Below the pieces are notes generated by a model. That model did no database searches and was not told where the DNA came from. It worked only from the letters and a program-made list of their open reading frames with translations. A stretch of DNA of 64,000 nt from Prevotella sp. CAG:891. Its GTDB lineage: Bacteria; Bacteroidota; Bacteroidia; Bacteroidales; Bacteroidaceae. The position numbers were made by a program, and so were the translations under genes. Below are positions 1-64,000 of the stretch, piece after piece (position 1 is the first letter of the stretch; the number at the start of each line of letters is the position of its first letter). Where the stretch lies: NCBI GenBank assembly GCA_000437675.1, contig FR901744.1, positions 3,977 through 67,976 of the forward strand, in the 5' to 3' direction.

Positions 1-50
1 TTGGAAATCTTCTTTTTTAAGTCCGCTTAAGGACTGTGCTTTGTTTTCCA
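1..50 (-). CDS. Possible 5' end of a minus-strand gene running off the window (MENKAQSLSGLKKEDFQ...)
   Basis: The reverse complement of 48-50 is ATG, followed by an open frame to the window edge. Upstream is AT-rich and promoter-like. Product cannot be identified. Confidence 0.25.
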
Positions 51-526
51 TGATAATGAGGGGTTTTTGTATTAAATGTATTATTTACATTGCAAATTTG
101 TAGAAAAGATTTGGAAAATCAAAATGTTGGAGTGAAAAATATTACGCTTCTGCTGCATAAAGGTGAAAATTATTCTGTTGCATTCACGGTGAATTTTATG
201 TTTTTCTTCCGTATTGTCATTATTGGGTTAAAAGTTGTCTTGGTAAGCATGCTTTTTCATTGTTAATGACTTAGAGTATGGTTTTATTGTCATATTGCCA
301 TTTTTATGATGCTGGAAGGCTTGTATTGAGTGGGGTAGTGAATGTCTTTTGTAATCTTTTAGTCTCTTTAGTGGTTCTAAAAGTGTAGGTGTACATTGCA
401 AAAATGCAAATACGATGATAAATAAATTAAATGCTATTAAAAAATACGACTATATGTTTGCTTGAAAGGGTTAAGAGGCGTACTTTTGCATTGTTTTTCA
501 TGGTATTAGATTTAAGGTTAGTAAAG

Positions 527-558
527 ATTGGTTGTCGGGAGACAATCAATTTTTTTTA
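527..558 (+). terminator. Orphan rho-independent terminator-like hairpin (ATTGGTTGTC-GGGA-GACAATCAAT followed by T8)
   Basis: 10-bp stem with one mismatch, 4-nt loop and a TTTTTTTT tract, seen directly. There is no plus-strand CDS upstream in the window. Confidence 0.35.
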
Positions 559-789
559 TTTATACCCTATTTGCTTCCTGTTTTAAAGGTAATATGCATG
601 TGAATTTGTAGGCTCTTATGAAAGATTCTCTCTGGCTTTTCAGTCGGTTGTGCTTGCATAGAGTCAGTTTTTGTATGGTAGTATTATTCTGTCTATTTTA
701 TTAGGTGCTTATTGTCCGTACGTTATGTTAGGAAAAGTTTCTCATATTCCTTTGTGGTAAGTGTTAAACGCTATCTTTGCTTAAATGTA

Positions 790-1110
790 AAACTCTATTA
801 AATTGTAATCTTTCAATTTTTAATACATTCCGGTGTTTGAAGCATAGATTCGTATTTTCTTCAAATTGTCTCCGTAATTGTTGAAATTAGTTCCGCGATT
901 GTCAAAATTAGTTCCGAGCTAGTTGAAATTAGTTCCGAGCTAGTTTTGGCAAATTCGGAGCTGTTGATAATCAGGGCTTTAGAAAATACATTAAAGTCGG
1001 TTTGGCGCACGACTGTTTTGTTCGGAGATTGGAGCAAGGGTGGGTGTCCGATTTTTACTCTTATTAAATTATTTGTTAAAGCTGCCATGCGTATAACAAG
1101 CGACGAAGTG
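790..1110 (+). repeat. Tandem-repeat element, copy 1. It has three 21-bp units with a TTAGTTCCG(A/C)G core at 880-942, a degenerate fourth unit, the CTGTTGATAATCAGG hairpin and a conserved 3' block TTTTACTCTTATTAAATTATTTGTTAAAGCTGCCATG.
   Basis: Direct sequence similarity to the copies at 38.6-38.9 kb and 53.2-53.6 kb. The element boundaries are approximate. Confidence 0.7.
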
Positions 1111-1555
1111 CTATCCAATCCGATTGTTTTGAGTTTTGGCTTAGTGGAGTAGGTAAAACTATACGTCTAATGACCAAGGTTGGCCGTTGTAGGGGCTGTT
1201 ATCTATAATAATGTAGAGCCAAAGTTGCATTCCATTGATTTACATTCAGTTGTTGATAGTATCTGCATAAGGTGGAGAACTATTATTGAAAAATGACATT
1301 ACATAAGTTGGTGCAGAATAGTTACTTATTAAGAAATGGATAGATGTTTGATGCTGAAATGCAGAACTATGCAGCTTGTGCTGTTGTTGAAGGAAGTGCT
1401 TGTTGCTGTTCGAAATGGCACAAATTATGGTACTAACGTGCATTTTTTTTAGTTTTTAAAGTGCTTGATTATACGAAAAAACGTATCTTTGCAAAAAATT
1501 ATGAACGAAGGATGGTAGGATAAAGTCGTATCACCTTCCATGATAAATATAATAC

Positions 1556-2743
1556 ATGGGAATTTTACAAGACAGATTGGCAAAATACACCCTGCCGCAA
1601 CAATATCAAGCTCAGGGCGTATATCCCTATTTCCGCGCTATCGAAGGAAAGCAAGGAACTGAGGTCGAAATGGGCGGACATCATGTGTTGATGTTCGGTT
1701 CTAACGCATACACGGGTTTGACGGGTGATGAGCGAATCATTGCTGCAGGAAAAAAAGCCATGGATAAGTATGGTTCAGGTTGTGCGGGTTCGCGCTTTCT
1801 GAATGGTACGCTTGATTTGCACGTTCAACTTGAAAAAGAACTTGCCGCCTTTGTAGGTAAGGAAGACGCATTGTGCTATTCTACTGGTTTTACCGTAAAT
1901 TCAGGTGTCATATCTTGCTTAACCGGTCGTGAGGATTATATAATATGTGACGATCGTGATCATGCATCAATCGTTGATGGTCGCCGTTTGTCGTTTTCTA
2001 CTTGTTTGAAGTACAAGCACAACGATATGGCTGACTTGGAACGTCAACTTCAAAAGTGCGCTCCCGAGGCTGTAAAGCTTATTGTGGTTGATGGCGTGTT
2101 CTCGATGGAAGGTGATTTGGCAAACTTGCCTGAAATTGTGAAACTCAAACATAAGTATAATGCAACCATTATGGTCGACGAAGCACATGGTATTGGTGTG
2201 TTTGGTCGCAACGGACGTGGTGTTTGCGATTACTTTGGTTTGACCGACGAGGTGGATTTGATAATGGGTACTTTCAGTAAGTCGCTTGCTTCTATTGGTG
2301 GTTTTATCGCTGCTGACGAAAGTATTATCAACTGGTTGCGTCATAATTCGCGTACCTATATCTTCTCGGCGTCGAATACTCCTGCTGCTACAGCTTGTGC
2401 TATGGAGGCATTGCACATTCTTCAGCAAGAACCTGAGCGTATTGAAGCTTTGTGGGATGTGACTCGCTATGCTTTGAAGCGTTTCCGCGAAGAAGGTTTT
2501 GAAATTGGAGAAACTGAATCGCCTATTATTCCGCTTTACGTGCGCGATACAGAAAAAACTTTTATTGCGACAGCTCGTGCATTTGATGCCGGTGTGTTTA
2601 TCAATCCGGTAATACCTCCCGCTTGTGCTCCGCACGATACCCTGGTTCGAGTGGCACTGATGGCTACGCATACCAAGGAGCAAGTGGACAGAGCGGTAGA
2701 GTCGCTTGGTAAGGTGTTCCGCGAACTTGATATTATCAAGTAA
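1556..2743 (+). CDS. PLP-dependent alpha-oxoamine synthase family protein. It resembles serine palmitoyltransferase and 2-amino-3-ketobutyrate CoA ligase. In Bacteroidales a 395-aa protein of this type is typically the sphingolipid-pathway SPT.
   Basis: 395-aa ORF that aligns by eye along its length with E. coli Kbl, including the TFSK PLP-lysine motif and GVFSMEGD. Confidence 0.8.
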   Translation: MGILQDRLAKYTLPQQYQAQGVYPYFRAIEGKQGTEVEMGGHHVLMFGSNAYTGLTGDERIIAAGKKAMDKYGSGCAGSRFLNGTLDLHVQLEKELAAFVGKEDALCYSTGFTVNSGVISCLTGREDYIICDDRDHASIVDGRRLSFSTCLKYKHNDMADLERQLQKCAPEAVKLIVVDGVFSMEGDLANLPEIVKLKHKYNATIMVDEAHGIGVFGRNGRGVCDYFGLTDEVDLIMGTFSKSLASIGGFIAADESIINWLRHNSRTYIFSASNTPAATACAMEALHILQQEPERIEALWDVTRYALKRFREEGFEIGETESPIIPLYVRDTEKTFIATARAFDAGVFINPVIPPACAPHDTLVRVALMATHTKEQVDRAVESLGKVFRELDIIK

Positions 2744-2958
2744 TTAAGTATAAAGCATATAGTGAGTTGGTATTCAAAATTTTGAACGCCAACTTATTAT
2801 ATGTATGTTATAAGCTTGCTTTATTCAGATTATTCGGCATTCTGCTTCACTGTGTTTTAAAGTCTTTGTGATTTTCATACAGCTTGGTGAATGAATGTGG
2901 TTGCTCTGAATAAAGTAGGCATTTTTTATTGAATCTACCTATGTAAGCGTCTGAGAGT

Positions 2959-3744
2959 ATGAAAAAGTATAAAGTGTGTATGACTATAGCCGGTTCGGAT
3001 CCGTCGGGAGGTGCCGGCATACAAGCCGATTTAAAAGTGTTTAGTGTCTGGAAGTGTTACGGTCAGGCCGTTATCACCTCTTTGACTGTTCAAAATACGC
3101 AAGGAGTTGTTTATGCATCATCTGTTTCGCCTCAATTGGTTTACGGCCAGATTGTAGCTGTTTTTACCGACTTGAAACCCGATGTTGTGAAAATTGGAAT
3201 GATTCCCTCTGTAGGTGTGATGCGGAGTATTGTTAAAGCCATTAGGCAATTTGCTCCGAATTTTGTTGTATTGGATCCAGTTATGGTTTCTACTTCCGGA
3301 AAGCGTCTGATGGATGAGGAAGTTGTAGACGTGTTGCGTACAGAGTTGATGCCATTATGCCATCTTGTAACGCCTAATTTGCCCGAAGCTATGTTGCTGG
3401 CCGATAAAAATACAGAGAATCAAAAGGAACTTGCAAAGGTCTTAAGTGATATGATTGGCGGTGTTGCGGTTTTGGTAAAAGGTGGACATGCAGAGGGTGT
3501 TCCGGTAGATGTGCTTTATGCAGATGGATGCTGGCATGAGTTTGACAATGAAGTACGCGTTGATACTCACAATTCGCATGGTACAGGCTGTGTGCTATCT
3601 TCTTCTATAGCAGCAGCTGTGGCGCAAGGCGCAGGATTGCCCGAAGCGGTTGGGCGTGCCAAGGCTTTCTTGACCAAGGCATTACGCAAAGGGGCTGTTT
3701 ATGAAGCAGGTAGAGGTAAAGGACCGTTGTATCTTTTGCCTTGA
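2959..3744 (+). CDS. thiD: Hydroxymethylpyrimidine/phosphomethylpyrimidine kinase
   Basis: N-terminus TIAGSDPSGGAGIQADLK and the ribokinase-like C-terminal GTGC motif. Confidence 0.85.
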   Translation: MKKYKVCMTIAGSDPSGGAGIQADLKVFSVWKCYGQAVITSLTVQNTQGVVYASSVSPQLVYGQIVAVFTDLKPDVVKIGMIPSVGVMRSIVKAIRQFAPNFVVLDPVMVSTSGKRLMDEEVVDVLRTELMPLCHLVTPNLPEAMLLADKNTENQKELAKVLSDMIGGVAVLVKGGHAEGVPVDVLYADGCWHEFDNEVRVDTHNSHGTGCVLSSSIAAAVAQGAGLPEAVGRAKAFLTKALRKGAVYEAGRGKGPLYLLP

Positions 3745-4035
3745 TGTATTTGACGATGTATGCATTGGGAAATCACGAGAGGCGCAGATTCGAATTATTT
3801 GTTGTGGTTTCGGGCTGTACGTGAACTTGACGAAGTAAAAGTAAAACATTTGTTGGAAGGTTGATTATTTCATTGGTTTTTTGTATCTTTGCGCACAGCA
3901 AATAATGGGTAGTTTTGTCTGGTTCTGTAATGAGGACGGGCGAATCGGTATCTTTTCCGGATTCATTAGTATGCTATATATAGATGGTCGAAATGAATTG
4001 AGCATCTGCATAACTATCAAATAAGAAAATAAACA

Positions 4036-4938
4036 ATGAAAGCATTTGTATTTCCAGGCCAGGGAGCACAGTTTGTAGGTATGGGTAAAGACCTGTATGA
4101 AAAGCACCCTATTGCAAAGCAGTTTTTTGAGAAAGCAAACGAAATATTGGGTTTCCGTATTACCGATATTATGTTTGAAGGAACCGACGAAGAACTGAAG
4201 CAAACTAAGGTTACGCAGCCTGCTATGTTCTTGCATAGCGTAGTTAGCGCTTTGTGTTTGGGTTCAGACTTTCAGCCTGATATGGTAGCGGGTCACTCTC
4301 TCGGAGAACTTTCTGCGCTTACAGCAGCTCGCTGTCTGAGTTTTGAAGATGGCTTGAAGTTGGTGGCTGCACGTGCAAAGGCTATGCAAAAGGCTTGCGA
4401 AGCTCAGCCGGGAACTATGGCAGCTATTATTGCTTTGTCTGACGAAAAGGTTGAAGAAGTTTGTGCAGCTGTACGTCAGGAAACTGGTAAGGTTGTAGTG
4501 CCTGCCAATTATAACTGTCCCGGTCAGCTCGTAATTTCGGGTGAAGCTGAAGCTATTGAAGTTGCTTGCCAGCGTTTGAAGGAAGCCGGAGCAAAACGTG
4601 CGTTGGTATTGCCCGTAGGTGGTGCTTTCCATTCACCTTTGATGCAGCCTGCCAAGGAAGAACTTGAAGCAGCCATTGCTACGACTGAGTTCCATACTCC
4701 CATTTGCCCCGTTTACCAGAATGTGGATGGATTGGCTCATACAAATCCTGAAGATATTAAAGCAAACTTGATTGCTCAACTTACAGCTTCGGTTCTTTGG
4801 ACTAAGGAAGTTACTAATATGGTTGCCGATGGAGCAACTGAGTTTACGGAATGTGGACCCGGTAAGACGCTTCAAGGCATGATCGTGAAAATATGCAAGG
4901 GTAATGCAGAGGTTACTGCTCACGGAGTAAACGACTAA
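4036..4938 (+). CDS. fabD: Malonyl CoA-acyl carrier protein transacylase
   Basis: FPGQGAQ and GHSLGE active-site motifs in a 300-aa ORF. Confidence 0.9.
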   Translation: MKAFVFPGQGAQFVGMGKDLYEKHPIAKQFFEKANEILGFRITDIMFEGTDEELKQTKVTQPAMFLHSVVSALCLGSDFQPDMVAGHSLGELSALTAARCLSFEDGLKLVAARAKAMQKACEAQPGTMAAIIALSDEKVEEVCAAVRQETGKVVVPANYNCPGQLVISGEAEAIEVACQRLKEAGAKRALVLPVGGAFHSPLMQPAKEELEAAIATTEFHTPICPVYQNVDGLAHTNPEDIKANLIAQLTASVLWTKEVTNMVADGATEFTECGPGKTLQGMIVKICKGNAEVTAHGVND

Positions 4939-5222
4939 TCAGCCTTGTACTACATATAGCGTATATCAGCAGTTTTAAAGCACGGTGTTAAGGCTTTTGA
5001 ACTGCTGATTTGCTTTTATCTGATATGAACTTAGTCTATTGGGTTGTGGAATGAATAGCCGAACTGGCCATGGAGTATGAATTATAGTTATGTAGATGCT
5101 TGAATATGTATTTAAGTTAACTTAGACTAAGTGTATCAGGTAAAAAAGATTGGCAGACTTGCTTGAACTTTCAGTACAAGTTTGAATATCAGCCCATTAT
5201 TAGAATTATATAAATCAAAATT

Positions 5223-6890
5223 ATGAAACCACTTATATATCAGATTTTTACACGTTTGTATGGCAATGGCAATACCACAAATGTGCACGATGGAACGCTT
5301 GCACAAAATGGCTGTGCCAAAATGAATAATTTTACAAATACACAGTTAAAGCGTATTGCAGAGTTTGGTTTTACGCATGTGTGGTTTACCGGTCTGATTG
5401 AACACGCTACGCAGACGGATTATTCGGCTCACGGAATAGCTCAAGATCATCCGGCTGTGGTAAAGGGTAGGGCAGGGTCTCCTTATGCAATCAAGGATTA
5501 TTATGATATCGATCCGGATCTAGCAGTGGATGTAAACCAGCGTATGAAGGAATTTCAAAATCTGGTGAAGCGTACGCATAAGGCTGGTTTGAAGTTTGTG
5601 ATTGACTTTGTTCCAAATCACGTGGCACGTCAGTACAAGAGTGATGCTTGTCCTGAAGGTGTGAAGGATTTGGGTTGTGATGATAATGTAACTAAGGCAT
5701 TTGACCCTCAAAATAATTTCTATTATGTATTAGGTCAGCCTCTGCATACAGATTTTGATACAGAACGACGTTCCTTGTCTCCTTATAAAGAGTATCCTGC
5801 AAAAGTAACTGGTAATGACCATTTTGATGCATGGCCCAGTCGAAATGACTGGTATGAAACCGTAAAATTGAATTACGGCGTGGATTATTTGGATGGACGT
5901 AAGCAATATTTTGATCCTATCCCATCAACTTGGGAAAAAATGACCAATATACTTCTATTCTGGGCAGGTAAGGGCGTTGATGCATTCCGTTGTGATATGG
6001 CTGAAATGGTACCGGCTGAATTTTGGGCTTATGCTACAGCAAAGGTTCGTCAATCTTATCCAGACATTCAGTTTATTGCCGAAGTGTATAATCCGGCAGA
6101 GTATCGTCGTTACATTCAAAGCGGTTTTGATTATTTGTATGATAAAGTCGGACTTTACGATACGTTGCGTGCTGTGATATGTAACGGGCTTTCTGCAAAT
6201 TGTATAACTGGTTGCTGGCAGGCTGTTGATGATATAAAAGATCACATGCTTAACTTTTTGGAAAACCACGATGAACAGCGAATCGCTTCTGCCTTTTTTG
6301 CAGGCGATGCACTGAAGGCCTTGCCAGCTTTAGTCGTGAGTGCAACGATGGGTAAGAATCCGTTTATGGTTTATGCAGGTCAGGAACTCGGAGAACCGGG
6401 CATGGATGCTGAAGGTTTTAGTGGCTTAGACGGTAGAACAACAATTTTTGATTACTGGGGTGTCGATTCTTTGCGTAAACTTGCAGATAAGCGGTTGTCG
6501 CGTACAGATCTGGAAAAACAGCTTTATAGTTACTATGAAAGAGTGATAAAGTTGTGTAAATCGGAACCGGCAATTCAGGAAGGTTGTTTTTATGATTTGC
6601 AATATGCGAATTATCGGAGAGACTTTGGCTACAATGCTGACAGACAATATGCCTTTTTTAGAAAGGCAGAACATGGTAAGACATTGTTGGTAGTAGCAAA
6701 TTTTGATTTGTTTCCTGTTCATGTCGGAATATGTATACCCGAAAATGCCTTTGACTTTCTGACTTTGCGTTCGGGAATTCGCAACGCTGTTGATTTGCTT
6801 TCGGGAAATGTACAAACATTGTCACTTAATGCTGATAAGCCTACCTATGTAGATATTCCAGCATGTGGTGCCATCATATTGGATGTGTAA
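5223..6890 (+). CDS. Alpha-amylase family (GH13) glycoside hydrolase, cytoplasmic since it has no signal peptide
   Basis: FDFVPNHVA, GVDAFRCDMAEM and FLENHDE motifs of the GH13 catalytic domain. Confidence 0.8.
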   Translation: MKPLIYQIFTRLYGNGNTTNVHDGTLAQNGCAKMNNFTNTQLKRIAEFGFTHVWFTGLIEHATQTDYSAHGIAQDHPAVVKGRAGSPYAIKDYYDIDPDLAVDVNQRMKEFQNLVKRTHKAGLKFVIDFVPNHVARQYKSDACPEGVKDLGCDDNVTKAFDPQNNFYYVLGQPLHTDFDTERRSLSPYKEYPAKVTGNDHFDAWPSRNDWYETVKLNYGVDYLDGRKQYFDPIPSTWEKMTNILLFWAGKGVDAFRCDMAEMVPAEFWAYATAKVRQSYPDIQFIAEVYNPAEYRRYIQSGFDYLYDKVGLYDTLRAVICNGLSANCITGCWQAVDDIKDHMLNFLENHDEQRIASAFFAGDALKALPALVVSATMGKNPFMVYAGQELGEPGMDAEGFSGLDGRTTIFDYWGVDSLRKLADKRLSRTDLEKQLYSYYERVIKLCKSEPAIQEGCFYDLQYANYRRDFGYNADRQYAFFRKAEHGKTLLVVANFDLFPVHVGICIPENAFDFLTLRSGIRNAVDLLSGNVQTLSLNADKPTYVDIPACGAIILDV

Positions 6891-7145
6891 TTTATTATTG
6901 TGTCGTATTTCATACGATTAAAATCCCTCATATATTATCGCATAATTTGATTCAATGTTGATGATATATGGGGATTTTATTGTTCTATATTAAACCAAAC
7001 TATGTAAAAAGTAGTCTATATCACCTATTTTGACAAGAGTGTGATTATTTTTTGAGAAAAAACAAGAAAAAAGTTTGGTATATAAGAATAAAGTTGTACC
7101 TTTGCAATCGCAAATAGGAAATAACAACAACGTTGATCCTAAGGA

Positions 7146-7218
7146 CGCGGAGTGGAGCAGTTGGTAGCTCGCCAGGCTCATAACCTGGAGGTCGTTCGTT
7201 CGAGTCGAGCCTCCGCAA
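7146..7218 (+). tRNA. tRNA-Met (anticodon CAU), with initiator (fMet) type features
   Basis: Manual cloverleaf fold over 73 nt with a CTCATAA anticodon loop. C1 is unpaired with A72 and there is an A11:U24 pair, both hallmarks of bacterial initiator tRNA. The T-loop is TTCGAGT. CCA is not encoded. Confidence 0.85.
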
Positions 7219-7229
7219 CTAATAAAGAT

Positions 7230-7269
7230 GAGTGTATTAAAATGAAAGTTTTAATGCACTCTTTTTTTT
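7230..7269 (+). terminator. Rho-independent terminator after the tRNA-fMet gene
   Basis: 13-bp stem (GAGTGTATTAAAA/TTTTAATGCACTC, one G-U pair), loop TGAAAG, then T8. Confidence 0.8.
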
Positions 7270-7395
7270 GTAGTTGTGATTGGGGTTTAGAAACAACGGG
7301 CTGCAATCCTGTTTGAAGTATATCCTGACATCAAGTTGGTGTCGTTTAGGGTCAGTAGATTTTTAGTAATCCACGCGTCTATATCATCATAAAAG

Positions 7396-7449
7396 AAACG
7401 CATCATAAATGCCTTGTATGTCAATACGTAAACATTTATAATGCGTTTT
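7396..7449 (-). terminator. Possible terminator hairpin downstream of prfC
   Basis: 16-bp imperfect inverted repeat AAACGCATCATAAATG/CATTTATAATGCGTTT with a 21-nt loop. The T-tract is weak and orientation is ambiguous. Confidence 0.3.
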
Positions 7450-7490
7450 GATGTTGTCAGAGCGCGTTGCTCATTGGTCGGTTTTTCTTA

Positions 7491-9059
7491 TTAGAATTCA
7501 CTCGTAAAATGAAATTTGATGTGCTCAAAATCTTGTTGTGCCATTTGTAGCATATAGCCAGAATCAGCCAAGAATACATCGCGTCCTTCTCGATCCTTTG
7601 CCATATATTGATACTTTCGTTTCTTGAAGTTTTCAAGTTCTTCTGGTGAATCACTTTCAATCCAGCATGCTTTATAAAGACTGATGGGTTCCCAACGACA
7701 TTTGGCATTGTATTCGTTTTCGAGACGATATTCAATAACCTCAAATTGTAATTGTCCGACAGTACCGATAATTTTGCGACCATTAAACTGATTAACGAAT
7801 AACTGAGCAACACCTTCGTCCATCAATTGTTCAATGCCTTTATTCAGCTGTTTTGTTTTCATTGGGTCTGCATTCTCAATGTATTTGAACATTTCTGGCG
7901 AGAATGATGGGAGGCCTCGGAAGTGTAATTGTTCACCTTCAGTTAGTGTATCACCAATTTTAAAAGTACCGTTGTCTGGTAGACCAACTATATCACCAGC
8001 CCATGCTTCGTCAATGGTACTTTTTCGCTGCGCCATGAATTGGGTAGGAGATGAGAATCGAACCGTTTTGCCATTTCTTACATGGAGATAAGGTTTGTTA
8101 CGCTCAAAACGGCCAGAGCATACCTTGCAAAATGCAATGCATGATCTGTGATTAGGGTCGATGTTAGCAGTGATTTTAAAGATGAAGCCCGTGAATTTTT
8201 CTTCATCCGGTGTTACTAAACGTTCTTCTGCTTGTGTTGCTCGTGGGTAGGGAGCTATTTTAACAAAGCAGTCTAATAATTCTTTTACACCGAAGTTGTT
8301 GAGTGCAGAGCCAAAGAATACTGGAGCAACATCAGCATTTAAATAGCTTTCATGTTGGAATTCAGGATAAACTCCATCTACTAATTCCAATTCGTCGCGC
8401 AAACGTTGTGCATCAGTTTCACCTACTTGAGCCTCAAGATCAGAACTGTGAATATCCACAGCTATTTTTTCTGTAACCTTTTGCTTGTCTGGAACAAATA
8501 GGTTTAGTTCTTGTTCAAATATGTTGTATACACCTTTAAAACGGGCACCTTGATTGATAGGCCATGATAAAGGACGTACTTTAATTTGCAATTCCTGCTC
8601 AAGTTCATCCAGCAAATCAAAGGGATCTTTACCCTCTCGGTCCATTTTATTGATATAAATGATAACTGGCGTTTTACGCATACGGCAAACAGTCATAAGT
8701 TTGCGTGTTTGCGCTTCGACGCCTTTGGCAGAGTCGACTACGATGATAGCAGAATCGACAGCTGTGAGCGTTCTGAATGTATCTTCAGCAAAGTCCTGGT
8801 GACCCGGAGTATCGAGAATATTTATTTTGTAGCCGTCATAATCGAATTCCATTACAGAGGTAGTCACAGAAATACCACGTTGTTTTTCGATTTCCATCCA
8901 GTCAGAGGTGGCCGTTTTTTTAATTTTATTGTTTTTTACGGCACCTGCAACTTGAATTTGACCACCAAAAAGTAGTAGTTTTTCAGTCAATGTTGTTTTA
9001 CCTGCGTCAGGGTGTGATATGATAGCAAAAGTTCGTCTTCTTGATATTTCAGAATTCAT
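7491..9059 (-). CDS. prfC: Peptide chain release factor 3
   Basis: GTPase N-terminus [18 protein letters not shown] and DTPGHQDF, with full-length RF3 architecture (522 aa). Confidence 0.9.
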
Positions 9060-9078
9060 AATTTGCAGTTATTATTGC

Positions 9079-9936
9079 TTAGAGTTCTTTGATACAATCT
9101 TTTAAGGCATCCTCCCACCAGCGGATGTCAATGTTGTAGGTTTGTTTAACCTTAGTTTTGTCAAGTACTGAGTAGTGCGGGCGTTTTGCAGCAACGGGGT
9201 AATCTGCTGTATGAATGGGAGATACTTTGCAGTCATCAATGCCAGCTAATTTATGAATGGTACGCGTAAAGTCATACCATGAGCAAACTCCTTCGTTCGT
9301 AAAGTGGTAAACGCCGGGAACAATTCCCTTTTCAATAGCAGTGAGAATAAACTGGGCAAGGTCGCGTGCGTAAGTGGGTGAGCCGAGTTGGTCGAAAACA
9401 ACACCTAACTGTTCACGTTCTTTGCCCAAGCGTATCATGGTCTTTACGAAGTTGTTGCCAAATGTAGAATAAAGCCATGCAGTACGAACTACCATTGAAC
9501 CGGCACATGAGCGAATCACATTCTCTTCGCCAGCTAATTTTGTACGACCATAAACTGTTTGAGGATTAGCGGGGTATTCCTCTTTATAAGGAATGAAGGC
9601 TTCTCCGTCAAAAACATAGTCTGTTGATACCTGAATCATTGTGCCACCAACAGAAGCCACAGCTTCGGCTAAGTATGCAGGAGCTGTTTCATTAAGCAAT
9701 TCGCATAGTTCAGCATTGCTTTCAGCTTTGTCTACTGCTGTATAAGCTGCGCAGTTGATGATAATGGAAATGTGGTTCTGTTCAACAAATGTATAGATGG
9801 CTTTACGATCAGTGATATCCAGTTCGTTGATATCGGTAAAGTAAAATTGCCAATCTTCATTGTTGTATTTTGCGGATAGTAGTCGGATTTCGTTGCCTAA
9901 TTGTCCATTGCAACCTGTGACTAAAATATGTTTCAT
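9079..9936 (-). CDS. rfbD: dTDP-4-dehydrorhamnose reductase
   Basis: 285 aa with N-terminal Rossmann motif ILVTGCNGQLG, typical of RmlD. Confidence 0.8.
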   Translation of the reverse strand: MKHILVTGCNGQLGNEIRLLSAKYNNEDWQFYFTDINELDITDRKAIYTFVEQNHISIIINCAAYTAVDKAESNAELCELLNETAPAYLAEAVASVGGTMIQVSTDYVFDGEAFIPYKEEYPANPQTVYGRTKLAGEENVIRSCAGSMVVRTAWLYSTFGNNFVKTMIRLGKEREQLGVVFDQLGSPTYARDLAQFILTAIEKGIVPGVYHFTNEGVCSWYDFTRTIHKLAGIDDCKVSPIHTADYPVAAKRPHYSVLDKTKVKQTYNIDIRWWEDALKDCIKEL

Positions 9937-10031
9937 TGTAAGATTTTATTTCGTTAGGAGAGGTTCAAAGAATAATCTTTTTAAGAAAAAAGGAATGGTC
10001 CGGATATACTTGGTACATACAGAGTTATGAT

Positions 10032-10598
10032 TTATTCAAAATCAATAGGTTCTGCTTTGTCTTTTAAATAGTAGTCAGAAAGCTGACCAACCAAAGTGGA
10101 AATATCCTTGACTGCCAAAGCCGTTTCGTTCGATATGTTGTGATGTTGTAACTTTAGCAGCATAACACCATAAAGCAGATTAAAGCAAGTCGTGAGTTCA
10201 GAGTCTTCTTGGCTGTCTACATCATCTGAAGCTTTTTTTTGTTTGCTTCTTAATTCAACGATGTAGGGAAGAACCTTGTAATACATCTCGCGATAGTACG
10301 GGAATTTGGGAGAATGTATCAGTTGTAAATGTAATTCCTCCAAATTTTGTAAGATATTCATACAAATACGCAAGTGTCCGTGCTCAAACTTACCTTCGCT
10401 ACGCATCATTTCGCAAAGGTTTGAATACCATTCTATCGTTTTTGCGCGTTGCTCTGAAGTTAAGTCAAAACGACTGATATATTCATTGGCGATACGTTCA
10501 CTGTCGCATTTATAGGCTCTTATTAAGTCCTCAACCTGCCACATGTAAAGCAGATACTCTGCTCGGTTTGAATCTTTAAGTTTGTCTGCTATAATCAT
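10032..10598 (-). CDS. Conserved hypothetical protein, 188 aa. This is the Bacteroidales family commonly found next to rfbD, possibly DUF4924.
   Basis: Clean ORF with no recognisable catalytic motif. The DUF assignment is from memory only. Confidence 0.5.
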   Translation of the reverse strand: MIIADKLKDSNRAEYLLYMWQVEDLIRAYKCDSERIANEYISRFDLTSEQRAKTIEWYSNLCEMMRSEGKFEHGHLRICMNILQNLEELHLQLIHSPKFPYYREMYYKVLPYIVELRSKQKKASDDVDSQEDSELTTCFNLLYGVMLLKLQHHNISNETALAVKDISTLVGQLSDYYLKDKAEPIDFE

Positions 10599-10612
10599 AT
10601 AAAAACGTATTC

Positions 10613-11281
10613 TTAGTATAAAGACAAATTGGCAAGTGTCATTCCGGCATAAATGAATGAAGCTATAAGTACTATGACGCCGATGCTTCGGTTAAGTCGC
10701 ATTATGCCTCGAAGTCCGAATGAACTTTTCATTTTATTTATTATATATGTCAATCCTAACCACCAAATCATGGCACCAGCAACTATTGACAAATAGCCTA
10801 CACATTGTCCGAATAAATTGCCTGGAATGACAAATGTGAGCATATTGAACAATGCAATAAACAAGAAAATAATCAAGGGGTTCGATAATGTGACTAAGAG
10901 AGCTGTGGTAAAGTTATGCAATAAGGTACCACGCTTTTTCATAGACGGGCGTAGGCATTTTCGTGGATCGGTCCGAAACATGTAAATGCCAAAGCTAAAG
11001 AGCATAATGCTACCTATTAACTTCATCCAAAATATATTCTGCTCGTTGTCGATTATTTCCATAACAAACGACATACCGAATCCAGTGATAAGTGCATATA
11101 TTATATCACTTAATGCAGCGCCGGCACCAGTAACGATACCATAAGTGCGCCCTTTTTGTATGGTTCGTTGAATACATAAGATGCCAACAGGGCCCATAGG
11201 CGCTGAGGCTATTATTCCAACCATTAATCCTTTTATAATCAATAATAATGGGCTGGCAAATTCTACAAATATATTGTTCAT
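10613..11281 (-). CDS. LysE-family amino-acid exporter (membrane protein)
   Basis: 222 aa, about six hydrophobic segments, and an N-terminal pattern typical of LysE/RhtB translocators. Confidence 0.6.
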   Translation of the reverse strand: MNNIFVEFASPLLLIIKGLMVGIIASAPMGPVGILCIQRTIQKGRTYGIVTGAGAALSDIIYALITGFGMSFVMEIIDNEQNIFWMKLIGSIMLFSFGIYMFRTDPRKCLRPSMKKRGTLLHNFTTALLVTLSNPLIIFLFIALFNMLTFVIPGNLFGQCVGYLSIVAGAMIWWLGLTYIINKMKSSFGLRGIMRLNRSIGVIVLIASFIYAGMTLANLSLY

Positions 11282-11645
11282 GATGATGTTTGAGCTCCTA
11301 AGAGGATAATCATTGCAGGTTGAGAAAAAAGTGCTTCTTTTTATCTGCTTTGGGTTAATTCAAGCTGCAACTGCGGTAATAGACTGTTGAAAGACTATTC
11401 GTGAAGCTTGATTTAGGCGAATCTATGTTCGCACAAGCAAAAGTACAGAATTTTAGGAGATTCTCAAAATAAAAGCCTTGGAAACTCCCATTGCTCAGGA
11501 TTTATTCTGTTTACTTTTTCTCAGCTATGATAATGAAGCTGCTTAATTGTCGTATAAATTGGTGTTTGCTTCTTATCTACATCAATATGTCATATTAAAT
11601 GCGTAACTTCGCATAGTAAAACATTTATCAATAAACATTTTATTC

Positions 11646-13373
11646 ATGATAAAACACTATGTTCTACGAACCTTGTTTACATGGTTCGGTTTTTTGTGTT
11701 TGGCTAATCTTCTCCAAGCACAAGTTCCTACAAGTTATTATGCAGGGACAAAAGGTAAAAATGGAAGCGCTTTAAAAACGGCTTTTTATGGTATAATCAA
11801 CCATCACACAGAGCGAACTTATAATGATTTGTGGTCTGACTTTTACAAAACAGACGTTCGTGCTGACGGAAAGATTTGGGATATGTATTCCTGCATAACA
11901 AATTATGTTCCGGGCAAAGATCAAGCTGGTAATTATAGTAAAGAAGGTGATGTTTACAATCGTGAACATTCATTCCCTAAAAGTTGGTTCAATGATGCCA
12001 AGCCTATGTATTCTGACCTTTTTCATCTTTATCCTACGGATGGCAAGGTGAATGGTATGCGCAGTAACTTTCCGTTTGGTGAAACGAATGGTGAGAACTG
12101 GAAATCTGCCAAAGGTTTTAGTAAGTTAGGTAAATCCAAAACTCCGGGCTATTCTGGTACGGTGTTTGAACCCAACGATGAATACAAGGGCGACTTTGCA
12201 CGTACCTATTTTTATATGGCTACAGCCTATGAAGATAAGATAGCTTCATGGAACTCACCCATGTTATGCGGCGATCCCTATAAGGCTTATGCTCCATGGG
12301 CTCTTGAAATGTTGCTTCGCTGGGCGGCTGAAGATCCTGTTAGCGAGAAGGAAATCAAACGTAATGAGGCTGTATATAAAATTCAACACAATCGCAATCC
12401 TTTTATTGACTTCCCTGGGCTAGAACAGTATGTATGGGGTAGCAAAGTTGGCGTACCATTTGATCCGAATAATTATGACGGATCAGAAACACCAGAAGCT
12501 GCTGTGGCGAATCCTGTATTTAATCCTGCATCGGGAACTCTGCTGATTAAGGACGAAAAAGTAAGCATAACATGCGCTACGGCTGGTGCATCGATTGTTT
12601 ATTCACTCAATGGAGGGGCACAGCAAAGTAAACCTTCACCTGTTGAAGTCGTTATTAGTGAAAATACAACGATTACGGCTTATGCTACTTTAGAAGATAA
12701 AAAGAGCAATATGGTTACTGCTACTTATCGAGTAAAAGAAAACGTTGTTGGTGGCGAAGGAGCTTATTCATTAGTTTCGAATACTGCTGAACTTAAAGAT
12801 GGTTCTGAAGTGTTGATTGTAGCAAGAGAAGATTTGACAGCTATGGCATCACAAAATGAAGATATTCGTAGCTATGTTAAACTGAATGCCGCAGATGACG
12901 TCATTGAATCAGAAGTTAATGCTTCCAATCTTCCTTATGCATTTATATTGGAACAAGTGGAAAATAAATGGGCATTCTTCGATCAAGTCGATCAATTATA
13001 TTTGTCGTTGGACACAGATAAAAACAAACTTCATAGCAGCAAAACCTCAGATACCGACAAAGCTCAATGGACTGTTTCTGTAAGTCATCAGCAAGCACTT
13101 ATTCAGAACGTGCATTTCAGCAATCGTAGCATTCAGTATAACGCAAGTTCTCCCCGTTTCGCTTGCTATAAATCTGGGCAGAAACCTGTATCGTTGTATA
13201 TTAAAACCAAACCGTCTTCATTGACAGAAGTCGCAAATGGCAAAAATGAGCACTTCATTGTCTACGATTTAACTGGTCGTTACGTTACAATGGGCAAGAA
13301 CTGGACTGACGTAATCAATGCACTAAGCAAAGGTTTGTACATCATTAATGGAAAAAAGGTGTTGGTTCCTTAA
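11646..13373 (+). CDS. Secreted endonuclease I family nuclease with extra beta-rich domains and a T9SS C-terminal sorting domain
   Basis: Signal peptide, then REHSFPKSWF and NRNPFIDFP motifs of the endonuclease I (EndA/Vvn) family. The C-terminal ~80 aa end in GLYIINGKKVLVP, like a Por/T9SS CTD. Confidence 0.7.
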   Translation: MIKHYVLRTLFTWFGFLCLANLLQAQVPTSYYAGTKGKNGSALKTAFYGIINHHTERTYNDLWSDFYKTDVRADGKIWDMYSCITNYVPGKDQAGNYSKEGDVYNREHSFPKSWFNDAKPMYSDLFHLYPTDGKVNGMRSNFPFGETNGENWKSAKGFSKLGKSKTPGYSGTVFEPNDEYKGDFARTYFYMATAYEDKIASWNSPMLCGDPYKAYAPWALEMLLRWAAEDPVSEKEIKRNEAVYKIQHNRNPFIDFPGLEQYVWGSKVGVPFDPNNYDGSETPEAAVANPVFNPASGTLLIKDEKVSITCATAGASIVYSLNGGAQQSKPSPVEVVISENTTITAYATLEDKKSNMVTATYRVKENVVGGEGAYSLVSNTAELKDGSEVLIVAREDLTAMASQNEDIRSYVKLNAADDVIESEVNASNLPYAFILEQVENKWAFFDQVDQLYLSLDTDKNKLHSSKTSDTDKAQWTVSVSHQQALIQNVHFSNRSIQYNASSPRFACYKSGQKPVSLYIKTKPSSLTEVANGKNEHFIVYDLTGRYVTMGKNWTDVINALSKGLYIINGKKVLVP

Positions 13374-13425
13374 TATCTTTCATAAAATCCTTGACTAGGA
13401 ACTATACTTCAAGTTTGCTTTTTAT

Positions 13426-13476
13426 GCCGATTATTCTTTTTGTATCAATGCAAAGAATAATCGGCATATTTTTTAT
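13426..13476 (+). terminator. Rho-independent terminator of the nuclease gene
   Basis: Perfect 14-bp stem GCCGATTATTCTTT/AAAGAATAATCGGC, 12-nt loop, then ATATTTTTTATTT. Confidence 0.8.
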
Positions 13477-13520
13477 TTCTGAAACTAAAGGTTTTGTAGA
13501 ATGGTTATGGAGAACTTTGC

Positions 13521-14075
13521 CTCAGTCGCAAAAGCTTGTGGTAAAATTCAAACATGCATCCCAGGTTTCAGACAGGCCTATTAGCCTTACTTTCTGTTGT
13601 AACACGATCGATGTCAAAGAACGCTGAATGAATAAAATAAGGAATACTGTTTTTTCATCCGTCAAGGCTCATGTGCAGCTTATCAATGCTGTAGTGCTGC
13701 CTTTATTTCCGACTCCAAAGTCATTGCAAACCGAATGCAGAGTTAAGTAAGCTTGCTTGTATGAGCTATGCTGAGGTGAAGCCTGATTTCGCCGTAGGCA
13801 AAGATACAACAAGTACAACCCGAAATCCAAATTTTTTGGGCACCTAATATCGCAGCTCGAAAGTTTACCACACCTCCGAATGGACATTCAGCCCTTTATT
13901 TACGGGCATTTCAGTGCATTTTCCACACGCGAAAAAAATGAAATCGGGATATAACATTTTATCTCTTGCCGATTCTCAAAACGTACGAAGCAACAACGTT
14001 TTGCCTCACCCAAATGCTACAGCCACCACACCTTTTTACTGCTGGTTCGAACTTTCCCATTCAAAAATCACAGTC
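13521..14075 (+). repeat. R2 intergenic repeat, intact copy of ~550 bp. It carries a conserved hairpin CAAAACGT-N10-ACGTTTTG and a short ORF (MKSGYNILSLAD...) that is conserved in both copies.
   Basis: Roughly 85-90% identical to 38209-38550 plus 39057-39300. Confidence 0.7.
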
Positions 14076-14182
14076 GCTATGCAACTGTGGGTAAAAAGAA
14101 TTGGCCAAGATTATTGTAACCTAATAAATGGTTTACAAAAAATCTTGGCCAAAAACCTTTATGGTTATTCAGAATGAATTTA

Positions 14183-15532
14183 TCATTTTACCCAACCAGG
14201 ATATTGGAAGGAACAGTTTCTCCATTCAGGACTTATGCGGATATAAGTAGTTTGAATTTTCTCGCGAATCCATTTTTCGATTTTTTCTTCACGTCTTTTT
14301 CCGATGACTACATCGCGTAAAGTCTGAAAATCTTCAGTCATACTTGCATGATGTCCATCAATCCTGTTTTTAAGTTTGATGACAGCACAAACTACTTGTC
14401 CTTTTTCATTGGTCATTCTGAATGCACGTGAAACCTCGCCAACTTTCAGCGTATCAACAACCTTAGCAATGTCCTGAGGCAAATCTTTCATCTGAAAGCG
14501 TGAGCTGACCGACATGGTTTGCGGATTAACATTAGCCATTAAGCCATGGTTATTTCTGGTGTCTTTATCGTCAGACAAGGCTTGTGCAGCTGCATCGAAA
14601 GTAAATTTGTCAGCTCGAATATCATTTGCAATCGAATCTAAACGGGCTATACCTTTAGTAATTTCGTTTTCTTCGATGCGGGGTTTCAGAAGAATGTGAC
14701 GGACGTTAATTTTATCGCCACGTTTATCAATTAACTGAATAATGTGGAAACCATATTCAGTACGAACGATTTTTGAAACCTTTTTAGGATCGTTCAAACT
14801 GAATGCGACATTGGCAAATTCAGGCACCCATTGATTTCGGCCACTATAACCTAATTCTCCACCATTTCGTGCAGAACCATCTTCAGAGTAGAATTTTGCA
14901 AGGGTTGAAAATTCAGATTCTCCAGTGTTGATACGTCGAGCAAAATCGCGTAAACGTCCTTCGATACGTTCAATTTCAGCACGTGAAACTTTTGGCTCTG
15001 ATGTTATAATCTGCACTTCTACTTGTGTAGGAATGAAAGGCAAACTATCAGTTGGCACATTCTTAAAATATTCACGAACTTCAGCGGGAGTAGCTTTTAC
15101 GTTTTGAGCAATACTGCGCTGAACACTATGAACCATCTCACTTTCGCGAGCTTGTTTCTTCAAGATTTCGCGCATTTGCGAGATTTTACGACCCATGATT
15201 TGCTCTACAGCCTCGCGTGAACCATAAGTTTGGATATAGTTACTAATTTGTTCGTCAACGCCACGTATGATATCTCCCTCGCTTACGTTGATACTGTCAA
15301 GTTCTGCCTGGTGAAGGAATAACTTGTTTACTGCTAATTTTTCAGGAATTGTGCAATATGGGTTGTTAAAAGGACTTCCCATAAGCTCAGAGCTAATACG
15401 CATTTCCTCAACATCTGAAAGCAAAATGGGTTCGTCACCAACGATCCAAATGATTTCGTCTACTACATTCTTTTGTGCGAACATGGCACTTGGAAAGAGA
15501 GTAAGAAACGCAAAAAACAAATTCTTTATCAT
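14183..15532 (-). CDS. Peptidyl-prolyl cis-trans isomerase, parvulin (PpiC) type, SurA-like periplasmic chaperone
   Basis: Signal peptide MIKNLFFAFLTLFPSAMFAQ (start chosen at the internal ATG at 15532). SurA N-terminal domain plus a parvulin domain (GYSGRNQWVPEF...GFHII). Confidence 0.8.
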   Translation of the reverse strand: MIKNLFFAFLTLFPSAMFAQKNVVDEIIWIVGDEPILLSDVEEMRISSELMGSPFNNPYCTIPEKLAVNKLFLHQAELDSINVSEGDIIRGVDEQISNYIQTYGSREAVEQIMGRKISQMREILKKQARESEMVHSVQRSIAQNVKATPAEVREYFKNVPTDSLPFIPTQVEVQIITSEPKVSRAEIERIEGRLRDFARRINTGESEFSTLAKFYSEDGSARNGGELGYSGRNQWVPEFANVAFSLNDPKKVSKIVRTEYGFHIIQLIDKRGDKINVRHILLKPRIEENEITKGIARLDSIANDIRADKFTFDAAAQALSDDKDTRNNHGLMANVNPQTMSVSSRFQMKDLPQDIAKVVDTLKVGEVSRAFRMTNEKGQVVCAVIKLKNRIDGHHASMTEDFQTLRDVVIGKRREEKIEKWIREKIQTTYIRISPEWRNCSFQYPGWVK

Positions 15533-15659
15533 AAATGCGTTATAAATAATGTATCGCGCCATTATCGCAAGGGATAAGAGCTAAAATACAAGTGAAAAGG
15601 TAGTCTGAGCCGATTTTGCATTCAGTGAATAACGGCATGACTACCTTTAATCTGTTTTA

Positions 15660-17108
15660 TTATTGAATGGTTTTCAGTACTGCTTCGTCAATGCTGTATG
15701 TAAATTTCTTGCGCAGTTCCTCAACCCATTGCTTTTCCTTTGATAATTGGTAATCGCTAGTTACCTGTGCTTTTACGTCAAGGTATGATTTGGGTTGTTT
15801 CTGTACTTTTCCGCTTACGCCACTAACAGCAAAATCTTTCATTACCTTATTGTCTTCCTTGTTCTTGTTTAGTTTAAATGCGTAGGAATCAATGAAAGCA
15901 TTTTCACCAGCTTTGCACAAGTATGGACCACTAATGGCAACCGTAACAGAGTCTTTGTTGAACTGTTGTTTTAATTGTTTACGCCATTCTGTAGAGCCAT
16001 TTTTAGCAAATTTCTTCAGCATTTTTTTGACAGCCTTAGCCTGTCCAGCCTCCTTGCAATGGAATACGAAACCTTTGAATCGAGCTTCATCCCAAGCATA
16101 TTGCTTTTTGTGCGATTTATACCATTGTTCTAAGCCAACACTATCAGAGGCTGCAACGTCCCAAACCTGCTTTTTGCTGATTTCATATAACAAGAGTCCG
16201 TCATGATATTCTTGAATAAGATAGCGGAGCTCAGGATTATGGGCAATGTTTGCATTCATTACACTGTCGAGAACGGCATCGCGTGTAAGTTTTCCGTTCG
16301 AAGCTGCAACAATTTTGTTAATTCTGTATTCGCTTGAAGCCTCTTCAATGTTTTGTCGTTTGAGCATAGCCATGATGTCGGGCAACACTACATTATATTC
16401 ATCGAGCGGCTTTCGGTTGTCCATTTTGATGATATGATAACCAAAAGGAGACAATACAGGTTTTGAAATTTCGCCCGTTTTAAGTTCATAAGCAGCGTTT
16501 TCGAACTCTTTGACAAACGCTCCGGGACCAACCATTGGTAGTTTTCCACCTTTGACAGCACTTCCCGGATCATTGGAATACTGTTTAGCTAAGTCAGAAA
16601 AATCAGCACCCTGTTTCAGTGCTGCGTAAATAGAGTCTGCCTTCGCTTTGGCTTTATTTTTGTCAGCTTCTGTAGCTTTTTGATTGAGTTGAATAAGAAT
16701 GTGTGATGTTTCAATCAAATCTTTTCCACCCAAATTCTTCTTTGTGTTATCGTAAACAAGATGTGCTATAGAATCAATAAACTGCTTATCTACCATATAC
16801 GGAGTAAGCTGCATGTCACGATAAGTACGGAATTCTTGTTGAAAACTGCTTAAGGTATCTAGGCGTGCAGCTTCAGCTGCAGCTACTTTTAATTTGTAGT
16901 CGATAAACATCGGTACATATTCCTGTACAGTTTTCTTTTCTACAGCCCCTTCTACATTTCCGTTTTTGTGGAATGAGTATTCAAACTCAGATTTGGTTAC
17001 AGGCTTTCCATTGATTGTCATCAATATTGGGTCTGTTACCGACTGCGCCCCGGCTGAAACAGAGATAGCCAGGGCGAGAAGGGTTGAAAACAGATTCTTT
17101 TTTTTCAT
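15660..17108 (-). CDS. Peptidyl-prolyl cis-trans isomerase, parvulin type (second SurA/PpiD-like protein)
   Basis: Start set at MKKKNLFSTLLALAISVSAGAQ, which is a signal peptide. The 80-codon upstream extension in the ORF track overlaps guaB and is rejected. Parvulin motif FGYHIIK. Confidence 0.8.
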   Translation of the reverse strand: MKKKNLFSTLLALAISVSAGAQSVTDPILMTINGKPVTKSEFEYSFHKNGNVEGAVEKKTVQEYVPMFIDYKLKVAAAEAARLDTLSSFQQEFRTYRDMQLTPYMVDKQFIDSIAHLVYDNTKKNLGGKDLIETSHILIQLNQKATEADKNKAKAKADSIYAALKQGADFSDLAKQYSNDPGSAVKGGKLPMVGPGAFVKEFENAAYELKTGEISKPVLSPFGYHIIKMDNRKPLDEYNVVLPDIMAMLKRQNIEEASSEYRINKIVAASNGKLTRDAVLDSVMNANIAHNPELRYLIQEYHDGLLLYEISKKQVWDVAASDSVGLEQWYKSHKKQYAWDEARFKGFVFHCKEAGQAKAVKKMLKKFAKNGSTEWRKQLKQQFNKDSVTVAISGPYLCKAGENAFIDSYAFKLNKNKEDNKVMKDFAVSGVSGKVQKQPKSYLDVKAQVTSDYQLSKEKQWVEELRKKFTYSIDEAVLKTIQ

Positions 17109-17187
17109 GAATTGAAATAAAGTATTATTCAGTTGCAATAGAAAAACCTGAAAATAAAGTTTGACTATTGCAACTGAAATAAGAAGA

Positions 17188-18687
<1,500 letters not shown>

Positions 18688-19186
18688 TTATTGCGCACAA
18701 AATTAAGCATTTCTTTTCTTACTTGCAACATTGTTGGAATGCTTTTCTTGTTTTTTTTTTCGTGGTTGAGTGAACAGGCATCGTAAATGCTTGTTCTGCT
18801 GTTTTTTTCGCAACTTTATGCCATGAATGCCGTTTATTTTCCAAGAGTACCTTTTCTAGTAGATTGTGCCTTGAGGGGGTATGGTGCTCATTTTCTTACT
18901 TCGCGCGTATAAATTTGCATTGTCATGTTGTTATCCTTTACAAAAAACTTCGACGCACCTTGATTGTGCTGTGTTTTCGCTTTCTGAGTAAAATCTTCTG
19001 ATTTAGGTTCTGTAGGAATAGTATGTGTTGTATGGTTATTATTAGTCAGTTTGCTTACTTTTTATGGGTTGTAAATTATATAAATGTTTGTATGTGTACT
19101 ATAATAAATGTAATTATCTGATTCTCCGCACATTTTGCTTCAAAGGCTAAATGATTGTTCGAATCTCCGCACTTTTGGGAATTTCT

Positions 19187-19280
19187 AAAGTGTTGGTTAT
19201 CAGTAGTTTCACGATTGTCAAAACAAGCTCGGAACTAAATTCAATTAGCTCGGAACTAATTCACACAGTCGCGGAGTAAT
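19187..19280 (-). repeat. Tandem-repeat element, truncated copy 2 in inverted orientation (two units plus the hairpin region)
   Basis: Its reverse complement, ...AATTAGTTCCGAGCTAATTGAATTTAGTTCCGAGCTTGTTTTGACAATCGTGAAACTACTGATAACCAAC..., aligns with the 3' half of the arrays in copies 1, 3 and 4. Confidence 0.65.
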
Positions 19281-19609
19281 TTTTTACGATAGGCTGGTGT
19301 GGGGCTGTATCCCGGGAATCTGGCAAATAATGGCTATGTGCTTTTTGTATAATTTTGCTTTTGTGGAATTAGTCTTTTTATAATTATAGTGTGTTAGCAA
19401 TGATGCTGTATAAGAATGATATGCCATACTTTTCTGCTGTTATGTGTGCAGAATCAGCTCAGTGCGGATGTTAGAATTTACGAGGCTGCACGATATGTAA
19501 GTATAAAGAAAATCCCCGAATCAAGTTTGTGAATACTTGTCGGGGATGAATGTATATCAGTATATGTTCGTTGCTGACAACTGTTTGTCTGTTTTATGCA
19601 AGTGAGGTA

Positions 19610-22078
19610 TCAACCCAAGATTGTGAAACGTGCAAATTTCACGAGTAAGTTTTTGATGCCAGCATCATCAAACTCAACTCTTATTTTTGCATTTTCGCCT
19701 GTACCCTCTGTTCCAATCAAAGTGCCAGAGCCGAAGCGTTCGTGTTTAATTCGGATTCCAGGTTTTAATTGGTCGGTTTTAATTGATGAATTTGCGTTCG
19801 TCGTGTTTGCGGAACATCTGTTCACGCGTTTGAATCCTAAGGGAGGCGGTACGGGAGCTACACTTTTGGGAAAGTAGGGTTCTTTGCGGTAGCGGTTGTA
19901 ATCATTGTAGGAATTGTCATAGTTGTTCGATTCTCTTTTACCTTGCATGGCACTTCTGAAATCGTCCTCGTTGGGCGAACCGAAAAAATCATCGAAGTGG
20001 CGGGCCTTATCAAATCCACCATAGCTATTTTTTTGTACAAATGAATCGCGTCTGCTACTCAATGATTCACGTTGGGTGCTGTTTGATGCAGATATCTGCC
20101 GCGGTCTGTCAGTTCTTTGGAGATACTGCTCGTCGATTTCGTCAATGAAAGGGCTAGGATCGCAGAACTGAAATTGTCCGTATCGATAGCGCGAATGGGC
20201 ATAACTTAAGTAGCAAAAGCGTTTTGCACGTGTTACAGCTACATAGAATAATCGGCGTTCTTCTTCCAGTTCCTTAGGATAAACGCGGGCATTTGCGTTC
20301 GGAAAAAGATCTTCTTCAAGTCCAGTTATAAATACCGCATCGTATTCCAAACCTTTCGCCGAGTGTATAGTCATGAGTGTAACTTTCGGCTGGTTGTCAT
20401 TGTTATCTTCAGTATCGGTTAATAGCGAAACTGTGGCTAAGAATTCAGCCAATGAAACGTATTTTCTGGATTCGCTTTCGTATATGTCTTTTTCGTAAGA
20501 CTGAATGGAACCTAAGAACTCGTCAATGTTTTCCTGTCGAGAAATGCTTTCTGCTGATTTCTCTGCAGAAATGTCTGCTGCAATCCCACTTTTTGTAATG
20601 ATTTCGCGAGTTATGGTTGAGGCAGTGCTTTTTTCAGATTTTTCGCGGAAAGTTAGAATCATTTCGCAAAATGTTGCGAGTTTTTTTCTGGCCGCAGGAG
20701 CTAACTTAATGCCAAATACTTCAGGATTACAAGCCACTTCCCATAAACTTGTGTTGCCGTTAATGGCTGCAATATGGAGTTTTTGCAAGGTCGTATTGCC
20801 TATTCCGCGTGCTGGATAGTTGACGATGCGTTTGAATGCTTCCTCGTCGTCAGTGTTGACTACTAAACGTAAATAAGCTAAAACGTCTTTGATTTCTTTA
20901 CGCTGATAGAAAGATAATCCTCCGTAAATGCGATAGGGAATGTTGTACGATTGAAATGTTTCTTCAAACGAACGGCTTTGAGCATTTGTTCGGTAGAGTA
21001 GGGCAATATCGTTGTAATCGGTACCTTTCTGTTGTTTAAGTTTGATGATGTGGCGGGCAACTTTTTGAGCTTCTTCCTTGTCTGTTTGTGAATCAAACAC
21101 TAGAATTTTCTCGCCAAATTCGCCCGACGCATAAACTTTCTTGGGAATTTGATTGCGATTGTTTTTGATGATGCTATTAGCTGCTTCGACTATGCATTGC
21201 GTTGAACGGTAATTACATTCCAACTTGATTAGGCGGGCAGTGGGATATTGCTGCTGAAAGTTCAAAATATTGCTGATATCTGCACCGCGAAATCCATAAA
21301 TGCTTTGTGCATCATCGCCAACCACACAAATGCGCGATTCCTTATTAGTTAATAGACTGAGAATGCGATGTTGAGCCATGTTGGTGTCTTGATACTCATC
21401 AACGAGAATATAACTGAATCGTTGTTTGTAGCGTTCACGTACTTCCTCATTATCGCGCAAAAGCAAAAATGTGTTGAGTAGCAAATCATCAAAGTCCATG
21501 GCTGCAGCCGCTTTCAGTCGTTGCTGGTAGACTGTGTAGATTTTATGTGTTTGCTCAATTCCTTCAGTATAGTCGCGTCGTTGGATGCTGGCATCATTGG
21601 CATACTGTCCTGGTAATATCAGGTGGTTCTTGGCTTCTGAAATGCGATTGGCAATCAGGTTGGGTTTGTATTTTTTATCGTCTAAACCGAACTCTTTGAT
21701 GATGGTTTTGATCAGAGACTTAGAATCGCCTGAGTCATAAATGGAAAAATCAGCAGGATAGTCTATGTACTCGTGTTCCATGCGAAGTAACCGGGCAAAC
21801 AGGCTGTGAAATGTTCCGCTCCATAGGCCGTTGGCATTTTGTTCGGCACATATCATAGCAATTCTTTCGTTCATTTCGTGGGCAGCCTTGTTAGTAAAGG
21901 TAAGGGCAAGGATGCTCCATGGTTCATAACCATTTTGCAAAAGATAGGCTATTTTATAGGTAAGAACTCGCGTTTTGCCAGAACCTGCTCCGGCTATGAC
22001 CAGAGATGGACCGTCGCAGTAGGTTACAGCCTCGAGTTGGGATGCGTTAAGAGATGATGAAAAAACAGATAAATCCAT
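19610..22078 (-). CDS. UvrD/PcrA/Rep-family ATP-dependent DNA helicase with a low-complexity linker and C-terminal Tudor-like domain
   Basis: Walker A AGAGSGKTRVLT, helicase motifs throughout, and a C-terminal GIRIKHERFGSGTLIG typical of the UvrD/PcrA C-terminal domain. Confidence 0.88.
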   Translation of the reverse strand: MDLSVFSSSLNASQLEAVTYCDGPSLVIAGAGSGKTRVLTYKIAYLLQNGYEPWSILALTFTNKAAHEMNERIAMICAEQNANGLWSGTFHSLFARLLRMEHEYIDYPADFSIYDSGDSKSLIKTIIKEFGLDDKKYKPNLIANRISEAKNHLILPGQYANDASIQRRDYTEGIEQTHKIYTVYQQRLKAAAAMDFDDLLLNTFLLLRDNEEVRERYKQRFSYILVDEYQDTNMAQHRILSLLTNKESRICVVGDDAQSIYGFRGADISNILNFQQQYPTARLIKLECNYRSTQCIVEAANSIIKNNRNQIPKKVYASGEFGEKILVFDSQTDKEEAQKVARHIIKLKQQKGTDYNDIALLYRTNAQSRSFEETFQSYNIPYRIYGGLSFYQRKEIKDVLAYLRLVVNTDDEEAFKRIVNYPARGIGNTTLQKLHIAAINGNTSLWEVACNPEVFGIKLAPAARKKLATFCEMILTFREKSEKSTASTITREIITKSGIAADISAEKSAESISRQENIDEFLGSIQSYEKDIYESESRKYVSLAEFLATVSLLTDTEDNNDNQPKVTLMTIHSAKGLEYDAVFITGLEEDLFPNANARVYPKELEEERRLFYVAVTRAKRFCYLSYAHSRYRYGQFQFCDPSPFIDEIDEQYLQRTDRPRQISASNSTQRESLSSRRDSFVQKNSYGGFDKARHFDDFFGSPNEDDFRSAMQGKRESNNYDNSYNDYNRYRKEPYFPKSVAPVPPPLGFKRVNRCSANTTNANSSIKTDQLKPGIRIKHERFGSGTLIGTEGTGENAKIRVEFDDAGIKNLLVKFARFTILG

Positions 22079-22118
22079 TAATCAAATGTTTCTTGCTTGT
22101 TGACCTGTCACAGTGCTT

Positions 22119-22538
22119 TTATTTCTTCTTGTTGTCGTGTTGAATTTTTTGCTTGTAGAATTGTACTTTTCTGCATGCTTCTTCAAAATCTTCCTGTGTA
22201 ATGCTGTCGATTCCAGCACGCATCAAGCTGTCCATGCTCGATAATTCATGTTGTGCAGTTGCTAAGTCAATGGAATCCATAAGTAAAATGCCTTGTTCTC
22301 GTGCATCAAGTGCCAGATAGCACTTCTTGCGCATTTTTTGTATTGTCGCTTTGGCTTCAGCAAACTCAGATTGAGCTAAGCACTCTCTGGCTGCGGTTAG
22401 CATTTGCTGCGCTTCGGCTTCCATTTTTGTGCGGTTTTCGCTGTATGCTTCAGTCTTGGTGTCTTCAGCTTTCTTTGAAGAACAGGCTGAGAGTGTTATA
22501 CATAGAATGGTCAGTATGGAGAGGATTGGGCATTTCAT
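22119..22538 (-). CDS. Hypothetical lipoprotein
   Basis: Lipobox-like signal (MKCPILSILTILCITLSACSS) and a charged helical remainder. No family recognised. Confidence 0.5.
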   Translation of the reverse strand: MKCPILSILTILCITLSACSSKKAEDTKTEAYSENRTKMEAEAQQMLTAARECLAQSEFAEAKATIQKMRKKCYLALDAREQGILLMDSIDLATAQHELSSMDSLMRAGIDSITQEDFEEACRKVQFYKQKIQHDNKKK

Positions 22539-22630
22539 GTTTTTTGTAATGTTTGGGTTGTATGTGGTATGGATAAATGTTTAACTGCGAAAAGCAGCTG
22601 TTCAGTGGATAAAAAGAACTTTGCGGCTTG

Positions 22631-23761
22631 TTACTGCTTTGCAGCATTGCGCAGTTCATTTTTGCGGATTTTGTAATTCAGCCATAGGTTGAATGCCATA
22701 AAAATAGCAATGTCAATGCCAACAATGACGCTGATGCAGCAATTTCCGATGAGTAATAGGTAATTGATTAAGCAGAAGCTTAATTGCAGGGCTATGATTA
22801 GGCCTAATGCACCGTGCATACTGAATCCAGCATGTAAGCATTTGTGGTGAATGTGCGTTTTGTCTGGAAAAAAAATGGAAACTCCGCGTTTAATGCGCAG
22901 ACAGGCAACTCGAACCAAATCAAAGCAGGGCACTATAACCAGGGTAAAAGGAACCAAGAATGTTATGTTGTTGTTATCAGTTGTTTCAACATGTTGGGGA
23001 TTGCCAATCATGATATAGCGAATTGCCAGGAAAGCAAGTGCATATCCTAAGGTTAAACTGCCGGTATCGCCCATGAATGTTTTTGTTCCTTTTTGCGGAT
23101 TCCCAAATATGTTATATATAAAGAATACAAGTATGCTACCCAATAGTCCCATGCAATATAGTGAGTAAAAGAGTAGATTTTCGAAATAGTAGAGAATGCC
23201 AAATGCAAGGATTGCCAAAAATGACAAACTAGATGCTAAACCGTCAATACCGTCAATCAGGTTGATTGCATTTACGATGAGCAGTGATACGAAGACGGTA
23301 ATTGGAAAACTGAGCCAGGCCGGAATTTCTTCTAAACCAAACAAACCGTATAAATCGTGTATGTATAATCCACAGAATGGCAGGAATATTGATACAATCA
23401 GCTGAATTGCAAATTTTAGTGTAGCTGGCATTCCGAACAGGTCGTCGAGTAAACCTATCAGGTATAAAAGAAACATGCCAATGATGACCAATATGGTTGA
23501 CATATTGAATTGTGAAAATTTGTCGGAATTATTTATCATCATAAAGACCATAGTTCCTGCAACTCCTACAGACATGGCAGGTATAAAAAGAACACCTCCA
23601 AGTCGTGGGATATTGTTGATTCTGTGAACTTTTCGCTCATCAGGGATATCGTACATACCTCTTCTTTTGCAAAGCCGCAGTAACATGGGCATCAAAATGA
23701 ATGTTGTAATCGTGCTGAGCCCAAAGGCTGTAAGCATATATAGAATGTTTGCTATATCCAT
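22631..23761 (-). CDS. Glycosyltransferase family 4 polyprenyl-phosphate sugar-1-phosphate transferase, WecA/MraY-like
   Basis: Polytopic membrane protein with the NAINLIDGIDGLA motif of the MraY/WecA family. Confidence 0.8.
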   Translation of the reverse strand: MDIANILYMLTAFGLSTITTFILMPMLLRLCKRRGMYDIPDERKVHRINNIPRLGGVLFIPAMSVGVAGTMVFMMINNSDKFSQFNMSTILVIIGMFLLYLIGLLDDLFGMPATLKFAIQLIVSIFLPFCGLYIHDLYGLFGLEEIPAWLSFPITVFVSLLIVNAINLIDGIDGLASSLSFLAILAFGILYYFENLLFYSLYCMGLLGSILVFFIYNIFGNPQKGTKTFMGDTGSLTLGYALAFLAIRYIMIGNPQHVETTDNNNITFLVPFTLVIVPCFDLVRVACLRIKRGVSIFFPDKTHIHHKCLHAGFSMHGALGLIIALQLSFCLINYLLLIGNCCISVIVGIDIAIFMAFNLWLNYKIRKNELRNAAKQ

Positions 23762-23827
23762 TGAATGTAGGTTTTGATTTGTCGTATTCTATTAAAAAGT
23801 AACGGCTTATTAGTTAATATATTGCAC

Positions 23828-23835
23828 TAAAGTTA
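23828..23835 (-). promoter_or_regulatory. Bacteroidetes -7 promoter-like box (TAACTTTA on the minus strand), ~70 bp upstream of the wecA-like start
   Basis: Near match to the Bacteroides sigma-A -7 consensus TAnnTTTG. A further minus-strand perfect match lies at 24167-24174 and a plus-strand perfect match (TAACTTTG) at 24306-24313. Confidence 0.3.
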
Positions 23836-24512
23836 CAATATTTATTTAGGAAAATCGCAAGTTTTAGCATGCTGAACACGTAATCCGAATTCAGCAGTTA
23901 AATTTGGCTGATTGTGTTGTTCGCTCGTTTCAGAAGTATGGCTGTTATATTGTCAATAAACCTTGAATTTGTTGTTTACTTATAAAAATAAGTCTATTCA
24001 CTTGAAATATAGCAGTTTTCAAGTGGCTTTGAAGAGGTGTTAAACAATAAATTCAAAAGTATTTAGCAATAAAATGTAGCTTGATTCTTCCTTATTTTGT
24101 TGAGAATCAGGATCTTCCGTTTGCAGAATATGAGTATTTTGCCCGGATAAGCTGAAAAATCGTTGCCAAAGTTACAGTATTTATTTGGTTCGATAAATCT
24201 TAGGCAATAAAATTATGTCATAAAACATATTCTTGTAATATAAAATCTTGCGTTTAAAAAGTCAATAATATAAGAAAGGGCGTTTTGTGTTCTAATTAAA
24301 AACTGTAACTTTGCAGTCTGTTAAAGCAATATGCCATAAAGTTTGTGATGAAACGTCACAATGAATCGCTGTGGTTGGCTAATGGTCAATCGGATACTTG
24401 CTCAATAAAATTAAGAAAAAGTAGCAGGTGGTAATTGGTTTTTCACCATGAACATATAACATTCGGGCTATTGTAAAAAATCAATCGACTCTGAAAACTT
24501 ATAAAAGTAAAG

Positions 24513-25364
24513 ATGATTGTATTCAATACAAAAAATGAACTTGAGGCTGCTTTGAAATCAGTTCAAGAAGCTGGAGGCAAAGTGGGCTTAGTGCCGACAA
24601 TGGGGGCTCTGCATGCAGGACATGCTTCGTTGGTAGAGCGTTCGGTAGCTGAAAATGATAAAACAGTGGTTAGCGTGTTTGTCAATCCTACGCAATTCAA
24701 CGATAAGAACGATTTGGAGAACTATCCGCGTACTTTGGAAGCGGATTGTGCTTTGTTAGAATCGTTGGGTGTTGATTATGTGTTTGCCCCCAGTGTAGAG
24801 GAAGTATACCCGGAACCTGACACACGAAGCTTCTCATACCCTCCTATTGATTCGGTGATGGAAGGCGCACGTCGTCCGGGGCATTTCAATGGAGTCTGCC
24901 AAATTGTTAGCAAATTGTTCTATATGGTGAAACCGGATCGTGCATACTTTGGCGAGAAGGATTTTCAACAAATAGCAGTGATTCGTGCTATGGTGAATGA
25001 TTTGAAAATTCCTGTTGAGTTGAAACCTTGTCCTATTGTTCGTGAGGAGAGTGGTTTGGCTTTGAGTTCTCGCAATACATTGCTTACAGATAGCGAGCGT
25101 TCCATTGCTGTTTGCATTTCACAGGCTTTGAAAACAAGCGTTGAATTTGCAAAGTCGCATACTGTGGCCGAAACGCATGACTTAGTTGTAGGTGCACTTA
25201 ATGCAACTAACGGACTTGAGGTTGAGTATTTCGAAATAGTGGATGGAATCACACTTCAACCTGTTGATTCTTGGGACGATTCTGATTTTATTGTGGGTTG
25301 TATAACAGTTTATTGTGGTGCTCGCCCTGTTCGACTTATTGACAATATTAAATATAAGGCATAA
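24513..25364 (+). CDS. panC: Pantoate--beta-alanine ligase
   Basis: [18 protein letters not shown]-type motif in a 283-aa ORF. Confidence 0.92.
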
Positions 25365-25394
25365 AACTTTTGAACTAAATCAGACCGAGAAACT

Positions 25395-25742
25395 ATGTTT
25401 ATAAGTATTTTAAAGTCAAAGATACATTGTGCTAACGTAACTGAGGCCAACTTGCACTATATGGGTAGTATCACTATTGATCAAGATCTGATGGATGCAA
25501 GTGGTATACTTCCGGGAGAGCATGTACATGTAGTCAATAATAATAATGGTGAGCGCATTGAAACTTATGCGATTGCTGGTCCGCGCAAGTCAGGTTGCAT
25601 TTGTCTGAACGGTGCCGCGGCTCGTTTGTTCCAAGTGGGTGACGAGGTTATCATTATGGCTTATGCTCAAATGTCCCCCGAAGAGGCATTGACTTTTAAA
25701 CCGAAAGTTATTTTCCCGACAGGAGAACGTAACGAATTGTAA
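25395..25742 (+). CDS. panD: Aspartate 1-decarboxylase
   Basis: 115 aa with the [24 protein letters not shown]-terminus. The pyruvoyl-forming Gly-Ser is present. Confidence 0.92.
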
Positions 25743-25880
25743 ATGAAAACTTTCAACAGATTTTTATGCAAAGTTAGTGTTTGACATAGAGAGTCTTGAT
25801 GAAGCATTTGCCATCACAGAAAAGTATAACAACTGATTTATTCGTTGAGCTTTATTTCTGTTTCTTTTTCCAATAAAAAT

Positions 25881-25913
25881 AGGAGATAAATACTTAAAAC
25901 TAGTATTTATCTC
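25881..25913. terminator. Bidirectional rho-independent terminator between convergent panD and glyA
   Basis: Perfect 12-bp stem GGAGATAAATAC/GTATTTATCTCC with a 9-nt loop and T-rich tracts on both sides. Confidence 0.8.
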
Positions 25914-25969
25914 CTGTTGCTTTTATCTTGCGTATAAGGCAAGGAGTTTTTGCATTTTAATGATATGTG

Positions 25970-27250
25970 TTACCAGGCAAACAAAGGATACTTTTTCATC
26001 GTTTCGTTTACTCGGTTACGTACCTTTGCAATAACTTCTTCGTTTTCCGGATCGTTTAAAACAATTTCAATCATTTCTGCAATCTCAACCATTAAATCCT
26101 CCTTGGCACCGCGGGTAGTAATGGCAGGTGTTCCTAAACGAATACCTGATGTTTGGAATGCAGAACGAGTGTCGAATGGCACTATATTCTTATTTACAGT
26201 GATATCAGCAGCTACTAAAGCATTTTCAGCAACTTTACCGGTTAACTCGGGGTATTTTGAACGCAGGTCTACTAACATAGAGTGGTTATCTGTACCTCCA
26301 CTAACAATAGTAAAGCCGCGTTTCATTAGTTCTTCAGCCAAACATGCTGCATTTTTCTTTACTTGAATAGCATATTCTTTGAATGAAGGTTGAAGAGCTT
26401 CTCCAAAAGCTACGGCTTTAGCTGCAATAACATGTTCAAGCGGTCCTCCTTGAGTTCCAGGGAATACTGCACTATTGATGATTTGGCTCATCATTTTTGT
26501 AACGCCTTTGGGAGTTTTGAGTCCCCAGGGATTTTCAAAGTCTTTTCCCATGAGAATCAAACCACCGCGTGGACCACGCAATGTTTTGTGTGTGGTTGTT
26601 GTTACAATATGTGCATATTTGATGGGATTGTCGAGCAAACCAGCTGCAATTAAACCGGCGGGATGAGCCATATCAACCATAAGTATGGCACCTACCTTGT
26701 CTGCAATTTCGCGCATACGGGCATAATCCCATTCACGGCTATAAGCAGATCCACCACCGACAATGAGTTTCGGTTTGTGTTCAAGAGCCAAAGCTTCCAT
26801 TTCATCATAATCAACCCGTTGAGTTTCTTTGTTCAAATTATAACCTATGGGGTTGTAGAGAATACCAGAAGTATTGACTTTAGAACCATGTGACAGGTGA
26901 CCGCCATGATCCAGATTAAGTCCCATAAAGGTATCTCCAGGTTTCAATACTGCAAGAAAAACTGCAGCATTGGCTTGGGCGCCAGAGTGTGGTTGAACGT
27001 TAACAAATTCAGCGTCGAAAAGTTTTTTTGCCCGTTCTATAGCTAAAGTTTCAGTTTGGTCGACAATGCCGCAACCTCCGTAATAGCGTTTTCCGGGATA
27101 TCCTTCAGCATACTTATTAGTAAGCCATGAGCCCATAGCTTGCATAACTTCATCGCTTACAAAGTTTTCGGAAGCAATTAATTCGATGCCGCGAAGTTGG
27201 CGCTGATGTTCAGCCTCAATGAGGTTGAAAATTTCTGTGTCTTTTTGCAT
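25970..27250 (-). CDS. glyA: Serine hydroxymethyltransferase
   Basis: 426 aa, with the PLP-lysine region [14 protein letters not shown]. Confidence 0.95.
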
Positions 27251-27276
27251 GTTAATTGATTGTTAGGGTTAGTAGG

Positions 27277-27834
27277 TTATTTTTTTACGGAAAATCCGAA
27301 TGTTCCGATTAGCTCGCCCAAACCATAATATGCACCGTGGACATAAACGAGTGGATTGCTTTTATCAAGATGCCATTTGCCAGTTTCGTCAAGATAGCGA
27401 TCGTCAGCCTGCACATTGAGTACTTCTGCAATAAACATATCGTGCGATCCCAAAGATATAATTTCTTTGACTCTGCATTCAATGCTTAATGGTGATTCTG
27501 CTATAATAGGTGCTTGTATGCACGCTGCTGGTAGGGGAGTGAGTTTTGTTTCGTCGAACTTTTTGTAATCACGTCCTGAACGCACACCACACCAATCAGT
27601 TGCATTTGCCATATCAACTGTGGTTAGATTGATGCAGAACTCCATATCTTTTTTAATGAGTTGATAGGAGTGACGTTCTGGACGGACTGAAATATAGCAC
27701 ATGGCAGGGTTGGTGCAAATTGTGCCAGCCCATGCCACAGTGAAGATATTATACTCTGATGGTGTAGATCCACAGGAAACAAGCAACGCGGGAAGAGGAT
27801 AAATCATAGTTCCCGGTTTCCAGTTCATTTTCAT
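27277..27834 (-). CDS. Flavin reductase-like (FMN-binding split barrel) protein
   Basis: 185 aa. The N-terminal region is typical of the flavin reductase-like domain (NIFTVAWAG...). Confidence 0.6.
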   Translation of the reverse strand: MKMNWKPGTMIYPLPALLVSCGSTPSEYNIFTVAWAGTICTNPAMCYISVRPERHSYQLIKKDMEFCINLTTVDMANATDWCGVRSGRDYKKFDETKLTPLPAACIQAPIIAESPLSIECRVKEIISLGSHDMFIAEVLNVQADDRYLDETGKWHLDKSNPLVYVHGAYYGLGELIGTFGFSVKK

Positions 27835-27855
27835 GTTTGATTGTTTTACGACAGA

Positions 27856-28311
27856 CTACACTAATCTTATGTTATCTAAAGATTGTTCTTTTTCGCAATA
27901 ATGGCATTTAATGCATCCGCGCTCTGATGGAACTACATGGAAGTGAGTTTCCATGGGTTCATTATTGGTAATGCATTTGGGGTTAGCGCATTTTACGATA
28001 CCAAGAATTTCATCAGGTAAAGTTACGCATTTTTTCTCTGCAACTTCATAGTCGCGTATGATGCAAAGTGTTACATTAGGGGTAATGACACTTAATCTAT
28101 TTAATTCTGCATCAGAGAAAAATTTATCAGAAACCTTAATGATACTTTTATTGCCCATTTTTGAACTGGGTAAATTATAGCCAATCATAATAGGGGTAGT
28201 AATAGTATCCAGATGTAAAAGTCGGATTACATCAAAAATCTTATTAGAAGGAATATGATCAATAACGGTACCATTTTCAATGGCAGCCACCATGAGTTCT
28301 TGACGTTTCAT
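27856..28311 (-). CDS. pyrI: Aspartate carbamoyltransferase regulatory subunit
   Basis: 151 aa, with a C-terminal Zn-binding C-x4-C...C-x2-C (CANPKCITN...CIKCHYCE). Confidence 0.9.
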
Positions 28312-28344
28312 TATAAGACAATGTTACTAAGTTGTGGTAAAAAA

Positions 28345-29277
28345 TTAGTGTTTAATATCATCAAGGCTTATGCCCAATACATCACAGATGATGGCTTGTC
28401 GGGCATATAAGCCATTGCGTGCCTGCTCGAAATAATATGCATGTGGATCATTGTCAACATCGTAGTCAATTTCGTTGACACGAGGTAGTGGATGCAAAAT
28501 TTTCATATTTTCTCGAGCTTTCTCAAGCATTGATGCACGCAAAATATAAACGTCTTTTACCCGTTCATATTCCATAGGATCAGTAAAGCGTTCGCGCTGT
28601 ACACGAGTCATATATAAGATGTCTGCATTGCTTATCACATCTGCATTGAAGTCGTTGTGCTCTTCAAACTTTATGTTGTTTTCTTTGCAGAAATCTTTGT
28701 ATTCGTTGGGTAAGGAAAGTTCTTCGGGAGCAATAAAGTGAAGCGTAGGATTGAAATGTCGGAGAGCCATTATCAAGGAATGAACAGTTCTTCCGTATTT
28801 TAAGTCGCCTACCAAGTAAATATTGAGGTTTTCAAGCGTTCCCTGTGTTTTGTATATGCTGTATAAGTCAAGCATGGTTTGAGTGGGGTGTTGATTAGCA
28901 CCATCACCTGCATTGATAACGGGAACAGGTGAAACTTCACTGGCATAACGAGCTGCACCTTCTAAATAATGACGCATCACAATAACATCAGCGTAATTGC
29001 TTACCATCATGATGGTGTCTTTCAGGGTCTCTCCTTTTGTAGAACTGGTTACTTTCGGATCTGTAAACCCAATAACTCTAGCTCCTAATCTATTAGCTGC
29101 TGTTTCGAACGATAAACGTGTACGCGTAGATGGTTCAAAAAATAAAGTTGCCACAACACGATCATCCAAAATTTTGCGGTTTGGATGCTTCTCAAATTCC
29201 TGTGCCATATAAATAAGGTACATGATTTTGTCTTTACTTAAATTGGCAATGCTCACTAAACTACGGTTCTCATTCAT
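28345..29277 (-). CDS. pyrB: Aspartate carbamoyltransferase catalytic subunit
   Basis: STRTR carbamoyl-phosphate binding motif and HPLP. Confidence 0.92.
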
Positions 29278-29426
29278 AGCTATATCGAAATTTACTTTAT
29301 TTTGGCTGTAAAATTATAGATTTATTTCGTAAGAATGCTGTTTTGTTCAATAAAAAACAATAGGATGCGAAGAATAAATTATTTATATGTATTAATTGAA
29401 CATTTTTAAAATAGCTGATTATTGGA

Positions 29427-30746
29427 TTAGGCAGAATGTCCTGATATATCATTTGCCTTTTGTAAGTAAGTAAGCAAATCTGCAACTATGAATGAACTTC
29501 CACCGATGTAAATGCAATCATTCTTATCTGCACATTTTACAGCTTCACTGTATGCTTCTTCAACATTAGGATAAAAAGCACCATGAAGTTCATTTTTAAT
29601 ACCGATTTCGTTCACTGTTTCTGCTTTCATTGCACGTCTTACAGATGCTTGGGTCCAATAATACGTAGCATTTTTTGGTAAATGAGCTATGACAGCATCT
29701 ACGTTTTTGTCAGTTGCCATACCAAAGACTATATGCAATTTATGAACCTTTTTTGCTATATCATCAAGTTGCTTTGCCAAATAGGTCCATCCTCCAACAT
29801 TATGTCCAGTGTCGCAAATAATTTGGGGATTGTTCTGCAATATCTGCCATCTTCCTTGTAAGCCTGTCGACTTGCAAACATATTTAAACCCATACGCAAC
29901 GTCTTCTGCTGTTAGGTTGAAGATAGGCCTGATTAAATTGATTGCGTTTAAGATTGTATTTGTGTTTTTTACCTGACATTCGCCAGTAAGTTCGCCAAGA
30001 ATATTGCCCCAGTGTACAGTTTTGTACAAGCGCATATTATCTTCTGTTGTTTCAGAGGATAAAACTTCTTGCTGTTCTTCAGCGAATAGAATAGGACTGT
30101 TTGTTAAATCTGCTTGATGCTGAAAAGTGGTTTTAGTTTCAGGATGTGATTCACCTATTACTACGGGAACATTCGATTTGATTATTCCTGCTTTTTCTGC
30201 AGCGATTTCAGCAAGTGTGTTTCCTAGAAATTGTGTATGGTCGAAACTTATATTTGTAATGATAGAAAGTATTGGGGTAATGATATTAGTACAGTCTAAT
30301 CGGCCACCAAGTCCAACCTCTATAACAGCGATGTCAACCTTGTTGTCTGCAAAATATTTAAAAGCCAATGCTGTAGTTAGTTCAAAAAACGAAGGATGCA
30401 GAGGTTCGAAGTAAGAACGTTCGTTTTCAACAAAGTCTATTACATATTGCTCAGGAATCATTTGTCCATTGATTCGGATCCTTTCTCTAAAGTCAATGAG
30501 GTGAGGAGAGGTATACAATCCGACTTTAAGCCCTTTATGCTGTAGTATAGCAGCAATTGTATGAGCACAACTTCCCTTTCCGTTTGTTCCTGCTACATGA
30601 ATAGAACGGAACTGTCGATGGGGGTGATTAAAATGTTCATCAAGTTTTTGAGTCGTGCTTAAACCTTCTTTATAAGCTGCTCCACCCACTTGTTGGAATA
30701 AGGGGGCAGCCTCATATAAATAGTTAATAGTTTCCTGGTAATTCAT
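29427..30746 (-). CDS. folC: Bifunctional folylpolyglutamate synthase/dihydrofolate synthase
   Basis: P-loop HVAGTNGKGS. Start taken at MNYQETINYL, the internal ATG at 30746. Confidence 0.85.
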   Translation of the reverse strand: MNYQETINYLYEAAPLFQQVGGAAYKEGLSTTQKLDEHFNHPHRQFRSIHVAGTNGKGSCAHTIAAILQHKGLKVGLYTSPHLIDFRERIRINGQMIPEQYVIDFVENERSYFEPLHPSFFELTTALAFKYFADNKVDIAVIEVGLGGRLDCTNIITPILSIITNISFDHTQFLGNTLAEIAAEKAGIIKSNVPVVIGESHPETKTTFQHQADLTNSPILFAEEQQEVLSSETTEDNMRLYKTVHWGNILGELTGECQVKNTNTILNAINLIRPIFNLTAEDVAYGFKYVCKSTGLQGRWQILQNNPQIICDTGHNVGGWTYLAKQLDDIAKKVHKLHIVFGMATDKNVDAVIAHLPKNATYYWTQASVRRAMKAETVNEIGIKNELHGAFYPNVEEAYSEAVKCADKNDCIYIGGSSFIVADLLTYLQKANDISGHSA

Positions 30747-30841
30747 TGAATAAAGCTTTTTTATAAAAAAACTTCCCACACAATATCATAAATACTTCTT
30801 GATTAAAAAAGTAATATATGATATTGTGTAGGAAGTTTTAA

Positions 30842-32032
30842 TTATTTGTTGAAATAGTTCCTGAATGCATTGAATATTTTGGTTTTAATACCTTCAGAAG
30901 GTTTCATATTGTCAGAATCTTTCATTGATTCAAAATTATGTAACTCAGTTTTGTCAAGAGTCTCAGGAATGTAAACACTGATGTTTACTACTATATCACC
31001 CTGTCCGTAGCCATATCCAGGAACAGCAGGTAATCCTTTTCCACGAAGACGCAGGGCAGTGCCTGGTTGAGTTCCAGGTTCAATCTTAATTCTTGCTTTC
31101 TTTGTAAGGGTTGGAATCTCAATCGTATCACCTAACGTTGCTTGTGGAACTGTGAGTAAAAGGTTATATATCAAATCAGTTTCATCGCGGATGAAGTCAG
31201 CGTGAGGAATTTCCTCAATAATTACCTGAATGTCACCAGGAACGCCACCATGTCGTGCAGCATTACCTTTTTGAGGAACATTTAGCATCATGCCTTCAGC
31301 TACACCCGCAGGAATTTTGATTTCTACGATTTCTTCGCCTGCAGTTACACCTTCACCATTGCAGTGTTTACATTTATGTGTGATAATTACACCTTCGCCA
31401 TGACATTTAGGACAAGTCTCTTGCGATTGCATAATACCCATGAACGTTTGGCGTGTGCGAACAACTGATCCCTGACCATTACATGTAGGGCAAGTTTCAG
31501 GGCTATGTCCCTTTTCGCATCCATTGCCATTACATTCCGGACACGTAACATCCTTTTTGACCTTGAATTTTTTGACAACGCCAGTTGAGATTTCTTCAAG
31601 TGTCAAACGGACTTTCATGCGCATATCAGCTCCTTTAAAACGGCGCGGTTGTGAGGATGAACGTCCTCCAAATCCACCGAATCCGCCGAAACCATTTCCA
31701 AAAATGTCGCCAAATTGCTGGAAGATGTCATTAATATCCATACCTCCTGCGCTAAAACCACCGAAACCTCCAGCTCCGTTGACACCTTCAGCTCCAAATT
31801 GGTCATAGCGCGCTCTTTTGTCGGGATCGCGTAATACATCGTATGCTTCAGCAGCCTGTTTGAATTTTTCTTCAGCTTCTTTGCTTCCTGGGTTACGATC
31901 AGGATGCCATTTGATGGCAACTTTTTTGTAAGCCTTCTTGATTTCATCAGCTGAAGCATTACGTTCTACGCCTAATATTTTATAATAGTCTTTTTCTTCG
32001 GCCATAGGTTTGTTGATTTTGAGATGCATCAA
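30842..32032 (-). CDS. dnaJ: Molecular chaperone DnaJ
   Basis: J-domain with HPD, a G/F-rich linker and four CxxCxGxG zinc-finger repeats. Confidence 0.95.
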
Positions 32033-32124
32033 TTACTTGCTGCAGTCTCTGCTCATATTTAATTGAAGCAAACTACAAAGCAGAAGTATGTATTGCTTGT
32101 AGTATAGAGTTATTCGTAATAATA

Positions 32125-32697
32125 TTATTGTCCAACGACAACTTTGGCATGACGAATAACTTTCTCGTTTAAGAGGTAGCCAGTTTGAACACAATCAATG
32201 ACATGATTTTTCTGATCTTCTTCCTGTGCAGGAATCATAGCTACTGCCTCATGAAAATCGGTATCAAAGGCTTTACCGATGGTGTCAATTCTTTGAAGTC
32301 CTTGAGCTGCCAATGATTTGTTAAGTTTGTCAATAATAAGTGCTACTCCTTCTTTAAGAGTTTCAATATCATCGCTCTTTTCAATGTTGGCAGCCGCGCG
32401 TTCTAAGTCGTCCAATACTGGAAGTAAAGCGGTAAGAACCTTTTCTCCACCATTTAAAATGAGTTCGGTCTTTTCTTTTAGTGTGCGTTTGCGGTAGTTG
32501 TCAAATTCGGCAACTTGACGCAGATACTTATCCTTTAAATTTTCAATCTCCGCTGCCATAGCTGACATTTTGTCTGCATCTGACATTTCTGCTTCACCTT
32601 GAGGCGTGTTTTCAGCATCGGTTTCAGTATTCACCTGTTCATTCTGAATAACTTCCTCTTTATCTAAATCTAAAGTTTCTTTTGCTTCTTTATTCAT
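32125..32697 (-). CDS. grpE: Nucleotide exchange factor GrpE
   Basis: 190 aa with an acidic N-terminus and GrpE core. Positioned immediately upstream of dnaJ. Confidence 0.9.
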   Translation of the reverse strand: MNKEAKETLDLDKEEVIQNEQVNTETDAENTPQGEAEMSDADKMSAMAAEIENLKDKYLRQVAEFDNYRKRTLKEKTELILNGGEKVLTALLPVLDDLERAAANIEKSDDIETLKEGVALIIDKLNKSLAAQGLQRIDTIGKAFDTDFHEAVAMIPAQEEDQKNHVIDCVQTGYLLNEKVIRHAKVVVGQ

Positions 32698-32784
32698 GAT
32701 TCCAATTATTGTTTACCTATTGTTATGCAAAAAATGTGCCAATAGTATATTTATGACAATGGGGCAGACAAATTATATTGCTAA

Positions 32785-33348
32785 TTAGTGGCTAATTAGT
32801 TGAAGAAACTCAGATCTGGTCTTTGCTTGAGTAAATGCTCCGCTAAAGTCTGAGGTTGTTGTAATTGAGTTGTCCTTTTCAACACCTCTCATTTGCATGC
32901 ACATGTGTTTAGCTTCAATAACTACCATGACGCCTAATGGAGAAAGTGCTTCTTCAATACAGTTCTTAATCTGTAATGTCATTCTTTCCTGCACTTGCAA
33001 ACGATGTGAAAATATATCTACTACGCGAGCAATTTTAGATAATCCCGTTATATATCCGTTGGGTATGTAGGCCACATGTACTTTGCCGTAGAAAGGGAGC
33101 ATGTGATGTTCGCAAAGCGAGTAAAAGTTGATGTCTTTTACAATTACCATTTGGTTGTAGGGCTCCTCAAATTTTGCAGAAAGAAGCACTTCTTTAGGGT
33201 CCATTTCGTAGCCCCGAGTCAGTGTCTGCATAGCTTTGGCAACTCTTAAGGGAGTTTTTACAAGGCCCTCACGCGTTGGGTCTTCGCCTAATAATTTGAG
33301 AATTTCAAGATAATGATGCTGTAATTTTTCGATTCTATCCATCATCAA
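32785..33348 (-). CDS. folE: GTP cyclohydrolase I
   Basis: 187 aa with the CEHHMLPF zinc-binding motif. Confidence 0.9.
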
Positions 33349-33486
33349 GTTTTTTGATTAGATCTGATTTTGCAGATTTACCATTTTGAAGAATGGCAAT
33401 TGAGTGAACTTAAATGTTGTGTATTTCCATTGCTGTATTGTTGAATGCTTGTGTGCCTCCAATGCAATAGGAAATTGAAGTTTTGA

Positions 33487-34041
33487 TTAGTAAGGTAAAT
33501 TAACCTCAGATGATACTATGCGAACCTCATACGTAAAATGAGCAGAACGTATTAGGTTTACATATTTTTGTGCATCTTGTCTACTCTTAAAGTCTCCTAC
33601 ATTTGTAACCCAACGAGGTGCTATAAAACTTGTATAGATTGATAGCTCTGGAAATTTGTTGCGACATTTTTCACCCATTTGTATGGCTTTGGTTTTATCC
33701 TTACGCGAATTTCCACCTGTAAAAATGCAGATTCTGTACCCGCGTGCTTTATGTCTTCCACGGGTAGCGTAAGTTCCCTTTTTGGTGTTTGATTTTATGT
33801 CTTCCGACGGTTTGCTTGTCGAATGGATGTGTTCTGCAGCAGTTGTATCCTTATTTCCCGTATGCTGTTGCGTATGGTTGGGTACAGTGTTATTGATAAT
33901 TTGTTCAATTTGCTCCGACTGTGTAATGATAACAGTGCCTTTGCTTTTTTCCTGTTTGCGCAATTTTTCTGTCAAAGTTGATTGTGCACAAACAGAGTTT
34001 GCATTAACACACACTAAAACTAGTAGGGGAATGAGTCTCAT
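33487..34041 (-). CDS. SPOR (peptidoglycan-binding) domain protein
   Basis: Signal peptide, a low-complexity middle and a C-terminal ~75-aa SPOR-like domain (YRICIFTGGN...QDAQKYVNLIRS). Confidence 0.65.
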   Translation of the reverse strand: MRLIPLLVLVCVNANSVCAQSTLTEKLRKQEKSKGTVIITQSEQIEQIINNTVPNHTQQHTGNKDTTAAEHIHSTSKPSEDIKSNTKKGTYATRGRHKARGYRICIFTGGNSRKDKTKAIQMGEKCRNKFPELSIYTSFIAPRWVTNVGDFKSRQDAQKYVNLIRSAHFTYEVRIVSSEVNLPY

Positions 34042-34267
34042 TGGTATTTTGTTAAAAGGGTGTTTAAAAGAGAGTTATTCTTTATTGAGCAAATTATTCA
34101 TACACTGTAAAGCACGATATTTTATGTTGATGCCTTATTACACTAAGAATGAAGTAAGCATTCTTGTTTGAATAAAATATCAGTGTGAATATTTATCAAG
34201 AACATAAGAAGTACTTGAATCCCAGTGGAATGTACCCTTATGTTCTTGATTGTAGAAATATCAGAGA

Positions 34268-35029
34268 TTAAGCTTTCCAAGCATCGATGATACCCTTGAA
34301 GTCAGCTACTTTAAGAGCTGCACCACCAATAAGGCCACCATCAACATTTACCTTAGAGAAGATTTCTTTAGCATTGCTAGGCTTGCAGCTACCACCGTAA
34401 AGGATAGATACATTTTCAGCAGCTTCAGCACCGAACTTCTCAGCGATTGTAGCACGGATGAAGGCATGCATTTCCTCAGCTTGTTCTGCAGTTGCAGTTT
34501 TGCCGGTTCCAATAGCCCAAACGGGTTCGTAAGCAAGGATAATGTGTGAGAACTGTTCAGCAGTGAGGTTGAAAAGTGAGCCTTCGAGCTGAGCCTTTAC
34601 TACTTCGTTCTGCTTGTTGGCTTCGCGTTCTTCGAGAACTTCACCGATACAGAAGATAACTTCCAGGTTGTTTTCGAGTGCCAAGTTTACTTTCTCCTTC
34701 AAGATTTCGGGAGTTTCATGATAGTAAGCACGACGTTCGCTGTGGCCAAGGATAACGTAGTTTGCACCAGTGCTCTTAACCATTTCTGCAGAAACTTCGC
34801 CAGTATATGCACCACTTACTTTGTCTGCGCAGTTTTCTGCACCTAAACCGATAAGGTTGCTGTCAATTACGTTAGCAACGCTTGCCAAGTGAATAAAGGG
34901 CGTGCAGATAACAACGTCGCAGTTGGGCTTGTCTGCAATAAGAGCTTCATTCAATTCTTTAGCGAGTGCTACACCTTCCTGCAGGTTCTTGTTCATTTTC
35001 CAGTTACCTGCTACGATTTTTTTTCTCAT
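34268..35029 (-). CDS. tpiA: Triosephosphate isomerase. In this sequence it is continuous in frame with the upstream membrane-protein ORF.
   Basis: [13 protein letters not shown]...ILGHSERR...[11 protein letters not shown] hallmark motifs. The internal ATG lies at 35029. Confidence 0.9.
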
Positions 35030-36202
35030 GATTCTTTTGAGTTTAAAACGTTTGATATAAATATGGTGTTTATAAAATTTATGTCCAATCCAGATAGAGT
35101 CTAACAATGTTATGCAAAGTAATGGCACTATAAACCAAAAGATTAGTTTCAGCAAGGGTGACAAGTCCTTATTATCGGGTAGATAACTGCATAGACTTGC
35201 ACTATTAGAGTCGAGCTCCGGTAGATTGTTGTTACTCCATTTTGCCGCAACATTACCATTGTGTATCAATAGTAAACCAGGGTTCGATCTAACCATTGCT
35301 TTAAGTTCAGTCTCTTCTGCTTGAAGTACCGGATATGCAGCTCCCGTACGATCACCCCAATCCATAATGCCTACACTATCTGAAGCTGTAGCCATATAGA
35401 ATTTAATCTGACGCATCATGCAATAGTCGTATATGTCATTGATGCGATCACAGCAACCGTCGTCTGCGGTTGCTATATTAGGTACTGTGAGCAGGAAGGT
35501 ATATCCTGTGTCAGCAACAATTGTATATGATAAATCTTCTCCGGTTTTTGAATCAAATAGAAAGAAGTTTGCCAACTTTTCTGCACCATCAATATCCTCT
35601 CCACTCAAAGCCTTGCGAATGTTTGCATTAGGTTTGTAGGAGGTGAACTCGATTACCGGCAAATAATGCAAAACATAGAGTGATAGCGTGATGGCATATA
35701 CCCAGCTAAAGATTGATAGTAACCAAGCATTTCGCTCAGAAACAAAACGTCGAAGTCTGATTGGTGTGTAAAGCAGATAAACTGACAATACTAGCAATAC
35801 AATATTCTTGAGTAATGTTTGACCATTTGTTAAAGTAATTGCATCACCAAAACAACCGCAATCGGGCACTGGACTTTCAATGTAAATCCATATCGTTAAG
35901 GCCGTGAATATGAACATGAAAAGAGCTGCAAAACGCGTAGCAATTTTGCGACGCAGCCTCATTATCAGGTAGACACCCAAAATAAATTCGATGACACCTA
36001 AACTCACCGCACAGAATTTGAGTATCAGTGAATCGTCATCTATGGGAATATGGCATGTCATTGCATAAGCAAAAAGCTTATTAACCATACCCATAGGGTC
36101 TGCTATTTTAACGAATCCCGATAGGAGAAACGTGGCACCCAACACGAATGTTGCTAACATCGTAAGGGTCGTATGGATGTATTTACTCAGTTTCGTTTTC
36201 AA
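35030..36202 (-). CDS. DoxX-family-like polytopic membrane module (~391 aa) with no stop codon before tpiA, forming a 644-aa fused ORF
   Basis: Multiple TM helices and a hydrophobic N-terminus [30 protein letters not shown]. The frame runs straight into the TpiA start. Confidence 0.55.
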
Positions 36203-36740
36203 TGGTCAATTTTATGAGCCCAAATACGGCATAATTCATCATGTCCATGTAGTTTGCAGCAACCCCTTCACTGACAAGGGTCTCTCCTTTAAGCATTTCA
36301 ATCTGCTTGGTTCTGAAAATTTTCATGAGTATAAGATCAGCATACGAACTTACTCGCATATAGCGCCAAGCCTCATTGTAATCATGATTCTTCTTAAGCA
36401 TTAACTCAAGTGATGTATTAGCATGAATATCATAGAGTTCAGTAGCTTCTTCTGCCGAAATATCTTCAGTGTCAGAAATACCTTTTTCCAATTGAATCAG
36501 TGCAATGATGCAATAGTTTACAATGCCAATAAATTCAGGAATAATGCCTTCACCAACCTTAGAACATCCTTTCATTTGTAGCGACCTGATTCTTGATGCC
36601 TTGATAAGCAGTTGGTCAGTCATCGTTTCTGGGCGCATAACTCGCCAAGCAGTTCCGTAATCATGTAATTTTTTACAGAACAGTTCGCGACAATTATGTA
36701 TTACTTGTTCAAATTCTTGTTGAGTGCTCAAAGGTTTCAT
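36183..36740 (-). CDS. DUF1599-like conserved protein, as found in the folE/DoxX/tpiA neighbourhood in Bacteroidetes
   Basis: 185 aa with the HDYGTAWR motif. The DUF assignment is from memory. Confidence 0.55.
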
Positions 36741-37087
36741 ACAGATTAGTTATATGTTGCTGCAAATTTACTACAAAAAAGGGGAAATGCAAAGCAACTC
36801 CCCTTATAAGTATTCTTTATACATTGAAACGGTCATTGCTGTTTGCAATTCAAGTAGCTTTGTATGCATAAAGTTCAACTAGCGAAGTTTAATCAGTTTA
36901 TATGTACTTTTTCTTGTCAGCTTGCTTTTCTAGCAAGTAAGAATGACGGAGTGTGCTAAAAATTTTGTAAACTTGTTGTTATATGATAGTTTCCTTCTGC
37001 GATAAGTATTTTTTGCCGATATTTGCGCTAGAATAGTGGATTATTGCATGCGATTATTCAATTAGAAATTTTAAAAAGTCATTAGAT

Positions 37088-38053
37088 ATGAAGCGAACAC
37101 TCTTTACCTTTATTCTGCTTTTCGCAATTTCATTATCTGCAATGTCTATGCGATATGAGGAGGCTAGGCGCCGTGCATGGTTCTTGACAGATAAAATGGC
37201 CTACGAGTTGAATTTAACTCCAGGTCAATATGAGCGTGCATACGAAATCAATCTAGATTACTTGATGAGTCTACGTTCACCATCTGATTGTTCTGGTCCA
37301 TATTGGCGTTATCGTGATGCTGATTTTCGTTGCATTCTTTTTGATTGGCAGTATAATTTATTCCGTACGCTCGACTACTTTTTTCGACCAGTTCGCTGGG
37401 TTCGTTCCGCGTGGTATTATCCCATTGTACATAGATATAGAGTAGGGTATTATTACTTTGAACGACCTGCAATTTATGTCAAATATCGTGGTCGTGGTTG
37501 GCGTAGACGAAGCCATAATGATCCAAGCCCTTATTATGGTATTCATTTTGATCGGGGGCATGGTATGCGCGATTATTATCACAATGGACATAATCATCGT
37601 CCCTCACGCCCAGACTATGGCCATAAGCCGCATAGGCCTGACAGACCAGGTAAACCCAACAGACCTGGTCAACCGCATAGACCAGGCAGACCTAATATGC
37701 CAGAAAAACCAAATTCTCCCGTAATTCCAATTAAACCGCTTCGACCTATAAAGCCTGACAATCCTACTGTTCAGCCTATAAAGCCTGGGCAGATACATAG
37801 GCCTAATCGGGATGACAAGGTGGTATTATATCCTAATCATAACTCTAATCATGGACGAGATTGGAAATATAGTGATTTCAGGAAGACTGAGAAGTCAGAC
37901 TTCTCACGATACTCAAGGAAACGTAATGCAAATCGAGACCGCAATCAGCGCGTATCAACTTCTTCGCGCAATGAAAAAAGTTTTGTAAACAAATCTTCGC
38001 GTAATTCACATTCTAATAGAAGTCAGCATCGTCGCTCGTTTGAGCAGAGATAG
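37088..38053 (+). CDS. Secreted low-complexity protein with three regions: a Tyr/Trp/Arg-rich N-terminal part, a PxRPxxP-type proline repeat region, and a basic Ser/Arg/Asn-rich tail
   Basis: Signal peptide MKRTLFTFILLFAISLSAMS, then strongly biased composition (RPDYGHKPHRPDRPGKPNRPGQPHRPGRPNMPEKPNSP...). No known domain recognised. Confidence 0.6.
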   Translation: MKRTLFTFILLFAISLSAMSMRYEEARRRAWFLTDKMAYELNLTPGQYERAYEINLDYLMSLRSPSDCSGPYWRYRDADFRCILFDWQYNLFRTLDYFFRPVRWVRSAWYYPIVHRYRVGYYYFERPAIYVKYRGRGWRRRSHNDPSPYYGIHFDRGHGMRDYYHNGHNHRPSRPDYGHKPHRPDRPGKPNRPGQPHRPGRPNMPEKPNSPVIPIKPLRPIKPDNPTVQPIKPGQIHRPNRDDKVVLYPNHNSNHGRDWKYSDFRKTEKSDFSRYSRKRNANRDRNQRVSTSSRNEKSFVNKSSRNSHSNRSQHRRSFEQR

Positions 38054-38123
38054 TCTTTTTAAAGTGAGAATGATGTGCAATAATATTAACATAAGCTTAT
38101 TGCGTTGAAATTATTCTTAGGTT

Positions 38124-38172
38124 AAAACCTCTAAAAGAGTTCTCTATATAGAACGCTTTTAGAGGTTTTTTG
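38124..38172 (+). terminator. Rho-independent terminator of the 37088-38053 gene
   Basis: 14-bp stem AAAACCTCTAAAAG/CTTTTAGAGGTTTT, then TTTTTTG. Confidence 0.8.
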
Positions 38173-38208
38173 TTGTAAAAGAGCAAGGTCATACAAGCGA
38201 AAGTTCGG

Positions 38209-38550
38209 CTCAGTCGCAAAAGTATGTGGTAAAACTTAACAACGCATCCCGGGGTTCAGACAGGTCTACCTGCCTTACTTTCTGAGGTGACAAAATGTCT
38301 AAGAACGCTGAATGAATAAAATAAGGAATACTGTTTTTCATCTGTTTAGGCTCATGTGCAGTTTATCCATACTGCAGTGCTGCCTTTATAGCTATTGTGA
38401 TGTCAGTGCAAACCGAATCTTGTTTTGTGCGAATGTCAGTGCAAACCGAATACAGAGCGATGAGAGCTGGCTCTCAAAAGTTATGCTGAGGTGCAGCCTA
38501 AGTTCGCGAAGCAAAGATACAACATGCACAACCCGAAATCAAAATCTTTT
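38209..38550 (+). repeat. R2 repeat copy B, left part, homologous to 13521-13853
   Basis: Direct alignment. It contains an internal 17-bp duplication. Confidence 0.7.
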
Positions 38551-39056
38551 AGTTTTTAACGTTTTGTATGGCTAACCGTTTCAAATCTCACCGGTCCCTT
38601 CGCCGTAAATGTTAAACAGTAAACCGTCGAGTAAGTGAAATTATACGAAAATTTTCAGCTTATTTTTCCATCTGCCTGCCGTTGTTAGAACCACGCGATG
38701 AGCTATCGTCAAAATTTGCTCCGTGATTCTCCGAATTAGTTCCGAGCTAGTCGAATTTAGTTCCGAGCTAGTTTCAATAATCTTGGAACTACTGATAATC
38801 AGCGTTTTCAGAAAAACGCCCCAATCGGTTCTACAACTGCTCATTCCGCCTTGCAATAATGCTAAAGGCGAACCCGTACATTTTTACTTTAATTCACCTG
38901 TTTGTTAAATCCGCCCCTGCGCACTCGAAGCCGCGAAATGTTTCCCCATTCAAAGTGATTGGTAGTTCCACGTTGAAGAACAGCTAGAAGCACAAAGTCG
39001 AAAATTACGGTTGGCATTTACTCGTAATGGTCATTACCCACACGTTGCAACATAGA
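38551..39056 (+). mobile_element. Inserted segment of ~506 bp that interrupts R2 copy B. It contains tandem-repeat element copy 3, with units at 38708-38798 and the hairpin at 38791-38803. It has no ORF.
   Basis: Absent from the otherwise colinear R2 copy at 13.5-14.1 kb. The junctions are flanked by a CAAAAT/CCAAAT-like sequence on both sides. Confidence 0.6.
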
Positions 39057-39300
39057 CCCAAATGCCCCCTAATATCGCACCTCAAAAATTTTCCCACATC
39101 TCCGAATGGGAAATAAGCCCTTTATCTACGGGCATTCCGGTGCGTTATTCACACGCGAAAAAAATGAAATCGGGATATAACATTTTATCTCTTGCTGATA
39201 CTCAAAACGTACGAAACTGCAACGTTTTACTTTACTCAAATGTCAAAGCCCCCACACCTTTGTGCCACTGTCCCGAAAGTTCTTTCCATTTTAATGGCTC
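39057..39300 (+). repeat. R2 repeat copy B, right part, homologous to ~13840-14075
   Basis: Direct alignment, including the conserved block CACACGCGAAAAAAATGAAATCGGGATATAACATTTTATCTCTTGC. Confidence 0.7.
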
Positions 39301-39437
39301 GTATAGAATTCAAAATCAGAATGTTGTATGCTGAATGATAGGTACGACCATTGAGGATAGGTAGATATGAAAGTAGGAGATAAACACCAATATAATGAGT
39401 GTTTACCTCCTACTTAATTTAGTTATAAGTCCTTAAA

Positions 39438-40457
39438 TTACTTCTTGTTCAAAGCTAAGTCAACTTTTACAGCACAAGCTACAGAGCAACCTACCATCGG
39501 GTTGTTACCAATCCCGAGGAAGCCCATCATCTCAACGTGTGCGGGTACAGATGAAGAACCTGCAAACTGAGCATCTGAGTGCATACGGCCGAGGGTGTCG
39601 GTCATACCGTATGAAGCAGGACCTGCAGCCATGTTGTCCGGGTGAAGCGTACGACCGGTACCACCACCTGAAGCTACGCTGAAGTAGGGCTTGCCAGCAA
39701 GTACACGTTCCTTCTTGTAAGTACCTGCAACGGGGTGCTGGAAGCGAGTGGGGTTGGTAGAGTTACCAGTAATAGAAACATCTACATCTTCCTTCCACAT
39801 GATAGCAACACCTTCACGTACGTCGTCAGCACCATAGCAGTTTACTTTGGCGCGGGGACCATCGCTGTATGAAGTTTCGCTAACAACCTTGAGTTCACCA
39901 GTATAGTAGTCGAACTTGGTTTGAACATAGGTAAAGCCATTGATACGGCTGATAATCATAGCCGCATCTTTGCCTAAACCATTGAGGATGCAGCGCAAGG
40001 GCTTGTCCTCCGGACGGCTTTGGTTTGCCATCTGTGCAATTTTGATAGCACCTTCAGCAGCTGCAAAACTTTCGTGACCTGCGAGGAATGCAAAGCACTT
40101 AGTCTCGGGTGAGAGCAGACGAGCTGCCAATTTGCCATGACCTACACCGACTTTACGGTCGTCAGCCACAGAACCGGGGATGCAGAAAGCCTGCAAACCT
40201 TCACCGATATATTCTGCTGCTTCTACGGCGTCTTTAGCCTTTTCCTTCAATGCAATAGCCGTACCTACTACGTAAGCCCATTTTGCATTTTCAAAGCAAA
40301 TCATCTGGGTGCTTTCGCATTCCTGATAAGGATCGATGCCATATTGCTCGCAAATTTGGTTGGCCTCTTCAATGTCCTTGATACCGTGCTTGTTAAGGGC
40401 AGCGAGAATCTGCTTGATACGACGGTCCTGGCTTTCAAATTTTACTTCTCTAATCAT
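39438..40457 (-). CDS. GGGtGRT-family protein (uncharacterised conserved family)
   Basis: 339 aa containing the eponymous motif ASGGGTGRTLHP. Confidence 0.75.
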   Translation of the reverse strand: MIREVKFESQDRRIKQILAALNKHGIKDIEEANQICEQYGIDPYQECESTQMICFENAKWAYVVGTAIALKEKAKDAVEAAEYIGEGLQAFCIPGSVADDRKVGVGHGKLAARLLSPETKCFAFLAGHESFAAAEGAIKIAQMANQSRPEDKPLRCILNGLGKDAAMIISRINGFTYVQTKFDYYTGELKVVSETSYSDGPRAKVNCYGADDVREGVAIMWKEDVDVSITGNSTNPTRFQHPVAGTYKKERVLAGKPYFSVASGGGTGRTLHPDNMAAGPASYGMTDTLGRMHSDAQFAGSSSVPAHVEMMGFLGIGNNPMVGCSVACAVKVDLALNKK

Positions 40458-40471
40458 TTTTGTGGTCCTCC

Positions 40472-41173
40472 TTAATCTTTACGTGGGTCAATGGATTTAA
40501 CAGCACCTTGCTCTTCAGTGGTGCGGCCGTACGTACCAGTTACGCTCTTAAGAGCTTCATCAGCGGGAACACCCTTCTTGATAGCATCCATGAACTTGCC
40601 CATGTGAACAAATTCGTAGCCAATAACCTGGTTGTCTTTGTCGAGGAACATTTTGGTAATGTAACCTTCGGTCAACTGCAAGTAACGAGAGCCTTTAACC
40701 TTAGTACCATAGAGAGTACCAGTCTGGCTGATAAGGCCCTTACCCAAGTCTTCCAAACCAGCACCGATAACCAAGCCGCCTTCAGAGAAAGCACTTTGGG
40801 TACGTCCGTAAACGATTTGGAGGAAAAGTTCGCGCATAGCTGTATTGATAGCATCGCAAACCAAGTCAGTGTTGAGAGCTTCGAGAATGGTCTTGCCGGG
40901 GAGGATTTCACTTGCCATAGCAGCTGAGTGAGTCATACCTGAACAGCCGATAGTTTCGACCAAGCATTCCTCGATTACGCCTTCCTTAACATTCAGCGTA
41001 AGTTTGCAAGCACCCTGCTGCGGAGCACACCAACCCACACCGTGAGTCAAACCGGAGATGTCTTTGATTTCCTTTGCTTGTACCCACTTTCCTTCCTCAG
41101 GGATAGGAGCGGGACCATGGTTGGGGCCTTTGGCTACGCAACACATGTTCTGAACTTCGTGTGAATATTCCAT
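40472..41173 (-). CDS. NifU/IscU-like Fe-S scaffold domain protein with a C-terminal extension
   Basis: N-terminal half shows IscU-like Cys motifs (GWCAPQQGACKL ... IGCSGMTHSAAMASE...GKT..EA). It is 14 bp from the GGGtGRT gene and on the same strand. Confidence 0.6.
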   Translation of the reverse strand: MEYSHEVQNMCCVAKGPNHGPAPIPEEGKWVQAKEIKDISGLTHGVGWCAPQQGACKLTLNVKEGVIEECLVETIGCSGMTHSAAMASEILPGKTILEALNTDLVCDAINTAMRELFLQIVYGRTQSAFSEGGLVIGAGLEDLGKGLISQTGTLYGTKVKGSRYLQLTEGYITKMFLDKDNQVIGYEFVHMGKFMDAIKKGVPADEALKSVTGTYGRTTEEQGAVKSIDPRKD

Positions 41174-41442
41174 GTTGTAATTTGTATAAGTAGAATACTA
41201 AATTCTTTCGTTGAGTTTGTATATGCTCTTGATTAGGTAAACCTTTTCTCGTTAGTTAAGGCTTTCTCAAGAGACGCTTTTTCGCTTTGGCAAAGTTACA
41301 GTAACTTTTGTGAGTGGCAAAATATTGTTACATTTTTTGTGCTCAAAATCCTGCCATTTTTACTTAAAAGCACTCAAATTGTTTAGGCTTAAGCTAAATA
41401 GAGCTATTTCACTTTGCTTAAAGTGTAAAAATTTGTGTGTAG

Positions 41443-43440
41443 TTATTGCTTATGACCAATTTTTTTCATCAGTGCATAAGCCTTGTAAAGGCCTAATTGA
41501 CCAGCTTTGCTGAAATCGGCAAAGGCTTTGTTCTTATCGTTTTGATGAAGATATATTAAGCCACGGTTGTAGTATGCTTCGGGCAATCTTGAATCATATT
41601 CGATTGCTTTGTTAAATGCTTCAAGAGCCGGATTATAGGTCTTTTGATTGAGATATATGCACCCCAAATTGTAGTAGATATATGAGTTTTGGGGTGATTT
41701 TTCTTTTGCAACTCGCAGGTCGGCAATGGCTAAATTGATTTGTGATTTAGCCTCTTTTTCCGTAACTGTTTGCGATGTAGCGTTTCGCATTAGTATTGCT
41801 GCTCGTTGAAGGCGTGCAGCTACTGAAGAGGAGTCTGCAATAACGGCTTGACTTGCTTCGTTTAATGCCGAAGAAAAATCGTATTTTGCAGCATGAATAG
41901 CAGACATCACAAGTGCCTGTTCGAATTTGCTGAATTTGTTAAACTTCGGTTTTAACCATTTCTCCTCACTTTCAGCATTTTCTAATGAGTTTGCTTCCGT
42001 TTCTGCTGTCAGGCAAAATCTGCAGTTGTTGCCATTGGCCGTATGAAGTTTTGATAATTCGGATAGATAACCAATGGAATGGTAGCTTCGCGTTTGAACA
42101 GAACGAAATGCCAACGCATACATAGGTAGGGGAGTGGATTCCACTTGTTCATTTTGAACTTTACCGTATAATGTGCCAAATACATTACGTACTGAGTCTG
42201 GTTTATCCTCTACAAGCTGTTGGTACTGATCAAGTTCATGTTCTGACCTGAGGCGTACTTTTTTGTTCGTAGTTTTTTTGTTACGTCCAAAAGCTATATC
42301 AAGATTTTTTCGAGCAATGACAGTTTCATCGTCTAATGCACCTTTCGTGTCGCCAATCATTCGTCTGCACTTTGAGCGTGCCACGTATCCGTAGTAAAAG
42401 TTTGGATATTCCTTAATCAATTTTGAATAATCAGCAATAGCACCTTTGAAATCACCTGTTTTCTCACGCAGTTGGGCACGATTGTACATAGCTAGTGTAT
42501 TGTCTGGTTCTATTTGCAGGATAAAATCAAAGTCGCTGATTGCGCGGTTATAGTCGCCAACAAATGAACGTAGCAAACCTCTGTTGTAATGCGCCACAAA
42601 GTGTTTGGGTTGTAATTGTATGGTTTTATCGTAATCGGCTATAGCTAATCCAAATTGTCCCAAAGCGTGGCGCGCTTGTGCTCTGCTGATGTACAAATCA
42701 AAATCGTTAGGGGAAAGTTCTATGGCTTTGCTCAGGCATGAATCAGCCAAACTATATTCTTGTTTGTTGATGGCATATTTTCCTTTGAAACTCCATGCGT
42801 TTCCTTCCTTGGGATTTTTGACTAGCAGCGAGTCAATCCACACCATACTTTGCGTCGTATCTTTTTGCTCGAGCAATGATTGAGCTTTAATCATATAGAC
42901 ACGATAATAGTTAGGCCATCTTTTTAGCAGATAGTCTAAATCAATATCAGCGTTTGCGTATTCTTTATTTTGAAGATAGCAAAGTGCCCTATTGTATCGT
43001 GCGCCTTGATCGTCGGGATGTTCCTTTAAACTTCTGGAATAGTCTTCAATAGCTCCTTTGTAATTTACATTATGTATACGGCAAAGTCCACGAAGTTGAT
43101 AAACCTCTGCAATGAACGGATTAAGTTCAATGCTTTTTGAACAGTCAGCTTCGGCACCTAAATAATCCTCTAATGTAAATTTTGCAAAAGCTCTATAATA
43201 ATAGGGGCGCGAAAGAAAGGGCTTGGCATCAATGGCTTGATTGAAATACTTAATGGCTGTTAAGTAATCATCAACACTGAGCGCATTGCGTCCCATAATT
43301 GTAACCATTTCAGCATCAACCTGCCCCCATGCACATTGTGAAGCCCCCATACACATAATTCCGATTACATATTTAGTCGAAATCTGTAGTAGGGGATGGC
43401 ATATTTTTGAGATGATGTTGCTGAAGGGCTTGTTTGTCAT
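41443..43440 (-). CDS. Tetratricopeptide-repeat protein
   Basis: 665 aa of recurrent 34-residue TPR-like repeats (AxxYYNRG... patterns). The N-terminal start is uncertain. Confidence 0.7.
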   Translation of the reverse strand: MTNKPFSNIISKICHPLLQISTKYVIGIMCMGASQCAWGQVDAEMVTIMGRNALSVDDYLTAIKYFNQAIDAKPFLSRPYYYRAFAKFTLEDYLGAEADCSKSIELNPFIAEVYQLRGLCRIHNVNYKGAIEDYSRSLKEHPDDQGARYNRALCYLQNKEYANADIDLDYLLKRWPNYYRVYMIKAQSLLEQKDTTQSMVWIDSLLVKNPKEGNAWSFKGKYAINKQEYSLADSCLSKAIELSPNDFDLYISRAQARHALGQFGLAIADYDKTIQLQPKHFVAHYNRGLLRSFVGDYNRAISDFDFILQIEPDNTLAMYNRAQLREKTGDFKGAIADYSKLIKEYPNFYYGYVARSKCRRMIGDTKGALDDETVIARKNLDIAFGRNKKTTNKKVRLRSEHELDQYQQLVEDKPDSVRNVFGTLYGKVQNEQVESTPLPMYALAFRSVQTRSYHSIGYLSELSKLHTANGNNCRFCLTAETEANSLENAESEEKWLKPKFNKFSKFEQALVMSAIHAAKYDFSSALNEASQAVIADSSSVAARLQRAAILMRNATSQTVTEKEAKSQINLAIADLRVAKEKSPQNSYIYYNLGCIYLNQKTYNPALEAFNKAIEYDSRLPEAYYNRGLIYLHQNDKNKAFADFSKAGQLGLYKAYALMKKIGHKQ

Positions 43441-43514
43441 ATTGCAATCAAAGGTGCATGATTTAACTGTAATAGTCAGGTGTGTGATTTTGGTAGAGAA
43501 AAAATTGAAGCTGA

Positions 43515-44072
43515 TTACTTAGGACATTTTACCTTGTAGGCACAACGGAATTTGCCTTTAAGCATTTGCGTCAATTTACTGCGAATCATTTGTTTGCGGA
43601 GCGGCGAGATGCGATCAATAAACAAGTGTCCGTCTAAATGGTCAAACTCATGTTGCATAACGCGAGCAAGGAATCCTTCAACCCATTCATCATGTTCATT
43701 GAAGTCTTCGTCCATGTATTTAACTCTGATTCGCGTTGCACGGCGCACGGGCTCATGTATTCCGGGTACGCTTAAGCAACCTTCTGTCATTGATTCCACA
43801 TTTGTTTCATCAAATTCTACAATATGCGGATTGATGAAGGCCTTGTTAAAACCTTCATATTCGGGAAATTCATCCTTCATCACATCCAGTGTGATTACTG
43901 CCAAGCGGATGTCTTTACCAATTTGAGGTGCTGCCAAACCAACTCCATCACTATGGTACATGGTTTCGAACATGTCAGCAATCAATTGTTTTAAATTGGG
44001 ATAATCAGGAGTAATGTCTTGAGCCGTTTTTCTAAGAACCGGCATTCCGTATGTATAAATAGGTAGAATCAT
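43515..44072 (-). CDS. def: Peptide deformylase
   Basis: [18 protein letters not shown] and HEFDHLDG motifs. Confidence 0.95.
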
Positions 44073-44122
44073 TTTAATGTATGTAAGTTGCTTTAATATT
44101 TGGAGTTGTAGCTATTGAAAAG

Positions 44123-44536
44123 TTAGTGTTGGCTTTCCATGTAGCTTTGTAAAATAATGCAAGCACTGATTTCGTCCACAAGTCCTTTATCATTTTGTCT
44201 GCGTTTTTTTCCTATTCCACTTTCAAGGATAGTTTGATGCGCCAATACAGAGGTGAAGCGTTCATCGTAAAAAGAAATGGGAATGTTGGGAAAGTTTTTA
44301 CGCAGTTTTTCAGAAAAAGCCAGAACCCGTTTTTGGTTTTCAGAAGGAAGCCCATTGGTTTGAGTGGGGAGTCCTACAACAAAACGTTCTACTGGTTCTT
44401 TGTCAACATATTGTTTCAAATACTTAATAAGGTCTTGTGTTTCCACTGTTGCCAACCCATTGGCTATGATTTGTGAGGGGTCGGTAACAGCTAATCCTGT
44501 GCGTTTTTTACCGTAGTCAATTGAAAGAATACGCAT
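44123..44536 (-). CDS. ruvX: Holliday junction resolvase-like protein RuvX/YqgF
   Basis: 137 aa, MRILSIDYGKKRTGLAVTD. Confidence 0.9.
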   Translation of the reverse strand: MRILSIDYGKKRTGLAVTDPSQIIANGLATVETQDLIKYLKQYVDKEPVERFVVGLPTQTNGLPSENQKRVLAFSEKLRKNFPNIPISFYDERFTSVLAHQTILESGIGKKRRQNDKGLVDEISACIILQSYMESQH

Positions 44537-44646
44537 GATAAATTTGATTGAGTAGGCCGACAGACTTATAATAAGTTAGCTTATTAAAAGCCTACGCAAA
44601 CGAGCGGAGTAAAGAACTCGTTTGCGTAGATAAAAAGCTAACTAAA

Positions 44647-45921
44647 TTATTTAATCATGTCACAGCCCATGTAAGGTTGCAAAGCCTTAGGAATGCGTAT
44701 GCCTTCGGGAGTTTGGAAATCCTCGAGCAGGGCAGCGACAATACGCGGCAATGCAAGGGCTGAACCATTCAGCGTGTGGCAAAGTTGAATCTTCTTGTCT
44801 GCACCACGATAGCGGCATTGCAGACGGTTTGCCTGGTAAGTGTCGAAGTTCGAAACCGAACTTACTTCGAGCCAACGCTTCTGTGCCTCGCTATAAACTT
44901 CAAAGTCATAGCAGATGGCAGCCGTAAAACTCATATCACCGCCACACAAGCGCAAAATTCGGTAAGGCAATTCCAGTTTTTGGAGTAAACCTTCAACGTG
45001 CGCAAGCATTTCCTGATGTGATTCTTCCGAATGTTCAGGTTTGTCGATGCGGACGATTTCAATTTTGGAGAATTCATGAAGACGATTTAATCCGCGAACG
45101 TCTTTACCATAGCTACCAGCTTCACGACGGAAACATTGTGTATAGGCACAATTTTTTATTGGTAATTGGTCTTCAGACAGGATAACGTCGCGATAAATGT
45201 TCGTCACAGGCACCTCAGCTGTTGGAATAAGATAAAGGTCGTCCATTTCGCAATGATACATTTGACCTTCTTTGTCAGGCAACTGTCCCGTACCGTATCC
45301 CGAAGCTTGGTTTACTACGGTAGGAGGCATAATTTCAACGTAACCAGCCTTTCGTGCTTCATCCAGGAAGAAATTGATCAATGCACGTTGCAAGCGTGCA
45401 CCCTGTCCTATGTAGACGGGAAAACCTGCACCTGTGATTTTAACACCTAAGTCGAAATCAATGAGGTTATATTTTTTAGCAAGTTCCCAATGGGGTAAAG
45501 CGTTCTCGGGTAAAACAGTATCGTGTCCGCCAGTCTTAACAACTAAGTTGTCCTCAGCGCATGAACCTTCGGGTACGATATCGTATGGAATATTAGGAAT
45601 GGTGCAAAGCAAAGCTGTCTTTTCATCTTCAGCCTGCTTCATGGCTTCTTCCAAATCCTTTGTTTTAGTTTTAATTTCAGCAACTTGTTGTTTTGCACTT
45701 TCTGCAGCCTCTTTGTTGCCCTCTTTCATAAGTGAACCGATGCTTTTTGAAAGCGAATTGATTTGCGCCTTCAAAGCATCTAATTCAGTTTGAGCTTCTT
45801 TGCGTTTATTGTCAATGGCCAGCACGTTGTCAATAGCTTCGCGTGCTCCTTTGAAATGTTTCTTTTCGAGGCCTTTGATGACGGCTTCTTTATCGTCTAA
45901 GATTTGTTTAATCGTAAGCAT
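44647..45921 (-). CDS. serS: Serine--tRNA ligase
   Basis: 424 aa, N-terminal coiled coil and class II core (FRREAGS...GSALA). Confidence 0.93.
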   Translation of the reverse strand: MLTIKQILDDKEAVIKGLEKKHFKGAREAIDNVLAIDNKRKEAQTELDALKAQINSLSKSIGSLMKEGNKEAAESAKQQVAEIKTKTKDLEEAMKQAEDEKTALLCTIPNIPYDIVPEGSCAEDNLVVKTGGHDTVLPENALPHWELAKKYNLIDFDLGVKITGAGFPVYIGQGARLQRALINFFLDEARKAGYVEIMPPTVVNQASGYGTGQLPDKEGQMYHCEMDDLYLIPTAEVPVTNIYRDVILSEDQLPIKNCAYTQCFRREAGSYGKDVRGLNRLHEFSKIEIVRIDKPEHSEESHQEMLAHVEGLLQKLELPYRILRLCGGDMSFTAAICYDFEVYSEAQKRWLEVSSVSNFDTYQANRLQCRYRGADKKIQLCHTLNGSALALPRIVAALLEDFQTPEGIRIPKALQPYMGCDMIK

Positions 45922-46121
45922 AGCTTCTTGTGATTTTTGTTCTTTGACTGCAAAGTTAGTAAAAGTTTTCTGAAATTGATATTCAAAAAAACGACTTTAC
46001 GTCTTCGGTTCAAATTCCACCTAGGCTAGTTGTACTATTCGACAGCAATTTTCCTGTTGTAAAAAATCAGTAATAGAGCCTTGTGGTTTTGATACGAAGA
46101 CGTAAGAAAGTGATATTGGCC

Positions 46122-46964
46122 TTACATTTTGACGTGGTTGAGTGAAAAATTACCCATGATTTTTGAGCGGTCAACATTACCTCTGATTCCGGGAATTGAA
46201 CCACTTGCTGTGTATTGCCACATGATGTAATTCTTACCATCGTTTAGGGTTGGTGAATCCGTGCGGTATCGGGCTATCATGAAATGATAGTCGGTAAACT
46301 CTCCTGTCAAGTATTTATTGTAGAAATTATGATACGTGTAGAGTAGCGGTTTTTTACCGTAGTATTCAGTAACCTTTTCGATGAAAGCACGCAAATCACT
46401 AATAAATGCCTGCATGCTGACATTTCCGCGATGTTCAATATCAATAATAGGAACCAAATCTTGTTCTTCCTTTTTTACAACCGAAGTCATGTTCTTGAAT
46501 TGTTGTTTCCAATCAATGTTCGGTCGGTAAAAATGGTAGCTGCCAACACTTAATCCCACTCTTCTTGCTTCTGATAAATTGCGGGCATAGGTTTTGTCTA
46601 CCAATGAAGCACCTTCCGTAGCTTTCAAGTATGCATAGGAAATAGGGGTGTTATTTACAACCTCATCCCAGTCAATACTTCCTTGATAATGTGAAACATC
46701 AATGCCTTCTTTATATTTGTTGTTGATTCGGCTATGTGACGTTTCGATAAATACAGCGGCTGCGTGTTCCACTCTTTGTTCACGAGGTGCTTGTACAGCA
46801 AGCATATCAGGTTCGACTGCGATGTATGCAGCCATGCCTTTCCCGTGGTTCCTATCCTTTTTTCTTGCGAAACTCGTGGTGGGAACCAACATGAGCAGTG
46901 ACAGTGCTACTGCACAGCAACACTGCTTATTTATAGTCTTAATGAAATTCTTTGTTATCTCCAT
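46122..46964 (-). CDS. Glycoside hydrolase family 25 lysozyme/muramidase (secreted)
   Basis: Signal peptide, then the GIDVSHYQGSIDW GH25 motif. Confidence 0.8.
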   Translation of the reverse strand: MEITKNFIKTINKQCCCAVALSLLMLVPTTSFARKKDRNHGKGMAAYIAVEPDMLAVQAPREQRVEHAAAVFIETSHSRINNKYKEGIDVSHYQGSIDWDEVVNNTPISYAYLKATEGASLVDKTYARNLSEARRVGLSVGSYHFYRPNIDWKQQFKNMTSVVKKEEQDLVPIIDIEHRGNVSMQAFISDLRAFIEKVTEYYGKKPLLYTYHNFYNKYLTGEFTDYHFMIARYRTDSPTLNDGKNYIMWQYTASGSIPGIRGNVDRSKIMGNFSLNHVKM

Positions 46965-47054
46965 GCCGCAAAGGTATGAATTTTATTTTAAATCATTCAG
47001 TTCATGCTTTATTAAAAGTCGCTAAATCGGTGTGTAGGGTCGAGTAATGAAAGG

Positions 47055-48749
47055 CTATGGTTTCGTACTGCTTTGCACTAATACGCCGGAATTCATGCGC
47101 TGTAGATGAATTATTTGATTTGCATACTTAAGCACTTCTCCCCTATGTGTAATAAAAATAAGGGTCCTGTCTTTGTAGTTTTGGGCTATACGTTCTAAGA
47201 CAATCTTTTCTGTCTCATTGTCAAGGGATGAGGTAGCTTCGTCAAAAATGAAAATCATTTTGTTCGACACCAAAGCTCTTGCAATAGCTATGCGCTGTGC
47301 CTGTCCTTCAGAAAGTCCGTCACCGGTTTCTCCACAGATCGTTTCAAGTCCCGTCTCTTTTTGTAGCACAAAGTCGGCACCTGCTGTGTGTAATGCTTTG
47401 CGAATATCTTCATCGCTTGCATTGGGGTTACCCAATAAGATGTTGTATTTAATTGAACCGGATATCAGTGAATTGCCTTGAGGTACATAAGCAAAGTTAT
47501 TTCGCAGACTGGAATTGACAGTGTACATTTTTCCGTCCTTACATTCTAGGTTGATATTGCCCGTGGTAGGTTCTACGATGGCAAGTAATAATCTAATCAA
47601 TGTTGTTTTTCCAGTACCAGTTTCACCGGTTATAACCGTTACGCCATTGGCGGGAATTTTGAAATTGCTTTGTTCAAAGATGAATCTGCTTGTCGGAGTA
47701 TAGCGAAAACTGATATTCTCAAAACAGATAGAAGTTGCTTTGCTTAAAATTACGCGATTCTTTGCAGTCTGTTCTTGTTCAATGGTGTCAAGTTCAATCA
47801 ATCTTTCAGTAGCAGTAAAAGCATTGATAAATATGGGCACAAAGCGCGACATATTCCGTACGGGGTTCTGTATCTGGCTCACCAATTGTACAAAGGCCAG
47901 CATGGCTCCGTATGAAATAAGATTGTTTGAGAGTTGTGTAGCTCCCCAGGCAAAAGTTACAAAATATCCTGTGGCAAATCCGATGCTTAGTAAAGTTGTT
48001 GATACTGTCGAATACTTTGTACGGTGAATCACCTTTTCATGCAGTGCCGTTTGCTGTGCATGCAGATTATCGGTCAATGTGTGAAAGCAATCAAGCGTTT
48101 TAACAAGGATGTTATGTTGTAAGGTTTCCTGAATGAGCGATTGGATGTTGCTTTCTTGTCCTCGAATGGCATGTGTCAGCCGTTTCATCCTTTTTACATA
48201 GATTTTACTTGAAAGAATGAAGAATGGAATGATGCATACAATGATAACGGCCAGCATGCTGTCCATATAGAACAAAAAGAAAAAGGCACCCAGAAACTGG
48301 ACAATGGTTGTGACGAGTGAGGGTATGCTTTCTGTTATAAAGTTTACAACATCAGTCACATCTTTTTCAATTCTATTCGTCAGGTTTCCGGTGTGAAAAT
48401 TTCGTACAGCATTCCATTTACTGTTTAGCAATCTGGCAAACAGGTGAATACGCATATTATTCTGGGCTTTTACACCAAGAACAGCACGAATCCAACGGCT
48501 GCAAATACTAAGGAGTATGCGCAGCAACATGATAGAAGCCATGAGTATGAATGCTTGTTGCAAGGTTGCTACGTGGGAGTTGTGTGTAGCAATATCGACA
48601 GCTAATTTCGTCACCCAAACAAAGCCCAAATCAATGAAAACGAATAGAACTCCAATGATGATGTTAAGAGTGATCTGTAAACGATGACCTTTGAGTTGCT
48701 TAAACAAAAATTGAATTGTGTGATGAAATGAACTGTCGATAGGCTTCAT
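47055..48749 (-). CDS. ABC transporter permease/ATP-binding fusion (MsbA-like exporter)
   Basis: Six-TM N-terminal domain, then Walker A GETGTGKTT, signature LSEGQAQRIAIARAL and Walker B IFIFDEATS. Confidence 0.88.
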   Translation of the reverse strand: MKPIDSSFHHTIQFLFKQLKGHRLQITLNIIIGVLFVFIDLGFVWVTKLAVDIATHNSHVATLQQAFILMASIMLLRILLSICSRWIRAVLGVKAQNNMRIHLFARLLNSKWNAVRNFHTGNLTNRIEKDVTDVVNFITESIPSLVTTIVQFLGAFFFLFYMDSMLAVIIVCIIPFFILSSKIYVKRMKRLTHAIRGQESNIQSLIQETLQHNILVKTLDCFHTLTDNLHAQQTALHEKVIHRTKYSTVSTTLLSIGFATGYFVTFAWGATQLSNNLISYGAMLAFVQLVSQIQNPVRNMSRFVPIFINAFTATERLIELDTIEQEQTAKNRVILSKATSICFENISFRYTPTSRFIFEQSNFKIPANGVTVITGETGTGKTTLIRLLLAIVEPTTGNINLECKDGKMYTVNSSLRNNFAYVPQGNSLISGSIKYNILLGNPNASDEDIRKALHTAGADFVLQKETGLETICGETGDGLSEGQAQRIAIARALVSNKMIFIFDEATSSLDNETEKIVLERIAQNYKDRTLIFITHRGEVLKYANQIIHLQRMNSGVLVQSSTKP

Positions 48750-48796
48750 GAAATGCAGACTGTGGTTGAGTTATGCAGAAACTCAGATGAGGATTG

Positions 48797-49255
48797 TTAA
48801 TGTTTTTTACGGAAAATCAAGCTGTCGCGCGATGAACACAATGTCAGGTGCGAAGAGTTCAGTTTTACAACACGGTAATCGCAGGCATTGCCTCGTATGC
48901 CGACACTTTCCAAACAAGTAGTGTTCGGATCAGTAATCAGCAAATCTTCTGTACGATGATGGATAAAAGTGTGCGTAATGGACAGTTTATCTCCTTTGTA
49001 AATCATTTTGCATGTTGTGGTTCCAGTTTGACCATTGTGATTGGTTCCAGGTGTGGAAATTAAAATCATGCTTAAGCTTACATTCCAAATGGTAGGGTTT
49101 GCTCTGTCAGCCTTTATGTATTCTGTGGAGTTGACATCCTTTTTTGAATACATTTCCTGCATGATCCACTGACCATCAAGGTTGCCATTCTGAGGAGTTT
49201 TGCCACAAGAGGCTAACAGTAAAATAGATAGTGTAATTAAGAATAGATTTTTCAT
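48797..49255 (-). CDS. Hypothetical lipoprotein, lipocalin-like size
   Basis: Lipobox LLLASCGK. No family recognised. Confidence 0.5.
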   Translation of the reverse strand: MKNLFLITLSILLLASCGKTPQNGNLDGQWIMQEMYSKKDVNSTEYIKADRANPTIWNVSLSMILISTPGTNHNGQTGTTTCKMIYKGDKLSITHTFIHHRTEDLLITDPNTTCLESVGIRGNACDYRVVKLNSSHLTLCSSRDSLIFRKKH

Positions 49256-49386
49256 TGTTGTTGTGTTGTAATGGTTGTAAAAACATAAGCAGGACTATAA
49301 AAAAAAGTCCAGCTAAACTTGAGGTTTCTAAGCCTGCATCCCTCAAGAATGTAGTTGTTATTCCTTATAGGCCTGCTTATGTTGTG

Positions 49387-51312
49387 TTATTTTTGATTTC
49401 TGCGTTTATTCTTTGGTTTGAATGTTTTGTAGTTGTTGTTCGCAAATGAAGTTCGCGGATATAGTTTGTCAATCAAATCCGTGCGGTTTATTCGGCGTAA
49501 TTCGGTGATGATTTTTGCCTTTTCCTCGGGTTTGTACCAAAAGAAGAACATGCGCTGCTTTAATTTCTCTGCAGGTGATTTGGCAGAGAATACAGGTTCA
49601 AGCGTGTAAGGATGATAACCCGAGTACCACGTGTCTGTTGACACAGTCATAGGGGTCGGTGTAAAATCCTGTACTTGCTCTAACTGAAAATCCATTTCGC
49701 GAGTTTCGGCTGCCAAACATGCCATATCTTCTTCCGTACATCCAGGGTGTGAAGATATGAAGTAGGGTATTATCTGCTGTTTAAGTCCAGCCTCAGCATT
49801 GATTTGAGTGAAAATTTTCTTGAATGTATGGAATAGTTTGAAAGATGGTTTTCGCATCAGCCGGAGTACATCGTCGGATGTATGTTCCGGGGCAACTTTA
49901 AGTCGTCCGGAAACGTGCTTGACAATGAGTTCGCGCGTATAATCTTTTGCTGCTTTCCGAAGTTTTTCGTCTTTATAGGGATGGAGCAATAAATCATAGC
50001 GGACACCACTTCCGATGAAGCTTTTTTTAATGCCAGGAATGCTGTCTACTGCATTGTAGATGTCAATCAGAGGTTGATGGTCTGCATTCAGGTTAGGACA
50101 AACAGAAGGGTGGATACATGAAGGGCGTTTGCATTTCTCGCAAAGTGTTTTGTCTTTTCCATTCATGCCATACATGTTGGCAGAAGGTCCACCCAAATCT
50201 GAAAGGTACCCTTTAAAATCGGGCATTTTGGTAATTTGCTGAACCTCGTGCAAAATGCTTTTCTTGGAGCGGCTCATGATGAACTTACCTTGATGTGCCG
50301 AAATTGTGCAGAACGCACATCCACCGAAGCAACCACGGTGCATGTTCACCGAGAATTTAATCATTTCGTATGCCGGAATGCGTTTTCCCTTGTATTTGGG
50401 GTGGGGTAAGCGCGTATAGGGCAAGTCGAACGATTGGTCAATCTGTTCGGTTGTCATCGGTGGATAAGGTGGATTCACTATGACCACATTGTCGCCTGTT
50501 TCCTGTAAGATTCTTTGAGGATGTAGTTTGTTGCTTTCTTCTTCAATGTGTTTGAAGTTTTCGGCAAAATGCCGCCGGTTTGTTAAGCAATCTTCGTGTG
50601 AGTGAAGTTGAATATCGTCAGGTTTGACTTGATTGTTGAACAATTTCTTTGATTGTAGCGAAACTGTTTGGCGAATAGGGTATTTATCGAGCAATTCATT
50701 GAATTGCGAAGCCGAGCAAAAAGCCTCCTCCCGGTTATGCAGTAATTTGTCATTGAGCGTTTTGCACAAATCGGTAAGAGGAAGTTCTCCCATACCGTAA
50801 ATGATGAGGTCGGCACCGCTTTCAGTCAGAATGCAAGGACGAAGGCAGTCTTTCCAATAGTCGTAATGCGTTACTCTACGCAACGAAGCCTCAATACCTC
50901 CAAGTACTACTGGTACATCGGGATAAAGCTCTTTAAGGATGTGTGTATATACAATGGTAGGATATTCCGGACGCATGTCATGTCTGCCATCCGGACTGTA
51001 AGCATCTTCCGATCGCAAACGTCGGTTGGCGGTGTATTTGTTGACCATGGAATCCATACAGCCAGGTGCAATGGCAAAAAAGAGTCGAGGACGCCCCAAC
51101 TTCTTAAAGTCTCTGAAGTCGCCATGCCAGTCAGGCTGAGGAACGATGCATACACGATATCCTTGATGTTCCAATAAGCGACCTATAACGGCTGCTCCAA
51201 ACGAAGGGTGATCAATGTAGGCATCGCCCGAAAATATAATGATGTCAGCTACGTCCCAACCACGTAAGTCCATTTCCTTGCGTGTAGTTGGAAGCCAGTC
51301 TGTAAGTTGCAT
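49387..51312 (-). CDS. YgiQ-family radical SAM protein (UPF0313)
   Basis: 641 aa with the radical-SAM cluster motif CFGGCAFC and the conserved YgiQ N-terminal domain. Confidence 0.8.
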   Translation of the reverse strand: MQLTDWLPTTRKEMDLRGWDVADIIIFSGDAYIDHPSFGAAVIGRLLEHQGYRVCIVPQPDWHGDFRDFKKLGRPRLFFAIAPGCMDSMVNKYTANRRLRSEDAYSPDGRHDMRPEYPTIVYTHILKELYPDVPVVLGGIEASLRRVTHYDYWKDCLRPCILTESGADLIIYGMGELPLTDLCKTLNDKLLHNREEAFCSASQFNELLDKYPIRQTVSLQSKKLFNNQVKPDDIQLHSHEDCLTNRRHFAENFKHIEEESNKLHPQRILQETGDNVVIVNPPYPPMTTEQIDQSFDLPYTRLPHPKYKGKRIPAYEMIKFSVNMHRGCFGGCAFCTISAHQGKFIMSRSKKSILHEVQQITKMPDFKGYLSDLGGPSANMYGMNGKDKTLCEKCKRPSCIHPSVCPNLNADHQPLIDIYNAVDSIPGIKKSFIGSGVRYDLLLHPYKDEKLRKAAKDYTRELIVKHVSGRLKVAPEHTSDDVLRLMRKPSFKLFHTFKKIFTQINAEAGLKQQIIPYFISSHPGCTEEDMACLAAETREMDFQLEQVQDFTPTPMTVSTDTWYSGYHPYTLEPVFSAKSPAEKLKQRMFFFWYKPEEKAKIITELRRINRTDLIDKLYPRTSFANNNYKTFKPKNKRRNQK

Positions 51313-51432
51313 TCAGTTGAGTTTGAAAGTGTGGTGAGTGTTATTTGATGTTTAAGCGGGTGTGCTCATTTAGGAAGGTAAAACCTTTTACATGCTTAAA
51401 AAGCAGACTTGATTGTTGAACAGCACGCACCT

Positions 51433-51765
51433 CTATAAAGAGTCGCTTTCGTTTTCAACTTTATGCTCTTGTACAAGGCTCAGCCACTTATTATATACAC
51501 TAATGAGGTTCTTTAAGCCAAATGCTTTCATCTTGTCGTGGTAAATGACATCGATGCACAAATCAAGTAAGTCTTTTGTATTTTCAGAACTTGAGGCAAT
51601 GAGTGCACGGATGTTCAGTTTTAATTTGTCTAAGTCGCTTTCGGTAATATACCCGGTAGAGTTTATCAAACCATTGAATAAATCATATTTTTTGATGGTC
51701 AGAAGGTTCTCTTCCGTAATGTGCATATAGCGTGATCCTTTTTCATTGAGTGCAATGTCGAACAT
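51433..51765 (-). CDS. Hypothetical protein
   Basis: 110-aa ORF with no recognisable motifs. The start is uncertain. Confidence 0.35.
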   Translation of the reverse strand: MFDIALNEKGSRYMHITEENLLTIKKYDLFNGLINSTGYITESDLDKLKLNIRALIASSSENTKDLLDLCIDVIYHDKMKAFGLKNLISVYNKWLSLVQEHKVENESDSL

Positions 51766-51818
51766 ATATTTTTCGTATTGAAGGGTTAGAATTATTTACT
51801 TATTTGCGTAACAGCGAA

Positions 51819-52298
51819 CTATAATTGAGAGTGAGCAGCTGCGTATGCTTTTTGCCAATCAGTATTCAAGCAAAAAGGAGTTAGTTCACCTCCTTTAATA
51901 ATATACGACATGGTGTTGTCTTCGTCTGCGTCCTCGAAAAGAGGATTTGAAACAGAAGCATCCATAAACATCAATATTTTCTCTTTTCGTTTTTCTTCAT
52001 TCAGACGTTTACTCTTTAATATTTCATTGAAGAATAAAGTGATAAATTCAGACAGGTAATATGCTTGTGTGTCAAGTACCCGCACATATTCCTCACCTTG
52101 ATACATCTCAGATGCTTTATTTCTGAGGTAGATCAAAGCTGTACATTTGAATTTTGCTATTTGCGCTTGTGTGTAACCACTCGTAGGCGAATTGATTACG
52201 CGTGTTGCGTTGTCGAGTACTGTGTTATAGACAACTTGCGCTTTGGCCAAGCAAATATTGAGTGCGAAAAATGAAAACAGAGTATAGATGTACTTCAT
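51819..52298 (-). CDS. Hypothetical secreted protein
   Basis: Signal peptide MKYIYTLFSFFALNICLAKAQ. No family recognised. Confidence 0.45.
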   Translation of the reverse strand: MKYIYTLFSFFALNICLAKAQVVYNTVLDNATRVINSPTSGYTQAQIAKFKCTALIYLRNKASEMYQGEEYVRVLDTQAYYLSEFITLFFNEILKSKRLNEEKRKEKILMFMDASVSNPLFEDADEDNTMSYIIKGGELTPFCLNTDWQKAYAAAHSQL

Positions 52299-52353
52299 AT
52301 AAACGAAGTTGGGTTAGTAATTATCAGAGATTCACAAAAGGGAATTTGGCTGT

Positions 52354-52926
52354 TTATCTCTGCTGTCTAACTCGGTCAGCATTCTGATTTATGAATGTCT
52401 TCCATGAATGTGCAACTGTATTGTTGCAATCAGGCTTTCCGCTTTGCAGGTAATGGCAATAGGCTACGCCTAAGGCATCGGTTGCATCTAAATAAGGAAG
52501 CATACTTTCTTGTGGAATATGCAGGATGCGTTGCATCATTGCTGCAACTTGCTCTTTGCTGGCTTGTCCATTTCCTGTAATAGCTTGCTTGATTTTTAGG
52601 GGTGCGTATTCATGAATGGGAATATCGCGACATATTGCAGCCGCTATTACCACACCTTGGGCACGTCCAAGCTTGAGCATACTTTGTACGTTTTTTCCAA
52701 AGAAAGGAGCTTCGATTGCCAGTTCGTCTGGTTTGAAAGCATCGATTATTCCCATAACTCTTTCGTAAATGCGTCCGAGTTTTAAGTACGTATCTTTACA
52801 TTGGCGTAAATCAATTACACCCATCGCTTCCATAGTAACTTTGCGTCCGTGCAATTTGATAACGCCATAACCTAGTACATTGGTTCCGGGGTCAATGCCA
52901 AGTATTATTTTATCAAGGGGTGTCAT
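52354..52926 (-). CDS. ruvC: Crossover junction endodeoxyribonuclease RuvC
   Basis: ILGIDPGTNVLGYGVI N-terminus and RNase H-fold catalytic acidic residues. Confidence 0.9.
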   Translation of the reverse strand: MTPLDKIILGIDPGTNVLGYGVIKLHGRKVTMEAMGVIDLRQCKDTYLKLGRIYERVMGIIDAFKPDELAIEAPFFGKNVQSMLKLGRAQGVVIAAAICRDIPIHEYAPLKIKQAITGNGQASKEQVAAMMQRILHIPQESMLPYLDATDALGVAYCHYLQSGKPDCNNTVAHSWKTFINQNADRVRQQR

Positions 52927-53212
52927 GCTGCAAAGTTAATGGAATTAGCATGCTGAACCAAAGATTTTTGATTTTTTATTTTGCTTATATTCTCGTTCAT
53001 ACAGGTGTTGCCATCAAATTTCCTTTGAAAAACATACCATGTCTTGAAAGAAACGATAAATTCTATCAACAAGTAGGCATTCAAATCTATTTTCTATAAT
53101 ACTATCGAAGTGTTATTGTTTTGCATCGTGTTCTTGCACTGCATCTGTTTGTTTCGCTTAATCAGGGGATGTACTTCAGTATAGCTTTTCGAACAAGTTC
53201 TCATTGCTCTGC

Positions 53213-53600
53213 ATCTTCGTCATAAATGTTAAACAGTAATCTGTCTTGTAAGTGAAATATTTTTAAATGTGATAGCTCGTATTATCCATCTGCATGTCGT
53301 TGTTTGAGTCATGGATAGGGCTGTTCTATCAAAGAACTCCGAGTTTGTTGAAATTAGTTCCGCGATTGCCCGAATTAGTTCCGAGCTTGTTGAAATTAGT
53401 TCCGAGCTAGTTCAGATTAGTTCCGAGCTAGTTTTGACAATCTTGGAACTGCTGATAATCAGCATTATTAAAATTACGCGAAAATCGGTTCTGTGCATGC
53501 TGAATTTGTTCAGAAACGAGGAACTTGGCGAATGTCGAATTTTCACTCTTATTAAGTTAGTTGTTAAATCCGCCATGAGTGTAGTAAGCAGCCAATGCTT
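53213..53600 (+). repeat. Tandem-repeat element copy 4, the most complete copy. It has four 21-bp units at 53347-53430, a degenerate fifth unit containing GGAACT, the GCTGATAATCAGC hairpin at 53450-53464 and the conserved 3' block ...TTTTCACTCTTATTAAGTTAGTTGTTAAATCCGCCATGAGT.
   Basis: Direct similarity to copies 1-3. The 5' block CATAAATGTTAAACAGTAATCTGTCTTGTAAGTGAAAT is shared with copy 3. Confidence 0.75.
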
Positions 53601-53780
53601 GCCAGTACAAAGTGTGTTAAGGTTATGCTTCGTGGAGAGGGTTGGCGTTTGCGTTAAAAAAATCATGATTCGCATTTATAAAAGACTATTATCCATGCTG
53701 TTCGTAACTGTGTGTAAGAAAATAGCCCGAAGCTGATGGGTGAGGCTTCGGGCTGAAGGTTTGTTTACGAGTAAGAAGTG

Positions 53781-54980
53781 TTAGTTGACTGCATATCTGT
53801 TTTTCAGTATGTCAACTCCTGAAATTGTTTGGAATGGAATCAAGTCGAATTCTTTCATAATGGCAATGAAGTATTCCAAGTAGTCGGAAGCAAAGTCCTC
53901 AAACTTTCCAAAAGAGGTCTCTGAGGTGTAAAACCATATTTCTAGCGGAAGACCATTGGGCGTAGGCTCTAATTGACGTGCCAATATCCACTGTTTGTCT
54001 GAAATGTGTGAATCGGTTTTGAGTGTATTGGTGATGTGATGCCTGAACAGTGTCAGGTTGGTTATACGCTGTTTGCTCTCGTCATTTTTGCTGATTAACT
54101 TTTTCTGCTTTAAAGCATTGCGTAGATTTTCATCAACAAAACGTATGGAGTGTACATCTATAAATATTGCACGTTTAACACGACGGAATCCATGTTGAAA
54201 CATTGCGTCCCAGTTCTTAAAAGTGTCACTTACCAGAGTTTGGGGTGGTACGGTAGAAATGGTATTGTCAAAGTTGCGCACTTTGATGGTTGTCAGGCTT
54301 ACTTCCTCGACCGTTCCATCAATGTTTAATTTGTGAATGGTAATCCAATCGCCCACTTTCAGCATGTTGTTCATTGATAACTGTATGCCTGCCACTAATC
54401 CAAGCAGAAAATCCTTAAAAATGAGCATAAGGACTGTTGCTGCTGCACCAAGTCCGGCAATGATGCGTAAGGGGTTGCTTCCAATGATGTATGAAATGAT
54501 AATGAGGGCACCTAAGCAAACAGTAATAATGCGTAGGAATTGGATGATTCCTATTGTGTTGTGTTCGTTGTATCGCTCAGTCAAAATAATCTTGAGATTC
54601 TTTAAGAATGCTATCACCAACTGCATACAGCTAAAGGCTATGTAGGCTTGGGTGAATCGGGACAGCCAACGAAAAAGTGGTTCTGCTTCGTTAAAAACGC
54701 AATAGGGTAAAACTTGATAGGCAAGCAAGCTTGGCAATAATAGAAATAGGGCGCGTAATACGGGAATGTTGATGAGGTAATCATCCCATCTTGTGTTGGT
54801 GGATTCAACCATGCGCATGATGAACGGGATGAGGCAGCGCTGCAGTAGGTATGTGGCTAATAAAGCAAGGGTGATGATGCATAGCAGGCAAGATATTTCT
54901 GCGATATCAATGGCCCAGCCTTCGCTTAATCCCATTTCAAGAAACTTGTGTAGAAACCAGTTGCGAAAATCTATAATCAT
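53781..54980 (-). CDS. Mechanosensitive ion channel (MscS family) protein
   Basis: Multiple TM helices plus the MscS beta domain (VGDWITIHKLNIDGTVEEVSLTTIKVRNFDNTISTVP). Confidence 0.85.
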   Translation of the reverse strand: MIIDFRNWFLHKFLEMGLSEGWAIDIAEISCLLCIITLALLATYLLQRCLIPFIMRMVESTNTRWDDYLINIPVLRALFLLLPSLLAYQVLPYCVFNEAEPLFRWLSRFTQAYIAFSCMQLVIAFLKNLKIILTERYNEHNTIGIIQFLRIITVCLGALIIISYIIGSNPLRIIAGLGAAATVLMLIFKDFLLGLVAGIQLSMNNMLKVGDWITIHKLNIDGTVEEVSLTTIKVRNFDNTISTVPPQTLVSDTFKNWDAMFQHGFRRVKRAIFIDVHSIRFVDENLRNALKQKKLISKNDESKQRITNLTLFRHHITNTLKTDSHISDKQWILARQLEPTPNGLPLEIWFYTSETSFGKFEDFASDYLEYFIAIMKEFDLIPFQTISGVDILKNRYAVN

Positions 54981-55079
54981 AGGTAGGGTGAATTACTGCA
55001 AGTAATAGGGCAATATTTATGTTCTTGCCTTTGTCTTTTTTTTATAGCAAATATAATAGGGCGTTAGGTGATTTTTGAA

Positions 55080-56303
55080 TCAGCGTAACCTGTTTTTCTT
55101 GTAGTGTGGTGTAACAATGTAATCGAATATCAACATCGATATAATGCTGAGTACAGCCCCGGTGGAGTAAACAGCAGAAAAACTGATGGACTGAGCAATC
55201 ATACCTCCTACAACCATTCCTAAACCTATACCTACATCCCATGATGTCAGATAGGTGCTTGTGGCTGTAGCGCGCCGATTGTTGGGTGCTAAATTGATGT
55301 AGAGCGAATTGTAGGCCGGAAATATAATGCCAAAGCCTATGCCTTGCAAAAATGGGACGGTGAAGAATGCAGCTATGGCTATTGTTTGACTGCATTCTTT
55401 GAGGTAAGCACATGCGCCTAACAATCCAAAGGCTGAGATGACTAGAAAAAAGCCATAATGAATACATTCGGTAATGTAGCCCTTGTCAACGAACCGGCCG
55501 GAAAATATACGCGAAACACCCATGCCAATGGCCATAAATACGAAGTAAAGGCCTGAAGAAACGGGTAAGTGCATTTCCTCAACATACATGGCTACAAAGT
55601 TTGTTGTAGCTCCATAAGGGATGGATAGTAATAACAGCGAGATGCCTGCCGGTATGCCCTTGGTTAAAAAGAAACGATCAAGAGATAGTGGAGGGCGCTT
55701 GGTTCGTGGTTTTGTAGGAGTTTTAATGAATAAGGTCAAAATGAAGCCGATTAGGCATGCAGACATTCCGATTCCTAAGATACTTTTGTAACTAAGTACG
55801 CCATGCAGGAATAAACTGGCCATTGGTCCGAGGCTCAATGCGGTGTTATTCATCAGGCCATAGTAGCCTAATCCTTCGCCTCGGCGTTCAGAGGGCATAA
55901 TGTCTACTACTACCGTATTGCCTCCTACAGTAACAGCTCCAAACGTAAAGCCGTGCAAAATGCGTAATAGAATAAAGAAGGTAAGCGTACCTCCAATGAT
56001 GTATCCAAAGAATAATGAGGTGAAAAGTGCGTAAGCTATGATGTATAGAGGTTTACGCGAAAAACTGTCGAGTAAATATCCGGAAAATGGGCGTACCATA
56101 AGGGCTGATACAGTGTAGCAAGCCAAAATGGCACCGATTGCACTTTCGCCTACTCCAAAATTTTCTTTCAAATAGAAAGGCAGTAGCGGTACAAGCATCC
56201 AAAAACCAAAAAAGAGTAAGAAGTTGGCTGCTAATATACAGCAATAGGATGGGGTAAACAATCGTGGCTTGATTGCATTTTCTGCTAAATGTGATTGTTT
56301 CAT
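55080..56303 (-). CDS. MFS transporter
   Basis: 407 aa with 12 predicted TM segments and an MFS-like loop motif. Confidence 0.8.
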   Translation of the reverse strand: MKQSHLAENAIKPRLFTPSYCCILAANFLLFFGFWMLVPLLPFYLKENFGVGESAIGAILACYTVSALMVRPFSGYLLDSFSRKPLYIIAYALFTSLFFGYIIGGTLTFFILLRILHGFTFGAVTVGGNTVVVDIMPSERRGEGLGYYGLMNNTALSLGPMASLFLHGVLSYKSILGIGMSACLIGFILTLFIKTPTKPRTKRPPLSLDRFFLTKGIPAGISLLLLSIPYGATTNFVAMYVEEMHLPVSSGLYFVFMAIGMGVSRIFSGRFVDKGYITECIHYGFFLVISAFGLLGACAYLKECSQTIAIAAFFTVPFLQGIGFGIIFPAYNSLYINLAPNNRRATATSTYLTSWDVGIGLGMVVGGMIAQSISFSAVYSTGAVLSIISMLIFDYIVTPHYKKNRLR

Positions 56304-56633
56304 CTGTTTGGTGTCTGGAAGGAGTTTGATTGAATACGGTACGGTATGCTTCTGATGAAGTATGAGTCCGTATCGGAAAATTTGTTGACACGTAGGACGT
56401 GATTCAAGCAGTTACTGTAATGGGGTAAAGTTGATAGCGTTGTGTCGGTTTAAGTGTGTGCCTCAGTTTTACCCTTTATATCTGAAACACCCTCTTGGGT
56501 ACATATTCTCTTTGTGTTAACATAATGTACTATGTTTTTCGGCAAAGAAAAATCTGTAACCAAGAGGGCACTTCAAGAAGATTTCAAGATATTCGAAAAC
56601 AGGAAGACATTTCGAATACCTTCTTCAATATAT

Positions 56634-57674
56634 TTAATTTGCAGCCATGAACTCGTCAAGGAAGCGAACGTCATTTTCAGAGAACAGACGAAGGTCCTTA
56701 ACTTGATACTTCAAGTTGGTAATGCGTTCGACACCCATACCAAAAGCGTATCCTTTGTAAATTTTACTGTCGATACCATTGGCCTCAAGTACGTTGGGGT
56801 CGACCATACCGCATCCCAAAATTTCAACCCATCCGGTTTGCTTGCAGAATGCGCAGCCTTTACCACCGCAGATGTTGCATGAGATGTCCATTTCTGCACT
56901 GGGTTCAGTAAACGGGAAATATGAGGGACGCAAACGAATCTTCGTATCGGCACCAAACATTTCACGGGCAAAAGTGAGCAAAACTTGTTTCAAGTCGGTG
57001 AAACTTACATCCTTGTCGATGTATAAGCCTTCAACCTGATGGAAGAAGCAGTGAGCGCGTGCTGAAATAGCTTCGTTACGGTATACACGTCCCGGGCAAA
57101 TTACACGGATAGGAGGCTTAGAATTTTCCATTACTCGGCTTTGTACTGAACTTGTGTGTGTACGCAGTACAATGTCGGGGTGCTGCTCAATGAAGAAGGT
57201 GTCCTGCATATCACGTGCTGGATGATCTTCTGCAAAATTGAGTGAGGAGAACACATGCCAGTCGTCCTCAACTTCAGGACCATTAGCTACAGAAAAGCCT
57301 AATCGAGAGAAAATGTCAATGATTTCGCCCTTGACAATAGACAAAGGATGGCGTGTACCCAAATTGATGGGGTAGGGAGTACGCGTGAGGTCTAAGTCGG
57401 TGTAATCGTCCTCCTGAGTAGCCAAATTCTGACGTAACTCGTTGAACTTATTTTGCAATGCAGTTTTAAGCTCATTGAGTTTCATACCGATTTCGCGTTT
57501 CTGGTCTGCAGGAACATTGCGAAATTCGTTCATCAAATCGTTCACAACCCCTTTCTTGCTGAGGTACTTGATTCGGAGTTCTTCAAGCCCTTGGGCATCG
57601 CTAGCTGTCAAGCTCGAAACTTCCCCGAGTAGTGACTGAATCTTTTCTTGTATCATTGTGTAATTATAGGTCAT
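56634..57674 (-). CDS. pheS: Phenylalanine--tRNA ligase alpha subunit
   Basis: 346 aa with class II motifs (FRNEAISARAHCFFHQVEG...GMGVERI). Confidence 0.93.
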   Translation of the reverse strand: MTYNYTMIQEKIQSLLGEVSSLTASDAQGLEELRIKYLSKKGVVNDLMNEFRNVPADQKREIGMKLNELKTALQNKFNELRQNLATQEDDYTDLDLTRTPYPINLGTRHPLSIVKGEIIDIFSRLGFSVANGPEVEDDWHVFSSLNFAEDHPARDMQDTFFIEQHPDIVLRTHTSSVQSRVMENSKPPIRVICPGRVYRNEAISARAHCFFHQVEGLYIDKDVSFTDLKQVLLTFAREMFGADTKIRLRPSYFPFTEPSAEMDISCNICGGKGCAFCKQTGWVEILGCGMVDPNVLEANGIDSKIYKGYAFGMGVERITNLKYQVKDLRLFSENDVRFLDEFMAAN

Positions 57675-57907
57675 GTCACGAATGGGATTCTTGATGATTC
57701 AGTTCCGACATACGTGGCATTGTCTTAAAATTATGGCGTTTGTAAGTGTAAATAGCTGCATAATAGTGAGCCTTAAAAGCAAATTTTAGGTCATACAATC
57801 ATGCTCAGTGCTAATTTTATCTGCAAATATAGATATTTCTTTGCAAAGAACCCTCAACTTACGCTTAAAAGCCCTATTTTTGCGAATTGATTTAAAGGAT
57901 TTTTTCG

Positions 57908-58723
57908 ATGAAAGCAATCTTTTGCAGTATTGCACTGTTTTTATTGGTGGCAAGTTGTCAGCGCAATAAGCCTTCGGTAACAAAAAATGATACGAAGGTT
58001 TCTCAAGGTATGGACTCTTTGTACTCCAAGGTTCAGTCAGAACCAGAACCGCCTGTTGCAGCAGACGGACTTTTTGATGACTTTGTTTATTCGTTCATGC
58101 GAAACCAGCGATTTCAATTGGAACGAATAGACTTCCCGTTGCCTAACTTTGTTGATGGAAAAAATCATCCGATTTCAAAGCATGATTGGAAGTATGATTG
58201 CATGTATATGCATCAGGATGTTTATACCATCATATTTGACAGCGAAAAATCAGTGAGTGCAGAAAAAGATACTACAATCAGACAGGTTGTCGTAGAATGG
58301 GCTTACTTGCATCAGCAACGAGTAAAACAATATCATTTTGCAAAGGATAATGGTGTTTGGCGATTAAAAAAACTTGACACGCATGCAATGGCTAATAATC
58401 CGAACCATGATTTCTATGTTTTTTACAATCGTTTTTCGTCAGATAAGACTTACCAAAACAGCCACATATTAAATCCTTTTCATTTCAAAACCTACGATTA
58501 TGATAACTTTCAAACAGTAGAAGGCTTGCTTGATGTTACTCAGTGGCCTGATTATCGTCCAACTTTACCGAAAGGAACGATAACTAACATCAATTATGGA
58601 CAGCATTACCGGAATTCACACAAACGTGTGTTGTTTTTATGTAGTCCTTCTGGTGGTATGGGATGTTCTATGACTTTTGTGCGTCAGGGTAAAGACTGGA
58701 TGCTTGCCCGTTTGGATAATTAA
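57908..58723 (+). CDS. Hypothetical lipoprotein
   Basis: Lipobox LLVASCQ. No family recognised. Confidence 0.5.
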   Translation: MKAIFCSIALFLLVASCQRNKPSVTKNDTKVSQGMDSLYSKVQSEPEPPVAADGLFDDFVYSFMRNQRFQLERIDFPLPNFVDGKNHPISKHDWKYDCMYMHQDVYTIIFDSEKSVSAEKDTTIRQVVVEWAYLHQQRVKQYHFAKDNGVWRLKKLDTHAMANNPNHDFYVFYNRFSSDKTYQNSHILNPFHFKTYDYDNFQTVEGLLDVTQWPDYRPTLPKGTITNINYGQHYRNSHKRVLFLCSPSGGMGCSMTFVRQGKDWMLARLDN

Positions 58724-58751
58724 AACTAATCGAAATCAATTTTATAGGCTT

Positions 58752-59753
58752 ATGTATTCACTACTTCATCATAATACTTTTGGCATCGATGCGTGGTGTC
58801 GCGATTTTCAAGAATATTCTTCGATTGACGAACTCCGTAAGTTGTTACCTTTGCTTAAGGAGCAGCGTTGGCTGCATATTGGCGGTGGTAGCAATCTTTT
58901 GTTCGTGAACGATTTTAAAGGTCTGATATTACACTCTGGCATATTGGGCTGCGAGGAGATTCGTCGTACAGATTCTCATGTGTGGTTACGCGTAGGAGCT
59001 GGTATGGATTGGGATGACTTTGTAGCTTATTGTGTAGAGCATGGTTATTATGGTCTTGAAAACTTATCTCTTATTCCTGGTGAAGTAGGTGCCAGTGCAG
59101 TGCAGAATATTGGAGCTTATGGTGTTGAGGCCGGACAATACATTGAGCAAGTAGAAACGCTTGACTCTGAAAGTGGTGAAACAAGAATATTCCAATCAAA
59201 CGAGTGTAAATACGCTTATCGAAGCAGTGTGTTTAAGCATGAATACCTTGGACGTTACATTGTGACGCATGTGGTATATCGGTTGTCGCTGGATTTTCAG
59301 CCTAATTTGCACTACGCAGCTTTGACTCGCGAGTTACAGGCGCGACAGATAACTCCAAAAACTTTGACGGCTAAGATGTTGAGAAATATTATAGTGGAAG
59401 TGCGTCACAGTAAATTACCCGATCCAAATGAACTGGGTAGTGCTGGCTCTTTTTTTATGAATCCTGTTATTAGTAAAGAACAGTTTGTTTCTTTGCAGCA
59501 AAAATATGCTGATATTCCTCACTATGATATGGGAGATGCTGTGAAAATTCCAGCAGGATGGCTTATAGAGCAATGTGGCTGGAAAGGACAAAGTTTAGGA
59601 CCTGCTGGAGTGTATGCTAAGCAAGCGTTGGTCATTGTAAACCTAGGAGGTGCTACTGGCGAGGATATCGTAAACTTGAGTAATGCTGTACAGCGTGATG
59701 TGCGTGAAAAGTTTGGAATCGACATACATCCTGAAGTAAACTTTATTCTGTAG
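58752..59753 (+). CDS. murB: UDP-N-acetylenolpyruvoylglucosamine reductase
   Basis: FAD-binding domain (HIGGGSNLLF) and MurB C-terminal domain. Start set at the internal ATG at 58752 to avoid a 77-nt overlap with the upstream gene. Confidence 0.88.
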   Translation: MYSLLHHNTFGIDAWCRDFQEYSSIDELRKLLPLLKEQRWLHIGGGSNLLFVNDFKGLILHSGILGCEEIRRTDSHVWLRVGAGMDWDDFVAYCVEHGYYGLENLSLIPGEVGASAVQNIGAYGVEAGQYIEQVETLDSESGETRIFQSNECKYAYRSSVFKHEYLGRYIVTHVVYRLSLDFQPNLHYAALTRELQARQITPKTLTAKMLRNIIVEVRHSKLPDPNELGSAGSFFMNPVISKEQFVSLQQKYADIPHYDMGDAVKIPAGWLIEQCGWKGQSLGPAGVYAKQALVIVNLGGATGEDIVNLSNAVQRDVREKFGIDIHPEVNFIL

Positions 59754-59800
59754 AAATAATAAGCTTAGTATCCTATTTAATCCAAAGATGATGAATATTT

Positions 59801-60568
59801 ATGCCTAAACTTACTTTATTGGGAACAGGCACAAGTACCGGTGTACCTCAAATAGGTTGCACGTGTAAGGTTTGTACTTCGTCTGATTTGCGTGATGTTC
59901 GACTGCGAACCTCAGCCTTGCTTCAAACTGATGATGGAAAGCGTGTTTTGATAGATTGTGGTCCGGATTTTCGCCAGCAAATGATGCATGAACCTTTTCT
60001 CCCTATTCATGCTGTGCTGCTTACGCATGAACATTATGATCATGTCGGTGGTTTGGATGACTTGCGTCCTTTCTGTAAGTTTGGTTCGATTGACGTGTAT
60101 GCTGATGAATGCTGTGCTATGCATTTGAGAACACGGTTACCATATTGTTTCCGTGAACATAAGTATCCCGGTGTTCCGGAAATTGTGTTGCACGTTGTAG
60201 AGTTCAATAAAGACTTTGAATTATCTACAGGCTTGAGAGTGACACCATTGCGTGTGTTGCATGATAAGCTACCTATTCTTGGATTTCGAATAGGTTCGAT
60301 GGCATACATTACAGATATGAGTTCCATGGAAGATGATCAATTAGATAAACTAAAAGGTTTAAAAGTATTAGTTGCCAATGCTTTGAGACATAAAAATCAT
60401 CATTCGCATCAGACTCTGAATGAAGCTTTGGATTTAATAAGAAACTTACAACCAGAACGCAGTTATTTGATTCATGCATCGCATGAACTTGGAACGTATG
60501 TAGACGTGGAGCGGTGTCTTCCCTCTAATGTTTATATGGGGTATGATGGTATGGAAATCAGTTGGTAA
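59801..60568 (+). CDS. MBL-fold metallo-hydrolase, PhnP-like
   Basis: LLTHEHYDHVGG metal-binding motif. Confidence 0.8.
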   Translation: MPKLTLLGTGTSTGVPQIGCTCKVCTSSDLRDVRLRTSALLQTDDGKRVLIDCGPDFRQQMMHEPFLPIHAVLLTHEHYDHVGGLDDLRPFCKFGSIDVYADECCAMHLRTRLPYCFREHKYPGVPEIVLHVVEFNKDFELSTGLRVTPLRVLHDKLPILGFRIGSMAYITDMSSMEDDQLDKLKGLKVLVANALRHKNHHSHQTLNEALDLIRNLQPERSYLIHASHELGTYVDVERCLPSNVYMGYDGMEISW

Positions 60569-60766
60569 TCATACTTAGCTTCTATGATGTGTGCTGAAGT
60601 CGAAAGTTTTTTGTAAGTTTGCAAGCGCAGGCATTATCTGTCAATACATCTGTATGATGTAACGCGCGTAACCTTTTGAATTTAGTGATGTTGTATGTTG
60701 TACATTTGAGTCCTTGTGATTATTAAGACTTATTTGTTCGTTAGCATACATGCCTATATATTTTAT

Positions 60767-63151
60767 ATGAGAAAAAAGATTATTGTCTTATGTTGGTTTT
60801 GCTTCACACTCTTGTGTGTTGTTTGTGCCATAGGTGTATATAGTATCAAGCGTGGCTGGATTGGTTATATGCCACCAATCGCTGAATTGCAAAGTCCTAT
60901 CAGTAAATATGCTTCTCAGGTGATAAGTGTAGATGGTAGGCTTATGGGTACTTGGTCGAGAAATGAAAATCGAGTGTTTGTAGGCTATGATAGCATATCA
61001 TCACACATGTTTGATGCTTTAGTGGCAACAGAAGATGTGCGTTTTTATGATCATTCAGGTATTGATAGTCGTGCCTTAGGACGTGCCATCATCAAACGAG
61101 GATTGTTAGGACATAAAGAAGCTGGTGGTGGTAGTACCATAACACAACAATTAGCAAAACAGCTATATTCTGTTACAGCCTCAACCACTCTGCAGCGATT
61201 GATGCAAAAACCCATCGAATGGGTTATTGCTGTTGAGTTGGAAAGACACTACACTAAAGAAGAAATCTTGACGCTTTACCTGAATTATTTTGATTTTCTT
61301 CATAATGCAGTGGGAATAAAAACAGCTGCTAATGTTTATTTCGGAAAATCACCTAAGAACCTTAGCTTGACAGAATGTGCGACTTTGGTTGGTATGTGTA
61401 AAAACCCGTCTTATTTTAACCCTGTAAGAGAACCGGAACGTTGCAGACAGCGACGTAATGTTGTGTTGCAACAAATGGTGAAAGCGGGTAGCTTGAGCGA
61501 ATCGGAATACGCTACATTGAGCGAAGAACCCTTGAAATTGAATTTTCATAGAATCGATCATAAAGAAGGACTTGGCGCTTATGTTCGCGAATATTTGCGA
61601 CGTATCATGATGGCCGAAAAGCCAAATCCTAGCAAATATCATGATTGGCAACGTCAGCAGTATTATGAAGATTCTGTAATGTGGGCTAATGACCCTCTGT
61701 ACGGATGGTGTAAGAAAAACTATAAGCGTAATGGTGAAAATTATGATATTTATACCGATGGCTTAAAGATTTTTACAACGATAGATTCACGTATGCAGCA
61801 GTATGCAGAGGAAGCTGTGTTACGTCATGTCGGAAAGAAGTTGCAACCTATGTTTGAAACTGAACGTCGACGTTCGAGCAACTTTCCTTACAGTATGAAT
61901 TTGTCGCAAAAGGAGGTTAGAAAGCGTATTAAGCATGCAATGCGCCAGACTGATCGTTATAGGATGTTGAAGGCCGGGGGTGCTTCTGAGGAAGAAATCG
62001 AAAAATCTTTCAGAACGAAGGTGCCTATGACAGTCTTTACATATCATGGTGATGTTGATACGCTGATGACTCCCATTGACTCAATCTTGTACTACAAGAA
62101 GTTCTTGCGGTCTGCATTGGTTTCAATGGATCCCAAAACCGGACACGTTAAAGCTTATGTTGGAGGTTTGGATTTTACGCATTTCCAATATGATATGGCA
62201 TTGGTTGGCCGACGCCAAATCGGTTCAACAATGAAACCTTTTGTTTATGCAATGGGGCTTCAAGGAGGAATGACTCCCAATACCACAATACTGAATGTGC
62301 AGCGTTCGTATGGTGACTGGTGTCCGCGAAATGGTAGTCATGCACGTTATGGCGACATGGTTACATTGAAATGGGGTTTAAGTCAATCGAATAACTGGGT
62401 TACAGCAGGGTTGATGTATCAAATTGACCCGACAGGACAAGGCCTTGTGCGTGACTTGCATGACCTGGGTGTAGCCAATGATAACATGCAGCCTTCGTTG
62501 TCTTTGTGTTTGGGTACATGTGATATTACGCCAGCTGAGTTAGCTTCTGCTTATACTGCTTTTGTTGAAAAAGGTATTCGTAGGGCACCGCTACTGGTAA
62601 CTCGCATCGAAGATAATCAAGGAAATGTAATAGCAGAATTTGCACCTCGTACAAATGAAGTGTACAGCGAAGAAACTGCGTACAATATGATTGATATGAT
62701 GCAGGCTGTTATAGACCATGGTACTGGTAGACGCTTGCGTTATGCTTACGACATGAAAGGTCCGATTGCCGGTAAAACAGGTACGACTAATAGTAATTCT
62801 GACGGTTGGTTTGTAGGTTGTGTCCCCCAATTAGTAACTTCTGTGTGGGTAGGTGGTGACGAACGCGATATCCACTTTAATTCAACCTCGATAGGTCAAG
62901 GTGCGGCTTCAGCGCTTCCTGTTTGGGCTTTGTATATGCGAAGAGTTTATGCAGATAAGCGGTTGGGATATGATTCAAATCGCGAATTTGAAAAACCCGA
63001 AGCAATTGATGACCATAATAAGGCGGGAGTTTCGACTATTAATGGTAGTGATAACCAAAATGAAGGTGAAACAGAAGAACACTCTTCTGAAGGTGAAAAG
63101 CCTGTCGAGACTTCGAAGCCCAAAAGCAGCGGAGAAAACTATTTTGAATAA
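60767..63151 (+). CDS. mrcA: Penicillin-binding protein 1A, bifunctional transglycosylase/transpeptidase
   Basis: GT51 motifs (EDVRFYDHSGID, GGSTITQQLAK) and transpeptidase motifs STMKPF and KTGT. Start at MRKKIIVLCWF. Confidence 0.9.
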   Translation: MRKKIIVLCWFCFTLLCVVCAIGVYSIKRGWIGYMPPIAELQSPISKYASQVISVDGRLMGTWSRNENRVFVGYDSISSHMFDALVATEDVRFYDHSGIDSRALGRAIIKRGLLGHKEAGGGSTITQQLAKQLYSVTASTTLQRLMQKPIEWVIAVELERHYTKEEILTLYLNYFDFLHNAVGIKTAANVYFGKSPKNLSLTECATLVGMCKNPSYFNPVREPERCRQRRNVVLQQMVKAGSLSESEYATLSEEPLKLNFHRIDHKEGLGAYVREYLRRIMMAEKPNPSKYHDWQRQQYYEDSVMWANDPLYGWCKKNYKRNGENYDIYTDGLKIFTTIDSRMQQYAEEAVLRHVGKKLQPMFETERRRSSNFPYSMNLSQKEVRKRIKHAMRQTDRYRMLKAGGASEEEIEKSFRTKVPMTVFTYHGDVDTLMTPIDSILYYKKFLRSALVSMDPKTGHVKAYVGGLDFTHFQYDMALVGRRQIGSTMKPFVYAMGLQGGMTPNTTILNVQRSYGDWCPRNGSHARYGDMVTLKWGLSQSNNWVTAGLMYQIDPTGQGLVRDLHDLGVANDNMQPSLSLCLGTCDITPAELASAYTAFVEKGIRRAPLLVTRIEDNQGNVIAEFAPRTNEVYSEETAYNMIDMMQAVIDHGTGRRLRYAYDMKGPIAGKTGTTNSNSDGWFVGCVPQLVTSVWVGGDERDIHFNSTSIGQGAASALPVWALYMRRVYADKRLGYDSNREFEKPEAIDDHNKAGVSTINGSDNQNEGETEEHSSEGEKPVETSKPKSSGENYFE

Positions 63152-63259
63152 GTATGTATTGGATTATGATGTGCTTGGTAACTCTTGTGCATCATAATCC
63201 GCGTCATATTTTTTCAAAATTAAGTATCAGCCTTTGTAATAATGATAAATAGTAGTAAC

Positions 63260-64000
63260 ATGGATAAAAAGTTCTTGGCAATTATTCCAGCGCGTTATGC
63301 AAGTACGCGTTTTCCGGCTAAGCCATTGGCTCAGTTAGGAGGAAAAACAATTATACAGCGAGTTTACGAGCGTGTTGCAAAAGTATTCCCTCAATTATGC
63401 GTAGCTACTGATGATGAACGAATTTACAGTGAAGTAGAACGTTTCGGTGGCATAGCGGTAATGACATCAGTTCATCATAAAAGCGGTACAGACCGTTGTT
63501 ATGAAGCGATGCAAAAGATGGGAGGTTCTCCAGATGTAGTAGTAAACATTCAAGGTGACGAACCTTTTATCGCAGAGTCGCAGTTGCGTTCGATTATGCA
63601 GTGTTTTGATGATGAGTCAACAGAAATAGCAACGCTTGTAAAACCATTCACAGCAGATACACCTATTGAGGATATAGAGAACCCGAACAGTCCAAAGGTA
63701 GTGGTCAGCAATGATGGATTTGCGTTATATTTTTCTCGTAGTGTCATTCCTTATTTACGTGGAGTGTCGCGCAGCGATTGGGCAAAGCATCATACATTTC
63801 TTAAGCACATAGGGCTTTACGCTTATCGTGCAGCAGCTTTGCAGCAAATTACTTCGCTTCCATTGGGCGATTTGGAGCAATGTGAATCGCTTGAGCAATT
63901 ACGTTGGTTGCAAGCCGGTTTGAAAATAAAGGTTGCTTCAACCGATGTCGAAACTATAGGAATTGATACACCAGAAGATTTGCAAAAGGCGGAATCCTAC
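63260..64000 (+). CDS. kdsB: 3-deoxy-manno-octulosonate cytidylyltransferase, C-terminally truncated by the window edge
   Basis: MDKKFLAIIPARYASTRFPAKPL N-terminus typical of KdsB. It is not in the ORF track because there is no stop within the window. Confidence 0.85.
   Translation, partial: MDKKFLAIIPARYASTRFPAKPLAQLGGKTIIQRVYERVAKVFPQLCVATDDERIYSEVERFGGIAVMTSVHHKSGTDRCYEAMQKMGGSPDVVVNIQGDEPFIAESQLRSIMQCFDDESTEIATLVKPFTADTPIEDIENPNSPKVVVSNDGFALYFSRSVIPYLRGVSRSDWAKHHTFLKHIGLYAYRAAALQQITSLPLGDLEQCESLEQLRWLQAGLKIKVASTDVETIGIDTPEDLQKAESY

Follow-up and report, generated by a model that had tools for sequence, protein, structure and literature searches.

Intergenic repeat R2 occurs twice in the window analysed here (the whole 64-kb stretch of DNA), once as a continuous element and once split in two, which raises the question of what separates the two halves and how it came to be there. 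The window belongs to the core chromosome of a Prevotellaceae bacterium from the human gut (Prevotellamassilia), a species whose closed contigs reach ~3.1 Mb; proteins identical to those of the window bear the names Prevotella sp. CAG:891 / Prevotellamassilia sp. The window carries housekeeping genes, namely those for serine palmitoyltransferase, guaB, pcrA and ruvC, and several of its intergenic gaps are unusually long (0.8-1.5 kb). We consider it highly probable that the split locus is the product of two MITE families, with a tandem-repeat element (TRE) nested in R2 and with ISAon1-family transposases as the probable mobilisers in trans.

R2 copies and the interruption of one of them

Breakpoints were set by local BLASTN; a global MAFFT alignment of both regions put the gap wrongly. 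Positions 13,513-13,837 of the first copy (R2a) match 38,201-38,550 of the second (R2b) with 74% identity (E-value = 5e-63), and 13,843-14,056 match 39,068-39,282 with 82% identity (E-value = 2e-54). A single interruption, ~517 bp of R2b against 5 bp of R2a, lies between the two blocks and is far beyond chance. The two BLASTN blocks bear out the observation of an earlier note on this DNA that R2 is unbroken at 13.5 kb and that its paralogue at 38.2 kb is split by ~510 bp. The insert limits proposed there (38,551-39,056) were essentially right, the end being refined here to 39,059 for a length of 509 bp.

13519..14048, plus strand: R2a, uninterrupted R2 MITE of 530 bp, with ends GCCTCAGTCGCAAAAG... 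/ ...CTTTTTACTGCTGGTTC
38199..38206, plus strand: left target-site duplication of R2b, GAAAGTTC, 8/8 against 39275-39282 at zero offset
38207..39274, plus strand: R2b as a whole, split by the TRE and flanked by a perfect 8-bp direct repeat, GAAAGTTC
38207..38550, plus strand: left part of R2b, opening with the left terminal inverted repeat GGCTCAGTCGCAAAAGTATGTGG
38400..38451, plus strand: 33-bp tandem duplication inside R2b (38400-38418 + 38433-38451), in this strain only
39064..39274, plus strand: right part of R2b, closing with the right terminal inverted repeat ...CCACACCTTTGTGCCACTGTCCC
39275..39282, plus strand: right target-site duplication of R2b, GAAAGTTC

Judged by its sequence, R2 is itself a MITE, a point that was absent from the first reading. 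It measures ~530 bp, starts GGCTCAGT and bears a 23-bp terminal inverted repeat, GGCTCAGTCGCAAAAGCGTGTGG at the left end and, reverse-complemented, GAATCAGTAGCAAAAAGGTGTGG at the right end, with 8-bp target-site duplications outside. For R2a, the flanking 8-mers AGAACTTT (13,511-13,518) and CGAACTTT (14,048-14,055) agree at 7/8 positions with a 1-nt offset on the right. Among eight distinct copies, the duplication is 8/8 at zero offset in R2b, in locus L065 (CTCTTTTC) and in locus L118 (AAAGTATT), and 7/8 in R2a and L117. Random positions given equal search slack reached 8/8 in 0.1% of trials (chance rate 0.001), and for the eight copies taken together P = 6e-8. The matching 8-mers therefore place R2b at 38,207-39,274 and R2a at 13,519-14,048. 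R2 also has an internal unit of 83 bp that is repeated one to four times (1-4 copies). The metagenome loci yielded at least 11 distinct examples of R2, and the window holds two. The 33-bp duplication of R2b is absent from all other same-species loci.

The insert is a full-length TRE

TRE is a family of non-coding MITEs of 510-560 bp. Its elements start GGCTCTGT and their terminal inverted repeat begins GGCTCTGTAACG, the left end reading GGCTCTGTAACGTTTTGTATGGCTAAT and the right end, reverse-complemented, GGCTCTGTRACGAAYCGTGTGGGTAAT. A second shared box, GT(G/A)TGG(G/C)TAAT, lies 17-27 nt in from each end. In the L120 copy the two ends are identical at 19/27 positions (shuffle p = 0.002). The interior is a minisatellite of two to five units of 21 bp, and the target duplication is an AT-rich 8-mer. 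A metagenome scan for two phased 21-bp units yielded more than 118 loci; the TRE profile matches 110 of 120 loci (the 118 listed from the scan together with L030 and L031), and at least ~70 copies are non-redundant at 93% identity among the loci listed. These copies lie in unrelated gene contexts and in both orientations. Four of them are found in the window:

660..1224, plus strand: TRE c1, full length with degraded ends, three 21-bp units
19103..19306, minus strand: TRE c2, core fragment (repeats and conserved block) upstream of guaB
38551..39059, plus strand: TRE c3, complete 509-bp MITE nested in R2b, its ends homologous to those of full-length copies elsewhere
38732..38772, plus strand: two 21-bp tandem units (CGAATTAGTTCCGAGCTAGT) in c3, from Tandem Repeats Finder
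38782..38803, plus strand: inverted repeat core CTTGGAACTA followed by palindrome CTGATAATCAG, as in the consensus of the ~70 non-redundant copies listed
53165..53715, plus strand: TRE c4, full length with degraded ends, four to five units

Full-length TREs in unrelated contexts (L085, L047, L132, L044, L120 and L105) start and stop within a few bases of the boundaries of the window insert. Because these divergent copies share its boundaries, the 47 bp and ~100 bp regarded at first as extra flanking sequence beside the element belong to TRE itself; the whole insert is one full-length element, both ends of which recur in unrelated loci. A duplication of at least 7/8 was recognised in 3 of the 11 two-ended TRE copies (chance 1.1% per copy, P = 2e-4), including L105 (GGAAAAAC / GAAAAAAC, zero offset) and L117, and several of the 11 copies have no recognisable duplication. 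BLASTX against ISAon1 proteins gave nothing significant for a transposase remnant in TRE or in R2. With a terminal inverted repeat, 8-bp duplications above chance and no such remnant, the inserted element is non-autonomous and MITE-like, as had been proposed.

Insertion by a site-specific recombinase that recognises the phased 21-bp sites had also been suggested. The 21-bp units and the inverted core are indeed conserved better than anything else in the family, which would be expected of protein-binding sites, but the units lie ~180 bp inside the TRE ends. Moreover, the junctions consist of terminal inverted repeats and varying AT-rich 8-bp duplications lacking a shared core site, which look like DDE transposition, and no recombinase gene adjoins the window copies. 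We regard insertion by such an enzyme as very improbable.

Three further candidates concerning the family were rejected. The 2.2-kb 'long TRE' in L081, considered as an autonomous parent, proved to be a TRE split by an IS3-family insertion. Deep conservation of the motif seemed to be indicated by L031, an array from Ignavibacteriaceae, and by ten environmental arrays, all of which have AGTTCCGAGC with a period of 21 bp; these arrays are otherwise unrelated, range from 34 to 72% G+C, in some cases resemble heptad-coding repeats, and were treated as chance pattern matches. The single match on a viral contig (L150) is this species' chromosomal c1 locus. Separately, an R2-like fragment lies beside c4 at 53,148-53,214 (E-value = 6e-4), where it overlaps a weak similarity to the TRE left end.

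Target site and polarity of the nested insertion

13830..13837, plus strand: empty target site AATTTTTT in R2a, corresponding to the position of TRE in R2b
38543..38550, plus strand: left target-site duplication of TRE, AATCTTTT here and AATTTTTT in most other strains
39060..39063, plus strand: remnant of the right target-site duplication of TRE, AAAT (4 bp), of which the full copy is kept in L117

Thirteen empty R2 copies among the listed loci (nine distinct after merging near-identical ones) read CCCGAAATC-CAAATTTTTTGNNNNC-CTAATATCG, the site standing in the context CCA-AATTTTTT-GG with a spacer that is constant at 16 bp (15 bp in L149). The left junction is intact, CCAAATTTTTT/GGTTCTGTAACG, in 16 of 17 other readable strain loci, and in this species the right copy (AAAT) has no T run. 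Better preserved is L117, a filled copy at another locus, which reads CCATTTTTTTT / G TTCTGT ... ATAGACCC / CAATTTTTT / GCCCCCTAATATCG and where the duplication of the AATTTTTT run is 7/8. In the window allele the left terminal repeat (AGTTTTTAACG in c3, against the intact GGTTCTGTAACG of those 16 strain loci) and both copies of the duplication are degraded. The CAAAAT/CCAAAT motif first noticed at both junctions is accordingly the edge of the AATTTTTT target duplication, damaged in this strain's allele. Set against the filled copies, the 13 empty sites uphold the initial reading of a filled and an empty site with a short target-site duplication.

The locus is thus one MITE, TRE, nested in another, R2. 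In the mechanism that we propose, a TRE would have landed in the AATTTTTT run of an R2 copy, duplicating these bases and giving R2b at 38,207-39,274 with TRE at 38,551-39,059, and R2a and most other R2 copies would have retained the empty site. Since no orthologous empty allele was found in ~19 same-species loci and the corresponding region of the nearest relatives sampled is not syntenic, the polarity of the insertion rests on paralogous empty sites.

Under the opposite polarity, the ancestral element would have been split, and R2a and the rest of the continuous copies would have arisen from it by deletion. Deletions are known at R2 copies that carry TRE, since most of the right R2 part beside it is gone in L098 and L118/L100. 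Nevertheless, the nine distinct continuous copies have an identical 16-bp junction with no scar variation, and the insert, which brings a terminal repeat and a duplication of its own, is found by itself in many contexts outside R2; we give this origin hardly any credence. The two forms in which such doubts had been raised fare no better: the insert has no flanking R2-internal duplication, as a tandem duplication or deletion would require, and the continuous form, of which the 13.5-kb copy might have been a microhomology deletion derivative, is the common form and shows no breakpoint variation.

One R2 site filled by TRE in several loci

The same internal nucleotide of R2 carries a TRE in R2b, in L117 and in L118/L100, and L098 represents a fourth context. 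The outer duplications of the filled copies differ (GAAAGTTC for R2b, TTCAATAG/TCCAATAG for L117, AAAGTATT for L118/L100), as do their flanking genes. One reading, which we hold to be a serious possibility with somewhat less than even chances, is that TRE entered R2 elsewhere and that a composite of ~1.05 kb with intact R2 ends then transposed to this position already filled. It would account for three filled copies that share an identical internal site and differ in outer 8-bp duplications and flanking genes. On the other hand, the R2 parts of filled copies are 81-85% alike, no closer to one another than to empty copies (83-86% for L065). Furthermore, between c3 and L117 the TRE has diverged by 12%, less than the 19% of the R2 around it (Fisher p = 0.0015), which fits separate insertions at the same site better. 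Unequal rates of change or gene conversion could also be the source of this gap.

A second reading, more tentative than the composite, is that TRE homes to one site inside R2. TREs 88-94% identical are found at the same nucleotide of R2 copies that are only ~80% alike, in different loci, and that nucleotide lies directly upstream of the -33 box of a promoter-like site on the minus strand of R2:

38512..38519, minus strand: putative -7 box TATCTTTG of a leftward promoter-like site in the left part of R2, read from sequence

The -33 TTTG is located at 38,540-38,543, and the arrangement TTTG-N20-TATCTTTG resembles the Bacteroidetes-type promoter consensus of the literature. Almost every R2 copy retains the -7 box and the gcaaagataca block. 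Promoter activity at this site may be presumed from the motifs, and the site may have a regulatory role. If homing were true, the conserved TRE core (phased 21-bp units, inverted copy and palindrome) would amount to a transferable protein-binding cassette that is placed at one defined promoter.

Strain variation and age of the insertion

The suggestion that other strains be searched for the empty site at 38.5 kb was followed by comparing loci around the flanking genes, and all ~19 same-species loci are filled, none carrying an empty allele. In relatives whose GGGtGRT protein is 89-96% identical, synteny is not kept in this region, which contains neither element. Concerning the other TREs of the window, c1 was found in 10/10 of the sampled strain loci (in one case interrupted by an IS), c2 in 10/10 and c4 in 9/10, the tenth locus being ended early by an IS66 insertion; wherever a sampled strain locus covers the position of one of the four elements, that element is there. 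The c3 copies differ in their count of 21-bp units: two in 3 loci (the window included), three in 13 and four in 1. The gaps that hold c1, c3 (38,054-39,437) and c4 also take other ISs in some strains, of the IS66, IS4-like, IS3, IS110 and ISAon1 types.

The nested insertion is therefore old and fixed in the sampled strains, and there is no sign of recent TRE movement. Of the earlier statement that the family moves or has moved, the second half stands: only past movement is evidenced, because the site is filled and c1, c2 and c4 are present in all spanning loci, with no empty allele among the ~19.

The same fixation could be read otherwise, namely that the repeats are not mobile but are regulatory or sRNA modules between genes, which selection retains and which duplication and gene conversion have spread. 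The window copies are all fixed in the species, and the family has a conserved core and promoter-like motifs, all of which would suit such modules. Against this, RNAalifold on 25 diverse 3' halves found no conserved RNA structure in TRE (consensus -2 kcal/mol, one covarying pair), the terminal repeats and duplications are statistically supported, and the copies occupy unrelated gene contexts in both orientations. We consider selection without mobility very improbable, if slightly less so than the recombinase or the deletion origin. An Rfam search over 38,000-39,500 returned nothing, even at E-values up to 10.

ISAon1-family insertion sequences as probable mobilisers

Strains of the species harbour a resident IS of 1,423 bp with two ORFs, which score as an ISAon1-family transposase (NF049917, 536 bits) and its N-terminal protein (NF049916, 125 bits); it also matches the Pfam domain DDE_Tnp_ISL3. 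Its inverted repeats are GGCTCAGTAGATTTTTAGTGGGGAT and GGGTCAGTAG..., and it has strain-specific 8-bp duplications, GTAATATG at window position 589-596 (L175) and ATTTTAAT at 39,288-39,295 (L003/L014). The element is active, since its sites differ between strains and each has an 8-bp duplication. Its first 8 nt are those of the R2 left end and its first 10 those of the right end of the R2 in L042. The ISs in L175, L003 and L181 have 8-bp duplications each and begin GGCTCA or GGGTCA.

A plasmid of Segatella copri DSM 18205 carries an ISAon1-family IS whose left inverted repeat, GGGTCACTTGCAAAAGCGTGTGG, is identical to the L067 R2 left end at 20/23 positions; compared with the left end of R2b in the window, it gives a shuffle p of 0.0005. 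A resemblance to the S. copri inverted repeat is seen in the TRE right end too (shuffle p = 0.0035), and the TRE left end agrees with the resident IS at 14/23 positions (shuffle p = 0.028). Other members of the family begin GGCTCACCCG (Parabacteroides merdae, with 8-bp duplication GTTTTATA) and GGGCTCAGTCCG (Persicobacter). No autonomous IS with TRE-type ends (GGCTCTGTAACGTTTTGTATGG) over the full terminal repeat was found, the best match being the 14/23 of the left end, and neither MITE has internal homology to ISAon1-family ISs beyond the ends. As far as terminal sequences can tell, R2 is strongly tied to ISAon1/ISL3-type transposition and TRE reasonably so. Neither element encodes a protein, and both would most likely have been cut and pasted in trans by ISAon1-family (ISL3-related) transposases; from the ends and the duplication length, we infer mobilisation by this family.

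Conserved interior of TRE

The best-kept parts of TRE are the 21-bp units, the inverted core CTYGGAACTA, the palindrome CTGATAATCAG and the block TTTATT..TATTTGTTAAA. Conservation of the units and the palindrome is more than transposition alone explains. In reverse orientation the unit (AGCTCGGAAC) has a loose likeness to the terminal repeat (GGCTCTGTAAC), and internal transposase-binding sites are one possibility; a regulatory role of the core may likewise be envisaged. Two small ORFs were considered and dismissed. The one at the conserved CCGCCATG of TRE is conserved neither in length nor in sequence and has no ATG in c3, and the one in the best-conserved block of R2 differs in frame between R2a and R2b (read by eye).

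Comparison with known repeat elements

The MITE clusters that large surveys have reported for Bacteroidota already number in the tens of thousands (PMC11602168). The closest described analogue, of the same design, is BrickBuilt, a MITE of Porphyromonas gingivalis with leader and tail segments, 12-bp terminal repeats like those of resident IS5-family elements and a 23-nt minisatellite; its terminal repeat is GAGACCTTTGCA, its duplications are short and variable (2-5 nt) and it carries promoter elements (Klein et al. 2015, PMC4596501). Like BrickBuilt, TRE is a non-coding, intergenic, multi-copy element of Bacteroidales, with a leader, a tail, ~12-bp terminal inverted repeats and a spacerless internal minisatellite; only its ends resemble resident ISs, and many copies are degraded. 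Unlike BrickBuilt, with which it shares no related sequence, TRE has a 21-nt unit (TTAGTTCCGAGCTAGTTGAAA), a terminal repeat GGCTCTGTAACG of ISAon1/ISL3 type and an 8-bp duplication. TRE and R2 are not members of BrickBuilt, because sequence, unit, terminal repeat, duplication length and IS family all differ.

With the ISAon1-family ISs the MITEs share termini of the form GGNTCAnnnG, a GTGTGG-type box ~17 nt in and the 8-bp duplication (as in three IS copies); they differ from them in having neither orfA nor orfB and nothing in common beyond the ends. Both TRE and R2 also recall the pneumococcal BOX element, as conserved left and right modules flank a tandem unit of variable number, although the BOX sequence is unrelated. 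BOX is a modular repeat of the form boxA-(boxB)n-boxC; to our knowledge, it has no clear target duplications and no identified transposase.

Significance

As an instance of bacterial repeat-element mobility the locus is clear but ordinary, and it leaves knowledge of how MITEs work unchanged. Short-read assemblies are broken by these repeats; the species-level MAG in the genome collection has one TRE match (L030), and its contig starts inside an R2 copy. The 21-bp unit count at 38.7 kb can serve directly as a strain marker. Two undescribed MITE families are named, with a probable transposase family, and what fills the unusually long non-coding gaps in a common gut Prevotellaceae genome is now explained.

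Target sites and surroundings of R2

The two copies of R2 in the window, the continuous R2a and the R2b that holds copy c3 of the tandem-repeat element (TRE), are bordered by the following target duplications:

13511-13518 / 14048-14056, target duplication of R2a, GAACTTT inside the flanking 8-mers
38199-38206 / 39275-39282, target duplication of R2b, GAAAGTTC

The duplication of R2a (GAACTTT) is the reverse complement of that of R2b (GAAAGTTC). Both insertions may have been into the same GAANNTTC-type target, one in each orientation. The duplications of other R2 copies are unrelated. Long perfect hairpins, likely terminators, are found at 38120-38170 and 13424-13456, each just 3' of the gene that terminates ahead of the respective R2 copy, and both copies lie within approximately 30-60 bp of the preceding hairpin.

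Internally, R2 harbors a tandem module with a unit of 83-84 bp adjoining the promoter-like site, which is present in one to four units per copy. It was located in the following loci:

L118 12262-12547, L065, L122 and L067 284-540, R2 83-84-bp tandem module

Additionally, the promoter-proximal part of R2, when reverse-complemented, has a weak similarity (E-value = 6e-4) to the stretch 53148-53214 of the window. This stretch directly abuts TRE copy c4 and overlaps a weak similarity to the left end of TRE.

TRE copies in other loci and the surroundings of c1

Locus L081 holds a TRE (826-3043) that retains both ends intact and is split by a 1.6-kb IS3-family element carrying orfA (124 aa) and an rve-type orfB (324 aa). 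Locus L150 (IMG/VR contig IMGVR_UViG_3300045988_177304) is filed as viral and shares 99.4% identity with the ordinary chromosomal sequence of window 840-7284; this contig departs from the window sequence at position 840, inside TRE copy c1, suggesting either a further insertion at this point or a misclassified contig. The sole MAG of the genome collection with a TRE is L030 ("uncultured Bacteroides sp."). Its contig starts inside a continuous R2 copy (1-314), and a contig end within a repeat would be the outcome expected of short-read assembly breakage. The TRE (1362-1758) is located 1 kb away, neighbored by a 406-aa ORF, a 531-aa ORF of IS66 size and a tRNA gene recognized by eye in the sequence.

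A small RNA was matched by Rfam upstream of TRE copy c1, at a distance of approximately 100 bp:

491-559, + strand, RF04319 (FopS, a family of paralogous sRNAs), 72 bits (gathering score, 56)

No FopS-like match was detected by Rfam in 38000-39500, the single further TRE region searched.

Tandem arrays of 21 bp with AGTTCCGAGC were also detected in L031 (2753-2950, an Ignavibacteriaceae MAG), L040, L066, L088, L093, L099 and others, in unrelated organisms with a G+C content of 34-72%. As relatives of TRE these were rejected and judged chance matches of the search pattern, because their units are unrelated beyond the 10-mer.

IS insertions in strains of the species

Some strains (loci L175, L003 and L014) carry a 1423-bp IS of the ISAon1 family, the proposed mobilizer of R2 and TRE, at window 589-596 and 39288-39295, with 8-bp duplications GTAATATG and ATTTTAAT, respectively. 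In L003 and L014, an IS4-like transposase (DUF4372 and DDE_Tnp_1) lies within or adjoining this IS. Across strains, the intergenic region 38054-39437 varies by an IS66, IS3, IS110, ISAon1 or IS4-like insertion, or by rearrangement (L006, L011, L016, L003 and L007), and is an insertion hotspot.

Follow-up and report, generated by a model that had tools for sequence, protein, structure and literature searches.

Four copies of a modular element among housekeeping genes

The window, by which we mean the whole stretch of 64,000 nucleotides analysed, is from Prevotella sp. CAG:891 and has a G+C content of 40%. With housekeeping genes as neighbours (coding for an aminotransferase, IMP dehydrogenase, UvrD, RuvC and an MscS-type channel), it contains four loci that had been predicted to represent one family of non-coding, modular, dispersed elements. 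Tandem Repeats Finder (TRF) detected arrays of 21-bp period, all with 0% indels, at 880-945 (3.1 copies), 38732-38772 (2.0 copies) and 53338-53433 (4.6 copies), and a repeat finder identified, among inverted pairs, a fourth copy on the minus strand at ~19180-19292. The 12-mer TTAGTTCCGAGC, with at most one mismatch, occurred 9 times in the window versus 0.16 expected, a count that none of 100 shuffles reached, and the palindrome CTGATAATCAG, with the same tolerance, gave 7 matches versus 1.09 expected. A profile made from 68 copies found exactly four places in the window, which were the four copies, and this bore out the predicted family. The features are the following:

655-1222, plus strand: copy 1, whole element (5' end uncertain; leader diverged)
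866-949, plus strand: copy 1, units
954-962, plus strand: copy 1, degenerate inverted unit
964-974, plus strand: copy 1, palindrome
1052-1080, plus strand: copy 1, tail block
13838-13842, no strand: empty paralogous site, in the uninterrupted copy A of a second repeat family (the host repeat), at the point matching the insertion of copy 3
19009-19430, minus strand: copy 2, degenerate element (ends read from the sequence)
19227-19259, minus strand: copy 2, units
19205-19213, minus strand: copy 2, inverted unit
19193-19203, minus strand: copy 2, palindrome
38551-39067, plus strand: copy 3, whole element (517 bp), sitting inside a copy of the second repeat family
38552-38576 and 39033-39057, plus strand: copy 3, inverted ends
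38715-38773, plus strand: copy 3, units
38782-38790, plus strand: copy 3, inverted unit
38792-38802, plus strand: copy 3, palindrome
53137-53712, plus strand: copy 4, whole element (~576 bp; 5' end uncertain by ~35 bp)
53224-53236, plus strand: copy 4, leader block AAATGTTAAACAG (direct repeat, homology to other copies)
53333-53433, plus strand: copy 4, array of one degenerate and four 21-bp units (TRF 53338-53433, period 21)
Starts at 53354, 53375, 53396 and 53417, plus strand: copy 4, unit cores TTAGTTCCGMGM
53442-53450, plus strand: copy 4, inverted unit CTTGGAACT, the complement of AGTTCCGAG in the units
53452-53462, plus strand: copy 4, palindrome CTGATAATCAG
53540-53568, plus strand: copy 4, tail block TTTTCACTCTTATTAAGTTAGTTGTTAAA (direct repeat, multi-copy comparison)

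The ends of copy 1 were placed by reading the sequence against the consensus ends described below, and the placement of the 5' ends of copies 1, 2 and 4 is uncertain by some tens of bases. The best matches of copy 4 to the consensus ends were at 53137-53161 (16/25) and 53688-53712 (17/25), while its homology to independent copies covered 53212-53637; its 3' end abuts the terminator hairpin (53727-53757) of the convergent MscS-type gene. Copy 2 was matched by the profile over 19275-19099 (E = 1e-29), and its 3' end reads, on the complement, GGTTCTGTAGG at 19007-19017. When aligned, the four copies had in common the leader AAATGTTAAACAG, the abutting units, the inverted last unit, the palindrome and a tail of the form TTTTTAC..TTATTAA..TTTGTTAAA, and their flanks were mutually unrelated.

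The four loci named in the original prediction are thus real, but the intervals given for them took in the inner parts only of the full elements listed above. Copies 3 and 4 have all of the predicted 5' block, the inverted last unit with GGAACT, the palindrome and the 3' block; copy 1 has them in part, and in copy 2 they are degenerate. The phasing at 21 bp and the inversion of the last unit held (period 21 and 0% indels in TRF), as did the statement that these are neither CRISPR nor REP repeats. The units directly abut, and a CRISPR array is ruled out by the lack of unique spacers between them.

Anatomy and conservation of the core

We gathered further loci with a scan pattern of two exact phased cores (TAGTTCCGAGC-N10-TAGTTCCGAGC). 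This exact two-unit pattern inflates the apparent conservation of the units, but the third unit, the inverted unit and the palindrome lie outside it. From one end to the other, the element consists of a 25-bp imperfect terminal inverted repeat (TIR), a leader of ~185 nt, the array, the inverted unit, the palindrome, a tail of ~250-300 nt and the other TIR. The first unit of the array is degenerate (..TTACTCCGCGATTGT); the next is often of the CCGCGATTG type, and the units that come after, of exactly 21 bp, are of the CCGAGCTWGTT type. This order of unit types is conserved across copies. The number of units, including the degenerate one, is usually 4-6; arrays range from 2 to 6 units, and one has 14. 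On the 3' side of the last unit come, in this order, TTTCAACAAT, CTYGGAAYT (the inverse of AGTTCCGAG), RCTGATAATCAGC and the loosely conserved tail. The inverted copy of the unit core is a single one, 14 nt beyond the units.

In 206 units outside the search pattern, the most constrained positions were T6 (0.99), C7 (0.92), C8 (0.82), G9 (0.86), T16 (0.89) and A20 (0.94), while positions 10, 12 and 17-19 of the same units varied freely. Each unit holds the imperfect 11-bp palindrome AGTTC-C-GAGCT, which, recurring every two helical turns, would be the kind of site that a dimeric DNA-binding protein might occupy, to judge from its sequence. Over the nine positions at which unit and inverted unit can pair, 82% of the combinations were Watson-Crick, 12.7% G-T and 1.6% A-C (77 copies). 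The 12-mer CTGATAATCAGC of the palindrome was exact in 45 of these 77 copies, with 1-2 mismatches in the remainder. Mean pairwise identity, calculated on 68 copies that differed mutually by >10%, amounted to 0.86 for the pattern-free unit and 0.84 for the inverted unit together with the palindrome, but to only 0.45-0.56 along the tail. Most copies have degenerate inverted ends, and two clean ends were found in locus L082 only.

The higher identity of the core than of the tail, taken together with the position-specific constraint and the conserved order of unit types, speaks for selection acting on the core, or else for arrays that are frequently converted by one another. Our preferred guess is that the phased units and their inverted copy are a candidate platform for a protein acting in trans. 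Candidates for this protein are the mobilising transposase, an accessory factor and a DNA-binding protein of the host, and the strong conservation of particular positions of the unit would fit such a binder.

Ends of the element and its insertion into a second repeat family

In copies from unrelated contexts, similarity begins at one same base (..CTG|TAACGTTTTGTATGGCTAA), and at the other side the copies converge on ATTACCCACACGnTTCGTTACAGAG. The consensus ends are CTCTGTAACGTTTTGTATGGCTAAT (5') and ATTACCCACACGnTTCGTTACAGAG (3'); over the terminal 10 nt they are exact inverted repeats of each other, and both contain the inner motif GTRTGGSTAAT. The best-preserved copy, L082, is 513 bp long and matches each consensus end at 24 of 25 positions, its own two ends being mutually complementary at ~19-20 of 25; it is flanked by CAAATAA and CAAAATAA. 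Copies in which both ends could be placed measured 506-555 bp; copy 4 of the window measures ~576 bp.

Copy 3 allowed us to compare an occupied and an empty site within the same window. The repeat finder disclosed a second, unrelated repeat family, of which copy A spans 13513-14056 and copy B 38201-39282. Positions 13798-13837 of A correspond to 38511-38550 of B, and 13843-13869 of A to 39068-39094 of B. The ~517 extra bases of copy B (38551-39067) are exactly copy 3, its leader and tail included, which makes it a discrete insertion, with its empty site at 13838-13842. In comparisons with at least nine uninterrupted copies of this host repeat (L076, L036, L118, L035, copy A of the window, L084, L111, L001 and L027), the alignments of the left and right flanks overlapped by 10-12 bp, as is typical of a target-site duplication. 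The flanks of L079, for instance, are CCATTTTTTTTG and CCAATTTTTTG, as compared with CCAAATTTTTTG in the empty copy. This clean empty-site evidence concerns one insertion event, that of the copy 3 type. The empty site of copy 4 was not recovered through the RuvC homologues of sister species, in which the gene order upstream of ruvC is different.

T-rich direct repeats flank L079, L082, L015 and L069, and several further copies have T-runs on both sides. Together with the location of copy 4 beside a terminator hairpin, this suggests that the element inserts preferentially in T-rich, terminator-proximal DNA.

Distribution and variation between strains

The original prediction proposed counting copies in other genomes. 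Our scan answered with >118 metagenome loci among the matches listed, mostly from human gut. The 93 loci with full flanks represented 69 distinct contexts, i.e. ~65-69 gene contexts among the metagenome matches listed. In a collection of bacterial genomes with one genome per species, the pattern occurred at 2 places, in an uncultured Bacteroides MAG and in an Ignavibacteriaceae MAG; in viral contigs it occurred at 1 place, orthologous to the region of copy 1. BLAST searches of plasmid and phage collections with the whole element gave no match. When all ORFs within 4 kb of the arrays were clustered for the ~65 contexts listed, no neighbour gene recurred; the sole recurrent ORF 'family' near the arrays consisted of the ORFs over the arrays themselves, on both strands. 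The four combinations of orientation of the two neighbour genes were found 13, 12, 10 and 9 times, i.e. randomly.

Every locus that we fetched had been selected for carrying an array. Copy 4 was present between ruvC and the channel gene in 10 of 10 strain contigs, 2 of which also have an IS66 element between ruvC and copy 4. At this locus, the sequence of the units varies by strain while the flanks, over 750 bp to either side, are 99-100% identical, and L092 is exactly one unit (21 bp) shorter than the window. Differences of 21 and 42 bp were observed within the group formed by L033, L034, L105 and L120. Such gains and losses of whole units make the array a variable-number tandem repeat between strains.

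The Ignavibacteriaceae array comprises 9 units of GCGGATGTTAGTTCCGAGCTT, identical to the Prevotella-group unit at 17 of 21 positions, and a G+C-rich array from soil comprises ~15 units of CGAACTAnTTAGTTCCnnGnn, with a core in common with that unit. A given 11-mer is expected in about 1 in 100,000 period-21 arrays and the collections are very large, so that this sharing of a core across phyla may be due to chance.

Alternative explanations

The array ORFs lie on both strands, and in 77 copies the stops of the plus frame lie at scattered positions, between -39 and +384 with respect to the palindrome, while the open lengths over the arrays are scattered on both strands. We therefore give virtually no credit to the idea that the elements are genes for small proteins with heptad repeats of the SSELVEI type, even though the composition of the unit leaves, by construction, one frame open on each strand, gene callers have drawn 198 ORF clusters over such elements, and copy 4 has a 141-aa ORF. 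This ORF has no Pfam match, copies 1 and 3 have no ORF of at least 100 aa, and the 198 protein-database clusters are unnamed, devoid of domains, 77-216 aa long and often located on short contigs. The two-strand ORFs, the scattered stops and the lack of a Pfam domain contradict the small-protein reading and confirm the absence of coding capacity claimed at the outset. It is also unlikely, though less so, that the element is a gene family for a structured non-coding RNA of the plus strand, in which the repeats would fold onto the inverted unit as a long hairpin. The plus strand of copy 4 is indeed predicted to fold with -78.2 kcal/mol (z = -4.18, none of 200 shuffles being as good; z = -2.18 for the minus strand), and non-Watson-Crick combinations are biased towards G-U both in the stem of unit and inverted unit (88 G-U versus 11 A-C) and in the CTGA/TCAG stem (23 versus 7). 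However, RNAalifold retained only 10 pairs across 68 copies (-5.7 kcal/mol, with a covariation term of -0.6 kcal/mol), and compensatory double changes were essentially lacking (one sequence at one pair in 68 x 10), which goes against a conserved RNA structure. Nearly all of the G-U excess stems from C/T variation at three positions within the inverted unit, and A-to-G changes that would preserve pairing are rare (3 of 154). A helix in the tail (60% paired versus 35-45% in shifted controls) is suggestive only. Copy 1 has upstream, at ~745-780, a Bacteroidetes-type TTTG-N17-TATCTTTG motif, as read from the sequence, but across copies there is no Bacteroidetes-type -7 promoter box at a fixed position and no conserved terminator. 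Rfam 15 at gathering score had no match in any copy (only FopS sRNA and tRNA elsewhere), and even at E <= 10 no family matched, just weak miRNA-precursor-like hairpins far below threshold being reported over the copies. The random orientation with respect to neighbour genes also speaks against an RNA gene family, and a dedicated RNA gene is thus unlikely.

Another view is that the arrays are primarily binding sites for host proteins, under selection (iteron-, centromere- or operator-like), within flanks that are ordinary intergenic DNA. The strict phasing of 21 bp with 0% indels, the position-specific conservation of units outside the search pattern (among others T6 and A20), the better conservation of the core than of the tail (0.84-0.86 versus 0.45-0.56), the imperfect 11-bp palindrome in each unit and the inverted copy that closes the array are all in its favour. 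As an account of the whole element we nevertheless find it improbable, since the common leader and tail, the inverted ends, the target duplication and the empty site mean that the array is carried by a discrete mobile unit. Furthermore, no rep, par, recombinase or regulator gene recurs near the arrays, their orientation and context are random, and four copies in 64 kb of chromosome are unlike a replicon origin or a centromere. The original prediction had likened the arrays to iterons or other binding arrays. The absence of a recurrent neighbour and the random orientation argue against plasmid iterons, arm sites of a cis-encoded recombinase and promoter-specific transcription factor arrays, and the part that stands is a possible binder acting in trans. 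The prediction missed the defining property, which is that the units lie inside a transposable element with TIRs, target duplications and an empty site. Binding of a host protein is compatible with such an element as the role of its core, not as its replacement. The prediction had also named local duplication debris as its own counter-reading. Four copies within 64 kb would fit immobile debris of local segmental duplication, but this is contradicted by the ~65-69 unrelated contexts across many contigs and samples (among the matches listed), by the precise common termini with target duplication and by the mutually unrelated flanks of the four window copies; we regard it as hardly tenable.

Nature of the element

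The four loci are best explained as copies of a ~510-575-bp non-coding, non-autonomous DNA transposon (MITE), to which we assign a probability of about 0.75. They would belong to a MITE family that had not been described before, with a 21-bp minisatellite at its centre, found in Prevotella sp. CAG:891 and Prevotellamassilia-group gut bacteria. Proteins identical to the RuvC and the IMP dehydrogenase of the window bear the names Prevotella sp. CAG:891 and Prevotellamassilia sp. We observed discrete insertion with target duplication, common termini, dispersal, lack of coding capacity and variation in the number of units; terminal inverted repeats, an empty site, a non-coding length below ~600 bp and many dispersed copies are what characterizes a MITE. 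In a typical MITE, the ends are the best-kept part. Here they are less conserved than the centre, which is unusual and counts against the MITE reading.

According to the mechanism that we propose, a putative transposase encoded in trans would recognise the ends of the element, presumably in a DDE-type transposition. The element would insert at T-rich intergenic sites, often next to terminators, and ~8-11 bp of target would be duplicated in the process. After insertion, the array would gain or lose whole 21-bp units, presumably through slippage or unequal recombination. An autonomous parent with matching ends was not found in ~1.1 Mb of fetched loci, nor in the plasmid and phage collections. 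Pairing of end motifs within 4 kb in the fetched loci recovered L082, itself a MITE, and nothing else. The IS present in L130 was rejected as a parent element, its ends being unrelated.

More tentatively, and with odds clearly against it, the ~110-nt core, made up of the phased units with their invariant TCCG and conserved order of types, the one inverted unit and the palindrome CTGATAATCAG, may be a selected functional module scattered by transposition, serving as a putative protein platform or as a fold-back structure of RNA or single-stranded DNA. This would explain why the core is better kept than the transposon's own ends, and might explain the occurrence of 21-bp arrays with the TTAGTTCCGAGC core in a genome of the Ignavibacteriaceae and on a contig from soil. 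Should the core be a binding platform, the MITE would act as a carrier by which a regulatory or structural site is spread over the chromosome.

The family also has practical consequences. It explains a recurrent class of spurious 'hypothetical proteins', the 198 protein-database clusters mentioned above; many of these ORFs lie on short contigs, and the elements may therefore contribute to assembly breaks in metagenomes of Prevotella-group gut bacteria. The arrays are ready-made variable-number markers for strain typing of an uncultured, prevalent gut species.

Comparison with known systems

The claim that the element corresponds to no named family agreed with our searches of Rfam and with string searches of the literature for both strands of the unit, which returned unrelated papers only. 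In the iterons of theta-replicating plasmids and in type II centromeres, for example pSK41 parC, directly abutting repeats of ~20-22 bp lie on the same face of the helix and have an inverted copy close by. Such arrays occur once per replicon, beside the gene (rep or parR) that encodes their binding protein. The Prevotella-group arrays resemble iterons in being tandem repeats in helical phase with a period (21 bp, 0% indels) within the range of 17-22 bp. They differ from iterons and parC in having no initiator or partition gene as neighbour, many chromosomal copies, a location within a transposon and no plasmid match. Correia (CREE) and ERIC-type elements are abundant intergenic bacterial MITEs whose interior can bind host factors or form co-transcribed RNA hairpins. 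What is conserved in them is the inverted ends, and their interior lacks a minisatellite. The Prevotella-group element is likewise an abundant intergenic MITE, but with an internal minisatellite.

Arrays inside MITEs have been described elsewhere. DTC84 of the clam Donax is an example of a eukaryotic MITE containing tandem repeats (PMC3879986). MITEPgRS/MITE464 of Porphyromonas gingivalis and the eukaryotic repeat MITEs are likewise non-autonomous, with a short central array between non-repetitive arms, while the sequences and hosts of MITEPgRS/MITE464 and DTC84 are unrelated to those of the Prevotella-group element. PgRS, with its 41-nt repeats and repetitive flanks, is unlike it.

A literature search for MITEs of Bacteroides or Prevotella yielded only BrickBuilt, the closest described element. 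In this MITE of P. gingivalis and P. gulae, a 23-nt minisatellite stands between a leader and a tail, and the inverted ends are IS5-like (Klein et al. 2015, PMC4596501). Its 19 copies are all intergenic, its repeat number varies between strains and it has no Rfam match, and it is predicted to fold into long stem-loops and has bidirectional promoter activity in E. coli reporters (PMC4596501). Like BrickBuilt, the Prevotella-group element is an intergenic, non-coding element of Bacteroidales, made of a leader, abutting tandem repeats and a tail between short inverted ends. In both, the repeat number differs by strain at one locus, certain copies are devoid of part of the leader or tail, and no Rfam family matches. 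The unit is, however, of 21 bp rather than 23 nt, with no detectable sequence similarity, and AGTTCC, GGAACT, TTCCG and CGGAA are all absent from the text of the BrickBuilt paper (PMC4596501). The ends (CTCTGTAACG... in the Prevotella-group element) differ from the IS5-type GAGACCTTTGCA of BrickBuilt, the target duplication is T-rich and of ~8-11 bp instead of short and variable, and the arrays have 2-6 units, with one of 14, compared with up to 22.8 in BrickBuilt. The single inverted unit and the palindrome on the 3' side of the array are also unlike BrickBuilt. We thus view BrickBuilt as an analogue of the Prevotella-group element, which is neither its homologue nor a member of the same family. 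The present element is a second, independent bacterial MITE carrying a minisatellite, after that of P. gingivalis, and suggests that this architecture is recurrent in Bacteroidales.

Insertions in and around the element

Element copy 3 sits within one of the two copies of a second repeat family found in the window. This family is dispersed and non-coding, and is represented by:

13513-14056, second repeat family, uninterrupted copy
38201-38550 and 39068-39282, second repeat family, copy holding element copy 3

The two copies are about 540 bp long, share 74-85% identity and are both flanked by convergent genes. The family contains internal tandem repeats of its own: the motif GTCAGTGCAAACCGAAT was present twice at 38400-38450, and in one of the fetched loci (L080) we observed 3-4 repeats of a unit of about 83 bp. 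Further copies of the family were found on many fetched contigs.

The element itself has also served as a target. At locus L049, an insertion of about 1.66 kb (positions ~1142-2805), with ACTAT at either side, splits an element copy after ..CGGAACTAT, while the orthologue of this copy in L119 is unbroken. Therefore, an IS landed within the element. The region of copy 4, from ruvC to the MscS-type gene, is an insertion hot spot. In some strains (L127 and L129, 758-2758), an IS66-family element encoding TnpB and DDE_Tnp_IS66 separates ruvC from copy 4, and in another strain (L130, 95-1291) the MscS-type gene is broken by a DDE_Tnp_1 IS. Ends resembling those of the element were absent from both of these ISs.

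Surroundings and leader of copy 1

Two features were found in and near copy 1:

491-559, + strand, FopS sRNA (Bacteroidetes), Rfam match with 72 bits vs a gathering score of 56
745-780, + strand, promoter-like motif of the Bacteroidetes type, TTTG-N17-TATCTTTG, within the copy 1 leader (diverged)

The promoter-like motif is directed into the array, and was absent from the equivalent position in the other element copies. The FopS match precedes copy 1 by about 100-200 nt, with no evident tie to the element. An orthologue of the copy 1 region was present on a contig filed as viral (L003, IMG/VR contig IMGVR_UViG_3300045988_177304, positions 10090-10483), which showed 98% identity with window positions 975-1300 across 328 bp. 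This filing reflects either a prophage just left of the window or chromosomal DNA that was misfiled.

Variant forms of the element

In a sub-family of the element (L029, L038, L071, L072, L074, L083 and L107), the usual inverted unit and palindrome are missing. In their place, AAAAAAAGAGTTAAAA comes just after the array, with (C/T)CGGAA further on. The distance from the array to the stop codon of a downstream, convergent gene is about 190-230 bp. In three of these loci (L029, L038 and L074), small ORFs that are paralogues of one another lie in tandem about 0.5-3 kb upstream of the arrays. There are 14 of them in all, with lengths of about 91-100 aa (for example MEDKKVWLGIACLWILLLQK...).

Resemblance to other sequences

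The consensus of the 3' inverted repeat of the element (..ATTATCCACAC..) contains a DnaA-box-like sequence, TTATCCACA. This sequence is poorly preserved in window copies (39033-39045, ATTACCCACAC; 53688-53697, ATTATCCATGC), and its presence in the consensus is probably a coincidence.

Arrays of 21-bp units were also found in DNA of distant, non-Bacteroidales bacteria:

L002, 2700-2960, intergenic array in an Ignavibacteriaceae MAG
L043, 6475-6790, intergenic array in a soil metagenome

Each unit of the L043 array contains a 14-bp palindrome, GAACTAATTAGTTC. Both arrays have the core TTAGTTCCGAG(C) in common with the element, which could be due to chance, given the size of the database, or could reflect a common binding motif.
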